Of a DNA stretch of 64,000 bases, positions 1-64,000 are shown piece by piece. The DNA lies in the NCBI GenBank assembly GCA_045643205.1, contig JAZUKI010000003.1, positions 128,001-192,000 on the forward strand, written 5' to 3'. How positions within the stretch are numbered: the first letter of the stretch is position 1; every line of letters starts with the position of its first letter. Below the pieces are notes generated by a model, which had not been told where the DNA came from, did not search any database, and was given only the letters and a program-made list of their open reading frames with translations. This stretch comes from Clostridia bacterium. Lineage in GTDB: Bacteria; Bacillota; Clostridia; TANB77; CAG-508. The position numbers and the translations under genes were made by a program.

Positions 1-70
1 AAGAATTACAGAATTAGAAATATCAGGAGATGAAAAAACAACAGAAGAAAGATAAAAAGGAGAGATACAA

Positions 71-661
71 ATGACGGTAGTTCTTAGCAGAAATTGTGCG
101 AGTGAACTTCTAGAAGTAATTAAACATTTAGATAAAGAAATACTAAAGAAAATACCAGAAAAAGTTATCGGAATGATTAAAGAAAGAAGCGATAGTTCGT
201 ACAAATTTGAATACAATGTAAAAGTTTCATATGCAGAACAAAAAATAAGTACAGAAACAAGACTTGCATTAGCAAGAATATATTTGACATATTGTTGTTC
301 AGAAGAAGAAGCGGATGATTTGATTCAAATCAATAATCATATGTATAGAAAAAAACATGCTGAAACAACTGAAATCAAACATACAATAAATTCAGCTGAT
401 ATAGTAGCACCAATTTATTCAGATGTTGTAGTAATTCCTAAACCTAAAGAAGTTCGGGGAATTGGAGATAACAAGCACTATGAAGTAAATTCAATGGTCG
501 ATGTTACAATCAACAATAATGAAAAAATAATTGTTCCAGAAAATAAATTTGTAAACAACGAACAAGTGCAATCAGTGAATAACAATCAACAAATAATCGA
601 AAAGAAAGAAAATGTTTTTACAAGATTAATTGAAAAAATAAAAAGATTATTTAAGAAATAA
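71..661 (+). CDS. hypothetical protein
   Basis: 196-aa ORF, AAGGAG RBS, followed by a terminator; basic amphipathic C-terminus (LIEKIKRLFKK). Confidence 0.8.
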   Translation: MTVVLSRNCASELLEVIKHLDKEILKKIPEKVIGMIKERSDSSYKFEYNVKVSYAEQKISTETRLALARIYLTYCCSEEEADDLIQINNHMYRKKHAETTEIKHTINSADIVAPIYSDVVVIPKPKEVRGIGDNKHYEVNSMVDVTINNNEKIIVPENKFVNNEQVQSVNNNQQIIEKKENVFTRLIEKIKRLFKK

Positions 662-667
662 AAAATT

Positions 668-707
668 AAAAGCAGGATGACGAGTTTTAGACTCCATCCT
701 GCTTTTT
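668..707. terminator. bidirectional intrinsic terminator
   Basis: AAAAGCAGGATG...CATCCTGCTTTT stem between convergent genes. Confidence 0.8.
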
Positions 708-708
708 G

Positions 709-1299
709 CTATAAGATTCCAAGAGCTGCTTCAAAAACGCCAACAACAAATACTGTTCCAAGAAATAAACCTATAAATAAAAGACATTTACCCCAAACAG
801 GTAAGCCTTTATTTTCTTGAGACTTTGCTTTTTGTTTCTTTACAGTAAAAATTTTTTCTATATTTTCATTAACATTAGTATTAAAACGTATATCATTTTT
901 AGCAACTACATAATTTAATAACAAAGGGTTAGATTCTAATGGAACTTCTTCATATGTAGATAATGTAGTTGGAATTAATTCTTTCAAAATAGTGATAGGT
1001 TCATTAATTGCTTGGCACACGTTATATTGAGTCAATCCTGAAAACTCACTGAACTTTTCTTGAGTTCCATTTGGCAACAATAAATAAAAATAGCAAACAC
1101 CATTTTGCTTATATTCATACCAAGTTGTAAATAAATTATTTTTGTATGCAAACATGAACATATAGTTTTTTATACCTTGTGAAATTGCAGTTTTAAAAAC
1201 ATCAAAGATTGTAGAAAGTGAACAAACAACACGATTAGAAGTGTTATAATCATATACAAAATTCACAATATTTCTTTGATTATATTTTAGACTCTCCAT
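709..1299 (-). CDS. hypothetical protein with C-terminal TM helix
   Basis: 196-aa ORF, AAGGAG RBS, hydrophobic C-terminus. Confidence 0.75.
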   Translation of the reverse strand: MESLKYNQRNIVNFVYDYNTSNRVVCSLSTIFDVFKTAISQGIKNYMFMFAYKNNLFTTWYEYKQNGVCYFYLLLPNGTQEKFSEFSGLTQYNVCQAINEPITILKELIPTTLSTYEEVPLESNPLLLNYVVAKNDIRFNTNVNENIEKIFTVKKQKAKSQENKGLPVWGKCLLFIGLFLGTVFVVGVFEAALGIL

Positions 1300-1435
1300 A
1301 AAAGCTCCTTCAACGGTTAGTATTTTAACCTAATTAATCTAAAAATCAAATTAATTATAGACATAATATAAAAATTTGTAAACTCATAAGTTTTGCAGAA
1401 GCAAGAAATGTTACAAAATATTAATATAATTGTTT

Positions 1436-1464
1436 TTGACTTTTATAAAGAGTTTAAATATCAT
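1436..1464 (+). promoter_or_regulatory. sigma-A promoter
   Basis: TTGACT-17 bp-TATCAT. Confidence 0.7.
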
Positions 1465-1470
1465 ATATAA

Positions 1471-2179
1471 TATAAAGAGGATTACTCTCTTTTTATACGA
1501 AGTAAAGTAATTGTGATTGAATTAGTAAAAATCTATAAAAAATATGGAGCTCGTAATTTGCAATTGTTTGTGAAAATTATAGGATAGCCCCTTATAACTT
1601 AGCAAACTCATTGTAATCGAGAAAGTTAAGGTACTAATTACCTAGTAATAATTTAGATTTTATAAAAACTGTTCGAAAGCAAAACTCTTGAAAGTATAAA
1701 AAGTGTAATATATACCAATATATTAATAGTAATATACCAAAGACAAAATAAACACTTAAAGATGGTTAATAATGAACTGATTGAAAGATTAGGTGTTTAG
1801 AGAAAACAGAAGACAAGTGAAGAAATTCATATTTAGTGTATTTTAGTATTATTTACTAAACTTCAATGCGAAGGTGCAATTCCACTTTCATAAAGGTGAA
1901 CTAATAAGAATGATGTGGTTTTTGTGAAGTTAGTTAATAAGGATGTTTTCAATGTATTATTACAAAGCGCTAAATGTAGATGTAATAGCATCACATTGTT
2001 AATGGTGATTGTAAGCATTCGATGTAAGTGGCGGAATAAAAATTGCTGAAAGAAAGAAGCTAAAGAAAGAAGAGTATTAACTTGAAGAAGTTTTTGAAGA
2101 ACTATGTTATTGATTAATCAATAAATGTTTAGAAGAAACAAAAGAGGAGATAGAAGAAAATTTTATCCTCTCTTTTTTT
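1471..2179 (+). ncRNA. candidate large structured non-coding RNA (~700 nt)
   Basis: No ORF of 60 aa or more on either strand; promoter directly upstream, terminator at the end; many hairpins with G-U pairs and GAAA tetraloops. Confidence 0.6.
2140..2179 (+). terminator. intrinsic terminator
   Basis: AAAAGAGGAGATAGAA...TTTTATCCTCTCTTTT stem with T tract. Confidence 0.7.
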
Positions 2180-2309
2180 ATTGCAAAATTTATTAAAGCA
2201 AGTGAACATTTTCTAAGAAAAACATCACTAAACATTGAACAAATAAATAATTATTATTATAATAATTAATATAGATTTTTCTAAAGAAATTAAGAGAGGT
2301 ACGAAAGAA

Positions 2310-3641
2310 ATGAATTGCCCTAAATGCGGTATATCCCTAAAGGAAGAAGATTTGTTTTGCAAAGAGTGTGGAACTAAAATCATTAAAGAAGAACCAATGC
2401 AAATACCAGTTCAAACAAATGAACAAATAACAGAAAAAATTGCAGAAGAAAATAAACAAACCAACAAACCAAATTTAATGAGACAACCAAATTATAATAA
2501 ACAAGGACAAGCAAAAATTATTGTCCATGGAGAAGATGGAAAACAAATAGACACAAACGAACTAATACCTAATCAAGAAATTCCAACAATTAAAGATGAA
2601 GAAGAAGAAAACGATGGAAGTTATCCAATGTTTGGAGATCAAATAAATCAACCTAAAAAGATCACCAAAAAAGAAGAAGCTGAAATCAAAAGAGGTACAG
2701 GAATTCAAATTACTTTAGGTATCATTGTAGTCCTTTTATTAATAATGGGAATTGTATTTACAGTTTTATTTATTCAAAAATCTAAAGAAGCAACAAAAGC
2801 ACCTAAAATGGTTGAAAAACAAATAACAGTTAAAAATTATTTAGCAACATTAGAAGGATACGAATTTGAAATACCAGAGGGATATGATTTTGAAAATAAA
2901 GAAAAAGCTGACATTTCAACAGTAGAAGAAACTTATGGTACAGGTTTTAAAACCAACCTTAACAGATATTTAAAAGTAATTCCTAAAGATGGAGATGGAG
3001 AAAAATTCTTAATAATAAAAATTGCAAATCAAACATATGCAAATGCTTCAAAACAAAAGAGTGAAATACTTCATAGATTAATTGCAAAAGATGGTGTAAG
3101 TATGGATGAAACAATTACATCAATAGACGAAGATACACAATCATATTTAAAGTTCTTAATTAAGTATAATGACAATAAAGAATTTGTAGTTCTTTCACAA
3201 GCAGATGATGAGCATATCTTTACATTTGAATTTTTCTACAAAGATGATATAAACAAAGCAAAGGCATTAGAAATTGTAAGAACTGTTTCAAACAGTATTC
3301 ATAGAGTTGAGAAAAATGATATAGAAGCAAAAGCTGATCCTAATTCATTAATAGATAGTGCATTATTTGAAGGTCTTGAAAATATTGTTGAAGATAATGC
3401 TAATACAATGATTGAAGACAATTCAGTAAACATTGTTCCTGTAGGAGGAACAGAAAACACAACAAACAATGAGACAACAGAAAATACAACTGATAGCAAT
3501 AACACAGAAAACAGTACTACAACAGAAAACGGAATAGTAGAAAATAATACAACTGAAGATAATGAAACATCAGGTAATAACACATCAGAGAGTAATACTA
3601 CAACTCAAATCGATTTAAATTTAATACCAGTTTCACAATAA
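2310..3641 (+). CDS. zinc-ribbon membrane protein
   Basis: N-terminal CPKC...CKEC ribbon, one TM helix, N/T/E-rich C-terminal tail. Confidence 0.8.
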   Translation: MNCPKCGISLKEEDLFCKECGTKIIKEEPMQIPVQTNEQITEKIAEENKQTNKPNLMRQPNYNKQGQAKIIVHGEDGKQIDTNELIPNQEIPTIKDEEEENDGSYPMFGDQINQPKKITKKEEAEIKRGTGIQITLGIIVVLLLIMGIVFTVLFIQKSKEATKAPKMVEKQITVKNYLATLEGYEFEIPEGYDFENKEKADISTVEETYGTGFKTNLNRYLKVIPKDGDGEKFLIIKIANQTYANASKQKSEILHRLIAKDGVSMDETITSIDEDTQSYLKFLIKYNDNKEFVVLSQADDEHIFTFEFFYKDDINKAKALEIVRTVSNSIHRVEKNDIEAKADPNSLIDSALFEGLENIVEDNANTMIEDNSVNIVPVGGTENTTNNETTENTTDSNNTENSTTTENGIVENNTTEDNETSGNNTSESNTTTQIDLNLIPVSQ

Positions 3642-3675
3642 ATTATAAAAATCCCAACAAAAAGAGAAACGATAA

Positions 3676-3716
3676 AATAAATGTAGACACAAAAACGTGT
3701 TTGCATTTATTTTTTT
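3676..3716 (+). terminator. intrinsic terminator
   Basis: AAATAAATGTAGACAC/GTGTTTGCATTTATTT stem with T run. Confidence 0.65.
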
Positions 3717-3844
3717 ACCATTCAAATGTTTACATAAAATCAAAAATACTATAAAAATAGCTCTTATACCCTATAAAAACTTGCACTTTGCTCAATAAAG
3801 TTATAATATAAGCACATAATTGAAATTAGCAAAAATGAGAGGTT

Positions 3845-5320
3845 ATGATGAAGAAAGATTTTAAATTTTATTTTGCCCAATTTTCAAGCAAATTGGTTTA
3901 TGGATTAATTAAAATCGTAAAAATTTTCAAGAAAAATTTAAACGGTTCTTTTTATCCGGGAAAAGTAGCAGTAAAGCTAGATAAAGATTTCTTAGGCAAA
4001 ATAGAGAAACCAGAGAAAATAATTTGTGTTACAGGTACAAATGGAAAAACAACAACAGCAAATATGTTAATAGATGCATTAGAAAAAAATGGTTTTGAAG
4101 TATTGAGCAACAAACTTGGATCAAACGTTCAAGCTGGTATTGCCAGTGCATTAGCAACAGGTGCAACAATAACAGGTAAAACAAAATATGACATAGCAGT
4201 ATTTGAAGTTGATGAAAGAAGTTCTATAAAGGTTTATCCATATATAAATCCAACTATAATTCTTTGTACAAACCTTTTCAGAGATTCAATGAAAAGAAAT
4301 GCACATCCAGAATTTATATTAGATATTATTAATAAAGGACTTGAAGGCAACAAAGATACAAAAATTATTTTAAATGCAGATGATTTAATTTCATGCCAAA
4401 TAGCACCTGCAAATAAAAACAAAGTTTATTTTGGAATGGATGCATTAACAAGTGACACAACAGAATGTCATAACATAGTAAATGATTTTGCTAATTGTCC
4501 AAGATGCGGTTCAAAACTTAAATATGAATATTTAAAATATCACCACATTGGAAAAGCATATTGCCCAAACTGTGAATTCAAGTCACCTGAACCAAAGTAT
4601 TTAGGAACAAATTTTGATTTCACAAAGATGAAATATTCAATGATAGAAACATTAAAAGATGGCAAGAAACAAACAGAATACAATTTAGTTTCAGACAATG
4701 TAGTAAATATATATAACGAAATTGCAGCAGTAGCATGCTTAAAAGAATTTGGATTATCAGAGATTGAAATCAGAAAAGCATTTGATGATTATAAATTAGT
4801 TGAAAGCAGATACACAGAAGAAAACTATAATGGCTTAATAATCAAAACAATATTAGCAAAAGGACAAAATGCAGTAGCATGTTCAAGAGTATTTGATTAT
4901 ATTAAAAACGATTCTGGTAACAAAGCAGTAATGCTAAATTTAGATGATTTCTTTGATGCAAAAACATCATCAGAAAACATATGTTGGTTATATGATACAG
5001 ATTATGAACTATTAAACGATCCAAGTATCAAACAAATTTGCATTGGCGGAAAACGTAGAATGGATCATTACATGAGATGTTTAATAGCAGGTATTCCAGC
5101 TGATAAATTCACAATATGTGAAAGTGAATATGATGAACCAGCATTATTAGACTTAAATAAAATAGATAAAGTATTTGTTTTATATGATGTTTATACAAGA
5201 CCAATGGCACTAAAAATAAAAGCAGGAATTGAAAGAAAAGTAGATAACATTATAGAGAAACTAGAAAAAAGTCATGTAAAAATTTCTGGTAGTAACGATA
5301 AAGATTTAACAGCTAAATAA
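3845..5320 (+). CDS. murT: lipid II amidotransferase ligase subunit MurT (Mur ligase + DUF1727)
   Basis: VTGTNGKTTT P-loop, FEVDE, NLFRD, CPRC...CPNC zinc finger, WLYD motif; directly upstream of gatD. Confidence 0.9.
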   Translation: MMKKDFKFYFAQFSSKLVYGLIKIVKIFKKNLNGSFYPGKVAVKLDKDFLGKIEKPEKIICVTGTNGKTTTANMLIDALEKNGFEVLSNKLGSNVQAGIASALATGATITGKTKYDIAVFEVDERSSIKVYPYINPTIILCTNLFRDSMKRNAHPEFILDIINKGLEGNKDTKIILNADDLISCQIAPANKNKVYFGMDALTSDTTECHNIVNDFANCPRCGSKLKYEYLKYHHIGKAYCPNCEFKSPEPKYLGTNFDFTKMKYSMIETLKDGKKQTEYNLVSDNVVNIYNEIAAVACLKEFGLSEIEIRKAFDDYKLVESRYTEENYNGLIIKTILAKGQNAVACSRVFDYIKNDSGNKAVMLNLDDFFDAKTSSENICWLYDTDYELLNDPSIKQICIGGKRRMDHYMRCLIAGIPADKFTICESEYDEPALLDLNKIDKVFVLYDVYTRPMALKIKAGIERKVDNIIEKLEKSHVKISGSNDKDLTAK

Positions 5321-5341
5321 ACTAAAAAATAGGAGAAGCAA

Positions 5342-6067
5342 ATGGTTGAAGAAAATTTAAAAATTGAAGTATTGTTTCCTGAAACTGCAAATCTATACGG
5401 TGACACACACAATATGGTATATTTAAAAAAATGCCTTCCAAAAGCAGAATTTATAGAAACAAGTTTGGCAGATGAACCATATTTTGCAGAAAATGATGTA
5501 AGCATGATTTATATGGGTTCAATGAAAGAAAGTACTCAAGAAAAAGTTATAGAAAAATTATCAAAACATAGAAATAGAATAATTGAACTAATAAAAAACA
5601 ATGTAGTATTTCTAATGACAGGAAATGCTATGGAAGTATTTGAAAAACATATTGAGTTAGAAGATGGAACACAAATAAAAGCATTAAACATATTTGATTT
5701 ATATGCAAAAAGACAAATGATGAATAGATATCATGAAATGCAAATTGGTGAATTCAAAGATAAATTAGATATAGTTGGATATAAAGCATCATTTAGTATG
5801 ACATATGGAGATAATTCAGAAGGTTATTTTATGAAAGTAGTCAGAGGAAGAGGAAATAACGAAGAATCTGAATTTGAAGGAATTCGTCAAAACAATTTCT
5901 TTGGAACATATTATATAGGGCCACTATTAGTTCTTAATCCATTGTTTACAAAGTACTTAATAAAATTATTAGGAATTAAAGGAAAGAAATTAGCATTTGA
6001 AGAAACAGCAATCGAAGCATATGAATTAAAATTAAACGAATTTTCAAATCCAAAAATAGAAGGATAA
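5342..6067 (+). CDS. gatD: GatD-like glutamine amidotransferase subunit with degenerate catalytic residues
   Basis: NLYGD, GxGNN...EG, GTYxxGPLL motifs; catalytic Cys and His positions substituted. Confidence 0.85.
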   Translation: MVEENLKIEVLFPETANLYGDTHNMVYLKKCLPKAEFIETSLADEPYFAENDVSMIYMGSMKESTQEKVIEKLSKHRNRIIELIKNNVVFLMTGNAMEVFEKHIELEDGTQIKALNIFDLYAKRQMMNRYHEMQIGEFKDKLDIVGYKASFSMTYGDNSEGYFMKVVRGRGNNEESEFEGIRQNNFFGTYYIGPLLVLNPLFTKYLIKLLGIKGKKLAFEETAIEAYELKLNEFSNPKIEG

Positions 6068-6082
6068 AAATAAACAAAAAAC

Positions 6083-6110
6083 AAAGCCAGGAATTTATTC
6101 CTGGCTTTTT
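6083..6110. terminator. bidirectional intrinsic terminator
   Basis: AAAGCCAGGAAT/ATTCCTGGCTTT stem. Confidence 0.8.
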
Positions 6111-6129
6111 CCGGTCTTGTAGAAAAAAT

Positions 6130-6417
6130 TTAGTGTTGTCCATTTACAACTAGAAGAGCAATACCATCCTGCTTAAAACTCCAGAATGGCTTTGGTCTCC
6201 TAGATGATGTATCGATTGTTAGTTTTACCAATTGTATTCCCGCTGAAGGAGCTTTTTCAAGCAATTCATCCTTCAGCGAAGGGTAGTCAATTAAGAGTTC
6301 CGCGATTTTGCGAGAACAATGTTGTTCTACTTTGATTTTGCAAAGCTTTTGTGCTTTTGCTTCATCAATACCATTCCGAGCCAAAAGCTCGGTTGTAATA
6401 GAATTTAATAAAGTCAT
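6130..6417 (-). CDS. small hypothetical protein
   Basis: 95-aa ORF with AGGAGGT RBS. Confidence 0.65.
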   Translation of the reverse strand: MTLLNSITTELLARNGIDEAKAQKLCKIKVEQHCSRKIAELLIDYPSLKDELLEKAPSAGIQLVKLTIDTSSRRPKPFWSFKQDGIALLVVNGQH

Positions 6418-6746
6418 TTGTTACCATACCTCCTGATGAAAAAATATTTGTGACCGGATTGCTAAAAAATAGCGTACACTTAATAATAGCATATTTTGTA
6501 CAAAATGTCAATTTATGGTAAAAATGAAAATTGAGATTAAAAATAAAACGATAAAACAATAAAATGATAAAACGATGAATAATAAAACAATAAAAACAAT
6601 AAAAACAATAAAACAATAAAACGAAACAGAAATTAAAAACAAAACAAAATGTAAAAGCTAGAGTTTATAAAATTATTTATGTTGAGATACTTAAATGCTA
6701 ATGATATAATGAGGCAAAATTATTTTATAAAAAACTCGAGGATTAG

Positions 6747-8675
6747 ATGGGAATAATAAGAGACTTTTTTAATAGAATAATAAAACGTAGAGGAACAAAA
6801 TTATTAGAAACTGCAACACAAGAAGAAATAAAGGATTTTATAGATGCAATAAATTCTAGTGGCAACGAAAAAACTAAAGCATTACTAGAACAGAATTTAA
6901 GTGGTGAAAAAATTGCTCAAGAAAATCTTAAACGTAATGTAGAAATTGTTAATAATTTTATTACTCTTATTAATGATGGAAAAGTTGATATTGGAGGAAT
7001 TTCAACAGAAAATCCATATAAAAGAATATTAAATTATTTTAGCAATAATAAAGAAATAAAAAATACAATACTAGAAATTATAAATAGAAAATTTTACGAT
7101 GAAATAGAAAAATCAAGTAATGGCGAAACATATGAACAAGTACATAATGCATTAGATAGAACATTAGATACATATTTGAAAACAATTGGATCAGACAAAG
7201 ATATAAATAAATTATACGAAATAGGAAAAGTAAAATTATTACAAGGCATTATAAAGAAAAACATATTATTAGTTGAAAATTCAATAGAAATAAGTAATTT
7301 GAGCAATAAGGTTTCTGACATATATGAAGGAAATCTACTTTTTAATATTAAAAAAGAAAAAGATGTAGACAAGCAAATTGCAATGTATGATGAATATATT
7401 AGAGACTTTAGAAATGGTAAAGAGATTGATATAGAAAAGGAAAGAGATTATTTATCATATCCTGTTATAGATGTTTATAAAATGGATTTTATGAAAGATA
7501 GAGAATTAAGAAAACTTTGTAAAAATTACTCTATTCCATCAACTGCTAAAATATCTAAGATATATATAACTGAAACATTTAAACAAACAAAAGAAAGAAA
7601 CAATGCTTTATGTAAAAACAATATAAAAGTAGGTGAAGTAAAAACATCAGATTTAGTACTCGTTAAAGCAACAACAATGTTTCCTAATAATAGAATTTTA
7701 GAATCAGTAGATAAATATAGTGATTTACTAGAAGAGCAATCACCTTTTGAAAAACAATTAAGAAAAGTAGGTGTAATAGATTTATCAAAGTACAAAATGT
7801 TAAAGTTTCAAAATAGAAGAACAGTGCATTTTACACTTAATGGATTATCAGCAAAAAGCGAACAAAGAGATTCAAAAAACGAAAACTATATTATAATTGA
7901 ACCATTTGAAGAACATATAAATGATGATAATTTAATTAATATCAATGAAGCAGATACATATTTTGAAGGTGATTTAGTATTATCTAAGAAAGCAACAATA
8001 TTAGTACCAGTAGAAAAGTATAAACGACTAATAAAAGATGAAAAAATTTTAAAAGAATTAAATAAATTTGATACAAGATTGTTTGATGGCAATGAAGAAG
8101 AAGCAGTACGAATGTGCCTTTTAGATAAAGGATATACATTCGGTTATATTAAGAACTATGGATTTAATATATTTACAAGTAGAGAAGCTAATGAAAATTA
8201 TGATCCATGTGAAGAAAATGAAAAACTTATTTTTGAATGTGAAACAAAATTAGTAAGACAATTACAACAACAAGGTAAAAATGTAAAACATGGTGTTTAT
8301 TTTTGCTCTGAAAGTAAAGTGAAAGATATGAATAGAACAATTGAATTAAGAAAACAGGAATATCAAAAATTAGTAGAATGTATTAATGCAACATGCGATT
8401 TTGAATTTAGCAAAACAATACTTATGAATGATTTTTTATCATCGGCAATGATGCCTCAAAGAGTCAACTATGGCGATTTCACAAAGCCACATTTAAACAT
8501 TGAAAAAATATTTGAAAAACTAAAACCAGAAGGCGTAGAAAGAGCATTGCAAAAATATAATACTGAAATAATAGAAGAACATAATAAAGCTCGAGAAGCA
8601 AAAGATGAAAAGCTAAAAGAGTCTGGATTAATTGTAGAAGAATCAAAATTAAATGCTGATTTTATAAGATATTAA
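6747..8675 (+). CDS. hypothetical protein
   Basis: 642-aa ORF, GAGG RBS, TGATATAAT extended -10 upstream; no family recognised. Confidence 0.8.
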   Translation: MGIIRDFFNRIIKRRGTKLLETATQEEIKDFIDAINSSGNEKTKALLEQNLSGEKIAQENLKRNVEIVNNFITLINDGKVDIGGISTENPYKRILNYFSNNKEIKNTILEIINRKFYDEIEKSSNGETYEQVHNALDRTLDTYLKTIGSDKDINKLYEIGKVKLLQGIIKKNILLVENSIEISNLSNKVSDIYEGNLLFNIKKEKDVDKQIAMYDEYIRDFRNGKEIDIEKERDYLSYPVIDVYKMDFMKDRELRKLCKNYSIPSTAKISKIYITETFKQTKERNNALCKNNIKVGEVKTSDLVLVKATTMFPNNRILESVDKYSDLLEEQSPFEKQLRKVGVIDLSKYKMLKFQNRRTVHFTLNGLSAKSEQRDSKNENYIIIEPFEEHINDDNLININEADTYFEGDLVLSKKATILVPVEKYKRLIKDEKILKELNKFDTRLFDGNEEEAVRMCLLDKGYTFGYIKNYGFNIFTSREANENYDPCEENEKLIFECETKLVRQLQQQGKNVKHGVYFCSESKVKDMNRTIELRKQEYQKLVECINATCDFEFSKTILMNDFLSSAMMPQRVNYGDFTKPHLNIEKIFEKLKPEGVERALQKYNTEIIEEHNKAREAKDEKLKESGLIVEESKLNADFIRY

Positions 8676-8772
8676 ATAAAGATTTATATGATATAAAGCA
8701 TAGAAATAAAAAATAAAATAAAAATAAATAAAATAAAAAGTGAAATAAAAAACATAACAAAAATATAATTTG

Positions 8773-8821
8773 TTACCTAACGAATAATTTTAAAAAAATG
8801 CTAAAATTGTTCGTTAGGTAA
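8773..8821. repeat. 20-bp inverted repeat (probable terminator or stability hairpin)
   Basis: TTACCTAACGAATAATTTTA-9 nt-TAAAATTGTTCGTTAGGTAA. Confidence 0.7.
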
Positions 8822-8840
8822 ACTAAAAATAAAAAAAGTG

Positions 8841-8869
8841 TTGACAAAATGTGGAAAGCATGTTATCAT
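8841..8869 (+). promoter_or_regulatory. sigma-A promoter of ABC operon
   Basis: TTGACA-17 bp-TATCAT with TG extension. Confidence 0.8.
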
Positions 8870-8933
8870 AGCCACATATTAAGAGTTTACTTTTTAGCAG
8901 TAAAGGGTGTTACAACCTACACTTGAAAGATTG

Positions 8934-8983
8934 AAAAGTCTTGCAAAGGAGTCTTATACAGATTTTTTTGCAAGGCTTTTTTT
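8934..8983 (+). promoter_or_regulatory. leader terminator / attenuator
   Basis: AAAGTCTTGCAAAGG/TTTTTGCAAGGCTTT stem with T7, between promoter and start codon. Confidence 0.6.
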
Positions 8984-9054
8984 GGCCTTTGTAAAAAAAT
9001 AGAAGGATTTAATTAAATGCTTCAAAAAGTAAAATTAAGAAGGAGGATAAAGTA

Positions 9055-10038
9055 ATGAACATTATCAAAGTTACAAACTTATCAAAAACTTTCAAAGTTA
9101 AGATCAAAGAAAAAGGCTTAAAGGGAAGTTTAAAATCTATCTTCAAATCAAAACACAAGGAAGTACATGCAGTAAATAACATTTCTTTTGAGGTTGAAGA
9201 AGGCGAAATGGTTGCATTTATAGGACCTAATGGCGCTGGCAAATCAACAACAATAAAAATGTTAACAGGGATACTTTATCCTGATGCAGGTGAAATAAAT
9301 ATTCTTGGAATTGATCCAAAAAAAGATAGAAAAAAATTAGCCTATAAGATAGGCACTGTGTTTGGTCAAAAGGAACAACTTTGGACACACTTGACACCTT
9401 ATGATAACTTTCGTTTCTTTGGTGCAATTTATGACATTCCAAACGAAAAGATAGAAGAAAAAATAAATAAGCTTAAGGAACTTTTCGGGTTAGAAGAATT
9501 CATTAATACACCAGTTAGAAATTTATCGTTAGGTCAAAGAATTAGATGTGAAATTGTAGCATCATTAATTCACGAACCAAAAATTTTGTTTCTTGATGAA
9601 CCAACAATCGGCCTTGACCCAGTTGTAAAACAAAATATCAGATCGCTTATAAAGAAGATGAATAGAGAACTTAATACAACTGTATTCTTAACATCACATG
9701 ATGTAAGCGATATTGAAAAGTTGTGTAAGAGAGTAATAATCATCAATAACGGTGAGATTGTTTTGGATGATACGATGGAAAATTTAAAATATCATTATTT
9801 CAACAAAAAAATAATTGAAGCAAAACTTGCAACAGAAATAAATATCACAGAAATGGCAGGTGTTGAAATTGAAAAACAAAATGGTACGAACTACAAGTTT
9901 TCTGTAGATACAACAATCACAAGTGTAGCAGAAGTTTTAAAGAAGTTACAATTGGAAAATCTCGAAGATATTTCTATTTCAAGTATTCCACTTGAAACAA
10001 TTATTAGTGATATCTATAAGAGAGAAAATAAATCTTAA
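9055..10038 (+). CDS. ABC transporter ATP-binding protein
   Basis: GPNGAGKST, LSLGQ signature, FLDEPT. Confidence 0.95.
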   Translation: MNIIKVTNLSKTFKVKIKEKGLKGSLKSIFKSKHKEVHAVNNISFEVEEGEMVAFIGPNGAGKSTTIKMLTGILYPDAGEINILGIDPKKDRKKLAYKIGTVFGQKEQLWTHLTPYDNFRFFGAIYDIPNEKIEEKINKLKELFGLEEFINTPVRNLSLGQRIRCEIVASLIHEPKILFLDEPTIGLDPVVKQNIRSLIKKMNRELNTTVFLTSHDVSDIEKLCKRVIIINNGEIVLDDTMENLKYHYFNKKIIEAKLATEINITEMAGVEIEKQNGTNYKFSVDTTITSVAEVLKKLQLENLEDISISSIPLETIISDIYKRENKS

Positions 10039-10054
10039 AGAAAGGAAGAACAAA

Positions 10055-10843
10055 ATGAAAAAATACTTATATGCATTTAAATTTGAAGTAATGACAACAC
10101 TTCAATATGTATTTGATTTCATTGGAAAAATATTTTCACTATTCATTATGATATTTGTATTTATGAATTTGTGGAATTTTATGTATGATGATCCAAGTCA
10201 AGTAATAAATGGGTATACAAAGTTTCAGATGATATGGTATGTAAGTATTTCTGAATTAATGTACTTCATAACACAAGGTAAAAAAACGTGTGACACAATA
10301 GCAAGATATGTTAAGTCGGGAAACATTTCATACACAATAAATAAACCTTATGATTATGTAGTATATACATTGTTTACTTTATTAGGCCGTAGTTTTGTAT
10401 CAAGCATATTTTATACAACTTTTACAATACTAATAGGAAGTGCATTTACAGGCGCGTTACCAACATTAACAATTACTGAGCTATGTGCAATTGTTTTAAT
10501 TTTTGTACTAGCTGTTACAATATCATTGCTGATAGTTATAGCCATCGGACTATTTTCGTTTATATTTGAGGACTCATCACCAATGTATTGGATATACAGT
10601 AAGATTTGGTTAATTTGTGGAACATTATTTCCAATAGAATTTTTTCCAATATGGGCACAAAACATCTTAAGGTTCACACCAATATATGTAATAACAGGAC
10701 CATCAAGATTAGCTGCAAACTTTAATGGAGAAGAATTTATACAAACATTAATTGCACAAGTTATATATCTAGTTATTGCATTTGGCATTTGTGAATTAAT
10801 TTATAGAAAGGGGATGAAAAAGTTAAATGTTAACGGAGGTTAA
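10055..10843 (+). CDS. ABC-2 family permease (DUF990 type)
   Basis: About six TM helices; start placed at ATG 10055 after AAAGGA RBS. Confidence 0.85.
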   Translation: MKKYLYAFKFEVMTTLQYVFDFIGKIFSLFIMIFVFMNLWNFMYDDPSQVINGYTKFQMIWYVSISELMYFITQGKKTCDTIARYVKSGNISYTINKPYDYVVYTLFTLLGRSFVSSIFYTTFTILIGSAFTGALPTLTITELCAIVLIFVLAVTISLLIVIAIGLFSFIFEDSSPMYWIYSKIWLICGTLFPIEFFPIWAQNILRFTPIYVITGPSRLAANFNGEEFIQTLIAQVIYLVIAFGICELIYRKGMKKLNVNGG

Positions 10844-11621
10844 AAATCAAATAAAAGTAACATTATTAACAACTAAATACGCTATCATGAGAGAGATGTT
10901 GAACAAAGCAAATTTTATAAGTAATGTTTTCTTTATGATTTTAAATAACTCAACATTTCTTATTCAATGGTTTTTACTTTTATCTATAAAAGAAAGTATA
11001 GCCGGATATGATATACATAAAATACTATACTTATGGGGATTAGCTTCACTATCTTATGGTGTTGCACATTTCTTTTTCAAAGGTGCCTTTAATATTGGAG
11101 ACCTAATAAATGAAGGAAAACTAGATAGCTACATGGTACAACCAAAAAATATTTTAATATCAATTAGTACTGCAAGTTGTGAGCCATCAGCAATGGGAGA
11201 TTTAATATATGGTTTCATATTGTTTTTTATAAACACACCAACATTTACAAATTTCTTGTTGTATGTATTATTTGGAATTACAGGTGGATTGATTATTACA
11301 AGTGTAACAATTATTTTGAATAGCTTAAGTTTTTGGTTTTCAAAATCAGATTCAATTGCAGATGCAGGAATTAGTTTAATGACAACATTTGCAACATATC
11401 CAGGAACAATATTTAAAGGTGCAACAAAAATTATACTTTACACAATAATTCCATTAGGAGCAACAGCTTATATACCAATTGAAACCTTAACAAATTTTGA
11501 TTTAAAATACTTATTGATAATTTTAGGAATTACAATATTTTTCTTATTCTTTGCATTCTTTATTTTCTACAGAGGAATAAAGAAATATGCATCAAGTAAC
11601 TTGATGAGTGCGAGAATATAA
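10827..11621 (+). CDS. ABC-2 family permease (DUF990 type)
   Basis: GxLDxxxxQP and FATYP motifs, multiple TM helices. Confidence 0.85.
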   Translation: MLTEVKNQIKVTLLTTKYAIMREMLNKANFISNVFFMILNNSTFLIQWFLLLSIKESIAGYDIHKILYLWGLASLSYGVAHFFFKGAFNIGDLINEGKLDSYMVQPKNILISISTASCEPSAMGDLIYGFILFFINTPTFTNFLLYVLFGITGGLIITSVTIILNSLSFWFSKSDSIADAGISLMTTFATYPGTIFKGATKIILYTIIPLGATAYIPIETLTNFDLKYLLIILGITIFFLFFAFFIFYRGIKKYASSNLMSARI

Positions 11622-11630
11622 TCTTAACCA

Positions 11631-11682
11631 AAAGAGCCAATGAAGTGAATTCTAAATAGAGTTCACCTCAGTAGGCTCTTTT
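11631..11682 (+). terminator. intrinsic terminator
   Basis: AAAGAGCC...GGCTCTTT long hairpin. Confidence 0.7.
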
Positions 11683-11861
11683 ATTTATCTCGAAAATGGA
11701 GAAATAACTACGAAATCAAGCGTTTCACAGTTGAATATTAAGAAAATATTTCAAAAACTCTCTTTATTAATATAACTTTTATATTAAAAACTCTGTTTTA
11801 AAGCCCTATTATTATAATGAACAAAATGGATTTTAAAAATATTTTTTTAGGAGAATTACGT

Positions 11862-14800
11862 ATGAAAAAAGTTTTAAAGAAAATTTTAATAATACCATTT
11901 ATTATAGCATTAATATTGCTTTTACTAGAAGGTGAACTAGTAAAGAAATATGCTATTGAAGACTGGGAAGTTGATTTATCATTTCCAACAGAAGAAATAA
12001 TGTCTCAATGGCAATCAATTTCATGCTATACAGCAGATGGTATACAACAATATCCAGGACAATGGGGCTATTTAACTAGTGGTGGAAATAGCTATCTTAG
12101 AAATGCAGAAAATACAGATAACTTAACAGGCTTTTATAATCCATATACGAACTATGAAGATATTGATGTAAAAATTAATATGGGAGTTATAAATGGAGAA
12201 AGTGCCGGCGATGATGACTATATGGGAATAATGATAAGAGTTTCTGAAAATCAAACTAATCATACATCTTCAGCCTATTTATTTTTAATACCAGGAGATC
12301 CATATTCACCAACAGGATGGAGACATACAGATAATAAATTCTATACTCTTTTAAATCCAGTTGTAGGAGATGAAGATAAAGGAATGGGCAAAGATGACTA
12401 TGGAAAATATATTCAATCAATTGCAGGTTCAGGTGCAGGATTATATAAAATAACTAATTCTCAATTCGCAATGGCCAATGTTCAATTATTACAATTAGCA
12501 TCTGAAAAAAACATGTACTGGGAACTTGGTGTTGACCAAGATGTTGAAATAAAAGCTACAGGAAACAAGATTGAAGTTTGGGTAACTAAGGCAGGTGGAT
12601 CAAGAGTAAAAGAAATAGAATATACTGATGCAAATCCAATAAAATCAGGTTCATATGGATTCTTTGCATGTAGCCAACCAGGAGATAGTTATAACAATAT
12701 TAGAGGAACAGCAACACTAGCAAAATATACAGTATCATTCAATGGAAATGGTGGAACAACAATAGGTAATTCTTCTATAACAGCTATTTCTACAAAAACA
12801 TATAGTGGTGTACCAACATCAGCAACACGTACAGGCTATACATTTGATGGATGGTATACAGAACCAACAGGAGGAACAAAAACAGATATTGCAAATGGTG
12901 CAACAGTTAATATTAATAGAGACACAACAGTATATGCACACTGGGCACCAAGAAATGATACAAGATATAAAGTACAACATTGGAAACAAAATTCATACGA
13001 TAATACAAATCAAGCAATAACAAATGAATATAATACACATTATGATTCAACACATTACACATTAGCAGGAACAGATACTTTAACAGGAACAACAGATTCA
13101 AAAGTTACACCAAATGTAAATACTTATGAAGGATTCACAAGTCCAGCAAAACAAGAATTAGTTATTAATGCAGATGGAAGTAGTGTTTTAAATTATTATT
13201 ATAAGAGAAATGAATATAATGTTTCTTTAACAGCAGGAAACGGAATACAAACAGTTACTGGAGCAAGAAAATATTTATATGGTGCAACAGTAAAAATTTC
13301 AGCAACACCAAAAGCAGGATATGCTTGGGATAGATGGACAGGCGATACAATAAATGGAACTGAAAACACATACACATTTGTAATGCCAGCACATGGTGTA
13401 TCAGAAACTGCATTTGGAAAAACAGTAGGATACGGAATAACATATTTACCAAACGATGCTGATCCAACAACAGCAAAAGCAGTAATGCCTGAAAATCCAA
13501 CAACATATGATATAGAAACTGAAACTATCACATTAAACAATCCAACAAGAACAGGTTACGAATTTATTGGATGGACAAGTGATAATAGTACAGTACCAAT
13601 GATAATAATGACACTAAACAAAGGATCAATTGGAAATAAAACTTTTACAGCTAACTGGAGAGCAAGAAACGACACACATTATAAAGTACAACATTGGAAA
13701 CAAAGAATATATGAAAATCAAGATGAGGAAGTGAGAGAATATTACAATACTCATTACAATGAAGAATGTTATGAAATTGCAGAAATAGATGATTTAGAAG
13801 GAACAAGTGATACAAAGGTTATTCCAAATATTAAAAATTATTTAGGATTCACAAGTCCAGAAGAACAAGAATTATTAATTGATGCAAACGGAACTTCAGT
13901 TTTAAATTATTACTACAAGAGAAATGAATACAATGTAGAATTAATTGCAGGCAATGGAATTAAAGAAACAATCGGCGGAAGAAATTATTTATTCGAAGAT
14001 AGAGTAGAAATTTCAGCAGAAACAAAACCAGGATACGAATGGGAAAAATGGACTGGAGATAAAATAACAGGAAGAAATTTAACTTATGTATTTATAATGC
14101 CAGCAAATGATATTAGAGAAACAGCATCAGCAGTAGCAAAAGAATATCAAATAACATATATAGCAAATGATGATGATCCAACAACATCAAAAGTAGTAAT
14201 GGCAAACAATCCAGCAACATACAATCCAGAAACAGAAGATTTTAAAATAGTAAATCCAATAAGAACTGGATATGAATTTGTAGGATGGGTTGTAGAAAAT
14301 GAAGAAATACCTTCTGAAACAGAAGAACCAACACAAGAAGTAACAATAACAAAAGGAACATATGGAAACTTAAAGTTAACAGCTAATTGGGAAGCAAAAA
14401 CAAATAATCAATACACAGTACAACATTGGCAACAAAGAATTTATAAAAATGATGATGAAGCTAAAGAGAGAGCAAATGCATCAATTATAGATGAAGACAA
14501 TTACAAATTAGTTGATACAGAAAACTTTAACGGAACAACAGGAACAATAGTAAAACCAGAAACAAAAGAATACGAAGGCTTTACAGCACCAGCAAAACAA
14601 GAATTATTAATTAAAGCTGATGGAACAGCAATAATAAATTATTATTACACAAGAAACTATTATAAATTAACTGTTGAAAAAGATGAAAACACATCTAATG
14701 TAGAAGGTGCAGGAATTTATTTATATGGTGAAAAAGTAAAAATAAATTGTATATCAAATTATGGTTATTCGTTTAAAGAATGGCAAGGAGATGCAGAAGA

Positions 14801-15191
14801 TAAAAAGCAAGAAGATTATATTGAAATGCTTGCAAGTGATAAACAAATAAAAGCTATATCACAAAAGAACATACATAAAGTTACAGTTGATTTAGGTGAT
14901 GTAGAAAAATATAAAATGGTTGAATACGATGATGTTATTGACTTAGAAATACCATATAGAGATGGATATGAATTCTTATACTTCAAAACAAAAGATGGCG
15001 AAAAAATATATGATAACAAATTACGTATTGATGATAAAGATTATTATATAGAAGCAGTTTATGCAGAGATACCAACAATCTCATTACCACAAACAGGTGA
15101 AGATAATGATGCACTTATAATTGCGCTATATGCAATTTTAACAGTAATGTCATTAGGAACTGCAATATTTTTTATACACAAAAGAAAATAA
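11862..15191 (+). CDS. LPXTG cell-wall-anchored adhesin with lectin-like head and InlB B-type repeats
   Basis: Signal peptide from ATG 11862 (GGAG RBS); RTGYxFxGW repeats; LPQTG + TM + KRK tail. Confidence 0.85.
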   Translation: MKKVLKKILIIPFIIALILLLLEGELVKKYAIEDWEVDLSFPTEEIMSQWQSISCYTADGIQQYPGQWGYLTSGGNSYLRNAENTDNLTGFYNPYTNYEDIDVKINMGVINGESAGDDDYMGIMIRVSENQTNHTSSAYLFLIPGDPYSPTGWRHTDNKFYTLLNPVVGDEDKGMGKDDYGKYIQSIAGSGAGLYKITNSQFAMANVQLLQLASEKNMYWELGVDQDVEIKATGNKIEVWVTKAGGSRVKEIEYTDANPIKSGSYGFFACSQPGDSYNNIRGTATLAKYTVSFNGNGGTTIGNSSITAISTKTYSGVPTSATRTGYTFDGWYTEPTGGTKTDIANGATVNINRDTTVYAHWAPRNDTRYKVQHWKQNSYDNTNQAITNEYNTHYDSTHYTLAGTDTLTGTTDSKVTPNVNTYEGFTSPAKQELVINADGSSVLNYYYKRNEYNVSLTAGNGIQTVTGARKYLYGATVKISATPKAGYAWDRWTGDTINGTENTYTFVMPAHGVSETAFGKTVGYGITYLPNDADPTTAKAVMPENPTTYDIETETITLNNPTRTGYEFIGWTSDNSTVPMIIMTLNKGSIGNKTFTANWRARNDTHYKVQHWKQRIYENQDEEVREYYNTHYNEECYEIAEIDDLEGTSDTKVIPNIKNYLGFTSPEEQELLIDANGTSVLNYYYKRNEYNVELIAGNGIKETIGGRNYLFEDRVEISAETKPGYEWEKWTGDKITGRNLTYVFIMPANDIRETASAVAKEYQITYIANDDDPTTSKVVMANNPATYNPETEDFKIVNPIRTGYEFVGWVVENEEIPSETEEPTQEVTITKGTYGNLKLTANWEAKTNNQYTVQHWQQRIYKNDDEAKERANASIIDEDNYKLVDTENFNGTTGTIVKPETKEYEGFTAPAKQELLIKADGTAIINYYYTRNYYKLTVEKDENTSNVEGAGIYLYGEKVKINCISNYGYSFKEWQGDAEDKKQEDYIEMLASDKQIKAISQKNIHKVTVDLGDVEKYKMVEYDDVIDLEIPYRDGYEFLYFKTKDGEKIYDNKLRIDDKDYYIEAVYAEIPTISLPQTGEDNDALIIALYAILTVMSLGTAIFFIHKRK

Positions 15192-15279
15192 AAAATTAAA
15201 CAAAGATAAAAACTAAAACAATAAAATAACAACACAAGATAAACGAAAGAAAAACATCTAAAAAAGATGGGAGAACAAT

Positions 15280-18200
15280 ATGAAGAAATTAAAATTAATA
15301 ATTGAAAAAATCCTCATATTTGTATTAATGATTTTACCATTAACAATAAGCTTCATTAATCCATTAAAAACAATTGCTGCGGAAGCAATGCCAATTGATT
15401 TAGGAACATACAATGAGGCTACTGTTAATGCGCCAATTCACACGCATATTTGGACAACAAAGTTTGATGATAACTATCACTGGGAAGAATGTTCAATATG
15501 TAAAAACACAAGAAATAAAACAACCCACGTTTTATCAGGAAATGGTGGAAGTAAAACATTATGTGAAAATGGCTACTTTAATGAAGCATATAGAGAAACA
15601 TGTAATTGCGGTTTCCAATCAAAACCTCAAGTAGTAGTACATGGTAGATATGAAAACTATGTTGATTGTCAAACTTTAAACTATGGAACAATGAACAATC
15701 AAACATTTAATAATTTAAAACATGTTTCAAATGCAGAATTTCAAGATCTTCTTAATGGTACAAACAACAGCGGTAAAAACCCATCATTGCAAAAATTACC
15801 AGCAACACCAGGAGGACAACCATACACATGGAATGCCATTGACAATGATGGATTAGGATTAATCTTTATGGGCGGACCAATCATGAGCGATACAAGAGGA
15901 GTAAAAGGAACATTAGAATTAATCATAGGTTCAGAAGGTGATTGTGGAAAGAAAGTAGCATTTGATGAATACTTCATTCTAACAAGATATATTTACTCAA
16001 CAGAAAATCCAACAAGATTAGGTTTTGTAAGTTACATGGAAAATAATACACCACATAGTGACTTAATTAATAATTCAGATCACATGCTTTATGGTTATCC
16101 AGCAAAATATAGAAATCGTGTAAACGATACTCAATGGAATAAAATAGTAGCAGAATTTAAAGGATATTATACACATACATCAAGTTGGGGTTGGCAATCA
16201 ATGAACATCCAACATGCTGGTCACGCAAACTCAGGAAGTTATATTTATGCAACAAGTGCATGTTATGATTCAAGCAATCATCATTCAATTAATTTAAATG
16301 ATGATGTTCCAATTAATTGTGATATATGTGATTGTCACTACAATGGAAATGAAGGATATTCATCAGATACATGGTATAGATGTAGTGCACATGAAAGATT
16401 AAATGATGGAGAATCAGTAACATGTGGAGGACACATTGTTACAGGAAAAGATGGAGTGAAATTAGGAACTGTATATTGTAATTTCAAAAGAACAGGAGAC
16501 ACAACAGTAAGAACAAATGTCACAGTTGTTCCGGAAAAAGGATTTACAGTAGTAGAAAACACAACAGTACCAAACACAGTAGTCCCAAAACTTGATTCAA
16601 CAAATCCATCATCAACATGGACATATTATGGAATAGTAAGACTTTCAAATCAAAAATCAGGAAGCCAATTAATATCAAGAGGAATAAACTGTGGAATCAA
16701 CTATGGATTCAACGACACAATAGCTCCAACAGCATATGGATATTCAAACAACACAACAAACAATAGCTACTGGAAGGTAGAAGGTGCAGGAACACAAAGT
16801 AATCCAAAAACACAATCAAAAATAACAGTAACATTCAAAGATCCACAACAATATTCAAGAAACGTAGTAAAAGTAAAAGTTTATGATTCAGATCAAAAAA
16901 CAGTTTTACCACAAGGAAACAATGTAACAGAAACACCATTAACAAAAGTTTCAGGAACATCTGGAGATAACACTTTATGGCAAGGCACAATAAATATAAT
17001 GACAGAAGTAAATGGAACAAAAAACATTTATGTTCAAGCAATAGATGCATGTAACAGAACATCAGCATTAATTCCAATGCAAATAAGTTACATTGATGCA
17101 CAAGGCCCAACATTAACAATAACAGCAGATAAAAACAATAATACATGGGCAACATCAAAAATATTAACACTAACAGGTTCAGATGATTACAAATATTATT
17201 CAATGGGAACAAGTGCAACAGATATGATTCAAGTAGGCAACACTACATACAACAACCAAAGAAAATATGAAGTAACAGGAGATACATATTCTCAACCAAG
17301 AACAATAAGATTCTACGCACAAGATACAGCAGGAAACTTATCATACAAAGATTATTCAATTAGTCATATTGATAACACAAAACCAACAATAGATTTAGCA
17401 AGAGTAACAATAGGTCATGGTAGTTCAACAATGCAAATTGTTGCAAACGATAAAAACAGAATACTAAATGAAGAGGGAAGTGGTGTTACTCAATATGCTG
17501 CAAGCAAAGACTTAGCAACATTAGAAAGTAAATTCCAAACAAGTAATCAATTTACACTAGACGAAACCGGTAGATATTATTTTGCTGTAAAAGATGCAGT
17601 AGGAAATATATCTGTTGTAGAATCAACAATAATAAATATAATGTACGACTTAACAATTAATCCAAACGGAGGAGTATACAACAATTCTAATAACAGCACT
17701 ATAAAAGCAATTCAAGATGGAACAACAGAAAGCATAGCAATACCAACACGTGTAGGCTATAATTTTGCTGGCTGGACACTAACAGGAACAAATAGTACAT
17801 TAACATATACAGACAATAGTTTAACAAAACCTGCAACATTCAAAATGGGAACAGAAGATGCAACATTAACTGCAAACTGGACACCAAGAAATGATACAGA
17901 CTATGTAGTTAGACACTGGAAACAAAATTTATATGACAATACAAATGAAGAAACAAAAGAATATTACAACACTCAATACGATGATATAATCTATGAACTA
18001 ACAGATGCAGAAGAATTACAAGGAACATCAGATACAAAAGTAACACCAGCAGTTAAAATATATGAAGGATTTACAAGTCCTGAAAGACAAGAAATAACAA
18101 TCAATGCAGACGGAAGCGGATTTCTAGATTACTATTATAAGAGAAATGAATATAATGTAAAATTAAATGGTGACAACGGAATTGACGAATTAATAGGTGA

Positions 18201-19443
18201 AAGAAAATATTTGTATGCCGACACAGTTAGAATCGGAGCAAATGTTAAACCAGGATATACATGGAAAGAATGGGATGGAGATGTAGTTTCAGGAGAAGAA
18301 CAATATTACACATTCACAATGCCATCAAACAATGTAGAAGAAACAGCATCAACATCAATTGTAGAATATACAATTTCATATAATTCAAACGATGCAGATC
18401 CAACAACAGCAAAAGCTGTAATGCCAGAAAATCCAGAAACATATAATATAGAAACAGAAGAATTTATATTAAGAAATCCAACAAGAGATGGATATGAATT
18501 TGTAGGTTGGACTATAGTAAATGACGAAATTATTGTTGATTTAGAAGAAGGCGAAATAGTAGAACCAAAAGTAGATGTTACAATTGTTCCTGGAACACAT
18601 GGAAACTTAACATTCACAGCAAATTGGAATAAAAACGAAGATACAAAATATACAGTAAAACATTGGCAACAAAGAATTTACAAAGATGATGATGAAACAA
18701 AAGAAAAATCAAATGCATCTATATATAATGAAGAAAATTACAAATTAGTAGATACAGAAGAATTTGCAGGAGTAACAGATGATACTATTGTTCCTGAAAC
18801 AAAAGAATACGAAGGATTTACAGCTCCAATTAAACAAGAATTAGTAATCAAAGGTGATGGAACATCTGAATTAAATTATTACTATACAAGAAACTATTAC
18901 AAATTAAAAATTGAAAAAGATGAAAACATTGCTAATACAGAAGGCGAAGGAACTTATTTGTATGGAGAAAAAGTAAAGGTAAATTGTACATCAAGTTATG
19001 GATATTCATTTAAAGAATGGCAAGGCGATAAAGAAAATATGCACCAAGAAGATTACGTAACTATGCCAGCAAACGATAAAGAAATAAAAGCTATATCAAT
19101 GAAAAATAAGCATCAAGTTAAGATTAATTTAGATGAAGAAGATATAATATTAGATGTAGAATATGATGATACTATAGTAATAGACAAACCAGAAAAGAAT
19201 GGATATGAATTCTTGTATTTTGAAACAGAAGATGGCAAGAAAGTTTATGAGAACAAACTATACATAGATGATAAAGACTATGTAATAAAACCAGTTTGGG
19301 GTAAAATACCAGAAATGAATTTACCACAAACAGGTGAAAACGATACTGCTTTATTAGCAATTTACACAATAATAACAATTGCATCATTTGCTTTGGCAAT
19401 AGAGTTAGCAAGAAAAAACAGTACGTCTAAAATTGACAAATAA
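15280..19443 (+). CDS. LPXTG cell-wall-anchored surface protein with Cys/His-rich head and InlB B-type repeats
   Basis: Signal peptide; Ig-like DxxxP modules; same repeat stalk as the upstream gene; LPQTG + TM + basic tail. Confidence 0.85.
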   Translation: MKKLKLIIEKILIFVLMILPLTISFINPLKTIAAEAMPIDLGTYNEATVNAPIHTHIWTTKFDDNYHWEECSICKNTRNKTTHVLSGNGGSKTLCENGYFNEAYRETCNCGFQSKPQVVVHGRYENYVDCQTLNYGTMNNQTFNNLKHVSNAEFQDLLNGTNNSGKNPSLQKLPATPGGQPYTWNAIDNDGLGLIFMGGPIMSDTRGVKGTLELIIGSEGDCGKKVAFDEYFILTRYIYSTENPTRLGFVSYMENNTPHSDLINNSDHMLYGYPAKYRNRVNDTQWNKIVAEFKGYYTHTSSWGWQSMNIQHAGHANSGSYIYATSACYDSSNHHSINLNDDVPINCDICDCHYNGNEGYSSDTWYRCSAHERLNDGESVTCGGHIVTGKDGVKLGTVYCNFKRTGDTTVRTNVTVVPEKGFTVVENTTVPNTVVPKLDSTNPSSTWTYYGIVRLSNQKSGSQLISRGINCGINYGFNDTIAPTAYGYSNNTTNNSYWKVEGAGTQSNPKTQSKITVTFKDPQQYSRNVVKVKVYDSDQKTVLPQGNNVTETPLTKVSGTSGDNTLWQGTINIMTEVNGTKNIYVQAIDACNRTSALIPMQISYIDAQGPTLTITADKNNNTWATSKILTLTGSDDYKYYSMGTSATDMIQVGNTTYNNQRKYEVTGDTYSQPRTIRFYAQDTAGNLSYKDYSISHIDNTKPTIDLARVTIGHGSSTMQIVANDKNRILNEEGSGVTQYAASKDLATLESKFQTSNQFTLDETGRYYFAVKDAVGNISVVESTIINIMYDLTINPNGGVYNNSNNSTIKAIQDGTTESIAIPTRVGYNFAGWTLTGTNSTLTYTDNSLTKPATFKMGTEDATLTANWTPRNDTDYVVRHWKQNLYDNTNEETKEYYNTQYDDIIYELTDAEELQGTSDTKVTPAVKIYEGFTSPERQEITINADGSGFLDYYYKRNEYNVKLNGDNGIDELIGERKYLYADTVRIGANVKPGYTWKEWDGDVVSGEEQYYTFTMPSNNVEETASTSIVEYTISYNSNDADPTTAKAVMPENPETYNIETEEFILRNPTRDGYEFVGWTIVNDEIIVDLEEGEIVEPKVDVTIVPGTHGNLTFTANWNKNEDTKYTVKHWQQRIYKDDDETKEKSNASIYNEENYKLVDTEEFAGVTDDTIVPETKEYEGFTAPIKQELVIKGDGTSELNYYYTRNYYKLKIEKDENIANTEGEGTYLYGEKVKVNCTSSYGYSFKEWQGDKENMHQEDYVTMPANDKEIKAISMKNKHQVKINLDEEDIILDVEYDDTIVIDKPEKNGYEFLYFETEDGKKVYENKLYIDDKDYVIKPVWGKIPEMNLPQTGENDTALLAIYTIITIASFALAIELARKNSTSKIDK

Positions 19444-19519
19444 TGGTAGAAATGATATAATTTGAACATACATTAATTGAACCCCTCGATTAATGTTTTA
19501 ACATACATGCAACTTTAAA

Positions 19520-20041
19520 ATGGCACAGAAAGAAAGAGGACACAGGGATATGACAACAAGAAGAGCAAGACGGAAAAAGGCAATCAAATTATTAGTAATA
19601 CGGTTTTTAACTATCACTTTGATAGCGGGGTTAACCGCAATTGGAATTTATCAATTTGATAAATTTCAGTGTACGAGGGTAATAAAACCTTTGTATCAAT
19701 TATTTTGCATAAACGATAGTATTAAGTATTATAAACAACAGGAAAGCCTATACCAAGGTTTTAAAGACAATACGGAATACTCAAACAAGATTAGAGAACT
19801 CACGCAAGAGCGGCGAGATAATTTTTACCACAGCGAGGATAGAGTAGTTGCGTTTATAACGCAAAAAAATTCATTAATAAAATTTATTATACTCATTCTT
19901 GCAGTGGTAGCAATAATATTTATCACAATTTTTCCGATAATTATATTGCTAGCCTTGTATGATATGATTCTACAAAAATTCAAAAGAGCATGGCAAAGAA
20001 CCAATACTATTGAGTATAAAGGTTCCATAATTAAACAATAA
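19520..20041 (+). CDS. hypothetical membrane protein
   Basis: Two TM helices; TTGACA...TGATATAAT promoter upstream; start may be 19550. Confidence 0.7.
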   Translation: MAQKERGHRDMTTRRARRKKAIKLLVIRFLTITLIAGLTAIGIYQFDKFQCTRVIKPLYQLFCINDSIKYYKQQESLYQGFKDNTEYSNKIRELTQERRDNFYHSEDRVVAFITQKNSLIKFIILILAVVAIIFITIFPIIILLALYDMILQKFKRAWQRTNTIEYKGSIIKQ

Positions 20042-20055
20042 AAATAAGAGGGGGG

Positions 20056-20086
20056 TCGCAGCCTAGTAATAGGGCTGCGATTTTTT
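20056..20086 (+). terminator. intrinsic terminator
   Basis: TCGCAGCC/GGCTGCGA stem with T tract. Confidence 0.75.
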
Positions 20087-20199
20087 ATTGAAATTTTAGT
20101 ATTAAAGGGTATAATATAAATATAAAAATTTACAAATGTAATCAGCATAAATGTTTGAGAATAGTGTAAATTTTTAATAAAATAAATAGAGGTGGAAAA

Positions 20200-20730
20200 A
20201 TGGAAGAAAAAAGAGAAAAGAAAATTAATTTGTTTTCAGTAATTTTAATATTAATCATTTTAATTTTGATAGCAGGATTAGTATGTATATTTATAGAAAA
20301 CAAAAAATTGAATCAACAATTAAGCGAACGTAATAATACTAATGAGATAACTAATAATACTGAAACTAATTCAATTAATACTTATAAAGTTGAAAACATA
20401 AAAAATATATATGATGCCTATGTAGATGAAGATAGTAATCTTATAAAAGCTCAAAAAATAGTTAAAGAGCTTATAGATACAGTAAATAATAAAGACTGGT
20501 ATTACTTAGCAAAAATAGTTGGTACAGATGCAGATGACTTTATAAAATATGATATTTGTAATTATAATGTTAATGTTGACGATTACCAAGAACTTGGCAA
20601 TAAATATGTATTCAATGAAACATATGAAACAACAATAGACACTAAGTCAGTAGGATTAGGAAAATTACTAATAATAACATTTGAAGATAGTGATAGTATA
20701 AAAATAGATGTAAATTGTACTGGGCTATAA
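20200..20730 (+). CDS. hypothetical membrane-anchored protein
   Basis: GAGGTG RBS, N-terminal TM helix. Confidence 0.75.
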   Translation: MEEKREKKINLFSVILILIILILIAGLVCIFIENKKLNQQLSERNNTNEITNNTETNSINTYKVENIKNIYDAYVDEDSNLIKAQKIVKELIDTVNNKDWYYLAKIVGTDADDFIKYDICNYNVNVDDYQELGNKYVFNETYETTIDTKSVGLGKLLIITFEDSDSIKIDVNCTGL

Positions 20731-20824
20731 AAGTAAGATAAAATATATGAATTAAATATTATACTTTAAAACAAAATGGAATGGATAAGATATAAAATTA
20801 TATATCAAATCCACTCCATTTTAT

Positions 20825-21802
20825 TTATTGCTGAACATCAGAGAGAATCTCGGGAATTTTCGAATAATATGACCATGAAATCAAAGTTTCATTTAATAAA
20901 AAGGTCTTAGTTAATTCAGAAAATTCTTTCTCTTTCCCCTTATATTGGCAATAATTTAGTAAAGTTTCTTCTTCAGAATTTACTAAATTAAATAGCATTT
21001 GAGGATTTATTTCCTCAATTACATTAAGTAATATAGCGTAGTACTCTAGATTATCAACAAAAACATCAAATGCAGATAACCTAACGCCATATACAACTTC
21101 ATCTGTATAAATTTCAGATAATGTTGTATTAAAATCATTTTTTAAAGCTGTTATATCAGAAGAAATATAACAACTTAATAATTTTTCTTCTCCAAATGCC
21201 TCAGCCAGTAAACTAGCAATATGAGTCTCATACTCATATACACATGAAGATTCTGGATAAGGATATACTTTAGAAGAAAAATAATTTGTTAATCCCTCTG
21301 ATAACGAATATCCAAAACATTTGCCTTGATATTCGTATTTGCAACCTAACATAGCATCGTTATTGTCAGAGAGATAATGCAACATCTCATGGGCAATTAC
21401 TGGGATGCTATTAGTTGAAAAATCATCGCTTACAAAAATCGTTTGATATTTGTAAGAATATAATCCATGGATTTCCATGGATGATGAACCATAGTATTTT
21501 GCTAAATCTTTTTTAGATATAATCCTATACCTGGGTTCATCTTTATTCAGCTTATAATAATCACATAGATTGTTATAAATTTCATGCATTTTATTAAGCA
21601 CATCTTTTGATGGCTCTATTGACTTAGCTAGAAGAAAATCATCTGAATAAGATTCTTCAGAAATATCTTCTGTATTGGGGCTTACTAATGCACAAGGTAT
21701 ATAGTAATCTCTGGGATCTAATGCCTCTGCTATAACAACAGCGATAAATGATACTACAAATATTAAAAGAACAGTAATAATAATTAATTTTAATTTCTTC
21801 AT
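20825..21802 (-). CDS. putative secreted zinc metallopeptidase (gluzincin-like)
   Basis: Signal/TM segment, HEMLH zinc motif followed by LSEGLT third ligand. Confidence 0.7.
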   Translation of the reverse strand: MKKLKLIIITVLLIFVVSFIAVVIAEALDPRDYYIPCALVSPNTEDISEESYSDDFLLAKSIEPSKDVLNKMHEIYNNLCDYYKLNKDEPRYRIISKKDLAKYYGSSSMEIHGLYSYKYQTIFVSDDFSTNSIPVIAHEMLHYLSDNNDAMLGCKYEYQGKCFGYSLSEGLTNYFSSKVYPYPESSCVYEYETHIASLLAEAFGEEKLLSCYISSDITALKNDFNTTLSEIYTDEVVYGVRLSAFDVFVDNLEYYAILLNVIEEINPQMLFNLVNSEEETLLNYCQYKGKEKEFSELTKTFLLNETLISWSYYSKIPEILSDVQQ

Positions 21803-22052
21803 AACTTTATTCTCCTTAAAATGTATTTTTTATAATGTATAATAAAGTCAATTAAACTCCAATTGGCGAAAAAAGAAATAAAATCTATATAAAATGGCAA
21901 ATAATGCCAAACAAGTAAATTATAGCACAAAATATTTTAAAATGCAACCTATTATGTAAACAACACAACTATATATTTTATACTAATATGAATATCTAGC
22001 TTACTAAAATCAATATAGAATTTTTTATAAAAGTATGAAATAAGAATAAAAA

Positions 22053-22080
22053 AGACTTGAAACATTACAGTTTCAAGTCT
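22053..22080 (-). terminator. terminator downstream of tRNA-Pro
   Basis: AGACTTGAAAC/GTTTCAAGTCT stem, T tract on the minus strand. Confidence 0.7.
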
Positions 22081-22084
22081 AAAC

Positions 22085-22160
22085 TGGTCGAGGCGACAGG
22101 GATCGAACCTGCGACCTCATGGTCCCAAACCACGCGCGCTACCAACTGCGCTACGCCTCG
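22085..22160 (-). tRNA. tRNA-Pro(TGG)
   Basis: Reverse complement CGAGGCG...TTTGGGA anticodon loop...GTTCGAT...CGCCTCGACCA; 76-nt cloverleaf with encoded CCA. Confidence 0.97.
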
Positions 22161-22420
22161 ACATATAATAAAGTTTTATTGCGTACTTGATTAATATAGC
22201 ATATTTTATCTGTAAAATCTAGTCTTTTAATTAAAATAATTAAATTATTTGATATTTACTATATATAATAGTAGAAAATTGATTATATAAATAGAAGACA
22301 TTTTAAACTTAACTATCAAATTACGAAAAAAATGGTGCTTTTGCGAAACATCTGTGATATAATGCATGTGTTCGTTAGAAATAACTAATTGAATTTTCGA
22401 AAATGAAAGGAAGAAAATAT

Positions 22421-23920
22421 ATGAAAGTTTTATTTTGTTCTGGTTTCTCATTATTTGGAACTGGTTCAGGTACTCTTATAAGAACACAAACAGATTCATT
22501 CTTAAATCATGGTGACGAAGTTGCTATTATTTCTTGTGAGAATACAACAGAGAATGTTACTAAAGATGATGGAGTTAAGTATTATCCAGTATATTTCACA
22601 TCACCTGAAGAAGGTGCTGAAAAAATAGAGGGAGCTTTCCCATTTAACTTCCCAATGTTCACAGGTAGTACTGTTTCTACAGAAAACTTCTGGAGCATAG
22701 ATATTGAAAAAATAAAAGCTATTATGGAAAAGTATCAAGCTACAGTTCATCAAGCTATTGAAGAATTCAAACCAGATGTTATCTTCGGACAACATTTATG
22801 GATTCATTCATATTTAGCAATGAAAGAAGCTAATGGAAAAATTCCAGTTGTTACAACAATTCACGGAACAGACCTTAAAGGTTATGGAGAAAAGATTCCT
22901 GAATTCATGAAAACAGCTTCAGAAACAGATAAAAAGAAATTTGAAATTTATAAAAAGTGTGCAGAAGATGCAGCAAAGATGGGTGATAAGTTTATCGTTA
23001 TATCAAATGCACAAGAAAAAAGATTTAAAGAACTTTATCCTGATCAAGCAAGCAAAGCTGAACTTGTTAGAAACAGTTATAATGCAAATAAATTCTTTAG
23101 AATTAAAGACAAATCTAGAGAAGAAATTATTGATGAAGTATTTAGCAAAATTCAAGGACATAACAATCCTGAAACATTCGATCTAGATAATGATCCTAAT
23201 GCAGTAGAATTACCAAGAGATTTCGATAAGCTAGCAATGTTTGTTGGAAAATTTGTTGAATTCAAAGGTGTTGATTCATTAATTCACGGATGGAAAGAGG
23301 TTGAAGAAAAAGAAATGGCTAAAGGAAAGAAACCATTATGTATTGTAATTGGTGCAGGTCCTTTAGGAAAATCATTAAGAGAAGAAGCAGCTAGAGTTGG
23401 TACTCAAACTTTATACTTTGTTGGAAGACAAGGTCCTGAAATTATTAACCCACTTCACAATGTTTCTAATGTTGCTATGGTTCCATCAATTCATGAACCA
23501 GATGGATTAGTTGTTAAGGAAGCTTTAGCCGGAGGAGATCCTGTAATTGGTGGAAACTCAGGTGGTATTCCAGAAACATTAGCTCCAAATCCAGGCGAGA
23601 ACTTTGTTGTTGATCAAGAACATGGCGTAATTTGCACACGTTTAGGAATGTTATTCCCAAATGAAATAACAAGAGAAATTAAGCCTGATGCAACAGATGA
23701 AGAATTAGAATTAACAAAAATTGAAGCTGGAAAAGCAATTGCTATTGCAACAGAATACATTTTTGATGAAAAGGTTAAATTTGATAAAGATGTTTTAGCT
23801 CAAGATAATATGGTTTATAGTCCAGATAACAACTACAAAGATTTATGCAAAGTATTTGAAGCAGCAGGTGTTAAAATAGATAAAAAAAAACCAGTAGATA
23901 AAACACCAGACGAAAAATAG
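22421..23920 (+). CDS. glycosyltransferase family 4 (GT-B fold)
   Basis: TIHGTD, FVGKF..FKG, PSIHEPDGLVVKEALAGG motifs; start after AAAGGA RBS. Confidence 0.85.
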   Translation: MKVLFCSGFSLFGTGSGTLIRTQTDSFLNHGDEVAIISCENTTENVTKDDGVKYYPVYFTSPEEGAEKIEGAFPFNFPMFTGSTVSTENFWSIDIEKIKAIMEKYQATVHQAIEEFKPDVIFGQHLWIHSYLAMKEANGKIPVVTTIHGTDLKGYGEKIPEFMKTASETDKKKFEIYKKCAEDAAKMGDKFIVISNAQEKRFKELYPDQASKAELVRNSYNANKFFRIKDKSREEIIDEVFSKIQGHNNPETFDLDNDPNAVELPRDFDKLAMFVGKFVEFKGVDSLIHGWKEVEEKEMAKGKKPLCIVIGAGPLGKSLREEAARVGTQTLYFVGRQGPEIINPLHNVSNVAMVPSIHEPDGLVVKEALAGGDPVIGGNSGGIPETLAPNPGENFVVDQEHGVICTRLGMLFPNEITREIKPDATDEELELTKIEAGKAIAIATEYIFDEKVKFDKDVLAQDNMVYSPDNNYKDLCKVFEAAGVKIDKKKPVDKTPDEK

Positions 23921-23939
23921 AAAACAAAAAATAAAATAA

Positions 23940-23981
23940 AAAAGGCGGTACAATGTTTAATTCATTTAAGCCGTCTTTTTT
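23940..23981 (+). terminator. intrinsic terminator
   Basis: AAAGGCGG...CCGTCTTT stem with T run. Confidence 0.6.
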
Positions 23982-24057
23982 GTGCTATTAAAGGTTGAAG
24001 AAAAAAAATTGAAATAGTATAATATTAAACAGCATTTATAATAAAGTGGAGGATTTT

Positions 24058-26022
24058 GTGAAAAAGGAATTAGATAAGACTCAGATTCATGCTAGAGAGA
24101 AAAAATCAAAAAGAATGAAAAGAATTAGACGACTATGTATAATAGCCGCTATTATTGTGATTATAATTATTATAAATATAGTTAATTCAGCCAAACAAAA
24201 ACATTATGCAACAACAGAATTAACCCAAATTCAAAAAAGAGATATGGCAACATCAATTGGTGCAACAGGAACAATTTCTACAGAAAGCACAAAAAATGTT
24301 ACATCAACATTAACAGGTTTTGAAGTTAAATCAGTATTTGTTTCTGAAGGACAACAAGTTACTAAGGGCGAAACAATCGCAACATTTAATGTGGATGAAG
24401 TTAAGAAAAACTTATCAAAAATTAAGTCAGCAACAAGTTCACAAAATGTTTCTAAAAAAGATGATAAAACAGCTGAAACATTAACAAACAGAGCAAATGA
24501 AGAAAAAGAGGAAGTAGAAAAACAAATTACTGAAACTAAGAAAAAATTAGAAGAAGTAAGAACAAAAAGAGATGCAAGTACAACAAAATTAAATGAATAT
24601 AAACCTACATACGATAAAGCAAAAGCTAAATATGACCCAATTAAAAATGATTATGATGAAAAAGTTAAAGCAAGAGATGCAGCAAAGAAAAAATATGACG
24701 AGCAAAAAGCAATTGTTGAGGCTATAAAAATAAATCAAAAGCTTCCAGAAGGAACTACAAATACAATTACAAACACAATTGCAAATAATGTTTCAAACGA
24801 AATTGCAAACAAGATTGAAACAGTAGTTAATGGAAATTTAGATGAAGAAGAAGCTAAATTACCAGCATTAGAAAAAGCATATAAAGAAAAAGACACAGCA
24901 GTTAAAAATGCAAAATCAAAATATGATAGTGAAACAAAAACATTTAAAGAGATAGAAAAAAAGTACATTGAATTGCAAGGAGAAAAAACACTTACAGATG
25001 CAGCTGTTACTACAGAAGAAGCAATATTAAAACAACAAGAAAAGACTGTAGAAAATTTAGACATGGTAATTGATACAATTCAAAAAGGAAGCAGTGCACT
25101 TGATACAAGTAGCATACAAAGTATGTTATCAGGAGCTGATTCATTAAGCTCAATTACATCAAGCATGAGCGGATTAACAGGCTTAACAAATATTGCAGTT
25201 ACTCCTGAGCAAATGCAAAAACAAATTGACAGTGCATCAATTAAAGCACCAGTTAGTGGAACAATAACCTATGTTGGTGTTAAACCTGGTGATACATATA
25301 TGGGATCTACAATTGTTACAATAGATAACACAGAAGCCTTTGTAATAGATGCAGAAGTTAGCGAATATGATATTCCAGACATTAAAGTTGGAATGGATGT
25401 TAAGATAAAAACAGATGCAACAAGAGATGAAATACTAGAAGGAAAAGTTACATATGTAGCACTTTCATCAACAAACACAGAAAAAGCAAGTGGTGTAGGT
25501 TCAGCAGCAGGATATGGTTCGCTTTCATCTTTAGCTTCAACATTTTCATCAATGACTGCAGGAGTAAGTTCAACAAATGCAAAATATAAAATCAAAATTG
25601 ATATAAACACTCCAAGCGATAGATTAAGAGTTGGAATGAATGCTAAAGCAAGCATTATTACAGATAAGAAAGAAAAAGTTTTAACAGTACCATATGAAGC
25701 AGTAATAAAGAGAGAAGACAATACTCACTATATTAAAGTAGTAAAAGATGGCTATGATATAGATGAAGCTGTTAGAAAATTAAAAGAATTATTAAATCAA
25801 CAAGAAGATACAGAAAAAAGAGAGACAACAACTGTTCAAACAGAAACATTAGAAAACATGATTGAAGAAATTGATGTAGAGATTGGTATTGAAGGATCAT
25901 ACTATACAGAAATCTCTTCAGATAAAATCAAAGAGAACATGTATATTATTGTTCCTGAAATAGAAACAAACAACACCATCAAAGAATTAATTCAAATGAT
26001 GGGTGCAGGCGCAGGTGTTTAA
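24058..26022 (+). CDS. efflux adaptor subunit (HlyD/MacA/YknX-like)
   Basis: TM anchor, lipoyl half-motifs (VFVSEGQQVTKGE, IKAPVSGTI), long coiled coil; GTG start after GGAGG. Confidence 0.85.
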   Translation: MKKELDKTQIHAREKKSKRMKRIRRLCIIAAIIVIIIIINIVNSAKQKHYATTELTQIQKRDMATSIGATGTISTESTKNVTSTLTGFEVKSVFVSEGQQVTKGETIATFNVDEVKKNLSKIKSATSSQNVSKKDDKTAETLTNRANEEKEEVEKQITETKKKLEEVRTKRDASTTKLNEYKPTYDKAKAKYDPIKNDYDEKVKARDAAKKKYDEQKAIVEAIKINQKLPEGTTNTITNTIANNVSNEIANKIETVVNGNLDEEEAKLPALEKAYKEKDTAVKNAKSKYDSETKTFKEIEKKYIELQGEKTLTDAAVTTEEAILKQQEKTVENLDMVIDTIQKGSSALDTSSIQSMLSGADSLSSITSSMSGLTGLTNIAVTPEQMQKQIDSASIKAPVSGTITYVGVKPGDTYMGSTIVTIDNTEAFVIDAEVSEYDIPDIKVGMDVKIKTDATRDEILEGKVTYVALSSTNTEKASGVGSAAGYGSLSSLASTFSSMTAGVSSTNAKYKIKIDINTPSDRLRVGMNAKASIITDKKEKVLTVPYEAVIKREDNTHYIKVVKDGYDIDEAVRKLKELLNQQEDTEKRETTTVQTETLENMIEEIDVEIGIEGSYYTEISSDKIKENMYIIVPEIETNNTIKELIQMMGAGAGV

Positions 26023-26115
26023 TTAAGTAAGAACATTAGAAATTTAATTTTAAATAAGAGAAACTTAATTTTCGACAGCCGTTGTAGATTACTTTAATTT
26101 TAAGAGGACGAAATT

Positions 26116-26982
26116 TTGAAAGAAATAATAAGTTTAAAAAACATTGTTAAGAAATTTTATATTGATCAACCTAATGAACTTGAAATTCTTCACGGAATTT
26201 CGCTAAAAGTTTATGATGGTGAATTTGTTTCAATCGTTGGACCATCTGGTTCAGGAAAATCAACTTTGATGAATGTTATTGGAGCATTAGATAGACCAAC
26301 ATCAGGAGAATATATACTGGATGGAATTGATGTAGAAGAATCAGATGACCTTGAAATTTCAGCAATAAGAAACCAAGAAATAGGATTTGTTTTTCAAACA
26401 TACAACTTGATTTCAAAATCTAATGCTTTAAAAAACGTTGAATTACCAATGCTTTACGCAGGGGTAAAAGCAGAAGAACGTAAAAAGAGAGCAATGGAAT
26501 TATTAAAGCTTGTTGAAATGGAAGAAAGAGCAAAACATTTACCTGAAGAATTATCAGGAGGTCAAAAACAAAGAGTCGCAATAGCTAGAGCAATGGCAAA
26601 CGATCCAGCAATAATACTTGCAGATGAGCCAACCGGTGCACTAGATAGTAAAACAGGAAGATTAGTTATGGACTTGTTCCATAAATTAAATGAGCAAGAA
26701 GGGAAAACAATTATTTTAATAACACACTCAAATGAACTTGCAAGAGAAACAGATAGAATAATTTCGATTCGTGATGGCAACATCGAAAGCGAAGAAATTT
26801 TAAAACCTGAAAAATACAAAGACATAGAGATTGATAAAAGCAATCTTAACAATAAAATAGAAACAAATAATATAAAACCAAAGAAAACTAGAACAAGAAA
26901 AAACAAAAAAGAAATAATTAATAAAAAAACAGACGATGAAATAATAAAAAACAATGAAGAAACAGATAATGAGGAGAAGTAA
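26116..26982 (+). CDS. MacB/LolD-type ABC ATP-binding protein
   Basis: GPSGSGKST, LSGGQKQRVAIARA, ADEPTGALD. Confidence 0.95.
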   Translation: MKEIISLKNIVKKFYIDQPNELEILHGISLKVYDGEFVSIVGPSGSGKSTLMNVIGALDRPTSGEYILDGIDVEESDDLEISAIRNQEIGFVFQTYNLISKSNALKNVELPMLYAGVKAEERKKRAMELLKLVEMEERAKHLPEELSGGQKQRVAIARAMANDPAIILADEPTGALDSKTGRLVMDLFHKLNEQEGKTIILITHSNELARETDRIISIRDGNIESEEILKPEKYKDIEIDKSNLNNKIETNNIKPKKTRTRKNKKEIINKKTDDEIIKNNEETDNEEK

Positions 26983-28289
26983 TGCTAATTTGGGAAAATA
27001 TTAGTATGGCCTTAGGAAGCCTAAAAGCTAATAAAATGCGTGCATTTCTAACAATGTTAGGAATAATAATTGGTATAGCAGCAGTAATAACAATTTACAC
27101 TGTTGGAAATTCTTTAACTATATCTATTTCAGAAAGTATGCAAACACTTGGAGCAAATGATATTTATGCAATGGTTTCTCCAAAAAAATCAGAGGAAGGA
27201 GAGAAATCATTAAAAGATCAACTTGATGGAGTAAAGTTTCCAAAAGTCACATCTACAAGTGAATTGCAATCTTCTGATTTAATAAGCAAAGATATGATTG
27301 ACCAAGTTTGTGAAAAATTTAAAGATGATATTTTTGCTGTTAATGTAGAAAGGATGGTTGGAATAGTTAACGCTACTGCTAATAACAATAAAACATCAAT
27401 AAATATAGTTGGCGCAAGTGCAGGATATTTCTTAACCGCAAATTTAAATGTTGTAGCAGGAAATATGTTTAACGAAAACAATATTCAAGACAAATCAAGA
27501 GTAGTAATGATTTCAGATGAAACAGTAGATGAGTTATTTGCTGGAGAAGTAGACAAAGCAGTAGGTTCAGATATTGTTTTAACAATAAACAATCAAGACA
27601 TAGATTTTACAATCATAGGTGTATATGAATTTTCAAGTTCAAATGGTATGGGTGGAGCAGGAATGCTTTCAACAATGGTAAACAGTTATGCTTATATACC
27701 AATGCCAACAGCAAATGATATTTTACATCAAGAAAATTCATATCAATACATTGAAATTATTCCAAAGACAGGAGTAAATTCTGAAAAACTTTCAAATAGT
27801 ATTGGTGAATTTTTTAAACAATTTTACAAAAATAATTCAAGCTATGAAGTAAGTGTTTTCACAATGTCAGGAATGGTTTCAATATTTACAAATTTATTGA
27901 ATACATTAACAACAGCAATTGCAATTATTGCAAGTATTGCATTACTTGTTGGTGGAATTGGCGTTATGAATATAATGTTGGTTTCAGTAACAGAAAGAAC
28001 AAGAGAGATTGGAATTAGAAAAGCGTTAGGTGCAAAAAACTCATCTATTAGAGAACAATTTATTGTTGAGGCAATGATAATTTGTTTAATAGGTGGAATA
28101 ATAGGTGTAACACTTGGTATAGTTTGCGGAAGTTATTTAACAAATCTTTTAGGATATCCAGCAGCACCTTCAATTCCAGGAATTATAATTGCATTGTTAT
28201 TCTCAATGGGTATAGGAATATTCTTTGGATATTATCCTGCAAACAAAGCAGCAAAGATGAATCCAATAGATGCATTAAGATACGAATAA
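26982..28289 (+). CDS. MacB/FtsX-family ABC permease
   Basis: LTMLGIIIG, GGIGVMNIMLVSVTERTREIGIRKALGA, PIDALRYE. Confidence 0.95.
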   Translation: MLIWENISMALGSLKANKMRAFLTMLGIIIGIAAVITIYTVGNSLTISISESMQTLGANDIYAMVSPKKSEEGEKSLKDQLDGVKFPKVTSTSELQSSDLISKDMIDQVCEKFKDDIFAVNVERMVGIVNATANNNKTSINIVGASAGYFLTANLNVVAGNMFNENNIQDKSRVVMISDETVDELFAGEVDKAVGSDIVLTINNQDIDFTIIGVYEFSSSNGMGGAGMLSTMVNSYAYIPMPTANDILHQENSYQYIEIIPKTGVNSEKLSNSIGEFFKQFYKNNSSYEVSVFTMSGMVSIFTNLLNTLTTAIAIIASIALLVGGIGVMNIMLVSVTERTREIGIRKALGAKNSSIREQFIVEAMIICLIGGIIGVTLGIVCGSYLTNLLGYPAAPSIPGIIIALLFSMGIGIFFGYYPANKAAKMNPIDALRYE

Positions 28290-28320
28290 AATACTATAAA
28301 ATAACAAAGGAGGAAAATAT

Positions 28321-29700
28321 ATGAGTGATTTATTATCAAAAAACAAATCAGGATGGTTAACAGCTTCTGATGATGATAGAGGAGCAATCTATGATTTCGC
28401 AAGAGGTTACATGGATTTTATTGGATCATCAAAAACAGAAAGATTAGTAGTTGAACACGCTGAACAAATGGCAAGAGAACATGGATTTAGACATATTGAT
28501 GAATATGGTGAACTACATGCAGGTGATAAAGTTTATTTTAATAATAGAGGAAAAAATTTATATCTAGCTATTATTGGAAATAGAAGTGTTGAAGAAGGTT
28601 TAAACATTATAGGATCACATGCAGATTCTCCAAGACTTGATTTAAAACCACAACCACTTTATCAAGATGGTGACTTTGCATTCATGAATACACATTACTA
28701 TGGTGGAATTAAGAAATATCAATGGACAACAATTCCATTAGCAATTCATGGTGTAATTATCAGAGCAGATGGAGAAAAAATTCAAGTTCATATAGGAGAA
28801 GATGATAGCGACCCTGTATTTGTTGTTTCTGACTTATTACCACACTTAGGCAAAAAACAAGCACAAGAAAAATTATCAGATGCAATCAAAGGCGAAAAAC
28901 TTGATATCATGGTTGGAAGCATACCAGCTGATGAAAGCGACAAACAATCAATCAAAGAAAATGTAATGAGAATTTTAAATAGCAGATATGGCATCACAGA
29001 AGACGACTTCACAAGTGCGGAACTCGAACTTGTTCCAGCTTTTAAAGCACGTTCATCTGGATTTGATGAGAGTTTAGTTGCAGCTTATGGACAAGATGAC
29101 AAAGTTTGTGCTTATGCTTCACTAAGAGCAATGATGGAAATTGAAAATCCAGAAAGAACTGCAGTATGCATGCTTTCAGATAAAGAAGAAATTGGAAGTA
29201 TGGGTAATACAGGAATGGAATCACATGTTTTTGATACATTCATTTCTGATTTATTAAACAAATTAAACGTAAATAGACCAAACTTATTAGATAAAGTATT
29301 TTGCAATTCAAGAATGTTATCAGCTGATGTTGATGCAGGTGTTGATCCACTTTATGCAGAAGTTAATGATATGACAAATGCAGGATTTGTAGGACATGGA
29401 TTAGTATTAAATAAATATACTGGATCTGGTGGAAAATACAATGCTTCTGATGCTAATGCAGAATATGTTGGATTTGTAAAGAAAATTTTTAGAGATAACA
29501 ACATTAAATATCAATTCTCTGAACTTGGAAAAGTTGATGAGGGTGGCGGAGGAACAATCGCATACATCTTAGCAAACAAAGGTGTAGATGTAATTGATTG
29601 TGGTGTTCCTGTAATTTCAATGCACTCACCATACGAAATCACAAGTAAATTTGATATTTATGAAGCATATAAAGGATACAGAACATTCTTTAGAAGCTAA
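28321..29700 (+). CDS. M18 family aminopeptidase
   Basis: SHADSPRL, QDD, DKEEIGS, SMHSP metal-ligand motifs. Confidence 0.9.
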   Translation: MSDLLSKNKSGWLTASDDDRGAIYDFARGYMDFIGSSKTERLVVEHAEQMAREHGFRHIDEYGELHAGDKVYFNNRGKNLYLAIIGNRSVEEGLNIIGSHADSPRLDLKPQPLYQDGDFAFMNTHYYGGIKKYQWTTIPLAIHGVIIRADGEKIQVHIGEDDSDPVFVVSDLLPHLGKKQAQEKLSDAIKGEKLDIMVGSIPADESDKQSIKENVMRILNSRYGITEDDFTSAELELVPAFKARSSGFDESLVAAYGQDDKVCAYASLRAMMEIENPERTAVCMLSDKEEIGSMGNTGMESHVFDTFISDLLNKLNVNRPNLLDKVFCNSRMLSADVDAGVDPLYAEVNDMTNAGFVGHGLVLNKYTGSGGKYNASDANAEYVGFVKKIFRDNNIKYQFSELGKVDEGGGGTIAYILANKGVDVIDCGVPVISMHSPYEITSKFDIYEAYKGYRTFFRS

Positions 29701-29776
29701 AAAATACAGTCCTAAGGTTTGGAACTATACTTAAAAATAAATTTATATAGAAACTATTTTAAAATTAGAAATAATA

Positions 29777-29819
29777 AAAAAGAGCAAGATTCGAAAGTAC
29801 TCGAAAATTGCTCTTTTTT
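29777..29819 (+). terminator. intrinsic terminator
   Basis: AAAAGAGCAA...TTGCTCTTTT stem. Confidence 0.7.
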
Positions 29820-29922
29820 GCTGGTAAAAATCTATTAAAAGCCTTGATAATTCTTGCTTTATAAAGTTAAAAATGATAGTATAAAGAAGCAGTAAAACAC
29901 TGATTTTAGAGAGGGGTTTATC

Positions 29923-31095
29923 ATGATAGAAATAAAAAATGTGACTAAAAAATATGGCACATTCGCAGCAGTAGATGATATTAGTTTTGAAGTTAATGAT
30001 CGTGAGATTGTAGGATTTTTAGGACCAAACGGTGCTGGAAAATCAACAACAATGAACATGATCACAGGTTTTATCGAGCCTACAAGCGGAAAAATTATTG
30101 TTAATGGATATGATGTTTCAAAATCATCAAATAAAGCTAAGAAACAAATAGGTTATATGCCAGAAAATGTTCCACTTTACAATGATTTAACAGTAAAAGA
30201 ATTTGTTTCATATATGTGCGAACTTAGAAAAGTTCCAAAGAAAGATAGAGATCTTCAAATCAGAAAAATCATTAAAAGAGCAGGATTAACAGATGTTCAA
30301 GACAAACTAATTAAACATATATCAAAAGGCTACAAACAAAGAACAAGTCTTGCAGGAGCACTAGTTGGTGAGCCTGATGTTTTAATTCTTGATGAACCTA
30401 CAGTTGGTTTAGATCCTAAACAAATAACTGAAATCAGAAATTTGATAAAGAAACTTGGCGAGAACCATACTGTTATTTTAAGTTCACACATTCTATCAGA
30501 GGTTAGCCAAATTTGTTCAAAGGTTGTTATTATTAATCATGGAAAAATTGTTGCAATTGATACACCTGAAAACCTTGAATCAAAACTATTAGAATCAGAT
30601 GTAATCATACTTACAGTTGAAGATCCAGAAAACAATATGGCAACAATAAAATCAAAAATTAAATCATGCAAAGAAATTCACAAAATAAAAACTTTACCAG
30701 ACGGAACAATTCAATACAAAATTATTTCTGATAAAAATGCAGAAACTAATAAAGAATTATTTGAGATTTTACCAAAAGAAAACATTACAATTTGTGAATT
30801 AAGAAAAGAGCAAAGTAGCTTAGAGGATGCATATTTAAAGATTATAAATGAAAAAGATGAAGAATTAGCTAAGGTTGAAAGACGTGAAAAGAGAGAAAAA
30901 CTTGCTAGACAACGTAAGTTAGATTCACTTGATTTATTAGAAAGAAGAAAATTAATTCGCGAAGAGAAACGTAAGAAACAAGATGAGATTGATAAAGAAT
31001 TCTTCGACAACTTAATGGAAGAAAATAAAGTAAGAGAAGCTAAAAAGAAGAGAAAACAATTAGAAAAAAAGAACAGAAAGGAGGATAAAAAATAA
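29923..31095 (+). CDS. ABC ATP-binding protein (GldA-like)
   Basis: GPNGAGKST, SKGYKQR, LDEPTVGLDP; charged C-terminal extension. Confidence 0.9.
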   Translation: MIEIKNVTKKYGTFAAVDDISFEVNDREIVGFLGPNGAGKSTTMNMITGFIEPTSGKIIVNGYDVSKSSNKAKKQIGYMPENVPLYNDLTVKEFVSYMCELRKVPKKDRDLQIRKIIKRAGLTDVQDKLIKHISKGYKQRTSLAGALVGEPDVLILDEPTVGLDPKQITEIRNLIKKLGENHTVILSSHILSEVSQICSKVVIINHGKIVAIDTPENLESKLLESDVIILTVEDPENNMATIKSKIKSCKEIHKIKTLPDGTIQYKIISDKNAETNKELFEILPKENITICELRKEQSSLEDAYLKIINEKDEELAKVERREKREKLARQRKLDSLDLLERRKLIREEKRKKQDEIDKEFFDNLMEENKVREAKKKRKQLEKKNRKEDKK

Positions 31096-31775
31096 TGTGG
31101 GCAGTAGCAAAAAAAGAATTTAAGCAATATTTTTTATCTCCTATTGGATACATTTATATTGGTGTATTTTTATTAATGTGTAGTATAACTTTCTATTCAA
31201 ACATATTCTTAGGCCAAAGCACAGATTTTGCATCTATATTTAGTTTAGGAGTAACAGCATTAACATTTTTAGTGCCAGTTTTAACAATGAGAACTTTTTC
31301 TGAAGAAAGAAAAAATTCAACAGAAGTTTTAATTTTAACTTCACCAACAAGTGTTAAATCAATGGTTCTAGGAAAATTTTTAGCTGCAGGAATGGTTGTA
31401 TTAGTTTCAATAGCATGCACATTTATGTATTATATAATTTTATCATTCTTTGGAGAACCAGCTTTTTCAACAAGCTTTGTTGCTATGATAGGATTTGCAC
31501 TATTATCATTAGCTTATATTGCATGCGGAATGTTCATTTCAAGCATGACAGAAAATCAAGTAGTTAGTGCAATTATTTCTATGATAGTATTTTTAATATT
31601 ATCATTTTTAGGAGATGTATGGGTAGCATTTGATCCATTTTCAATCATAGATGCCTTTACAACATTTGAAACAGGACTAGTTTCACTACATGATGTTGTT
31701 TTATTAATATCATTTATAACATTCTTCCTAAGCATGACAATATTAGTAATGAATAGAAGAAAGTATGTTAAATAG
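31095..31775 (+). CDS. ABC-2 permease (GldF-like)
   Basis: SPIGY, TMRTFSEERK, GKFLA motifs. Confidence 0.85.
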   Translation: MWAVAKKEFKQYFLSPIGYIYIGVFLLMCSITFYSNIFLGQSTDFASIFSLGVTALTFLVPVLTMRTFSEERKNSTEVLILTSPTSVKSMVLGKFLAAGMVVLVSIACTFMYYIILSFFGEPAFSTSFVAMIGFALLSLAYIACGMFISSMTENQVVSAIISMIVFLILSFLGDVWVAFDPFSIIDAFTTFETGLVSLHDVVLLISFITFFLSMTILVMNRRKYVK

Positions 31776-31783
31776 GAGGGGCC

Positions 31784-33262
31784 ATGGTAAACTTTTTGAA
31801 ATTATTAAAAAATAAAGTCTTTAAAGAAACAGCATGGACAATAGCTCTTATTATATTCATGCTTATGATTTTTATAATCATCAACAAAGCATTGGATGTT
31901 GCTAACATTGATGCTATAGATGTTACAACAGAACAAATATATAGTTTGACAGATGAATCAAAAGAATTAGTTTCAAAAGTTAAACTTAATGTAAAAATCT
32001 TATTACTAAATTATGATAAAGACGACAGAGCAGCAATAATTGCTAAAAAATATAAAGATGCAAATGAAAAAATTGAAGCCATATGCATTAACTATTGGGA
32101 AAACCCAGTTGAACTTGCAGAGTATGGAATAACAGATGATACAACACAAGTTATTATCGTGTATAGCCCATTGAGACAAAAACAAATTTATGCTTCAGAT
32201 TTAACAACATACAATGCAATTAATTCTCAAGAAATGGATGTTACAGAACAAAAATTAACAAACAGTATTATGGATGTTGTTAAAGAACAAGTTCAAGAAG
32301 TTTATTTCGTAACAGGAAATGGTGAGTACGGAATAAAAACAGAACAAGAAGGTTTTCTAAAGTTAGCAAAGAATATAGAAAACGAAGCATACAAAGTTGA
32401 TTCAATTAATCTGGAATATGAAAACATTCCAAATACATGTAAAGTTCTTGTTTTTGCAAACCCAACAGTAGATTTTTCAGATAAAGAAACAGAAAAAATA
32501 CAAAAATATATTAACAATGGTGGAAACATTTTATGGATGCAAGATCCATACAAACAAGCAAATGAAGATTATTCACCAGAAAAAATGAAGAATGTAAAAA
32601 AGATTTTAGCTAATTATGGAATAGATTTTTCTGAAGGAGTAGTCTTAGAAGAATCAGATGAATATATGTATTATGGAGACAGAAGATATATAGTTCCAAT
32701 GCTTTCATACAATGATATAATTAATGAAATTTATTCTGATGGTGGAGTAGTAGCATACTTATCAGGAAGAATAGAAAATGTTTCAAACGAAAAAATGAAA
32801 GAACTTGGCGTTACATATGAAGCATTTATGAAATCAAGCGAAGAAAGCTATTACAAGAGTAATTATAATGGACTAGACACAAAATTAAATGAAGATGAAA
32901 CAGGATCATATAGAATTGGCGAAATTCTAACAAAGAAAATGGGAGAAAAGAAGTCTGTTATGATTGCATATTCTAGTGCATATTCATTCTCAAATTATTC
33001 AACAAAAATAGTTGTAAACGAAAATGAAAGAGCAGTAATGCCATTAGGATTAAAAAATAACAAAGAGTTAATTCTAAATTCAGTTGCATTTTTAACAGGA
33101 GAACAAGACGAAATCAGAACAAGAAAAGCAACAACAGGCATTATGTTTGATAAAGTACCAGATTCTTCTATAAATTTAGTATTTACTATATGTATGGGAG
33201 CTCCAGTTTTAATTGTTATAGCCGGAATAGTTGTAACAATAGTTAGAAAAAAGAGAAGATAA
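31784..33262 (+). CDS. GldG-like ABC auxiliary component
   Basis: DVTxxxIYSLT, YFVTGNGE, YINNGGN motifs; TM helix at both ends. Confidence 0.8.
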   Translation: MVNFLKLLKNKVFKETAWTIALIIFMLMIFIIINKALDVANIDAIDVTTEQIYSLTDESKELVSKVKLNVKILLLNYDKDDRAAIIAKKYKDANEKIEAICINYWENPVELAEYGITDDTTQVIIVYSPLRQKQIYASDLTTYNAINSQEMDVTEQKLTNSIMDVVKEQVQEVYFVTGNGEYGIKTEQEGFLKLAKNIENEAYKVDSINLEYENIPNTCKVLVFANPTVDFSDKETEKIQKYINNGGNILWMQDPYKQANEDYSPEKMKNVKKILANYGIDFSEGVVLEESDEYMYYGDRRYIVPMLSYNDIINEIYSDGGVVAYLSGRIENVSNEKMKELGVTYEAFMKSSEESYYKSNYNGLDTKLNEDETGSYRIGEILTKKMGEKKSVMIAYSSAYSFSNYSTKIVVNENERAVMPLGLKNNKELILNSVAFLTGEQDEIRTRKATTGIMFDKVPDSSINLVFTICMGAPVLIVIAGIVVTIVRKKRR

Positions 33263-33422
33263 CTAAGTGAAATAAGTGGATTAAGCACTGCTCATTTCAC
33301 AAAACACAGAAAAAATCATATTGAAAAGCAAATATATTTATACTAAAATATTAATGATGAAAATATTAATAATAAAAATATAAATACAAATAATGAAAAC
33401 GTAAAGATAATAAAGGATAATA

Positions 33423-34553
33423 ATGAAGGATTTTAAGCAATTTAAGAAAAATTTAATAATTGCCGTAATAATTGTAGTTGTAGCTGTTGTTTCAGGTATA
33501 TACATTGGAAACCAAGATTCTAGAAATGCTATAAATAAAGCAATTTTTAGAAATGAAACATCACAAGAAGAATGTCCTGAAATTGTTTTAGAAAATGCTA
33601 AAAACTCTGCTATTTATGCTTATGGAAACAAAATAGCTATAATAGAAGAAAACAATTTAAACATATACAATCAAGAAGGAAAAAAAGAAAAATCAATTGA
33701 AGTAGCATTAAATCAACCAAAAGCTTCAACTGCTGGAAACTATCTTCTTCTTGGAGATTCAAACGGATCAAATATTTATTTAATTCAAAATACAGATTTA
33801 AAATGGACAAAGACAATTGAAGGACATGTTTCTATTGCTTCAGTTAATTCATCTGGAATGGTAGGAATTTCAATGTCAGAGACAACTTACAAATCTGTAA
33901 TTATAATGTACGACAATAATGGAAAAGAATTGTTTAGAAACTTCTTATCTAAAACAACAGTAACAAGTTTAGACATTTCAAACGATGGAAAATATTTAAG
34001 TTTCATTGATGTTGAAACGCCAGGTATGTCTGTTGTTTCAAGAGTAAAAACAATCTCAGTAGATAAAGCAAAAAAAGAACCTGAAAATGCAATAATTCAT
34101 ACTTACGAAACAAAAGATAATGTTTTAGTTATTGAAATAAAGCATGATGAAGAAAAAGTAATTGTTTTCAAAGACAATGGAATATACATTTGCAAGAATG
34201 GTAACGAAGAAAAATTAACAGAGTTACCTGAAAATTCAGGATTTGCAGGAATTAATTTGAAAGATCACTGCTACAAGTTAGATGAAAATTCAAATGGAAG
34301 AAACAGCATTATAACAGTTTTCAATACTGATAATAAATCAGGTAGAACTTATGAAATCGAGGATGCTGTAATCAATATAGCTACTAGCAAAGATATGTTT
34401 GCGATAAACGTAGGTAGTAAAGTTTTATTTATAAACACAAGTACAAGACCAATAAAAAAATATATAACAAACAAAAACATTAGCAAAGTATTGTTAGGTG
34501 ACAACATTGCAGCGATAGTATACAAAGATACTATTTCAATAGTAAAAATATAG
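33423..34553 (+). CDS. membrane-anchored beta-propeller protein (DUF5711-like)
   Basis: N-terminal TM helix, beta-rich repeats, typical position before cvpA in Clostridia. Confidence 0.65.
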   Translation: MKDFKQFKKNLIIAVIIVVVAVVSGIYIGNQDSRNAINKAIFRNETSQEECPEIVLENAKNSAIYAYGNKIAIIEENNLNIYNQEGKKEKSIEVALNQPKASTAGNYLLLGDSNGSNIYLIQNTDLKWTKTIEGHVSIASVNSSGMVGISMSETTYKSVIIMYDNNGKELFRNFLSKTTVTSLDISNDGKYLSFIDVETPGMSVVSRVKTISVDKAKKEPENAIIHTYETKDNVLVIEIKHDEEKVIVFKDNGIYICKNGNEEKLTELPENSGFAGINLKDHCYKLDENSNGRNSIITVFNTDNKSGRTYEIEDAVINIATSKDMFAINVGSKVLFINTSTRPIKKYITNKNISKVLLGDNIAAIVYKDTISIVKI

Positions 34554-34563
34554 GGGATAAAGA

Positions 34564-35400
34564 ATGATAGTTGATCTTATAATTGGAATAATCGTAATAT
34601 TATTTTTAATTATCGGCTACAAAAAAGGTTTGATATATTGCTTGATAAATCTTGCAACATTCATTGTTGCGATTGTTCTAGCATTTGTGCTATGCACACC
34701 TACAGCCGAATTAGTAAAGAACACTACTGACATTGATGAAAATATGAAATCATTTATAGTTTCACATATGCCAGGCGGTGAAGAAATTGATTTAAAAGCT
34801 AATGATCAATTACCAGATCCAATTAAAAATACAATAGATAGTTCAGTTACATCAATTAATGAAGCAAAAGAAAAAGCAATTGATGCAACAGCAACAGAAA
34901 TTACAAACAATGTTATAAAAGCAATATGCTTTGTTATAATATTTATAGTAGTAAAACTTTTAATGTGGATTTTAAAATTAGTATCAAAGATTTTTACAAA
35001 GATTCCAGTAATAGGACAAATAAACAGCTTAGGTGGAATGATTGTAGGAACTCTAGAAGGTTTAATAATAGTATATGTTATATTTGGAGTTATCTCACTT
35101 ATTTCACCAATGTTAACAAACACAGCTATAGTTGATAATATAAATAGTTCATTTTTTGGAAAAATGATGTATAATAACAATGTTGTTGTAAAATATATAT
35201 ACAATGGAACAAAGTTAGAAGATTCTTCAGAAGATAAAACTAATGAAAACAAAACTGAAGAAAATAATACTAATGAAAATAATGCGGAACAAAATAACAT
35301 CGATGAAACTAATAAAGTTAATGAAACATTAAACAAAACAAACAACGAAGAAAATAAAACAAATGAAAACAACGAAACAGATAACACTACTAAAGAGTAG
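34564..35400 (+). CDS. cvpA: CvpA family protein
   Basis: IGYKKGL, INSLGGMIVG motifs; four TM helices; N/E/T-rich tail. Confidence 0.8.
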   Translation: MIVDLIIGIIVILFLIIGYKKGLIYCLINLATFIVAIVLAFVLCTPTAELVKNTTDIDENMKSFIVSHMPGGEEIDLKANDQLPDPIKNTIDSSVTSINEAKEKAIDATATEITNNVIKAICFVIIFIVVKLLMWILKLVSKIFTKIPVIGQINSLGGMIVGTLEGLIIVYVIFGVISLISPMLTNTAIVDNINSSFFGKMMYNNNVVVKYIYNGTKLEDSSEDKTNENKTEENNTNENNAEQNNIDETNKVNETLNKTNNEENKTNENNETDNTTKE

Positions 35401-35439
35401 TATTGAATCTGAAAAAATAAATAATAGTAGGAGAATACT

Positions 35440-37068
35440 TTGGAAAAACAAGATAACGATTATGAAGAACTTCTTCATAAAATGGAAAATAAAATAAATA
35501 GAAAATCTAAGGGAGCAAGAAGATTCAAAGAAGACGAAGCTCTTAGAGATGTGAACACAGAAGTAAGAACAAGCGAAGACTATGAAGAATATTCTACTAA
35601 TTCAACTACTGAAGATGAAAAAGGATATCATAAATCTAGTAAAAAAGAAAAAAAGAGAAAACAAAAAGAAGAGAAAAAACTAGAAAAAGCAGAAAGAAAA
35701 GGCAAGAAAAAGAAAAGACATATAATAAGAAAAATCTTTTTAACACTTTTTATATTATTACTAATAGCAATCATAGTATTTGTAATATTCATAATTAAAA
35801 ATGGTGGTGGATTAAAAGGAATTTTAACAACCATAGTTGGAAGTGATGCAGAACAAGTTAAAAATCTTGAAGACTTAACATTTTTGGCAGTAGGAAAAAG
35901 CCAAGAAATGACAGATACAATTATGATTATGAAATATAGTCCTAAGAAACAAACACTTTCTATGGTATCAGTACAAAGAGATACATATACAGGAAGTAAT
36001 GATGCAACAGCAACACCAAGTGACAAAATTAATGCAAAATATCCAATAGGTGGAATACAAGCATTAATTAGATCAGTTAATAGTTTAACAGGACTAAACT
36101 TAAAGAAATATGTAGTAGTTGATACAAAAGCTTTAAGAGACTTAGTTGATGCAATCGGTGGAGTTGATTTTGATGTACCAATTGATATGGACTATGATGA
36201 TTGCACACAAAATCTTGCAATACACGTAAAAGCAGGAATGCAACATTTAAATGGAGAACAAGCTGAAGGTGTAGTTAGATTTAGACATAATAATAACGGA
36301 ACATCTTATCCAATATCATATGGAGACAATGATTTTGGTAGAATGAAAACACAAAGAGCATTCATTATGGCAACAATTAAACAAACAGCAAATCTTAAAA
36401 ATGCATTTAAAATTGGTGACATTATGAAGATAATAGAAGAACAAGTTGAAACAAACATGGAATGGGATGAAATTAAAAATTATTTAGTTGCAGCTTTAGA
36501 CTTTAATACAGAAAATATTAGATCAACAACATTACCTGGTTCAACAGGTTCAAGAAATGGTTATTCATTCTTCTTTGCATACAAAAGTGAAGCAAAGAAA
36601 GTTATCCAAGAATATTTCTTAGAAAGCGTTGTAGTAAATGAAAAAACAGAAAACACTGATGGAAATAACGTAGATGAAAATACAATCAATGAAACTAATA
36701 CAACTAATGTAACAAACACAACTAGTAAAACAGGCAAAAATAACATAGTAGATGTTGAAAAAAATCAAACAGCAGTATCTACAATAGAAACATCAAAACC
36801 AAATTCTCAAGTTAAAATTAACTTAGTAAATGGAACAGGGGAAACAACAAGATTTAATGCTGCAGTTAATCAATTAGTTAATGCAGGATACAAAGTTACT
36901 AGAGGTGGAAAAACAAACTTCACAGAGAAGACAATAATAATAGATAGAAACAATAATGCAGATGACGTAGATAATCATTTAAGTTCAACTCTATGTACAG
37001 GAATAATTCAAAATTCACCAAAAGATAACGGATATGATTATACAATAATAATAGGAAATGATTATTAA
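35440..37068 (+). CDS. LCP family wall-polymer ligase with LytR C-terminal domain
   Basis: TDTIM, SVQRDT, KINA, VDAIGGV, RFRH, DFGRMKTQ; C-terminal VNGTG...IIIGND. Confidence 0.9.
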   Translation: MEKQDNDYEELLHKMENKINRKSKGARRFKEDEALRDVNTEVRTSEDYEEYSTNSTTEDEKGYHKSSKKEKKRKQKEEKKLEKAERKGKKKKRHIIRKIFLTLFILLLIAIIVFVIFIIKNGGGLKGILTTIVGSDAEQVKNLEDLTFLAVGKSQEMTDTIMIMKYSPKKQTLSMVSVQRDTYTGSNDATATPSDKINAKYPIGGIQALIRSVNSLTGLNLKKYVVVDTKALRDLVDAIGGVDFDVPIDMDYDDCTQNLAIHVKAGMQHLNGEQAEGVVRFRHNNNGTSYPISYGDNDFGRMKTQRAFIMATIKQTANLKNAFKIGDIMKIIEEQVETNMEWDEIKNYLVAALDFNTENIRSTTLPGSTGSRNGYSFFFAYKSEAKKVIQEYFLESVVVNEKTENTDGNNVDENTINETNTTNVTNTTSKTGKNNIVDVEKNQTAVSTIETSKPNSQVKINLVNGTGETTRFNAAVNQLVNAGYKVTRGGKTNFTEKTIIIDRNNNADDVDNHLSSTLCTGIIQNSPKDNGYDYTIIIGNDY

Positions 37069-37073
37069 TATAA

Positions 37074-37099
37074 AAAAGTGGGGAACAATCCCCACTTTT
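37074..37099. terminator. bidirectional intrinsic terminator
   Basis: AAAAGTGGG/CCCACTTTT stem. Confidence 0.8.
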
Positions 37100-37113
37100 G
37101 TTTTTATATAAAT

Positions 37114-38517
37114 TTATTCTTTTTTAAACTTCTTTTTCTCATGATGCGTAAATAATGAAATCAATCCAATTAGCAAAACACCAAAAACAACTGCAATTAA
37201 AACTAAATTAGAATTATCAACTTCAGTCACATCTTGATCAGCAATTAAATCAACTTTATAGCTTTGCCCATCAATAGTATAAGTAGCGTAACCGCAAACC
37301 TCACCTTTTTTTATTGGAGCAAATGATTTGTTAATAGTAACGTTTGGAGTAACATCTAAAACTTGATTATCTTTTAACAAAACAGAAACAGTATACTTAG
37401 CAATTAAGTTTAATGAGTTTTTACCAGTAGGCGCATTCATGACAAACAAGTTTCTAACAAATCCACCTTCTTTTACAAGAGGCATTGAATTAAAATGAGA
37501 AAAGCCATATTCAAACAATTTTTTGCAATCAGCTTCTCTACAAATATCAGCATCTTTCTTACTATATTTTATTCCGTGTAAAATAACACAAATTAAATTT
37601 CTATCATCTTTTTGAGCAGTAGCAACAATACAATTTCCAGCTGCGTTTGTAAATCCTGTTTTCAAACCATTAGCATATTCATAATATGTAGGAAGATCAG
37701 GCATCATCAAAAGATTTGTTCTTTCCATGACTCTTTTACTTCCTTTATATAATGAAGAATTTTCAAGAGTATAAGACTCTTTTGCAGCAAGAGATCTAAT
37801 ATAACTATCTCTATAAGCTACTTGTCCGATTATAGCAAGGTCTAAAGCAGTAGAATAATGATTTTCATCGTGAATACCATTTGGATTTATAAAATGAGTT
37901 CCAGTACAACCTAATGACTTAGCACGTTCATTCATCAATTCTGAAAACTTAGCTATATTTAATTTAAATTCTATTTCTGCCTCAGAAGAACTATCTGTTT
38001 TAAAATCATTACCACCAGCACCAACATATTGCGCCAAAACAAAAGCAGCATCATTAGCTGAAGCGACCAACAACATATTCATAAGTTGTTCAACAGTAAA
38101 AACTTCACCGGGAACAATTTTAGCTACTTGATATGAATATGGAACTGATTTTACAGCAAAATGACTTACTGTAACTTCAGCAGACAAATCTTTGCAAGTT
38201 TCTAATACAACAATTGCTGTTAACAATTTAGTTGTACTTGCAGGAAACATTTTTTGTGTTGAATTCTTTTCATACAAAATCTTTGAAGCATCAGCATCAA
38301 TTAAAATTGCAGCATCAGAATTAATTTTCGGAACATCAACATTTTGCGTTACTTGCGCAACTGAAAAAGGATTAGAACTTTGCTCTAGTTTCGAATAACT
38401 AGAAACATCAACAACATTTGCTGTTTCTTCTGCATAAGAATTTATTGGAACTGCTAGGGAATAAATATTAAAAACAAAAACAAAAGACAGTAATAATGTA
38501 AATATTTTATTTTTCAA
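37114..38517 (-). CDS. D-alanyl-D-alanine carboxypeptidase (peptidase S11)
   Basis: PASTTK (SxxK), SAN (SxN), KTG; signal peptide and C-terminal TM helix. Confidence 0.92.
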   Translation of the reverse strand: MKNKIFTLLLSFVFVFNIYSLAVPINSYAEETANVVDVSSYSKLEQSSNPFSVAQVTQNVDVPKINSDAAILIDADASKILYEKNSTQKMFPASTTKLLTAIVVLETCKDLSAEVTVSHFAVKSVPYSYQVAKIVPGEVFTVEQLMNMLLVASANDAAFVLAQYVGAGGNDFKTDSSSEAEIEFKLNIAKFSELMNERAKSLGCTGTHFINPNGIHDENHYSTALDLAIIGQVAYRDSYIRSLAAKESYTLENSSLYKGSKRVMERTNLLMMPDLPTYYEYANGLKTGFTNAAGNCIVATAQKDDRNLICVILHGIKYSKKDADICREADCKKLFEYGFSHFNSMPLVKEGGFVRNLFVMNAPTGKNSLNLIAKYTVSVLLKDNQVLDVTPNVTINKSFAPIKKGEVCGYATYTIDGQSYKVDLIADQDVTEVDNSNLVLIAVVFGVLLIGLISLFTHHEKKKFKKE

Positions 38518-38595
38518 ATTTATCTCCTAAAATAGTCTGTTAACACAAACAATATTTTAACAAGGATGCATAAATAAATCAAGAAAGGACTTTAT

Positions 38596-39432
38596 ATGAT
38601 ACAAAAAATCAACTCATTTATAAAAAAACTAAATAAAACACAAAAGATAATTTTAATTATTATTGCAATAATAATTATTGGAGCGGCATTATTTTTATTT
38701 TACCAATATTTAAGCAACGAAGAAATAGAAAGTTCAAACCAAATTCAACAAAACAACAATTCAATTTCTAATAAGGAAAACAAACAAAACGATAAAGAAA
38801 ATTCAGAAATGACAGAAAGTTCAAACAATAAACAAAACTCAAATACAATAGAAAACAAAGAGACAAAAAATAAAGAAGCAGAAAATGAAATTGAAGACTA
38901 CAATACACAAGATGATTTTATAGATGAAAATTCGTCATCATTGTTTGGAACAAAACAATTAAGTAATATTGTTGTGCATGTAATAGGCGAAGTAAAGAAA
39001 CCTGGAGTTATTAAATTGAAAGAAGGATCAAGAATAATAGATGCAATTAATAAATGCGGAGGACAAACTGAAGATGCAGATTTATCAAAAATAAATTTAG
39101 CATATGTATTAGATGATGGTTCACAAATTTATATTCCATGCGTTAAAGATGATGTACAAAACACAACTATAATGAAAACAGAAGCAGGAAATAATATTGT
39201 GGTAAATAATGTAATACAAAGTGACGATGAAAAAAGTATTAAAGTAAATTTAAATACTGCAACATTAGAGAAACTTATAACACTTCCAGGAGTAGGAGAA
39301 TCAACAGCACAAAAAATAATTGAATATAGAAATAAAAATAAAAAATTTAAAACGATTGATGAATTAAAAAATATATCAGGCATAGGTGAAGAAAAATTTA
39401 ATTCATTGAAAGAGTATGTGTATATAAAATAA
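38596..39432 (+). CDS. comEA: competence DNA receptor ComEA
   Basis: TM anchor, SLBB domain (VHVIGEVKKPGV), HhH motifs LPGVG and ISGIG. Confidence 0.92.
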   Translation: MIQKINSFIKKLNKTQKIILIIIAIIIIGAALFLFYQYLSNEEIESSNQIQQNNNSISNKENKQNDKENSEMTESSNNKQNSNTIENKETKNKEAENEIEDYNTQDDFIDENSSSLFGTKQLSNIVVHVIGEVKKPGVIKLKEGSRIIDAINKCGGQTEDADLSKINLAYVLDDGSQIYIPCVKDDVQNTTIMKTEAGNNIVVNNVIQSDDEKSIKVNLNTATLEKLITLPGVGESTAQKIIEYRNKNKKFKTIDELKNISGIGEEKFNSLKEYVYIK

Positions 39433-39439
39433 AAAAGTA

Positions 39440-39468
39440 TTGAAAAAATAATTTAATTAGATTATAAT
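39440..39468 (+). promoter_or_regulatory. sigma-A promoter of histone-like gene
   Basis: TTGAAA-17 bp-TATAAT. Confidence 0.65.
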
Positions 39469-39579
39469 TTTATTATAGTTGAAAAGAACAAAAGAAAAAT
39501 TAAAAACACAAAAGAAGTCAAAAAATGAGAAATACTCGAAACGGCTGAAAATAGTACGTTAGAAGAAATCATATTTGAT

Positions 39580-39597
39580 TAGTTAGTGGGCTAACTA
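39580..39597. promoter_or_regulatory. palindromic operator-like site (same consensus as marR promoter site)
   Basis: TAGTTAG-TGGG-CTAACTA. Confidence 0.5.
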
Positions 39598-39715
39598 TTT
39601 TGTAAAAACTATTTTGTTCTTTACAAGATTTTAAATTTCAAATATGAATTTAAAAGCAAAAGATACAGCAGAGACTTACACCATGAAAAACTGTTCGGGA
39701 AAGGAGGATCTGAAA

Positions 39716-40006
39716 ATGGCAATCAAGAAAACTGTAAAGAAAGTAGCAGCTAAGAAACCAGCTGCAAAGAAAGTAGCAGCTAAGAAACCAGTTGCAAAGA
39801 AAGCAGTAGCTAAGAAACCAGCAGCTAAGAAAGTTGTTAAGAAAGCAGTAGCTAAGAAACCAGCTGCAAAGAAACCAGCAGCTAAGAAAGTTGTTAAAAA
39901 AGTAGCAGCTAAGAAACCAGTTGCAAAGAAAGTAGCAGCTAAGAAACCTGTTAAAAAGGTAGCAGCTAAGAAACCAGCAGCTAAAAAAGTAGCTAAAAAG
40001 AAATAA
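39716..40006 (+). CDS. histone H1-like (Hc2/AlgP-type) Lys/Ala-rich repeat protein
   Basis: AAGGAGG RBS before ATG 39716; 96 aa almost entirely KKVAA/KKPAA/KKPVA repeats. Confidence 0.85.
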   Translation: MAIKKTVKKVAAKKPAAKKVAAKKPVAKKAVAKKPAAKKVVKKAVAKKPAAKKPAAKKVVKKVAAKKPVAKKVAAKKPVKKVAAKKPAAKKVAKKK

Positions 40007-40034
40007 TTAATTTAATAAGTAAATTATTAATTAG

Positions 40035-40093
40035 AATATAGTTAGTCGCTTGACTAACTATATTTTTTTGCGTATAATAGTTAGCATGCTAAC
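40035..40093 (+). promoter_or_regulatory. marR promoter with overlapping operator palindromes / terminator
   Basis: TTGACT(40050)-17 bp-TATAAT(40073); inverted repeat AATATAGTTAGTC/GACTAACTATATT and palindrome GTTAGCATGCTAAC. Confidence 0.75.
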
Positions 40094-40119
40094 AATACGG
40101 AAAGAGAGGAAAATAACAG

Positions 40120-40584
40120 ATGAAGAACAGTGAAAAATCTATATCAGTCGAAATTAAGAAATTTGATGTAGAAATAGGAAGATACCTATTTGAATTAAAC
40201 AAAGACAGTAAACAACCAAGTCCACTTCAAGGAAGAATAATTCAATATCTAAGCAAACATGATGGTGAAGATGTTTATCAAAAAGACTTGGAAGAACATT
40301 GTGAAGTAAGTAAAGCTACAATGTCACAAACTTTAGATGCTCTAGAGTATGAAAAAATGATTATTAGAAAAGCTGACAAGAATGACGCAAGAAGAAAAAG
40401 AATTGTTTTAACAAAGAAGAGCAAAGATAAAGTTAAAGAGATTAGCAAAGTATTTGCTTCATTAGATAAAAAAATCACAGAAGGAATTAGTGAAAAAGAA
40501 GCAACAGCATTTTTAAATACAATTGAAAAAATGAAAGCTAATCTTTCAAAAATTCCTAATAAAAAGAAAAACGGAGGTAAATAA
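40120..40584 (+). CDS. MarR family transcriptional regulator
   Basis: QKDLE..VSKATMS wHTH, DARRKRIVLT wing. Confidence 0.9.
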   Translation: MKNSEKSISVEIKKFDVEIGRYLFELNKDSKQPSPLQGRIIQYLSKHDGEDVYQKDLEEHCEVSKATMSQTLDALEYEKMIIRKADKNDARRKRIVLTKKSKDKVKEISKVFASLDKKITEGISEKEATAFLNTIEKMKANLSKIPNKKKNGGK

Positions 40585-42329
40585 TGGGCTTAATTAGAAA
40601 GCTAGCAAAGTCAGTTAGAGAGTTCAAAAAATATGCTATTCTTTCGCCTATAGCAATTGCAGGAGAGTCTTTATTAGAAACAGCAATACCATACATAATA
40701 GCTATATTACTTAAAGGTGTCGAAGGCGGCAACATGGAAACAGTATGGAAAATTGCTTTAGTATTATTAGGACTTGCATTCCTATCATTAGCGTGTGCAT
40801 CTGTAGCAAGTATATCAGCTGCCAAAGCTTCTGCAGGTTTTGCAAAAAACTTAAGAAAAGACTTATATTATAAAATTCAATCATTTTCATTTGCAAACAT
40901 TGATAAATTTTCAACAAGTAGTTTAATAACAAGATTAACTACAGACGTTACATATATTCAATCAGCATTCCAAATGATAATTAGAGGTGCAGTAAGAGCA
41001 CCATTTATGTTTATATCAGCTCTTATATTTGCATTACAAATCAATGCAAAATTAGCATTAATATTTGTAGTAGTATTACCACTATTAGTACTTGCATTAC
41101 TTATAATGGCTAAATTTGCACTTCCAATAATACAAAGAGTATTTAAAAGATATGACAAATTAAACAATGTTGTTGAAGAAAATGTTTCATCAATTAGAGT
41201 TGTAAAATCATTTGCTTCTGAAGATCAAGAAAAAAAGAAATTTGCAGATGCATCTCAAGCCATCTTCAAAGATTTTTCAAAAGTAGAAAAAATCACAGCA
41301 GGATTATCACCAATTATGCAATCAGCAATTTATATTACTATGATATTAATTTGTTGGTTTGGTGCAAACATAATTGTTCAAACAAATGCAACAGAATTAG
41401 ATGCAACTCAATTAATGACAATGCTTACATACTCAATTCAAATCTTAACAAGTTTAATGATGTTCTCATTAATGTTTGTTATGATTATCATGTCAGAAGC
41501 ATCAGCAAAGAGAGTTGTTGAAATTTTAGATGAACAACCAGACATTACAGTTCCAGAAAATCCAGTTAAAGAAGTTTTAGATGGATCAATTGATTTTGAA
41601 AACGTTTCATTCAGTTACGTTAAAGATAAGAACAAAGAATGTTTAAAAGATATCGATTTACACATTAAGTCAGGCGAAACAATTGGTATCATTGGCGGCA
41701 CAGGTACAGGAAAATCAACATTAGTAAACTTAATTTCAAGACTATATGATATTACAGAAGGAAGTTTAAAGGTTGGTGGAGTAGAAGTTAAAAATTACAA
41801 CATAAAAGCATTAAGAGATGCTGTTTCAGTTGTTCTTCAAAAGAATGTTTTATTCACAGGAACAATCACTGAAAATATTAAATGGGGAGATAAAGATGCA
41901 ACTCAAGAAGAAGTTGAAAGAGTCTGTAAATTAGCTCAGGCTGATAGTTTCATCCAAAAATTCCCTGATCAATACAACACATTAATTGAAGAAGGCGGAA
42001 GCAATGTTAGTGGTGGTCAAAAGCAAAGACTATGTATTGCAAGAGCACTTTTAAAGAAACCTAAGATTCTTATTTTAGATGATTCAACAAGTGCAGTTGA
42101 TACAAAAACTGATAGATTGATTCAAGACGCTTTAAAAAATGAAATACCAGAAACAACAAAAATTATTATCGCTCAAAGAATTTCATCAGTTGAAGATTGC
42201 GACAGAATTATCGTAATGGATGATGGAAAAATTGACGGAATTGGTACTCACGACGAGCTTGTTAAGAACAACAAGATTTATCGTGAAGTATATGAATCTC
42301 AAATGAAGGGAAGTGATATCGATGAGTAA
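40584..42329 (+). CDS. heterodimeric ABC exporter subunit (degenerate ATPase site)
   Basis: TMD+NBD; GGTGTGKST, SGGQKQR, LDDSTS and IAQR non-canonical residues. Confidence 0.92.
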   Translation: MGLIRKLAKSVREFKKYAILSPIAIAGESLLETAIPYIIAILLKGVEGGNMETVWKIALVLLGLAFLSLACASVASISAAKASAGFAKNLRKDLYYKIQSFSFANIDKFSTSSLITRLTTDVTYIQSAFQMIIRGAVRAPFMFISALIFALQINAKLALIFVVVLPLLVLALLIMAKFALPIIQRVFKRYDKLNNVVEENVSSIRVVKSFASEDQEKKKFADASQAIFKDFSKVEKITAGLSPIMQSAIYITMILICWFGANIIVQTNATELDATQLMTMLTYSIQILTSLMMFSLMFVMIIMSEASAKRVVEILDEQPDITVPENPVKEVLDGSIDFENVSFSYVKDKNKECLKDIDLHIKSGETIGIIGGTGTGKSTLVNLISRLYDITEGSLKVGGVEVKNYNIKALRDAVSVVLQKNVLFTGTITENIKWGDKDATQEEVERVCKLAQADSFIQKFPDQYNTLIEEGGSNVSGGQKQRLCIARALLKKPKILILDDSTSAVDTKTDRLIQDALKNEIPETTKIIIAQRISSVEDCDRIIVMDDGKIDGIGTHDELVKNNKIYREVYESQMKGSDIDE

Positions 42330-44229
42330 GAAACAAAACCCTTCAAACAAAGCAGGAAATCCAATGCAAGGTTCAATGAAAAAAGGAACTTTAAGTAGAC
42401 TAATAAAAATAATTTGGAAAGATTACAAAGTAAGATTAATAATTGTAATCGCATGTTTAATTATAAACAGTATAACAATGGCACTATTAACAACAGCATT
42501 AAAACCATTAATCGATGATTGTATCACACCATTTATAGGACAACAAAGTCCTGATTATGCAAAATTAGTTCAGTACATATTATATATAGGTGCAGTAGGA
42601 CTAGCAGGAATTATCGCATCATTCGTTTCAAACATAGTGTTAGTAACAGTTTCACAAGGTACACAAAGAAAAATAAGAAATACATTATTCAACAAAATGC
42701 AATCATTCCCAATTAAATTCTTCGACACACACAAACACGGAGACATCATGTCAGTTTATACAAACGACGTAGATACATTAGAAGAAATGATCGGAAGAAG
42801 TTTACCAGAAGCATTAACATCAATAATAAAAATAATTTCATATTTAATATCAATGATTTCATTAAGTCCACTATTAACATTATTTGTTGTAATATTCTCA
42901 ATACTAACAATATTAGTAACAAAAGGATTTGCACAACGTTCAGGAAAATATTTTGTTGGACAACAAAAATCAATCGGTAAAGTTAACGGATTCATTGAAG
43001 AAATGCTAAACGGCCAAAAGGTAGTAAAAGTTTTCACACACGAAGAAATTGCAAAGCAAGAATTCGACAAAGTTAATGAAGAATTATTCGAAAACATGAA
43101 TCAAGCAAACAAATATGCAAACTTAATGATGCCAGTTGCACACAACTTAGGAAATATACAATATGTAGCAATTGCAGCATTAGGAACATTATTAGCATTA
43201 GCAGGTCAACTTCCATTAACATTAGGAACATTAATTGCATTCCTTCAATTATCAAGACAATTCACACAACCAATTGACCAATCAATGATGCAAATCAACT
43301 CAATCATCCGTGCAATGGCCGGAACATCAAGAGTTTTCGAGATGATGGACATTGAAGAAGAACAAGACAACGGATATGTTACATTAGTAAATGTAAAAGA
43401 AGATAAAAACGGCAACCTAATAGAATGTGATAAAAAGACAGGAAGATGGGCATGGAAACATCCTCATCATGATGGAACAACAGAACTCATAGAGCTAAAA
43501 GGAAGAATAGATATAGAAGATATCAACTTCAGTTACGATGGTGAAAAAGAAGTTCTACATCACATTTCATTATACGCAAAGCCAGGACAAAAGATTGCAT
43601 TCGTTGGTGCAACAGGTGCTGGAAAAACAACAATCACAAACTTAATCAACAGATTTTACGAAGTAGATGAAGGAAAGATTAGATATGATGGAATTAACAT
43701 CACAAAAATAAAGAAAGCCGACCTAAGAAAATCATTAGGAATGGTTCTACAAGATGTTAATTTATTCACAGGAACAATCAAAGAAAATATTAAGTATGGT
43801 CGTCCAGATGCAACAGACGAAGAAGTTATCGAAGCGGCTAAATTAGCAAATGCCGATGGTTTCATCAGACACTTGCCAGAAGGTTACGACACAATGCTTA
43901 CAGAAAACGGTTCACAATTATCACAAGGCCAAAGACAATTGCTATCAATTGCAAGAGCTGCAATCGCAAATCCACCAGTAATGATTTTAGACGAAGCAAC
44001 ATCAAGCATTGACACAAGAACAGAAAAGATCATTCAAGACGGTATGGACAAATTAATGGAAGGTAGAACAGTACTAGTAATTGCACATAGACTTTCAACA
44101 GTTAAAAATGCAAAAGCCATAATGGTTATGTCTAACGGCGAAATAATTGAAAGAGGCGACCACGAGCAATTAATAGCTCAAAGAGGCGAGTACTATCAAT
44201 TATATACAGGAAACCTAGAACTTGAATAA
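42322..44229 (+). CDS. heterodimeric ABC exporter subunit (consensus ATPase site)
   Basis: TMD+NBD; GATGAGKTT, LSQGQ, LDEATS, IAHR. Confidence 0.92.
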   Translation: MSKKQNPSNKAGNPMQGSMKKGTLSRLIKIIWKDYKVRLIIVIACLIINSITMALLTTALKPLIDDCITPFIGQQSPDYAKLVQYILYIGAVGLAGIIASFVSNIVLVTVSQGTQRKIRNTLFNKMQSFPIKFFDTHKHGDIMSVYTNDVDTLEEMIGRSLPEALTSIIKIISYLISMISLSPLLTLFVVIFSILTILVTKGFAQRSGKYFVGQQKSIGKVNGFIEEMLNGQKVVKVFTHEEIAKQEFDKVNEELFENMNQANKYANLMMPVAHNLGNIQYVAIAALGTLLALAGQLPLTLGTLIAFLQLSRQFTQPIDQSMMQINSIIRAMAGTSRVFEMMDIEEEQDNGYVTLVNVKEDKNGNLIECDKKTGRWAWKHPHHDGTTELIELKGRIDIEDINFSYDGEKEVLHHISLYAKPGQKIAFVGATGAGKTTITNLINRFYEVDEGKIRYDGINITKIKKADLRKSLGMVLQDVNLFTGTIKENIKYGRPDATDEEVIEAAKLANADGFIRHLPEGYDTMLTENGSQLSQGQRQLLSIARAAIANPPVMILDEATSSIDTRTEKIIQDGMDKLMEGRTVLVIAHRLSTVKNAKAIMVMSNGEIIERGDHEQLIAQRGEYYQLYTGNLELE

Positions 44230-44233
44230 AAAC

Positions 44234-44263
44234 AATGGGGAGAAGAAATTCTCCTCATTTTTT
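44234..44263 (+). terminator. intrinsic terminator
   Basis: ATGGGGAGAA/TTCTCCTCAT stem with T run. Confidence 0.7.
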
Positions 44264-44438
44264 ATGTGGATTTTGTGGAACAAGTCAACACAAAGCCTAA
44301 TTTTTTGTGAAATTAGAACTATTACAAAGATTACAAAACTATAAAATCGATACCCAAAATATTGAAAAATATATGTATTTTATGATAATATAAACATTGT
44401 AAATAAAATAATCAATATTTAAGAAAGAGGTGTTAATT

Positions 44439-45650
44439 ATGGGATTATTACAAGCATTTACAGGAGCAATTGGTGGAACATTTGCTGATCAATGGAAAGA
44501 TTATTTAGTTCCAGAAGCAGGTATTCCAGGAACAGCAGGTATTTTCCACGCTGTTAAGGTTGGAACAAATAATGGAAGAGGATCAAATACAAAAGGATCT
44601 GAATGCATTATTTCAGATGGAAGTAAAATCGTAGTTCCAGAAGGAACAGCACTTATCACAATGCAAGATGGTGCAATCACTGGAGTTATTACACAACCAG
44701 GTGGATATATTTGGGCATCAAATGATCCAAACGCAAAATCAATTTTTGCAGGAGATGGAATCATTGATTCATTAGTAAAACAATCTTGGGAAAGATTTAA
44801 ATTTGGTGGAATGCCAGGTTCTCAACAAGTTGCTTTATATGTAAACTTAAAAGAAATACCAAACAATAGATTCGGTACACAATCTGAAATTTATTGGGAT
44901 GATGCATATTTAAATGCACAAGTAGGAGCAGTTACAAGAGGAACATATACTCTTCAAATCTGTGACCCAATTCTATTCATCAAGAACTTTGTACCACAAC
45001 AATACTTATTACCAGACGGACCAGTATTTGACTTTGCAGATATGGACAACGATGCTGGAGCACAATTATTCAATGAAGTAGTTGGAAGCTTATCAGCAGG
45101 TTTCTCAAACTATACAAACGATCCAAGCAAAGGAAATAGAATCACAAAGATTCAAGGTGATCAAATTGGATTCGCACAAAGCTTATCACAAGCTGTAGAA
45201 GACGGATATCAATGGAAAACAAATCGTGGATTACAAATTATCAAAGTTGCAATCCAAGCTATCGAATACGACGCAGATACTAAAGCATTATTATCTGATG
45301 TTAAGAAAGCTGACGCATTATCTGGAGCTAGAGGAAATTCATTCATGCAACAAGCTGCTGCAAGAGGAATTCAAGGCGCTGGAGAAAACGGACAAGGTGG
45401 AATGGGAATGGCATTCATGGGAATGGGTGCAAATGCTGCAGGCTCAATGATGAGTGGTTTACAACAACAACCTGGAGTTCAAACAAACAACTTATTCCAA
45501 CAACCAGCACAACAAGCTGCACCAGTAGAACCAGCTGCACCAGCTGAAGATCCATTAGAGAAAATTGGCAAACTTAAACAACTATTAGATATGGGTGCTA
45601 TTACTCAAGAAGAATTTGATGCACAAAAAGCTAAATTATTAGGATTATAA
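44439..45650 (+). CDS. SPFH-domain protein with C-terminal SHOCT (YdjI-like)
   Basis: ADQWK, IISDGSKIVV, WERFKFGG; LKQLLDMGAITQEEFDAQKAKLL SHOCT; ATG after GAGGTG. Confidence 0.8.
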   Translation: MGLLQAFTGAIGGTFADQWKDYLVPEAGIPGTAGIFHAVKVGTNNGRGSNTKGSECIISDGSKIVVPEGTALITMQDGAITGVITQPGGYIWASNDPNAKSIFAGDGIIDSLVKQSWERFKFGGMPGSQQVALYVNLKEIPNNRFGTQSEIYWDDAYLNAQVGAVTRGTYTLQICDPILFIKNFVPQQYLLPDGPVFDFADMDNDAGAQLFNEVVGSLSAGFSNYTNDPSKGNRITKIQGDQIGFAQSLSQAVEDGYQWKTNRGLQIIKVAIQAIEYDADTKALLSDVKKADALSGARGNSFMQQAAARGIQGAGENGQGGMGMAFMGMGANAAGSMMSGLQQQPGVQTNNLFQQPAQQAAPVEPAAPAEDPLEKIGKLKQLLDMGAITQEEFDAQKAKLLGL

Positions 45651-45748
45651 TTTAATTTTATAAATCAAGATTAGACTTAAGAGTAATCCGCTAAGGATAA
45701 AATTAAGTCTAATTTATTGTAAAAAATAAAAAACGAAAGGAAAAAACT

Positions 45749-47320
45749 ATGGCAGACAATATACAAGGTCAACCAGTTCAAGGTCAACCAGTTCAAAATC
45801 AACCAGTTCAAAATCAACCAATTCAAGGTCAACCTATCCAAAGTCAACCAATCCAACCATCATTCGATAATTCAGTTACAACAAAAGAAGATGGACAAAC
45901 AAAATGTCCTCAATGTGGATCAACTGATATTTCAGTTAACGCAAAAAAAGGTGTTTTAAGATGTAACTATTGTAGACATGAGTTTCAACCAGAAGTAGCT
46001 GCTGGAATGAATGGAGATATTACAAAATTACAAGGAATCTGGGTTGGAAAAGGCGCATGTGATATTAAAAAAGGTGAACAATCAAAAGAAATGTTAACAT
46101 TAAAATGTACAAGCTGTGGAGCAGAAGTTGTTATCGATACAAAAGAATCAACACAAGCAAGATGCCACTGGTGCAGAAACATGTTATCAATTCAAAACCA
46201 AATTCCAAATGGCGCAGTACCAGACGCTGTTTTGCCATTTAAACTTACAAAGCAACAAGCTCAACAAAAAATTGAAGAATTTGTTGGAAAGAGAAAATTC
46301 TTTGCACATCCTAAATTCAAGGAAGAATTCACAACAGAAAATATTATGGGTGTTTACATGCCTTACATGAGCATTAACGCAAATACACACGTAAGACTTG
46401 AAGGTTTAGGAGAAATAAAAACAAGACAATACACAGTTAAAAGAGGAGATTCATATCATACTTATTATGATGCAGATGAATATCGTGTTGGAAGAGAATA
46501 CGACGCTGCAATCAAAGGTTTGACAATCGAATCAAACTCACAAAGAATGTCAAATGACAAAGGCGAAACAAACAACATCATCAATGCAATCATGCCATTT
46601 GATATGGAGAACTGCGTAACATGGGACGCAAACTATTTACATGGATATACATCAGAAAGACGTGATACAAACGTTAATCAACTTAAAGAATATGGCGATG
46701 AAAAAATTAGAGGTGTTGCTAGATATACAATAAATGACACATTAGCAAAATATGATAGAGGTGTTTCTTGGAAGAGCCAAAACATTGATATTATTGGAGA
46801 ACAATGGAGTGCAGTATATCTACCAGTATGGTTATATAGTTACTATGAGAACAAAGGAAATGGTCAAGGAACAAAGCACTACGTTGCAGTAAACGCACGT
46901 ACACAAGAAACAATGGGATCAGTTCCAGTTTATATGCCATTATTATTAGGAATCTCAGCAATTATTGAGATTATAGGTATCATTCTATTCGCTATATTAT
47001 TAGGAGTAAAGAACGGATACAAATTCAGCTGGTTATTCTTATTACCAGGAATTATTTATGGACTATCTATCTATGGAAAATACAGAAACAAGAATGCAAA
47101 ACACGTTTATGAATTAGAAACATTACAACAAAAGAATAACATTAAAGGATACGATACATTTAATAGACATCGCAAAGGCCTAAGCAATTCAATGATAGAA
47201 GGTTATAACAACAAAGCAATAAGCACATCAACATCAGAAAAAGTATTAAACTCAGTAACTGGAGGAAATGTACTAGGAACAGTTGCAAACATTGGATTAA
47301 ACAATATATTACATAGATAA
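45749..47320 (+). CDS. zinc-ribbon membrane protein (YdjG-like)
   Basis: Four CxxC pairs, PDAVLPFK, GVYMPY, YLPVW, VNARTQE motifs; two C-terminal TM helices. Confidence 0.75.
   Translation: MADNIQGQPVQGQPVQNQPVQNQPIQGQPIQSQPIQPSFDNSVTTKEDGQTKCPQCGSTDISVNAKKGVLRCNYCRHEFQPEVAAGMNGDITKLQGIWVGKGACDIKKGEQSKEMLTLKCTSCGAEVVIDTKESTQARCHWCRNMLSIQNQIPNGAVPDAVLPFKLTKQQAQQKIEEFVGKRKFFAHPKFKEEFTTENIMGVYMPYMSINANTHVRLEGLGEIKTRQYTVKRGDSYHTYYDADEYRVGREYDAAIKGLTIESNSQRMSNDKGETNNIINAIMPFDMENCVTWDANYLHGYTSERRDTNVNQLKEYGDEKIRGVARYTINDTLAKYDRGVSWKSQNIDIIGEQWSAVYLPVWLYSYYENKGNGQGTKHYVAVNARTQETMGSVPVYMPLLLGISAIIEIIGIILFAILLGVKNGYKFSWLFLLPGIIYGLSIYGKYRNKNAKHVYELETLQQKNNIKGYDTFNRHRKGLSNSMIEGYNNKAISTSTSEKVLNSVTGGNVLGTVANIGLNNILHR
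45764..45853 (+). repeat. six 15-bp tandem coding repeats (Q-G/N/S-Q-P-V/I)
   Basis: CAAGGTCAACCAGTT and variants in tandem. Confidence 0.85.
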
Positions 47321-47388
47321 ACTATAATAAATAATAAAATAAAAGAAATAAAAATAAAAATAATCTAAAATAAATATAGAGATAAAAC

Positions 47389-47420
47389 AAAAGGTGAGTA
47401 TTGGAATACTCACCTTTTTT
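47389..47420. terminator. bidirectional intrinsic terminator
   Basis: AAAAGGTGAGTATT/AATACTCACCTTTT stem. Confidence 0.85.
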
Positions 47421-47454
47421 ATATTTATAAACTTTCAGCTAAACCAGCTAACAT

Positions 47455-48174
47455 TTATTCATTCGAACTCTTATTTGAATTTTCGTTTGAAGCCTCGTTT
47501 GCAGTTTCATTTGAATTTTCTTCAACAACCTCATTTACAACTTCATTAGAAACCTCATTAGTTGTATTAGTTGTATTTTTCAAAGAAAGAATATGATTAA
47601 CAATTTCATTTTGATCATCACTTTGCAAATAAGAATAGTGAGATTGGATTTGATTCTCAAAAGTTTTATCATCAGTACCAAAGAAGCCTTCTTTTTTAGC
47701 TTTATCATACAATTCGCCAGGCAATAATTCTTTAGTATCAGAATCTGTAATAGCTTCAGTAGAATCTACAACAGAACCATTCTCAAAAGAAACCATAAAA
47801 GCATCTGAAAAACTTGAACTTGAATTTAACTTGAAATCGTTTACATAAAAGCTTTGAACTGTAGCCCAAAGATAAACATTATAATAGTCGCCTTTCTTGT
47901 ATATCCCTAAGGGTCTGAAGTTTGAAAAGACTTTAAAATCAACTAAATTTTTGCTTTCCTCAGGAGTAATATCTTTAGCATTAAAAGACATAGGAGTAAC
48001 TTTAGATAAAATATATTTTTCAGCTTTTGCATAAAGTTCATCATCGTCATCAACCTTAGAACCTTTGCCATTAGCTAGATTGTAGAAAATTAACCCTAAA
48101 ACAGCACAAACAATAAGAACAATTATTGCAAGTTTGTAATGATCAAAAAACTTAATAAGACCAGATTTTTTCAT
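47455..48174 (-). CDS. hypothetical membrane-anchored protein
   Basis: AAGGAG RBS, N-terminal TM helix, N/E-rich tail. Confidence 0.75.
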   Translation of the reverse strand: MKKSGLIKFFDHYKLAIIVLIVCAVLGLIFYNLANGKGSKVDDDDELYAKAEKYILSKVTPMSFNAKDITPEESKNLVDFKVFSNFRPLGIYKKGDYYNVYLWATVQSFYVNDFKLNSSSSFSDAFMVSFENGSVVDSTEAITDSDTKELLPGELYDKAKKEGFFGTDDKTFENQIQSHYSYLQSDDQNEIVNHILSLKNTTNTTNEVSNEVVNEVVEENSNETANEASNENSNKSSNE

Positions 48175-48208
48175 AAAATACTCCTTGAAAAATCAATTTT
48201 TTACAAAA

Positions 48209-48274
48209 AACACTAGATTTTTATAAAACCAACATTAGATTTTCACAAAATCAACACTGCATTTTTGCAAAAAT
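48209..48274. repeat. three imperfect 22-bp direct repeats
   Basis: AACACTAGATTTTTATAAAACC / AACATTAGATTTTCACAAAATC / AACACTGCATTTTTGCAAAAAT. Confidence 0.6.
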
Positions 48275-48413
48275 TTTATTGAAACAAGTATAACATTAAA
48301 TATAATATAAATGCAATAAAATAAAATTTCCGTAACATTTTATTGATTTTCTTAATCATTATTTATATAATAAAAATCGATAAAATAAAAAATAAAAAAG
48401 GGGTTTTAAGAAG

Positions 48414-49667
48414 ATGCGAACAAAATCTAATAAACCTACTAAAAGAGAACTTCAAAAGATACAAAAAGAGGCAGAAGAGAAGCTTTTAGCAGAACTTAAA
48501 ATTGAATATAATAAGTCATATGATAGCATTCTAGAAGAACTTAAGACTCAAAAATCTGGCATGGATACAGCCTATCGTGCGATAGTTACAAAAGAAAGAT
48601 ATTTTGCTACGGATGCGAGCAGTTTAGGAGTTAAATTTGATGCAGATTTAACTGAAGAGTCAATTGAAGGTAAAGTTTTAAATATATATGATAAATATGA
48701 TGCATTGTTAGAGCAAATGTATGATGAAAAAATATCTGAAGGTGCTGAACTTAGTGAATATCAAAGCAACATGAACCAATTTGACAGATATAAGATTCCA
48801 GCAAAAATTTTAAAATTAGCTAACAGATGCACAGAATTATTAGTTGAAAACTTACAAAATCAATGCGAAGAAGAAATTAAGAAGCAAATATATTATAAAG
48901 CAGAAACAATCATGAAAGCAGGCAGAATCGAGCAATACGAGAAAGCTGCAAAATACTATGGCGGACAAAAAGGAAGTATTCTTAAAGCAATAAATGGAAC
49001 AACTTCATACAATGAAGCTTTAAGAAACAAATACATCATAATGAAAGCAAGAGAAGAACTTCCAGTAAGCGAACCAAGCAAAGATGAATATGATGAACAT
49101 GCTATATTAGCTTCAGTAAGCATATATGCAAACAGCGTAAAAGACTTAGATTCTGAATTACAAGAAATAGTAAACAAGATTTATGCTACATACAAAATAG
49201 ATCAAGACAGAGTAAAATCTTTCATAAATCTAAAATGCAAACAAGATGCAGAAGCACTAAAAACTCAAAGCTTAATGCCTGCAGAAGAAAAAGGAGCATT
49301 CTGGAGAAAAAGAGTAGCAAAAATAATGAGAGCAGACAACGAAAGAGCAGTAGAAGAACTATCAAAAGTAAAAGAATCATTAGTAGAATTCAAACAAACA
49401 TATCACGAAAATGCATTAGAAAAATATTTTAACTTATTAGGATATATGGATGCATCAATTGAATATATTTTAAACACAACAGATAAAAAACAAAGAGCAG
49501 TAGATAGACAAAAAATTGAAAGCGTTTTCAAAAATTTAGCTAGCAAAACTGTTAAAAAAATTGAAAATTCAGAAATTTCACAAGAAGTAGATGATTCAGT
49601 AATCGAACCATCAATTCAAAATTCAGATGTACAAATCTCTGAAGATATGGCATTAGACACATTATAA
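48414..49667 (+). CDS. hypothetical helical/coiled-coil protein
   Basis: 417-aa ORF, E/K-rich, no family recognised. Confidence 0.8.
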   Translation: MRTKSNKPTKRELQKIQKEAEEKLLAELKIEYNKSYDSILEELKTQKSGMDTAYRAIVTKERYFATDASSLGVKFDADLTEESIEGKVLNIYDKYDALLEQMYDEKISEGAELSEYQSNMNQFDRYKIPAKILKLANRCTELLVENLQNQCEEEIKKQIYYKAETIMKAGRIEQYEKAAKYYGGQKGSILKAINGTTSYNEALRNKYIIMKAREELPVSEPSKDEYDEHAILASVSIYANSVKDLDSELQEIVNKIYATYKIDQDRVKSFINLKCKQDAEALKTQSLMPAEEKGAFWRKRVAKIMRADNERAVEELSKVKESLVEFKQTYHENALEKYFNLLGYMDASIEYILNTTDKKQRAVDRQKIESVFKNLASKTVKKIENSEISQEVDDSVIEPSIQNSDVQISEDMALDTL

Positions 49668-49691
49668 GTTATTCTTATTTGTTATAAAACA

Positions 49692-49728
49692 GACCTAGAG
49701 AATCCATCTTCTCTAGGTCACTTTTTTT
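49692..49728 (+). terminator. intrinsic terminator
   Basis: GACCTAGAGA/TCTCTAGGTC stem with T7. Confidence 0.75.
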
Positions 49729-49739
49729 AAGGAGTATAC

Positions 49740-51173
49740 ATGGAAACACAAAAAACTAATTGGATTGAAAAACTTTTATGTTTAATCATAATACTATGTC
49801 CAATTCTAGATTGTGCAAGTTTCATTTTTAGAAACTTTTTTCAAACAACAATCTCAGTTTCAACAATAATAAGACCAATAATTCCACTTTGCTTATTACT
49901 ATACATTTTTATCAAAGGAAACAAAAAAGAAAAAATAATACTAGCACTAATTGCTTTAGCATACATAGGCTACGCAGTTGTGCATTTATTAATATACAAT
50001 AGTTTTCACACAGGTTGTTCATTTGGCGACATCAAACTTGAAATGCAATATGTTTTCAATTTCTCATTCATAATGATTTACTTCATCGTATTTGCATTCT
50101 TGTTTTTGAAAAAAGATTTAGCAACAGACAAGCTCTACAACTCAATTACAATCATGGCAACAATCTATATTGTATCAATTGTTCTTGCAATCATAATGGG
50201 ACAATCATCACACACATATATAGAAACATCAACAGGCTACAAAGGTTGGATAGAATCAGGCAACAGTCTAAGTGCAATTTTAATCACTTCACTATTTATG
50301 ATGTTACAACGTGCACGAGAAAACAAAATCACAATAGTTGTTATCTTAGCAGTAGGAACATATTTAATAACAACTATCGGAACAAGAACAGGACTATTAG
50401 GAACTTTTATTGCAGTAGGCTTATACATATTACTTGAAATGTTCTTCAGCAGAAACAAAAAAATAATCATCTCAGGACTAACATTAATGTGTGTTGCAAT
50501 TTTAGTAGTTGTTTTTGCAGGATCAAAAACAATTCAAAGAAGACAACAAATGGCAGAATCGCAATACACAATAATTGATGAAGCAACAGGCGAAGTAGGA
50601 AACATGACAGGAGACATGTTAAGAATCAAAAATAAAATTCTTAATAACGAACTTGAAGAAGACTTTATGTCAGAAGCACAAAAGCAGTCAGTACTTGACC
50701 TACACGAATACACTAAATCAATAAAATTAGCAGGAAATGATACACGAACACAACAATTAATGTACAACATTTACTTAATGAAAAATCAACATAGTTTTAC
50801 AGGAATAGTATTTGGAAACGGATACAACAACAACGTTAGAGAAATGAGAATGGAAAACGAATTAGCATCATTGTTCTTAAACTTTGGATTATGTGGATTC
50901 ATACTATATGCAGGACCATTATTAGCAGTTCTTGTTTATGCAATTATTTTTGGAATAAAACGAAGAAAAGAAATTTCATTAAACTATGTAATGAATGTTT
51001 GTGCATTAATTTTAGCAATCAGTTTATCATGGTTATCAGGCTATGTACTATTTGCAACATCAAGCATGACAGTCATAGTTGTAGTTGCAACATTGTTATT
51101 GAAAGAAATAAAAAGAATTAAAGATAATGAAAATAAAGACAAGAAAATTAAAGACAATAAAAGCCTAGATTAG
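49740..51173 (+). CDS. O-antigen ligase/polymerase-like membrane protein
   Basis: Many TM helices; GYKGW..SGN, GTRTG, FGNG, MENE..NFGLCG motifs. Confidence 0.75.
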   Translation: METQKTNWIEKLLCLIIILCPILDCASFIFRNFFQTTISVSTIIRPIIPLCLLLYIFIKGNKKEKIILALIALAYIGYAVVHLLIYNSFHTGCSFGDIKLEMQYVFNFSFIMIYFIVFAFLFLKKDLATDKLYNSITIMATIYIVSIVLAIIMGQSSHTYIETSTGYKGWIESGNSLSAILITSLFMMLQRARENKITIVVILAVGTYLITTIGTRTGLLGTFIAVGLYILLEMFFSRNKKIIISGLTLMCVAILVVVFAGSKTIQRRQQMAESQYTIIDEATGEVGNMTGDMLRIKNKILNNELEEDFMSEAQKQSVLDLHEYTKSIKLAGNDTRTQQLMYNIYLMKNQHSFTGIVFGNGYNNNVREMRMENELASLFLNFGLCGFILYAGPLLAVLVYAIIFGIKRRKEISLNYVMNVCALILAISLSWLSGYVLFATSSMTVIVVVATLLLKEIKRIKDNENKDKKIKDNKSLD

Positions 51174-51231
51174 GTAGCACATCAAATTTAACTATTCATA
51201 AGATATAATTTATTAAAAGGAATGTGGTTAT

Positions 51232-52515
51232 ATGATTACTGTAATAAAAAATGGAACTGTTATTTCAATGGATGAAAAAAGAAATGAAAAATATGAAGTA
51301 TTAGATATCGTTTTTAAAGATGATATCATAATTTCAATGTGCTCAAATTACGACGGACCATATGATAAATTAATTGATGCTAAAAATAAAATTGTAATGC
51401 CTGGGCTAGTTAATACACATGCACACTTGGGAATGGCAATGTTTAGAGGCATTAATGACTACGAAGACTTCAATGGTTGGTGGGGCAACATGATTTTACC
51501 TTATGAAAAGAAATTCACCGATAAAGAAGTTTATTTAAACACTTTATATTCATGTATAGAGATGATAAAAACCGGAACAACTACTGTATGTGATATGTAC
51601 TTTAATAAAGATGGCATAATGAAAGCTGTAAAAGAAGCAAAGGTTAGAACAATGTTCCCATTATATTTCATTGGTGACTATGATAAAGAAACTTTTGATG
51701 ATGCAGAAAATTATTATTTAAATAATAGAGATAATGATTTAATAAAATTCTATGTTTCTATGCATAGTTTGTATACATGTTCTGAAAGATTAGTTGCTGA
51801 ATGCAAAAATTTTGCAGATAAGTACAATCTATTATTTGGAACTCATTTTTGCGAACATGATAGCGAATTAAATACAATAGCTGATAAATATAATATGAAA
51901 CCAGTTAAAGTTTTAGATAAATACAAATTATTAGATAATAAACTTAGTTTAGCACATTGCACTCATATAAGCGATGAAGAACTTGAAATGTTTAAGGGGA
52001 AAGATGTTTCATTTAATCATTGTCCAATTTCAAATTTAAATCTTGGTTGCGGAATTGCTGATATTCCAAAGTATATGAAACATGGAATAAATATATCTTT
52101 AGGAACTGATGGACAAGGTTCTGGTAATAATATGAATATGTTCTATACAATGTCACTTGTAGACTATATTCAAAAAGGAATATATAAAGACACAAACATA
52201 TTAAAAAGTTATGACGTTCTTAAAATGGCAACAATAAATGGTGCTAAAGCTTTAGGAATGGAGCAAGAGATTGGATCATTAGAAGTTGGTAAAAAGGCAG
52301 ATATTATTATTGTTGATTTAAACAAATTTGAAACATATCCTTATAGAGATTTGTTAGTAAGTATTGTTCATAATGTATTACCACAAAACATAGATACAAC
52401 AATTATTAATGGAGAAACATTAATGCAAAATCATGAATTACTGCTTAATGTAGATGAAAATAAATTGATGGACAGAATGGATGAGATGGATAAGGAATTG
52501 AAGGAAGGAAAGTAG
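51232..52515 (+). CDS. amidohydrolase (MtaD/SAH deaminase-like)
   Basis: PGLVNTHAH, THFCE, AHC, HCPISN, GTDG, GSLEVGKKADII. Confidence 0.88.
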   Translation: MITVIKNGTVISMDEKRNEKYEVLDIVFKDDIIISMCSNYDGPYDKLIDAKNKIVMPGLVNTHAHLGMAMFRGINDYEDFNGWWGNMILPYEKKFTDKEVYLNTLYSCIEMIKTGTTTVCDMYFNKDGIMKAVKEAKVRTMFPLYFIGDYDKETFDDAENYYLNNRDNDLIKFYVSMHSLYTCSERLVAECKNFADKYNLLFGTHFCEHDSELNTIADKYNMKPVKVLDKYKLLDNKLSLAHCTHISDEELEMFKGKDVSFNHCPISNLNLGCGIADIPKYMKHGINISLGTDGQGSGNNMNMFYTMSLVDYIQKGIYKDTNILKSYDVLKMATINGAKALGMEQEIGSLEVGKKADIIIVDLNKFETYPYRDLLVSIVHNVLPQNIDTTIINGETLMQNHELLLNVDENKLMDRMDEMDKELKEGK

Positions 52516-52820
52516 AAAGAAAATTAAAACATTTTATTTTGAGCAATGTAATTTTAATTCAAACATAGTAGATACTATAATGCATATAAAGTTTTGTTAA
52601 AATATATTTTATTCATAATGTGATGGTATAATAAACAATAGAATGCTGTACAGCAAGATTTATCAAGGACTTTCGGGTTCTTGATTTTTTTATGAATTAA
52701 AAAAACGGCGAAAAAACGGCGGAAGTTTTTTAGATTGAAAAATTGGTAAAAATTACAGTGTAAATTTCGTGCTGTATTTGTAGTAATGGGAGATTTGTTT
52801 TTTGAGAAAAAAGTAGTAAA

Positions 52821-53399
52821 ATGTCCATAGAAAGGACAATTGGGATGCAGAAAAATTTTAAAAATAATTTAGAAACAAAATATAATGATATATTTAAGAA
52901 CTTATATGCACAATGGAAGTTACAAAGTAAAAAGAAATATGAAGAATTACAGTCAAATGGATTAGCTAATAGTGGAGTAGGTTCAAAAGCTATGTACATA
53001 TTAATGGAAGAATTAATAAATAAAGCGATATTTGATTTGCAACAGCTATTTAATAAGCTGCCAACAGAATATAATAGAAAGATATCATTTAAAGATTTAG
53101 ACGAATATAAAAGAAAAACAATAACTAATGTTGTTGGACATATTAATAATATGGAAAAAGAACTTAAACGTGAGTACAAGGAAAAGTTACTATTTATATC
53201 TGAATCAAATGAAATATCTTTAAACAATCTAAGTGAAAATTCTAAAGATAAAATTGAAAAGTTATTTGCTGAAATAGCTAATTTGAGAAAAGGTAAAAAA
53301 ATAGAAGGGTTAGTAATATTTAATATAGTATTTACAATATTAAGTTTTTTGATAGGAATTGCAAGCTTGATCGTAGGAATAATTGGAATTGTACAATAA
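52821..53399 (+). CDS. hypothetical protein with C-terminal TM helix
   Basis: 192-aa ORF; start may be a few codons later, after AAAGGA. Confidence 0.7.
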   Translation: MSIERTIGMQKNFKNNLETKYNDIFKNLYAQWKLQSKKKYEELQSNGLANSGVGSKAMYILMEELINKAIFDLQQLFNKLPTEYNRKISFKDLDEYKRKTITNVVGHINNMEKELKREYKEKLLFISESNEISLNNLSENSKDKIEKLFAEIANLRKGKKIEGLVIFNIVFTILSFLIGIASLIVGIIGIVQ

Positions 53400-53525
53400 T
53401 TACCAATATTTAAAATGCAGAATATTAAACAGGTATGAATATGTAGAAAATAATTAAAAAGAATTGGTCAGTAGAAAATACTGGCTTTTTTGTTGTAAAA
53501 AAATAAAGAAATTTATTTTGAAGTG

Positions 53526-53585
53526 TTGTAAAAAGTTAAACAAATTGTTAAAATATAAATGTAATATGTAATATTACAAATTACA
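53526..53585 (+). promoter_or_regulatory. promoter and operator of HTH-hsdMSR operon
   Basis: TTGTAA-17 bp-TAAAAT followed by TGTAAT-A-TGTAAT-ATTACA-A-ATTACA palindrome. Confidence 0.65.
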
Positions 53586-53604
53586 AAAAAGAAAGGGATT
53601 ATGA

Positions 53605-53925
53605 ATGAGTGAATTTAGTAAATTTCTGTCTCAGAAAATAGATGAGCATAATTCAATAAGGAAAAGAAGCATACGAGAATTTTCCAGAGAAATTGGAATA
53701 TCACATGATTATTTGAGAAGAATAATTAGCGGAAAAGTTATAGCACCAGAACAGGAAATTCAAGAGAAAATAGCAAGTAAAATTCTTAAAGAAAATGAAT
53801 ATCAAACATTTTTTGATTTAGCGGCAAAGGATAGAGGAGAAATTCCTGTAGACATACAGAAAGAATTATCAAAAGAAAGCAATAAATGGAATGAAATAAG
53901 AAATATGTTGGAGGTAGAAAAATGA
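53605..53925 (+). CDS. XRE-family HTH regulator
   Basis: SIREFSREIGISHDYLRRIISG HTH; ATGA overlap with hsdM. Confidence 0.8.
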   Translation: MSEFSKFLSQKIDEHNSIRKRSIREFSREIGISHDYLRRIISGKVIAPEQEIQEKIASKILKENEYQTFFDLAAKDRGEIPVDIQKELSKESNKWNEIRNMLEVEK

Positions 53926-55667
53926 GTACAAATATAAATGCAAAGGCAAATTTAATATGGGAAGTGGCAACAAAATTAGTTGGGGTATATAAACCACATG
54001 AATATGGTAAAGTAATTTTACCTATGACAGTCTTGAAAAGATTTGATGATATATTAAAACCAACTAAACAAGCAGTATTAGATAAATATGAAGAAGTAAA
54101 AAATTTTGAAGTAAAAGAAGCTTTTCTAACTGAAGCTTCAGGTTATAGTTTTTATAATACAAGTAAATACGATTTTGAAAAAATATTATCTGATCCAGAT
54201 AATATTGAAAGTAATTTTAAAAATTATTTAAATGGATTTTCAGATAATGTAATAGATATTTTAAGTAATTTTAAATTCAATAATGAAGTAAAAACAATGG
54301 CTGATAATAGACTTTTATATGTTGTTATAGAAGAATTTAATTCTAAAAAAGCATATATGGGATTAGATGAAATTAAAACAGAAGATATGGGTTACATATT
54401 TGAAGAATTAGTTAGAAAATTTTCAGAAAGTTATGATGAAGAAGCAGGAGCTCACTTTACTGCAAGAGATATTATTTATTTAATGACTGATCTACTAGTT
54501 GCAGAAGAACAAGATATTTTAACTAATGATAATAAGGTAAAAACAATATATGATATGGCAATGGGAACATCTCAAATGCTTGCATGTATGACTGATAGAT
54601 TACATCAATTAAATAAAAATGTTAAGGTAGATTGTTATGGACAAGAATTAAATCCAGAAACATATGCTATAGCAAAAGCAGATATGCTTATAAAAGGTGG
54701 AGATGCAGATAACTTTAAACAAGGCGATACATTAGATGATGATCAATTTAAAGGATATAAATTCGATTATATAATTTCAAATCCTCCTTTTGGTATCGAT
54801 TGGAAAAAACAAAAGAAAGCAGTAGAAGATGAAGTATCAAAAGGAGAACACGGAAGATTTCCAGTAGGAACTCCTAAAATATCAGATGGGCAAATGTTAT
54901 TTACTTTAAATGGAATTGCAAAATTAAAAGATGACGGAAAGATGGCAATAATCCAAAACGGTTCTCCATTATTTTCAGGTAGTGCTGGTTCAGGAGAATC
55001 AGAAATTAGAAGATATATTATAGAAAATGATTGGTTAGAAGCAATAGTTCAATTACCAACGGATCTATTTTACAACACAGGAATTTCAACATATATTTGG
55101 ATAATTAATAAAGGTAAAGAAGGAACGATTAGAGAAGGAAAGGTTCAATTAATAGATGCGTCAAATTGTTACATAAATAGAAGAAAAAATATTGGTAATA
55201 AAAGAAAAGATTTAGATGAAGAATCAAGAAAGCTAATTTTACAAGCATATTCAGAATTTACAAACAAAGAATATAGTGAAAATGATAAAAAAGTAGAAAG
55301 TAAAATTTTTAATAATAACGATTTTGGATTTAATAGAATTACTATTGAATCACCAGAAGTTGATGAAAATCAAGTTGCTATATTAGATAAAAAAGGAAAT
55401 GTAAAAGCTGATTCAAGTAAAAGAGATTATGAAAATGTACCTTTAAAAGAAGATATAGAAGAATATTTCGAAAAAGAAGTATTACCATATAATGAAAAGG
55501 CTTGGATAGATAAAAAGAAAACACAAGTAGGGTATGAAATACCATTTACAAGATATTTTTATAAATATGTGGCTCCAGAAAATTCAGATGATATATTAGC
55601 AAGAATTAGGCAAAATGAATCAGATATTATGGATTCTCTAAAAAAAATATTTGAGGAGGATAAATAA
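53922..55667 (+). CDS. hsdM: type I R-M methyltransferase subunit
   Basis: ILPMTVLKRFD, AGAHFT, GQELN, NPPF, FYNTGI. Confidence 0.93.
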   Translation: MSTNINAKANLIWEVATKLVGVYKPHEYGKVILPMTVLKRFDDILKPTKQAVLDKYEEVKNFEVKEAFLTEASGYSFYNTSKYDFEKILSDPDNIESNFKNYLNGFSDNVIDILSNFKFNNEVKTMADNRLLYVVIEEFNSKKAYMGLDEIKTEDMGYIFEELVRKFSESYDEEAGAHFTARDIIYLMTDLLVAEEQDILTNDNKVKTIYDMAMGTSQMLACMTDRLHQLNKNVKVDCYGQELNPETYAIAKADMLIKGGDADNFKQGDTLDDDQFKGYKFDYIISNPPFGIDWKKQKKAVEDEVSKGEHGRFPVGTPKISDGQMLFTLNGIAKLKDDGKMAIIQNGSPLFSGSAGSGESEIRRYIIENDWLEAIVQLPTDLFYNTGISTYIWIINKGKEGTIREGKVQLIDASNCYINRRKNIGNKRKDLDEESRKLILQAYSEFTNKEYSENDKKVESKIFNNNDFGFNRITIESPEVDENQVAILDKKGNVKADSSKRDYENVPLKEDIEEYFEKEVLPYNEKAWIDKKKTQVGYEIPFTRYFYKYVAPENSDDILARIRQNESDIMDSLKKIFEEDK

Positions 55668-55668
55668 T

Positions 55669-56973
55669 ATGAGAGAAATGAAAAAAACTAATTCTATGTG
55701 GGTTGGAAATATTCCTAAAGAGTGGAACTTAATAAAGACAAAAAAAATTATAAATTTTATTAATGGTTATGCTTTTGATAGTAATAGTTTTAGTGATAAT
55801 GGAATATATCCAGTAATAAGAATAGGAGATTTAAGTAATGGAAGGATTAATTATGAAAATGCATGTAAAGTAAATGATAATGAAAATTTAAACAATTATA
55901 AAATAATAAAAAATGATTTATTAATTGCAATGAGTGGAGCTACAGTTGGAAAATTAGCTATAGAAAATGAAGCAAATATTGAAGCATATATAAATCAGCG
56001 TGTAGGAATTTTAAGATGTAAATCTAAAATAAATAATAAGTTTCTATATTATTCATTAAATACAGATGAATTTATAAAATATATATTATTTCAGTCAATG
56101 GGTTCGGCTCAACCAAATGTATCTTCAGAAAATATAGGAAATTATTATATTTCTTGCCCGACAATAGAAGAACAAGAAAAAATAGTAAATTTTCTTGATA
56201 ATAAAATAAAAGAAATTGATAATGTAATAGAAAAAACAAAAGAAACAATTGATGATTATAAGAAATACAGACAAACAATTATAACCGAAGCAGTAACTAA
56301 AGGGTTAAATAAAAATGTTAAATTTAAGGAAACTTTTAATAAAGTAATTGGAATGATACCAGAAAGTTGGAATGTTCAAAAATTAAAAACATTTATCAGT
56401 ATGCCTGTAATAGATGGACCGCATGAAAGTCCTATATTATTAGATGATGGAATTCCATATATATCTGCGACAGCTATAGAAAATGGAAAAATTAATTTTG
56501 ATTTAATGAGAGGATATATTTCAGAAGAATACTGTGAACAATGTGAGGTTCGATATAAACCTAAAATTAATGATATTCTTGTAATAAAATTAGGAGCGAC
56601 TACAGGTCAAGTAGCCATAGTTGATACTGATAAAAGATTTAATATTTGGGTTCCATTAGCTGCGATCAGATGTAATGAAATAGTTAATTCTAAATATATT
56701 TATTATAGTTTTCAGTCACAAAGTCTAATTAAGCAGATGGAGTTAATGTGGACTTTTGGAACACAGCAAACGTTAGGAGTGAAAAATATAGAACAATTAT
56801 ATTTTTCTTTACCAGATAAAGAAGAGCAGAATACTATTGTTCAATATTTGGAAAAAAAGTGTTTAGATGTGGACAATTTAATTTCTAACAAAGAAAAAAT
56901 TGTAGAGAAATTGGAACAATACAAAAAATCGCTTATATATGAATATGTAACAGGAAAAAAAGAAGTAATTTAG
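55669..56973 (+). CDS. hsdS: type I R-M specificity subunit
   Basis: Two TRDs with IPxxW and PxxEEQ conserved repeats, EAVTKG / EYVTGK. Confidence 0.92.
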   Translation: MREMKKTNSMWVGNIPKEWNLIKTKKIINFINGYAFDSNSFSDNGIYPVIRIGDLSNGRINYENACKVNDNENLNNYKIIKNDLLIAMSGATVGKLAIENEANIEAYINQRVGILRCKSKINNKFLYYSLNTDEFIKYILFQSMGSAQPNVSSENIGNYYISCPTIEEQEKIVNFLDNKIKEIDNVIEKTKETIDDYKKYRQTIITEAVTKGLNKNVKFKETFNKVIGMIPESWNVQKLKTFISMPVIDGPHESPILLDDGIPYISATAIENGKINFDLMRGYISEEYCEQCEVRYKPKINDILVIKLGATTGQVAIVDTDKRFNIWVPLAAIRCNEIVNSKYIYYSFQSQSLIKQMELMWTFGTQQTLGVKNIEQLYFSLPDKEEQNTIVQYLEKKCLDVDNLISNKEKIVEKLEQYKKSLIYEYVTGKKEVI

Positions 56974-56985
56974 GGGGCAAATTAC

Positions 56986-59900
56986 ATGGAAGAAAACGAA
57001 AAAAGATTTGAACAAGATATAGAAACATATCTTTTATCAGAAGATGGTGGATATACTAAAGGAAAGCCAGAAGATTTTGATAGAGAATCTGCATTAAATA
57101 AAAAAGATTTATTTAAATTTATAGAAGATACACAAAATAAAGAATGGAACAGATATAAAACTGCTTTTCCAGATGATTATGAATTAAGATTTATAAAAAG
57201 ATTTAATGAAGAAGTTGTAACTCGCGGAATAATTGATGTAATAAGAAATGGAATTACAGATAGAGGGTTTAAATTTAAACTTGCATATTTTATGCCAGAA
57301 ACAAATTTAGCGCCTGAAACATGGGATTTATACAATAAGAATATTTTAAATGAAACAAGACAATTAAAATATTCTACACAAAATGAAAACTCTGTGGACA
57401 TAGTTTTACTATTAAATGGAATTCCGGTAGTGGCTCTTGAATTGAAAAATCAAATAACTGGGCAAAATAGTGAAAATGCACAAAAGCAATTTATGTATGA
57501 TAGAGATCCTAGAGAAGCCATTTTTAGATTTAATAGCAGAATAATAGCCTATTTTGCAGTAGATCATTATGATGTTAAATATACTACAAAACTTGCAGGA
57601 AAAGATACATATTACTTACCATTTAATCAAGGTTCAAATGGAGCGGGAAATGTAGGAGGAGCAGGAAATCCGACTAATGAGAATGGATATACAACAGATT
57701 ATTTATGGAAAAATGTTTTAAAGAAAGATTCTTTAATGGAAATATTACATAAATTTGTTCATTTACAAGTTAAAGAAGAAGTTTCACATCGTGGTGAAAA
57801 AGAAATAATAAAGAAAAAAGAAAATATTATATTTCCAAGATTTCACCAATTAGATGTTGTAAGAAAGTTAATATGGAATGTAAGAGATTGTGGAGTTGGA
57901 CAAAAATATTTAATACAACATAGTGCGGGATCAGGAAAATCGAATAGTATAGCTTGGCTTGCACATAGACTATCAGGATTACACGATAAAGATAATAACG
58001 CGGTATTTAATTCAATTATAGTTGTTACAGATAGAAAAGTATTAGATAAACAATTACAAGAAACAATCTATCAATTTGAACATCAAAAAGGTGTAGTTGT
58101 AAAAATTGATGATGAAAAAACATCAAAAGATTTAAAAGATGCTATTAACGATGGAAAAAGAATTATTATAACAACATTGCAAAAGTTCCCTGTAATATAT
58201 AAAGATGTAGATGATATGGGACATAAAAGATTTGCTGTAATAGTTGATGAAGCTCATTCAAGTCAAACAGGAAATTCTGCAAAAAAATTAAAAATTGCAT
58301 TAGCAGATAAAGAAGAAGCATTAAAGAAATATGCGGAAATGGAAGCTCTTGCAGAAGAAAATGAAAAAGATTATGAGGATAAAATAGTAGAAGAATTAGC
58401 AACACATGGACCACAAAATAATATTTCATTCTTTGCTTTTACTGCAACACCTAAATCTAAAACCTTAGAATTATTTGGTACAAAACAATATGATGGAACA
58501 TTTAGACCATATCATGTTTATAGTATGAGACAAGCTATAGAAGAAGGATTTATCTTAGATGTATTAGCAAATTATATGACATATAAATCAATTTACCAAA
58601 TAGCTAAAAATACACCAGATAATCCAGAAGTACCAGAAAATTATGCTACAAAAGCAATAAAGAAATTTGAAAGTTTACATGAGATAAATATAACTCAAAA
58701 AACACAAATAATAGTGGAACAATTTAGAAATGTTACTAAAAATAAAATTGGTGGAAGAGGAAAAGCAATGTTAGTAACAGCATCTAGATTACATGCTGTT
58801 AGATATTTCTTTGAAATTAAAAGATATATAGAAGAAAAAGGATATGATGATTTAGATGTTTTAGTAGCGTTTTCAGGAGAAGTTCATGATGGTGGACAAT
58901 CTTTTACAGAAAGTGGAATGAATAAAACAAAAGATGGAAAGAAAATATCTGAATCACAAACAAAAGAATATTTTAATTCGGATGAATTTAGTATTTTAGT
59001 AGTTGCAGAAAAATATCAAACAGGATTTGATGAACCACTATTACATACAATGTTTGTAGATAAAAAATTAAAAGGAATAAAAGCAGTACAAACATTATCA
59101 AGATTAAATAGAACATGTAATGGAAAAGATGATACTTTAGTAATAGATTTTGTTAATGAAGCTCAAGATATACAAGAAGCATTTAAACCATTTTATGATG
59201 TTACAGTATTAGAAGAAGAAACTAATCCAAATGCAATATATGATAAACTAAATATGATAAAAAGTTTTGGATTAATTTATGATGAAAATATAGAAAAATT
59301 CTGTAAGATTTATTTAAAGAATGGAAAACAAAATGAAAATGACTTTGGAAGACTAACAAGTTGCGTTAAAGAAACAGTTGATTTGTATAATAAGCTTGAA
59401 ATAGAAGATAGAGAAAGTTTTAGAAAACAAGTAATTAGTTTTAATAAATTCTATTCATATATAACACAAATTACATTTATGGGAGATGAAGAACTTCATA
59501 AAACTTATATGTATTTAAGATATGTTGAAAAATTGTTACCTAAAAATAAAGTAGATACAATAGATTTGGAAGGATCATTAAAATTAACATTTTATAATTT
59601 AAAACAAACATTCCAAGGTAGTGTTTCATTAAGAAAAACGGATGAAGGTGAAGGATTAGTAAAACCTCAAGGATCAGCAATACCAATAGCAGTATTACCA
59701 GAGCAAAGATATTTAGAAGAAGTAATAAGAAAGGTAAATGATTTATATGCTGGACAATTTACAGAATCAGATAATATGCTAGTTAAAAATATTATGGATA
59801 TAATAATGAAAGATGATGATGTAAGACAGAAGGCAAAAGCTAATAGTGAGGATATGTTTGTTCAGTCAGTATTTCCTAAAGTGTTTAGTGAAAAAACAAG

Positions 59901-60120
59901 TAAAGCATATAAAGAAAGTGCAACATCTTATAAAAAATTATTTGAGAGCAAAGAGTTTTATAATGCTATAATGAAGTCATTGGGAAATGTTGTTTATAGA
60001 TTAATGAAAAGTGATGAGACAATTAAGTATAATATTTCAAATGAAGAAGAGGAAAAACTAAAGGTAGCAGAAGATAGTGAAAAATATAATATAAATAACA
60101 AGGAGGAGAAAAAAGGCTAA
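56986..60120 (+). CDS. hsdR: type I R-M restriction subunit
   Basis: D..LLNGIP..LELK nuclease motif, QHSAGSGKS, DEAH, FTATP, TGFD, QTLSRLNR. Confidence 0.95.
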   Translation: MEENEKRFEQDIETYLLSEDGGYTKGKPEDFDRESALNKKDLFKFIEDTQNKEWNRYKTAFPDDYELRFIKRFNEEVVTRGIIDVIRNGITDRGFKFKLAYFMPETNLAPETWDLYNKNILNETRQLKYSTQNENSVDIVLLLNGIPVVALELKNQITGQNSENAQKQFMYDRDPREAIFRFNSRIIAYFAVDHYDVKYTTKLAGKDTYYLPFNQGSNGAGNVGGAGNPTNENGYTTDYLWKNVLKKDSLMEILHKFVHLQVKEEVSHRGEKEIIKKKENIIFPRFHQLDVVRKLIWNVRDCGVGQKYLIQHSAGSGKSNSIAWLAHRLSGLHDKDNNAVFNSIIVVTDRKVLDKQLQETIYQFEHQKGVVVKIDDEKTSKDLKDAINDGKRIIITTLQKFPVIYKDVDDMGHKRFAVIVDEAHSSQTGNSAKKLKIALADKEEALKKYAEMEALAEENEKDYEDKIVEELATHGPQNNISFFAFTATPKSKTLELFGTKQYDGTFRPYHVYSMRQAIEEGFILDVLANYMTYKSIYQIAKNTPDNPEVPENYATKAIKKFESLHEINITQKTQIIVEQFRNVTKNKIGGRGKAMLVTASRLHAVRYFFEIKRYIEEKGYDDLDVLVAFSGEVHDGGQSFTESGMNKTKDGKKISESQTKEYFNSDEFSILVVAEKYQTGFDEPLLHTMFVDKKLKGIKAVQTLSRLNRTCNGKDDTLVIDFVNEAQDIQEAFKPFYDVTVLEEETNPNAIYDKLNMIKSFGLIYDENIEKFCKIYLKNGKQNENDFGRLTSCVKETVDLYNKLEIEDRESFRKQVISFNKFYSYITQITFMGDEELHKTYMYLRYVEKLLPKNKVDTIDLEGSLKLTFYNLKQTFQGSVSLRKTDEGEGLVKPQGSAIPIAVLPEQRYLEEVIRKVNDLYAGQFTESDNMLVKNIMDIIMKDDDVRQKAKANSEDMFVQSVFPKVFSEKTSKAYKESATSYKKLFESKEFYNAIMKSLGNVVYRLMKSDETIKYNISNEEEEKLKVAEDSEKYNINNKEEKKG

Positions 60121-60780
60121 AGGAATTATTTATTGCATGACAACAATTGTACCAGGTTTAGTGAAGATAGGAAAAACTGGAAGTGATAATTTTGAACAAC
60201 GTATGTACAATTTAGAAAGAAATGGATATGTTAATGTAGTTGGCTTAAAAAGAAGATTTGCAATAGAAGTAGAAGATTATGATGAGAAAGAAGTACTTAT
60301 ACATGAATTATTTTGTAAAAGTAATGTACAAAACACAGAGTTGTTTGCTATAGATGTCAAACTTGTAGTACAATTATTATCTTCATTAGAAGGAAAGCAA
60401 ATTTTCCCTAAAACTATAACTAAAGAAGAAGTATTTGATATTGCTATAGATGAAAGACAAAAAGATTTTAATAAAAACAATAGAATGTTAATACCAGATG
60501 GAAATTATTATATATCTGAAAAAAATATTAAAGCTACTATGAAAGTAGAAAATGGCAAATTTATTGTATTAAAAGGAAGCACTTGCCTAGAATGTAATAA
60601 AGATTGGATTCCAGAAGCAAGAAGAATAGCAAAAATTGAAAATGGAATATTAATAGAGGATATAGAATGTAAATCTCCTAGTACAGCAGGTTGGATAGTT
60701 TTAGAAAATGCTAATAATGATGGTTAACATGGAAAACTAAAGATGGAAAGAGTATAGATATATTTAGAAATAATAAGTAG
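60113..60780 (+). pseudogene. T5orf172-type GIY-YIG + DUF4357 protein, probably inactivated
   Basis: AAG at the expected start (60113) before AKGIIYCMTT; GLVKIGKT motif; 1-nt frameshift at ~60719 separates the WLTWKTKDG tail. Confidence 0.7.
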
Positions 60781-60800
60781 TTAAAATAAAGAGCATCATT

Positions 60801-61010
60801 ATGGAAAGAATAATATCAAATAAAATTCAATGTAAACATTGTGGTGATATAATTGAATCTAAAAGTATTCATAGTTTTGTAAAATGTAAACGTGGATGTT
60901 GTAGTGTTGATGGAGGACATTATCATTTAAGTCGTTCATATTTTCATAGCCCAGAAGAAGATTTTATAGATTTAAGTGAAGTAGCGGATGATGGTGTAGA
61001 AGAAGTTTAA
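60801..61010 (+). CDS. small Cys/His-rich zinc-binding protein
   Basis: CKHCGDIIES..H..CKRGCCSVDGG pattern, of a type common in mobile elements. Confidence 0.7.
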   Translation: MERIISNKIQCKHCGDIIESKSIHSFVKCKRGCCSVDGGHYHLSRSYFHSPEEDFIDLSEVADDGVEEV

Positions 61011-61155
61011 GTGAATAAATTTAAGGTTAAAGATATATTATAATAATTAAAAAAATGTGAGATTTTAGTTATATAAAATCGTAATTGGTACCAAATGTTG
61101 TAAAAAACAATAAAATAATGTATAATATAATAGGTTTAGTGAAAGTAGGAATAAT

Positions 61156-61776
61156 ATGTTAGCTGAATTGGATATATTATTAGATTCTATAAGGGAACAA
61201 TATAATCAATTATATGCAGAATGGAAAAAAAGTAATTTATATGTTCCATTACACCAAAAAAAGAATCTAGTAAAAGATATAAAAAATAATAATGAAATTC
61301 TAAATGCTATATTAGACTATAGATTGTTTTTGAATGAAAATCACTTAGATTTAAAAATGACATTTGATAGTTTAAATTTAAAGAGTGAAGTAAATAGTAG
61401 AGTAAAAGCACAAAACTCAATTGAATTTAAAATAAACAATTATATGACTGCTAAACATGAATATGGTGAAGTTGCAATAAATAAATGTTTTAATGATTTA
61501 TATGGAATAAGAATAATTTTTGAAGATAATGTTGAATATAATGATATAAAGAATTTCATTGATGTAAAATACAAGGGAAAGCTAAAATGTTATGATGCAT
61601 CTAAAGGAGACTATGTAGCAACTCATATATATTTTAAAAAAGACAATTATAGTTTTCAGTGGGAACTACAAATATGGGATAAATCACATTATAAATCTAA
61701 TATTATTTCACATGAACAGTATAAACAAGGTTATACAAAATGGGAAGAAGAAAATAAAGGAGGTGAATCATTTTGA
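61156..61776 (+). CDS. RelA/SpoT-type small alarmone synthetase (toxSAS-like toxin)
   Basis: SRVK, NDLYGIRII, YVATH, ELQIW synthetase motifs; no hydrolase domain. Confidence 0.8.
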   Translation: MLAELDILLDSIREQYNQLYAEWKKSNLYVPLHQKKNLVKDIKNNNEILNAILDYRLFLNENHLDLKMTFDSLNLKSEVNSRVKAQNSIEFKINNYMTAKHEYGEVAINKCFNDLYGIRIIFEDNVEYNDIKNFIDVKYKGKLKCYDASKGDYVATHIYFKKDNYSFQWELQIWDKSHYKSNIISHEQYKQGYTKWEEENKGGESF

Positions 61777-62525
61777 CAACACATTATATAATTATGAGTA
61801 GTAGTTATTCAAAAGGAAAGAGGATTGCTTTAAGTAATTTAGTAAAAGAAAAAGATTATCTTGAATTAAGAGAAATAGTCCAAGATATTACTAGTAAATG
61901 TGGTAAAGACGTATCATTATCTACGCATTTTGTTCAGACTGATTCAGAATCCTGGGAATCAGTTGTTGAAAAAGATCATTTTTTTAAAGGTGTAGAAGTA
62001 ATAGAAAGTAAAGAAAAATTTATTGAATTAATTCAAAAAGATAGAACTTTAAAAGGATTGGATGTTGCAAGGTATATACTTTCTAAAGTAAAATGTACAC
62101 ATCTAAAATTAGAAAAATTAGTATATTTATGTTTTGCAGATTACTTGTGCAAATATGATAAAGAATTATTCGAAGATGAAATTTATGCATATAAGTATGG
62201 GCCAGTTGTAGATAGTGTATATGAAAAATATAAAGGTTCTGGATATAAAGAAATTGAACAAGAAGAAATAGATATAGATATAGATAGTACAGGTATCATG
62301 GAAATGCCATCAAGAAGTAGAATTCTTTTTGTTGAAGATGGTATTGAAAAAATCAAGAGTATAGATGAAACTTTGGAAAAATATGGTGATTTTTCAGCAG
62401 GTGATCTTGTAGATTTAACACATAAGAAACATACTCCTTGGGATATGACAGGAAGAGGAAAAGAGCAATATGGTATTATTAAAAATGATATAATAAAAAA
62501 ATATCATTCTTATGAATGTATTTAA
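61773..62525 (+). CDS. Panacea (DUF4065/SocA-like) antitoxin with N-terminal extension
   Basis: LKLEKLVY, AYKYGPVV, LVDLTH..TPW motifs; TTG start overlapping toxin stop, GGAGG RBS. Confidence 0.85.
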   Translation: MTTHYIIMSSSYSKGKRIALSNLVKEKDYLELREIVQDITSKCGKDVSLSTHFVQTDSESWESVVEKDHFFKGVEVIESKEKFIELIQKDRTLKGLDVARYILSKVKCTHLKLEKLVYLCFADYLCKYDKELFEDEIYAYKYGPVVDSVYEKYKGSGYKEIEQEEIDIDIDSTGIMEMPSRSRILFVEDGIEKIKSIDETLEKYGDFSAGDLVDLTHKKHTPWDMTGRGKEQYGIIKNDIIKKYHSYECI

Positions 62526-62548
62526 AGCCGAGAATTAACTCGGCTTTT
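62524..62548. terminator. bidirectional intrinsic terminator
   Basis: AAAGCCGAG/CTCGGCTTT stem. Confidence 0.8.
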
Positions 62549-62553
62549 ACTAT

Positions 62554-62856
62554 TTAATTCAAACTCTCAAAACACCCCATCGCAATTTGGCTTCCATCAA
62601 CAAACCCATTCCTATAATACTTTTCATTCCAATAAGTTATATAATCTAAAAAGTTATCATCAAGTTTATTAAGTTGCTTTTGAACATATTTTTTATTTTC
62701 ATTAGGTACATTTCTTAAAATATTTTTAGCTATTTCCTCAAAATAAATCCAATGTTTTTTATCTTCTTCACATGTAAGTGCAGATAAATCTTCCTCTCTA
62801 TAAGCTATCAATTGGGCTAATATATCGTTATCATTTACTTCTCTAAAATTACTCAT
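62554..62856 (-). CDS. hypothetical protein (YYRNGFVDG C-terminal motif)
   Basis: ATG 62856 after GGAGGT RBS; downstream of tnpV. Confidence 0.7.
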   Translation of the reverse strand: MSNFREVNDNDILAQLIAYREEDLSALTCEEDKKHWIYFEEIAKNILRNVPNENKKYVQKQLNKLDDNFLDYITYWNEKYYRNGFVDGSQIAMGCFESLN

Positions 62857-62870
62857 ATCTAAAATACCTC

Positions 62871-63227
62871 CTACCAATAAATTAATTCATTCAAAACAAT
62901 TTCTTCAGCAACATTTTTAAAGTTATTCATTAAGCCAACCCATTTTAATTGATTTTTTGCTTTTAGTTTTTCATCAACGTTATTTTCTTTAGCCATTTCT
63001 CTAATAGTTATTCTTACTATTTTGTTACATCTTTCATCTATACCATTTAAACAACTAATTAGTGAGCCATTCATCATTAATTCGTTATATAAGCCTCTTT
63101 TATTTTCTTTAACATAATTTAACCTAGCTCTACCATATTTGCCTAAAATAACATTCTCGCCATTTTCTATAGCTAAATTAGGAATTAAATAATCTCCTTT
63201 TTTACGATAAGTAATTTTATTATTCAT
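62871..63227 (-). CDS. tnpV: TnpV family protein
   Basis: YRKKGDYLIPNL, GKYG, LKAKNQLKWVGLMNN, AEEIV motifs; ATG 63227 after GGAGG. Confidence 0.88.
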   Translation of the reverse strand: MNNKITYRKKGDYLIPNLAIENGENVILGKYGRARLNYVKENKRGLYNELMMNGSLISCLNGIDERCNKIVRITIREMAKENNVDEKLKAKNQLKWVGLMNNFKNVAEEIVLNELIYW

Positions 63228-63425
63228 TTTTAAAACCTCCAAAATAAAATTTTAGGTTTCCCATTTTATAAAAATTGTTAAAAAATCATCAAAAATAATT
63301 GGGAAAAACTTCTCAAAAAAGTACCAAAAATTACACAAATGTTTGATTTTTTATTTCCAAAATTTTTATTGATAAATCAGCTAAAACCCGCAATTTCACT
63401 AAATTTCAAAAGCCTTTCAACCGGC

Positions 63426-63441
63426 CTCATAACCCGAAGGT
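63426..63441 (+). other. tRNA-fMet-like fragment, putative att core
   Basis: CTCATAACCCGAAGGT matches the anticodon loop and 3' stem of Firmicute initiator tRNA as recalled. Confidence 0.55.
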
Positions 63442-63469
63442 TTAACTTAATCTACTACAAACATAAACA

Positions 63470-63501
63470 AAAAGAGGATTGATTCATTCAATCCTCTTTT
63501 T
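63470..63501 (-). terminator. intrinsic terminator
   Basis: AAAAGAGGATTGA/TCAATCCTCTTTT stem. Confidence 0.8.
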
Positions 63502-63561
63502 ACATATGTATTCAACCATAAAATATCCGATATACATATTAAACAGCAATGCTAAATTTTA

Positions 63562-64000
63562 TTATAAATCTCCGTGCCCATCATCATGAAAATTGTTTTG
63601 CTTTTTGTTATCTGAAACATTTGAAGTTTCAGATACTGAATTATTTTCAATTGAAGTATCTATATTAGAAACAGCTTGTTCTTTTTTATTTATCAATGCT
63701 TTGAATTCATCACTATTTAAGTAGTTTGTAATGTCAGTAAGTTGCAAACTTTCTGGAACATTTAATGGTTCTCTTAATAGTTGATAAGTTGCAAATAAAT
63801 ATTTATTAACAAATGTATATAGCGGACTTTCTTTTGAAACTTCGATAACTTTCTTTAATTCTAAGTGTCTACTATCGTAAGTTGTAATCATTGTAGTTTC
63901 ATCAATTGCACGAGAATCCTCTTCAATAGAGAATGCAAAAGGTGTAATAAAATCAACTGCATCAATGAAGTCATTCCACTTTTCTGTATTTCCTTTAGGT
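63562..64000 (-). CDS. hypothetical protein, 5' end outside window
   Basis: Frame stays open from the window edge to the stop at 63562. Confidence 0.7.
   Translation of the reverse strand, partial: PKGNTEKWNDFIDAVDFITPFAFSIEEDSRAIDETTMITTYDSRHLELKKVIEVSKESPLYTFVNKYLFATYQLLREPLNVPESLQLTDITNYLNSDEFKALINKKEQAVSNIDTSIENNSVSETSNVSDNKKQNNFHDDGHGDL

Follow-up and report, generated by a model that had tools for sequence, protein, structure and literature searches.

What does a 1.0-Mb Clostridia genome hold in the longest stretch of its sequence that is free of open reading frames? The window analysed here (64,000 nt, positions 128,001 to 192,000 of contig JAZUKI010000003.1 in assembly GCA_045643205.1; coordinates below are those of the window) contains such a gap at positions 1300-2309, where 1010 nt pass without any ORF of at least 60 amino acids. 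Of the 716 ORF-free gaps in the whole assembly, no other is as long or even reaches 1000 nt; the runner-up internal gap measures 616 nt, and other long ORF-free gaps of the assembly are occupied by RNase P RNA, tmRNA, 6S RNA and OLE RNA. The gap, which an earlier note on this DNA had described as about 1 kb long, is bordered on the left by the divergent gene orfB (709-1299, minus strand) and on the right by a gene for a zinc-ribbon membrane protein (2310-3641, plus strand). Here we report a computational analysis of this locus and its homologues. The best overall explanation, to which we assign a probability of roughly 0.7, is that positions 1471-2179 of the plus strand, hereafter the element, encode a structured non-coding RNA (ncRNA) of about 0.71 kb as a stand-alone gene. 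This supports the core of the earlier note, which had read the region as a stand-alone structured non-coding unit of about 700 nt and had considered that it might represent a new class.

The analysis relies on five distinct sequences of the element, namely those of the source window, of one congeneric genome (G018; the source genome is G000) and of three metagenome contigs, with pairwise identities of 77-92%. A BLAST search across 61 genomes returned one true match, in G018, with 78% identity over 784 nt, while the matches in 19 other genomes cover stretches of 27-71 nt only and were taken as chance. Scanning of metagenomes with an orfB alignment produced 265 candidate stretches, of which four were confirmed, two of these being identical to each other. 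The sequences of the element originate from animal-gut data. A common gene order is found at all five loci, where genes for a radical SAM enzyme, orf187, orfA and orfB (minus strand) are followed by the element and the zinc-ribbon gene, with MurT coming next wherever the contig extends far enough. With a P-type ATPase, MetK, the radical SAM enzyme, MurT and GatD encoded in the neighbourhood, the context is an ordinary chromosomal one.

No coding signal is detectable in the element. Reading the gap with genetic code table 4 opened no convincing frame, and the mismatches between the source genome and its congener are distributed over the three phases as 57/56/54, unlike the flanking genes, which show the usual excess of third-position mismatches in the same comparison. 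The sole ORF that is intact in all five homologues encodes 12 amino acids (1866-1904); it has no Shine-Dalgarno sequence and sits within conserved hairpins. A Pfam scan of nine stop-free frames of the element gave zero matches, and a HMMER search with the longest stop-free frame (84 amino acids) against 1.84 billion representative proteins found no relatives. A decayed protein gene, which the earlier note had named as a refuting outcome, was rejected on the Pfam and HMMER results together with the small-ORF check and the phase of the mismatches. The identity of the element between the two genomes (77%) lies above that of the third codon positions of the flanking genes (57-67%), and by this sequence comparison the element is conserved above the level of synonymous sites.

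Transcription signals had been proposed from the source sequence alone at both borders of the element, and both proved to be present and conserved. A sigma-70-type promoter (TTGACT-17 nt-TATCAT, positions 1436-1464, plus strand) agrees with the consensus at 10 of 12 positions. By itself this match is weak, because such sites are common in this A/T-rich DNA (the same scan gave 20 promoter-like sites vs 12.7 +/- 2.9 in shuffled sequences), and it is conservation that supports the promoter, with the -35 hexamer (TTGACT or TTGACA) and the -10 hexamer retained in five of five homologues. Running into the -35 hexamer is an A/T-rich block of 36 nt (1405-1440, plus strand) that is identical in all five homologues; it resembles an UP element or an operator, and the invariance of such a block ahead of the promoter suggests strong or regulated transcription. 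At the opposite border, an intrinsic terminator (2140-2179, plus strand) consists of a 15-pair hairpin, numbered helix 20, and a U-run. Its helix is paired in 100% of the cells of the five-sequence alignment, its fold z ranges from -2.7 to -4.3 and its positions 2160-2178 are invariant, though a consensus terminator scan called no terminators, the hairpin at 2140-2176 included. Transcription would start at the conserved promoter, near position 1471, and end at the conserved terminator, giving a predicted plus-strand RNA of about 709 nt (1471-2179) without a conserved ORF.

The position of these signals bears on the possibility that the element acts in cis, as a leader, attenuator or insulator either for the zinc-ribbon gene with MurT/GatD or for the divergent orfB. 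Such a role would fit the same placement between orfB and the zinc-ribbon gene at five of five loci, the narrow distribution common to the RNA, orfA, orfB and the zinc-ribbon protein, and the resemblance of the 5' hairpin with its U5 tract to a small terminator. We nevertheless consider a cis-acting element unlikely, because the unit is closed by a strong conserved terminator and the downstream gene has its own separate, conserved promoter (TTGAAC-17-TATAAT at 2235), with a 43-nt indel in the spacer that lies between the two. Moreover, orfB is transcribed in the opposite direction from a conserved promoter of its own, and the element gave no match to a riboswitch, T-box or leader model.

A stand-alone RNA gene would be expected to yield a transcript, and RNA-library data cover part of the element. 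One metatranscriptome contig of 440 nt (depth 12.4) corresponds to positions 1664-2103 with one differing letter; it comes from one run of one study, gives neither strand, ends nor level, and may include DNA carry-over, since an RNA library can carry DNA. The limits of this contig were not taken as ends of the RNA, because a DNA contig of run X3 also stops at 2106. In the same RNA run (X2) no high-identity contig covers the flanking genes within positions 1-6000 of the window, an absence of cover that does not indicate silence; the remaining X2 pieces are 34-64 nt long with 3-12 differing letters, and runs X5 and X6 contained next to none of the searched words. The element is probably expressed as RNA, and from the data at hand we infer the start, end, strand and stability of its transcript.

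As to the strand, the bias of G-U pairing that had been pointed out from a few stems of the source sequence extends to the whole alignment, in which the plus strand has 106 G-U cells vs 5 A-C cells. The consensus energy is -101.3 on the plus strand and -77.5 on the minus strand, and the plus strand is favoured because of the G-U excess, the lower energy and the orientation of both promoter and terminator. The z-score of the minus-strand consensus fold is equally strong (-8.5).

Conserved secondary structure with compensatory changes is present in the element across its five related sequences. Folded individually, the five homologues gave z-scores of -3.35, -6.32, -4.35, -6.47 and -5.36, with none of 40 dinucleotide shuffles as stable in any case. 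As the homologues are related members of one narrow clade, shuffle controls overstate significance. For the source sequence the value was -1.98 with 20 shuffles and -3.35 with 40. Eight coding control segments from the same genomes ranged from +1.0 to -2.24, and the genome's own OLE RNA gave -3.9 and -2.7 in the same test. Broken down by region, Domain I reaches -3.1 to -5.4 and Domain III -3.7 to -5.3, the centre is weaker (-1.6 to -3.3), and the purine-rich tail, at -0.4 to +1.3, is not structured. The consensus fold of the five-sequence alignment has a z-score of -7.9 (0 of 50 column shuffles), and the flanking genes range from -0.1 to -4.4. The four refutation criteria of the earlier note all spoke for its reading: an RNA-library contig spans part of the element, covarying pairs are present among the homologues, each of the five folds better than its dinucleotide shuffles, and no decayed protein gene is detectable.

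The consensus structure is paired in 95.7% of cells, and 15 of its 175 pairs are changed on both sides, compared with 6.2 +/- 1.8 in 500 shuffles, none of which reached that number, and 2-4 with slid partners. A stronger indication is that a like architecture for the Domain I core and Domain III emerges from each of the five sequences folded individually. In the Domain I core (30 pairs), 95.3% of cells pair vs 34-42% with slid partners, and five pairs are changed on both sides vs 1.5 +/- 1.1 in shuffles. In Domain III (46 pairs), 93.0% of cells pair and seven pairs (13 cells) are changed on both sides, including five of the ten pairs of its basal helix; across the two domains, slid partners pair in 34-58% of cells. 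The figures for the two domains come from covariance-model alignments that were fitted to the structure and hence lean towards it, and the structures tested were derived from the same five related sequences.

Such figures have to be weighed against the possibility that the region is non-functional DNA, be it what is left of a decayed gene, of a mobile element, or a mere spacer, whose apparent signal stems from close kinship and A/T-rich composition. In keeping with this, the element, at 77% identity, is conserved to the same degree as the flanking orphan genes and much less than OLE, its structure conservation index (0.64) does not stand out from that of orfA (0.68), and many alternative A-U/G-U stems fit the alignment equally well. 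We regard non-functional DNA as very unlikely, however, because conservation exceeds that of third codon positions, the fold beats dinucleotide shuffles in all five homologues, unlike that of the eight coding controls, and the compensatory changes concentrate in helices that are predicted from each sequence individually. In addition, no remnant of a protein gene or mobile element was found, and the sequence is present in an RNA library. That the element is a real structured ncRNA gene we judge to be likely.

From 5' to 3', the predicted plus-strand RNA would be composed of a 5' hairpin, Domain I, a central region, Domain III with its GCGC-containing loop, an unstructured tail and the terminator. 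The 5'-end hairpin (helix 1; AGAG-GAUUA-CUCU, positions 1476-1488, then U5) does not vary and pairs in 100% of cells, with invariance found over positions 1482-1495, and its probable role is protection of the 5' end. Domain I (1489-1703) is closed by a 10-bp long-range helix, 1489-1498/1694-1703, and by a second helix, 1503-1508/1684-1690; within this domain, the helix numbered 2 in the consensus structure is paired in 100% of cells, with one compensatory and two wobble changes. Its core (1550-1643) is built of the stacked helices CUCG/CGAG and UUGCAA/UUGUAA and a middle helix, and it is capped by the hairpin 1577-1597 with the conserved loop AUAGCCC, after which comes the hairpin 1629-1643. 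An A/U hairpin of nine pairs (helix 8, 1705-1726) is invariant and hence uninformative on pairing. Next to it lies the longest invariant block of the RNA, the 32-nt stretch UAGUAAUAUACCAAAGACAAAAUAAACACUUA (1727-1758), which is mostly unpaired.

The hairpin at 1777-1792 varies in length. Its 6 bp are capped by a GAAA loop in the source genome; a self-complementary insert of 13-14 nt lengthens it in three homologues, and in homologue L034 it has a different 4-nt loop. The central three-hairpin unit (1826-1900) comprises an outer helix, 1826-1835/1891-1900, and the hairpins 1843-1859 and 1870-1889 (GAAGGUG/CACUUUC), and it includes helices 12, 13 and 15 of the consensus structure; helix 15 is paired in 100% of cells, and helix 12 in 88%, with one exchange of A-U to G-C. 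Domain III (1916-2045) folds into one irregular hairpin, about 130 nt long, that has an apical hairpin at 1974-1996 and an invariant internal loop with GCGCUAAAU. The purine-rich tail (2046-2139) has no stable fold and includes the conserved tract UGAAAGAGAGAAACUAAAGAAA as well as an A/U palindrome (2110-2121).

Several of these helices had been written out in the earlier note, and the comparison of homologues changes that list. All eight of its helices are present in the source sequence, and those at 1577-1597, 1629-1643, 1777-1792 and 1842-1860 are kept in the homologues. The pairing of TAAACAC at 1749 with GTGTTTA at 1793 is ambiguous, both words being invariant and a second possible partner lying at 2126. 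The stem at 1817-1830 folds in the source genome only, the one at 1883/1898 is broken in the other four homologues, and the one at 1958/1981 is not kept. For these three, better alternative pairings exist, one of which, GAAGGUG (1870) with CACUUUC (1883), pairs in 100% of cells. GAAA tetraloops, once taken as a sign of selection on RNA structure, occur in the source genome only and lose this meaning.

The invariant, mostly unpaired stretch at 1727-1758 raises the question of whether the RNA could be a base-pairing regulator or a sponge acting in trans, with this stretch and the purine-rich tail binding mRNAs or a protein, and perhaps with a second function through the 12-amino-acid ORF. Consistent with this idea, the longest invariant blocks are unpaired and the small ORF is intact in all five homologues. 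We find such a regulator improbable, given that a search of the genome for a paralogue or an antisense target found complementarity of 14-22 nt at best, which is at chance level, and that no Hfq gene was found in the genome. The small ORF, as described above, lacks a Shine-Dalgarno sequence and is buried in conserved hairpins, and a length of 0.7 kb with two large folded domains exceeds the needs of a small regulatory RNA.

The taxonomic range of the element is narrow. Its distribution is also that of orfA, orfB and the zinc-ribbon protein; the last two occur in two of 44 genomes of the genus, and one additional genus genome has a weak match to the zinc-ribbon protein alone. A covariance model of one part of the RNA (R1), run with strict filters, found no match in 150 genomes of the family and none in 150 genomes of the order, and a model of another part (R2) found two of 40 genus genomes, namely the source genome and G018. 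A 19-mer inside positions 1727-1758 occurs in nine stretches of a species genome collection, one of which is the G018 contig, the other eight belonging to unrelated phyla. So far, the element is confined to one small clade.

A phage or plasmid origin was dismissed on the combined results of blastn, the 19-mer and model R1. The blastn search against phage records and plasmids gave zero matches to the element, the 19-mer from 1727-1758 is absent among viral contigs, and ten viral matches to a degenerate 17-mer were set aside, the best viral score of model R1 having an E-value of 0.9. Between the source genome and its congener the OLE RNA is 93.5% identical, and the element, at 77%, is close to the identity of the adjoining orphan protein genes; on this comparison the sequence of the element changes at a far higher pace than that of a classic ornate RNA.

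Does the element belong to a described RNA family? We searched the 4227 covariance models of Rfam 15 at gathering scores and, permissively, at E up to 10 for the region 1250-2350 and up to 5 for the four other loci. At gathering scores, the whole window contains one tRNA only (22088-22160). The region 1250-2350 gave five unrelated weak rows at E up to 10, the best with E 1.8, and in the other four homologues no row lies within the element. Among the models without a match are those of riboswitches, T-boxes, leaders, ribozymes and group I and II introns, including group-II-D1D4-1 (RF01998). The Rfam check advised earlier has thus returned no family that matches the element.

The housekeeping RNAs of this genome are accounted for elsewhere, each above its cut-off: RNase P RNA (type A) at C8:48717-49065, tmRNA at C10:143407-143764, SRP RNA at C3:51323-51418 and 6S RNA at C10:104369-104551. 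OLE RNA (RF01071, cut-off 50 bits) has its sole match in the genome at C3:193465-194029, with 305.6 bits, 63 kb away from the element, and no OLE row appears at the five element loci. A usual neighbour of OLE is its partner gene, oapA. The ROOL model (RF03087, cut-off 99.1 bits) found no match in the genome, and none in the control genomes either, and no ROOL row appeared in the permissive scans of the region 1250-2350 and the four other loci. Rfam should include a GOLLD model, and no row of that name was seen in the scans of the region 1250-2350 (E up to 10) and the four loci (E up to 5).

The earlier note had offered a divergent member of ROOL, GOLLD or OLE, or else a new class. The first of these options is not supported, as in none of the five homologues does an Rfam model overlap the element. 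A wider version of it would hold that the element is a very divergent OLE, ROOL, GOLLD, raiA or group II intron RNA missed by covariance models in an A/T-rich lineage, and it can point to the same size class and to the frequency of OLE in this Bacillota gut lineage, where 18 of 40 genus genomes have it. We consider this highly improbable, because none of these families appears in the Rfam scans of the five homologues even at the permissive limits, the OLE model finds a separate locus in both the source genome and its congener, the element has no sequence likeness to the OLE RNA of the genome, and there is neither a tRNA nor a phage context. Covariance-model searches do work in this lineage, since the OLE model finds those 18 genomes. 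A full-text word search of the literature, which cannot find a sequence, returned no description of such an RNA. On the evidence of sequence and model searches, the element is a new RNA family, outside the described ones.

Returning to the stand-alone structured RNA, its parts allow a tentative view of what it might do. Its most likely mode of action, in our view, is that of a stable structural RNA acting in trans, which would agree with the invariant A/T-rich block ahead of the promoter, a hairpin at either end, large domains that fold independently and unpaired stretches that do not vary. Such an RNA could serve as a scaffold for at least one protein or assemble with itself, as OLE and ROOL do, and the hairpins at its two ends would shield it from exonucleases. 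A specific role in scaffolding or assembly is, to us, a possible but doubtful part of the proposal. The neighbour proteins provide no functional lead. Three clade-specific proteins adjoin the element, two of them predicted to be membrane-anchored, and no RNA-binding fold was seen in the models of the neighbour proteins. The predicted structure of OrfA is poor (pLDDT 45), whereas that of OrfB reaches a pLDDT of 70 in one of five models, and its Foldseek search gave weak rows only (E of at least 0.05), to papain-like folds.

According to passages of PMC12286853, OLE, ROOL and GOLLD form unexpected RNA-only assemblies. In a more specific and speculative form of the proposal, the element might be a third kind of self-assembling ornate RNA, joining into homodimers or oligomers by way of two G/C-rich palindromes that do not vary: AGCGCU, in the Domain III internal loop, and GAGCUC, at the Domain I base. 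Such words are rare in an RNA whose C content is 9%. Together with the three clade-specific proteins, it would function as a particle, either RNA-only or membrane-tethered. We give this version little credence at present.

Very few bacterial ncRNAs combine a length of more than 500 nt with a complex fold. In passages of the 2017 survey (PMC5737381), only ribosomal RNAs, GOLLD and group II introns are said to exceed ROOL in length and complexity. A further class of about 0.7 kb, unrelated to the known ones and present beside OLE in one 1-Mb gut genome, would lengthen the short list of large bacterial RNAs. If the present reading is true, large RNAs can be of recent origin and limited to a small clade, and as such be missed by surveys that demand a wide distribution; if the self-assembly reading is also true, a reduced gut lineage would carry two unrelated large structural RNAs. 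The narrow range and fast drift of the element limit its general importance for now. Overall, we conclude that it is probably a real and expressed structured ncRNA gene that represents a new family in a small clade.

Comparison with the known ornate RNAs places the element at different distances from each of them. GOLLD, described in passages of PMC12286853 as often longer than 800 nt, without a known function and linked to phages and tRNA islands, resembles the element in being a very large bacterial ncRNA with a better conserved and a more variable part, and it differs by this phage and tRNA-island link, which the element lacks. The corresponding description of ROOL (PMC5737381) gives a mean length of 581 nt, a first sighting in rumen metagenomes, few highly conserved nucleotides, no known function, a frequent location near tRNAs and in prophages, and a range that spans three phyla; very high abundance is reported as attainable for ROOL in passages of PMC12286853. 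The element likewise comes from animal-gut data and evolves fast, but it belongs to one small clade and an ordinary chromosomal context, without a phage or plasmid match and without a tRNA gene within 6 kb, none being present in positions 1-6000 of the window. OLE, which PMC9723947 and PMC12054373 present as a large multi-domain ncRNA without an established biochemical function, differs in its separate locus, in its lack of sequence likeness to the element and in its range among the 40 genus genomes (18 vs 2). In other respects OLE is alike: both OLE (about 600 nt) and the element are large, stand-alone, multi-domain ncRNAs of anaerobic Bacillota, each with its own transcription unit, and in the same genome both have similar fold z-scores.

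At the edge of the RNA promoter, an A/T-rich block of 36 nt (window positions 1405-1440), located 5' of the -35 hexamer and extending into it, is invariant in all five homologues of the RNA and is conserved above nearly every part of the RNA itself. This block may serve as an UP element; alternatively, it may be bound by a regulator that the RNA promoter has in common with the divergent promoter of orfB. Within the RNA, a 20-nt direct repeat (1794-1813 and 2126-2145, 85% identity) supplies the invariant TAAACAC at 1749 with two mutually exclusive pairing partners, through which the RNA could adopt alternative conformations. An A-to-G difference at position 1815 is common to contigs assembled from two DNA runs and an RNA run, and is a strain variant rather than RNA editing.

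The three protein-coding genes beside the RNA (71-3641), namely orfA, orfB and the gene for a zinc-ribbon membrane protein, are orphans that share a narrow distribution. The predicted structure of orfB comprises an alpha/beta domain and a C-terminal membrane helix, and the only fold matches of this model were weak ones to papain-like proteases (E-values of 0.05 and above). By-eye reading of residues 1-140 of the window's copy revealed no histidine.

Across all 64 kb of the window, a single tRNA (22088-22160, minus strand) was the sole Rfam match to exceed its gathering score. Elsewhere in the genome (G000), we observed seven more internal ORF-free gaps of 500-600 nt, at 60588-61183, 77939-78451 and 113601-114100 on the window's contig (C3), 78375-78911 on contig C6, and 46219-46780, 80299-80803 and 162420-162951 on contig C10. 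They are not accounted for by the RNAs located in this genome (RNase P, tmRNA, SRP, 6S and OLE RNA), and may be sites of other non-coding RNAs or leaders.

The OLE RNA of this gut genome of 1 Mb lies on C3 at 193465-194029 (plus strand), ~1.4 kb past the window's 3' end, and is a clear match to the RF01071 model (305.6 bits, E-value 1.9e-88); RF01071 is likewise represented in 18 of 40 genomes of the genus, including the congeneric genome G018, whose OLE RNA is 93.5% identical to that of G000.
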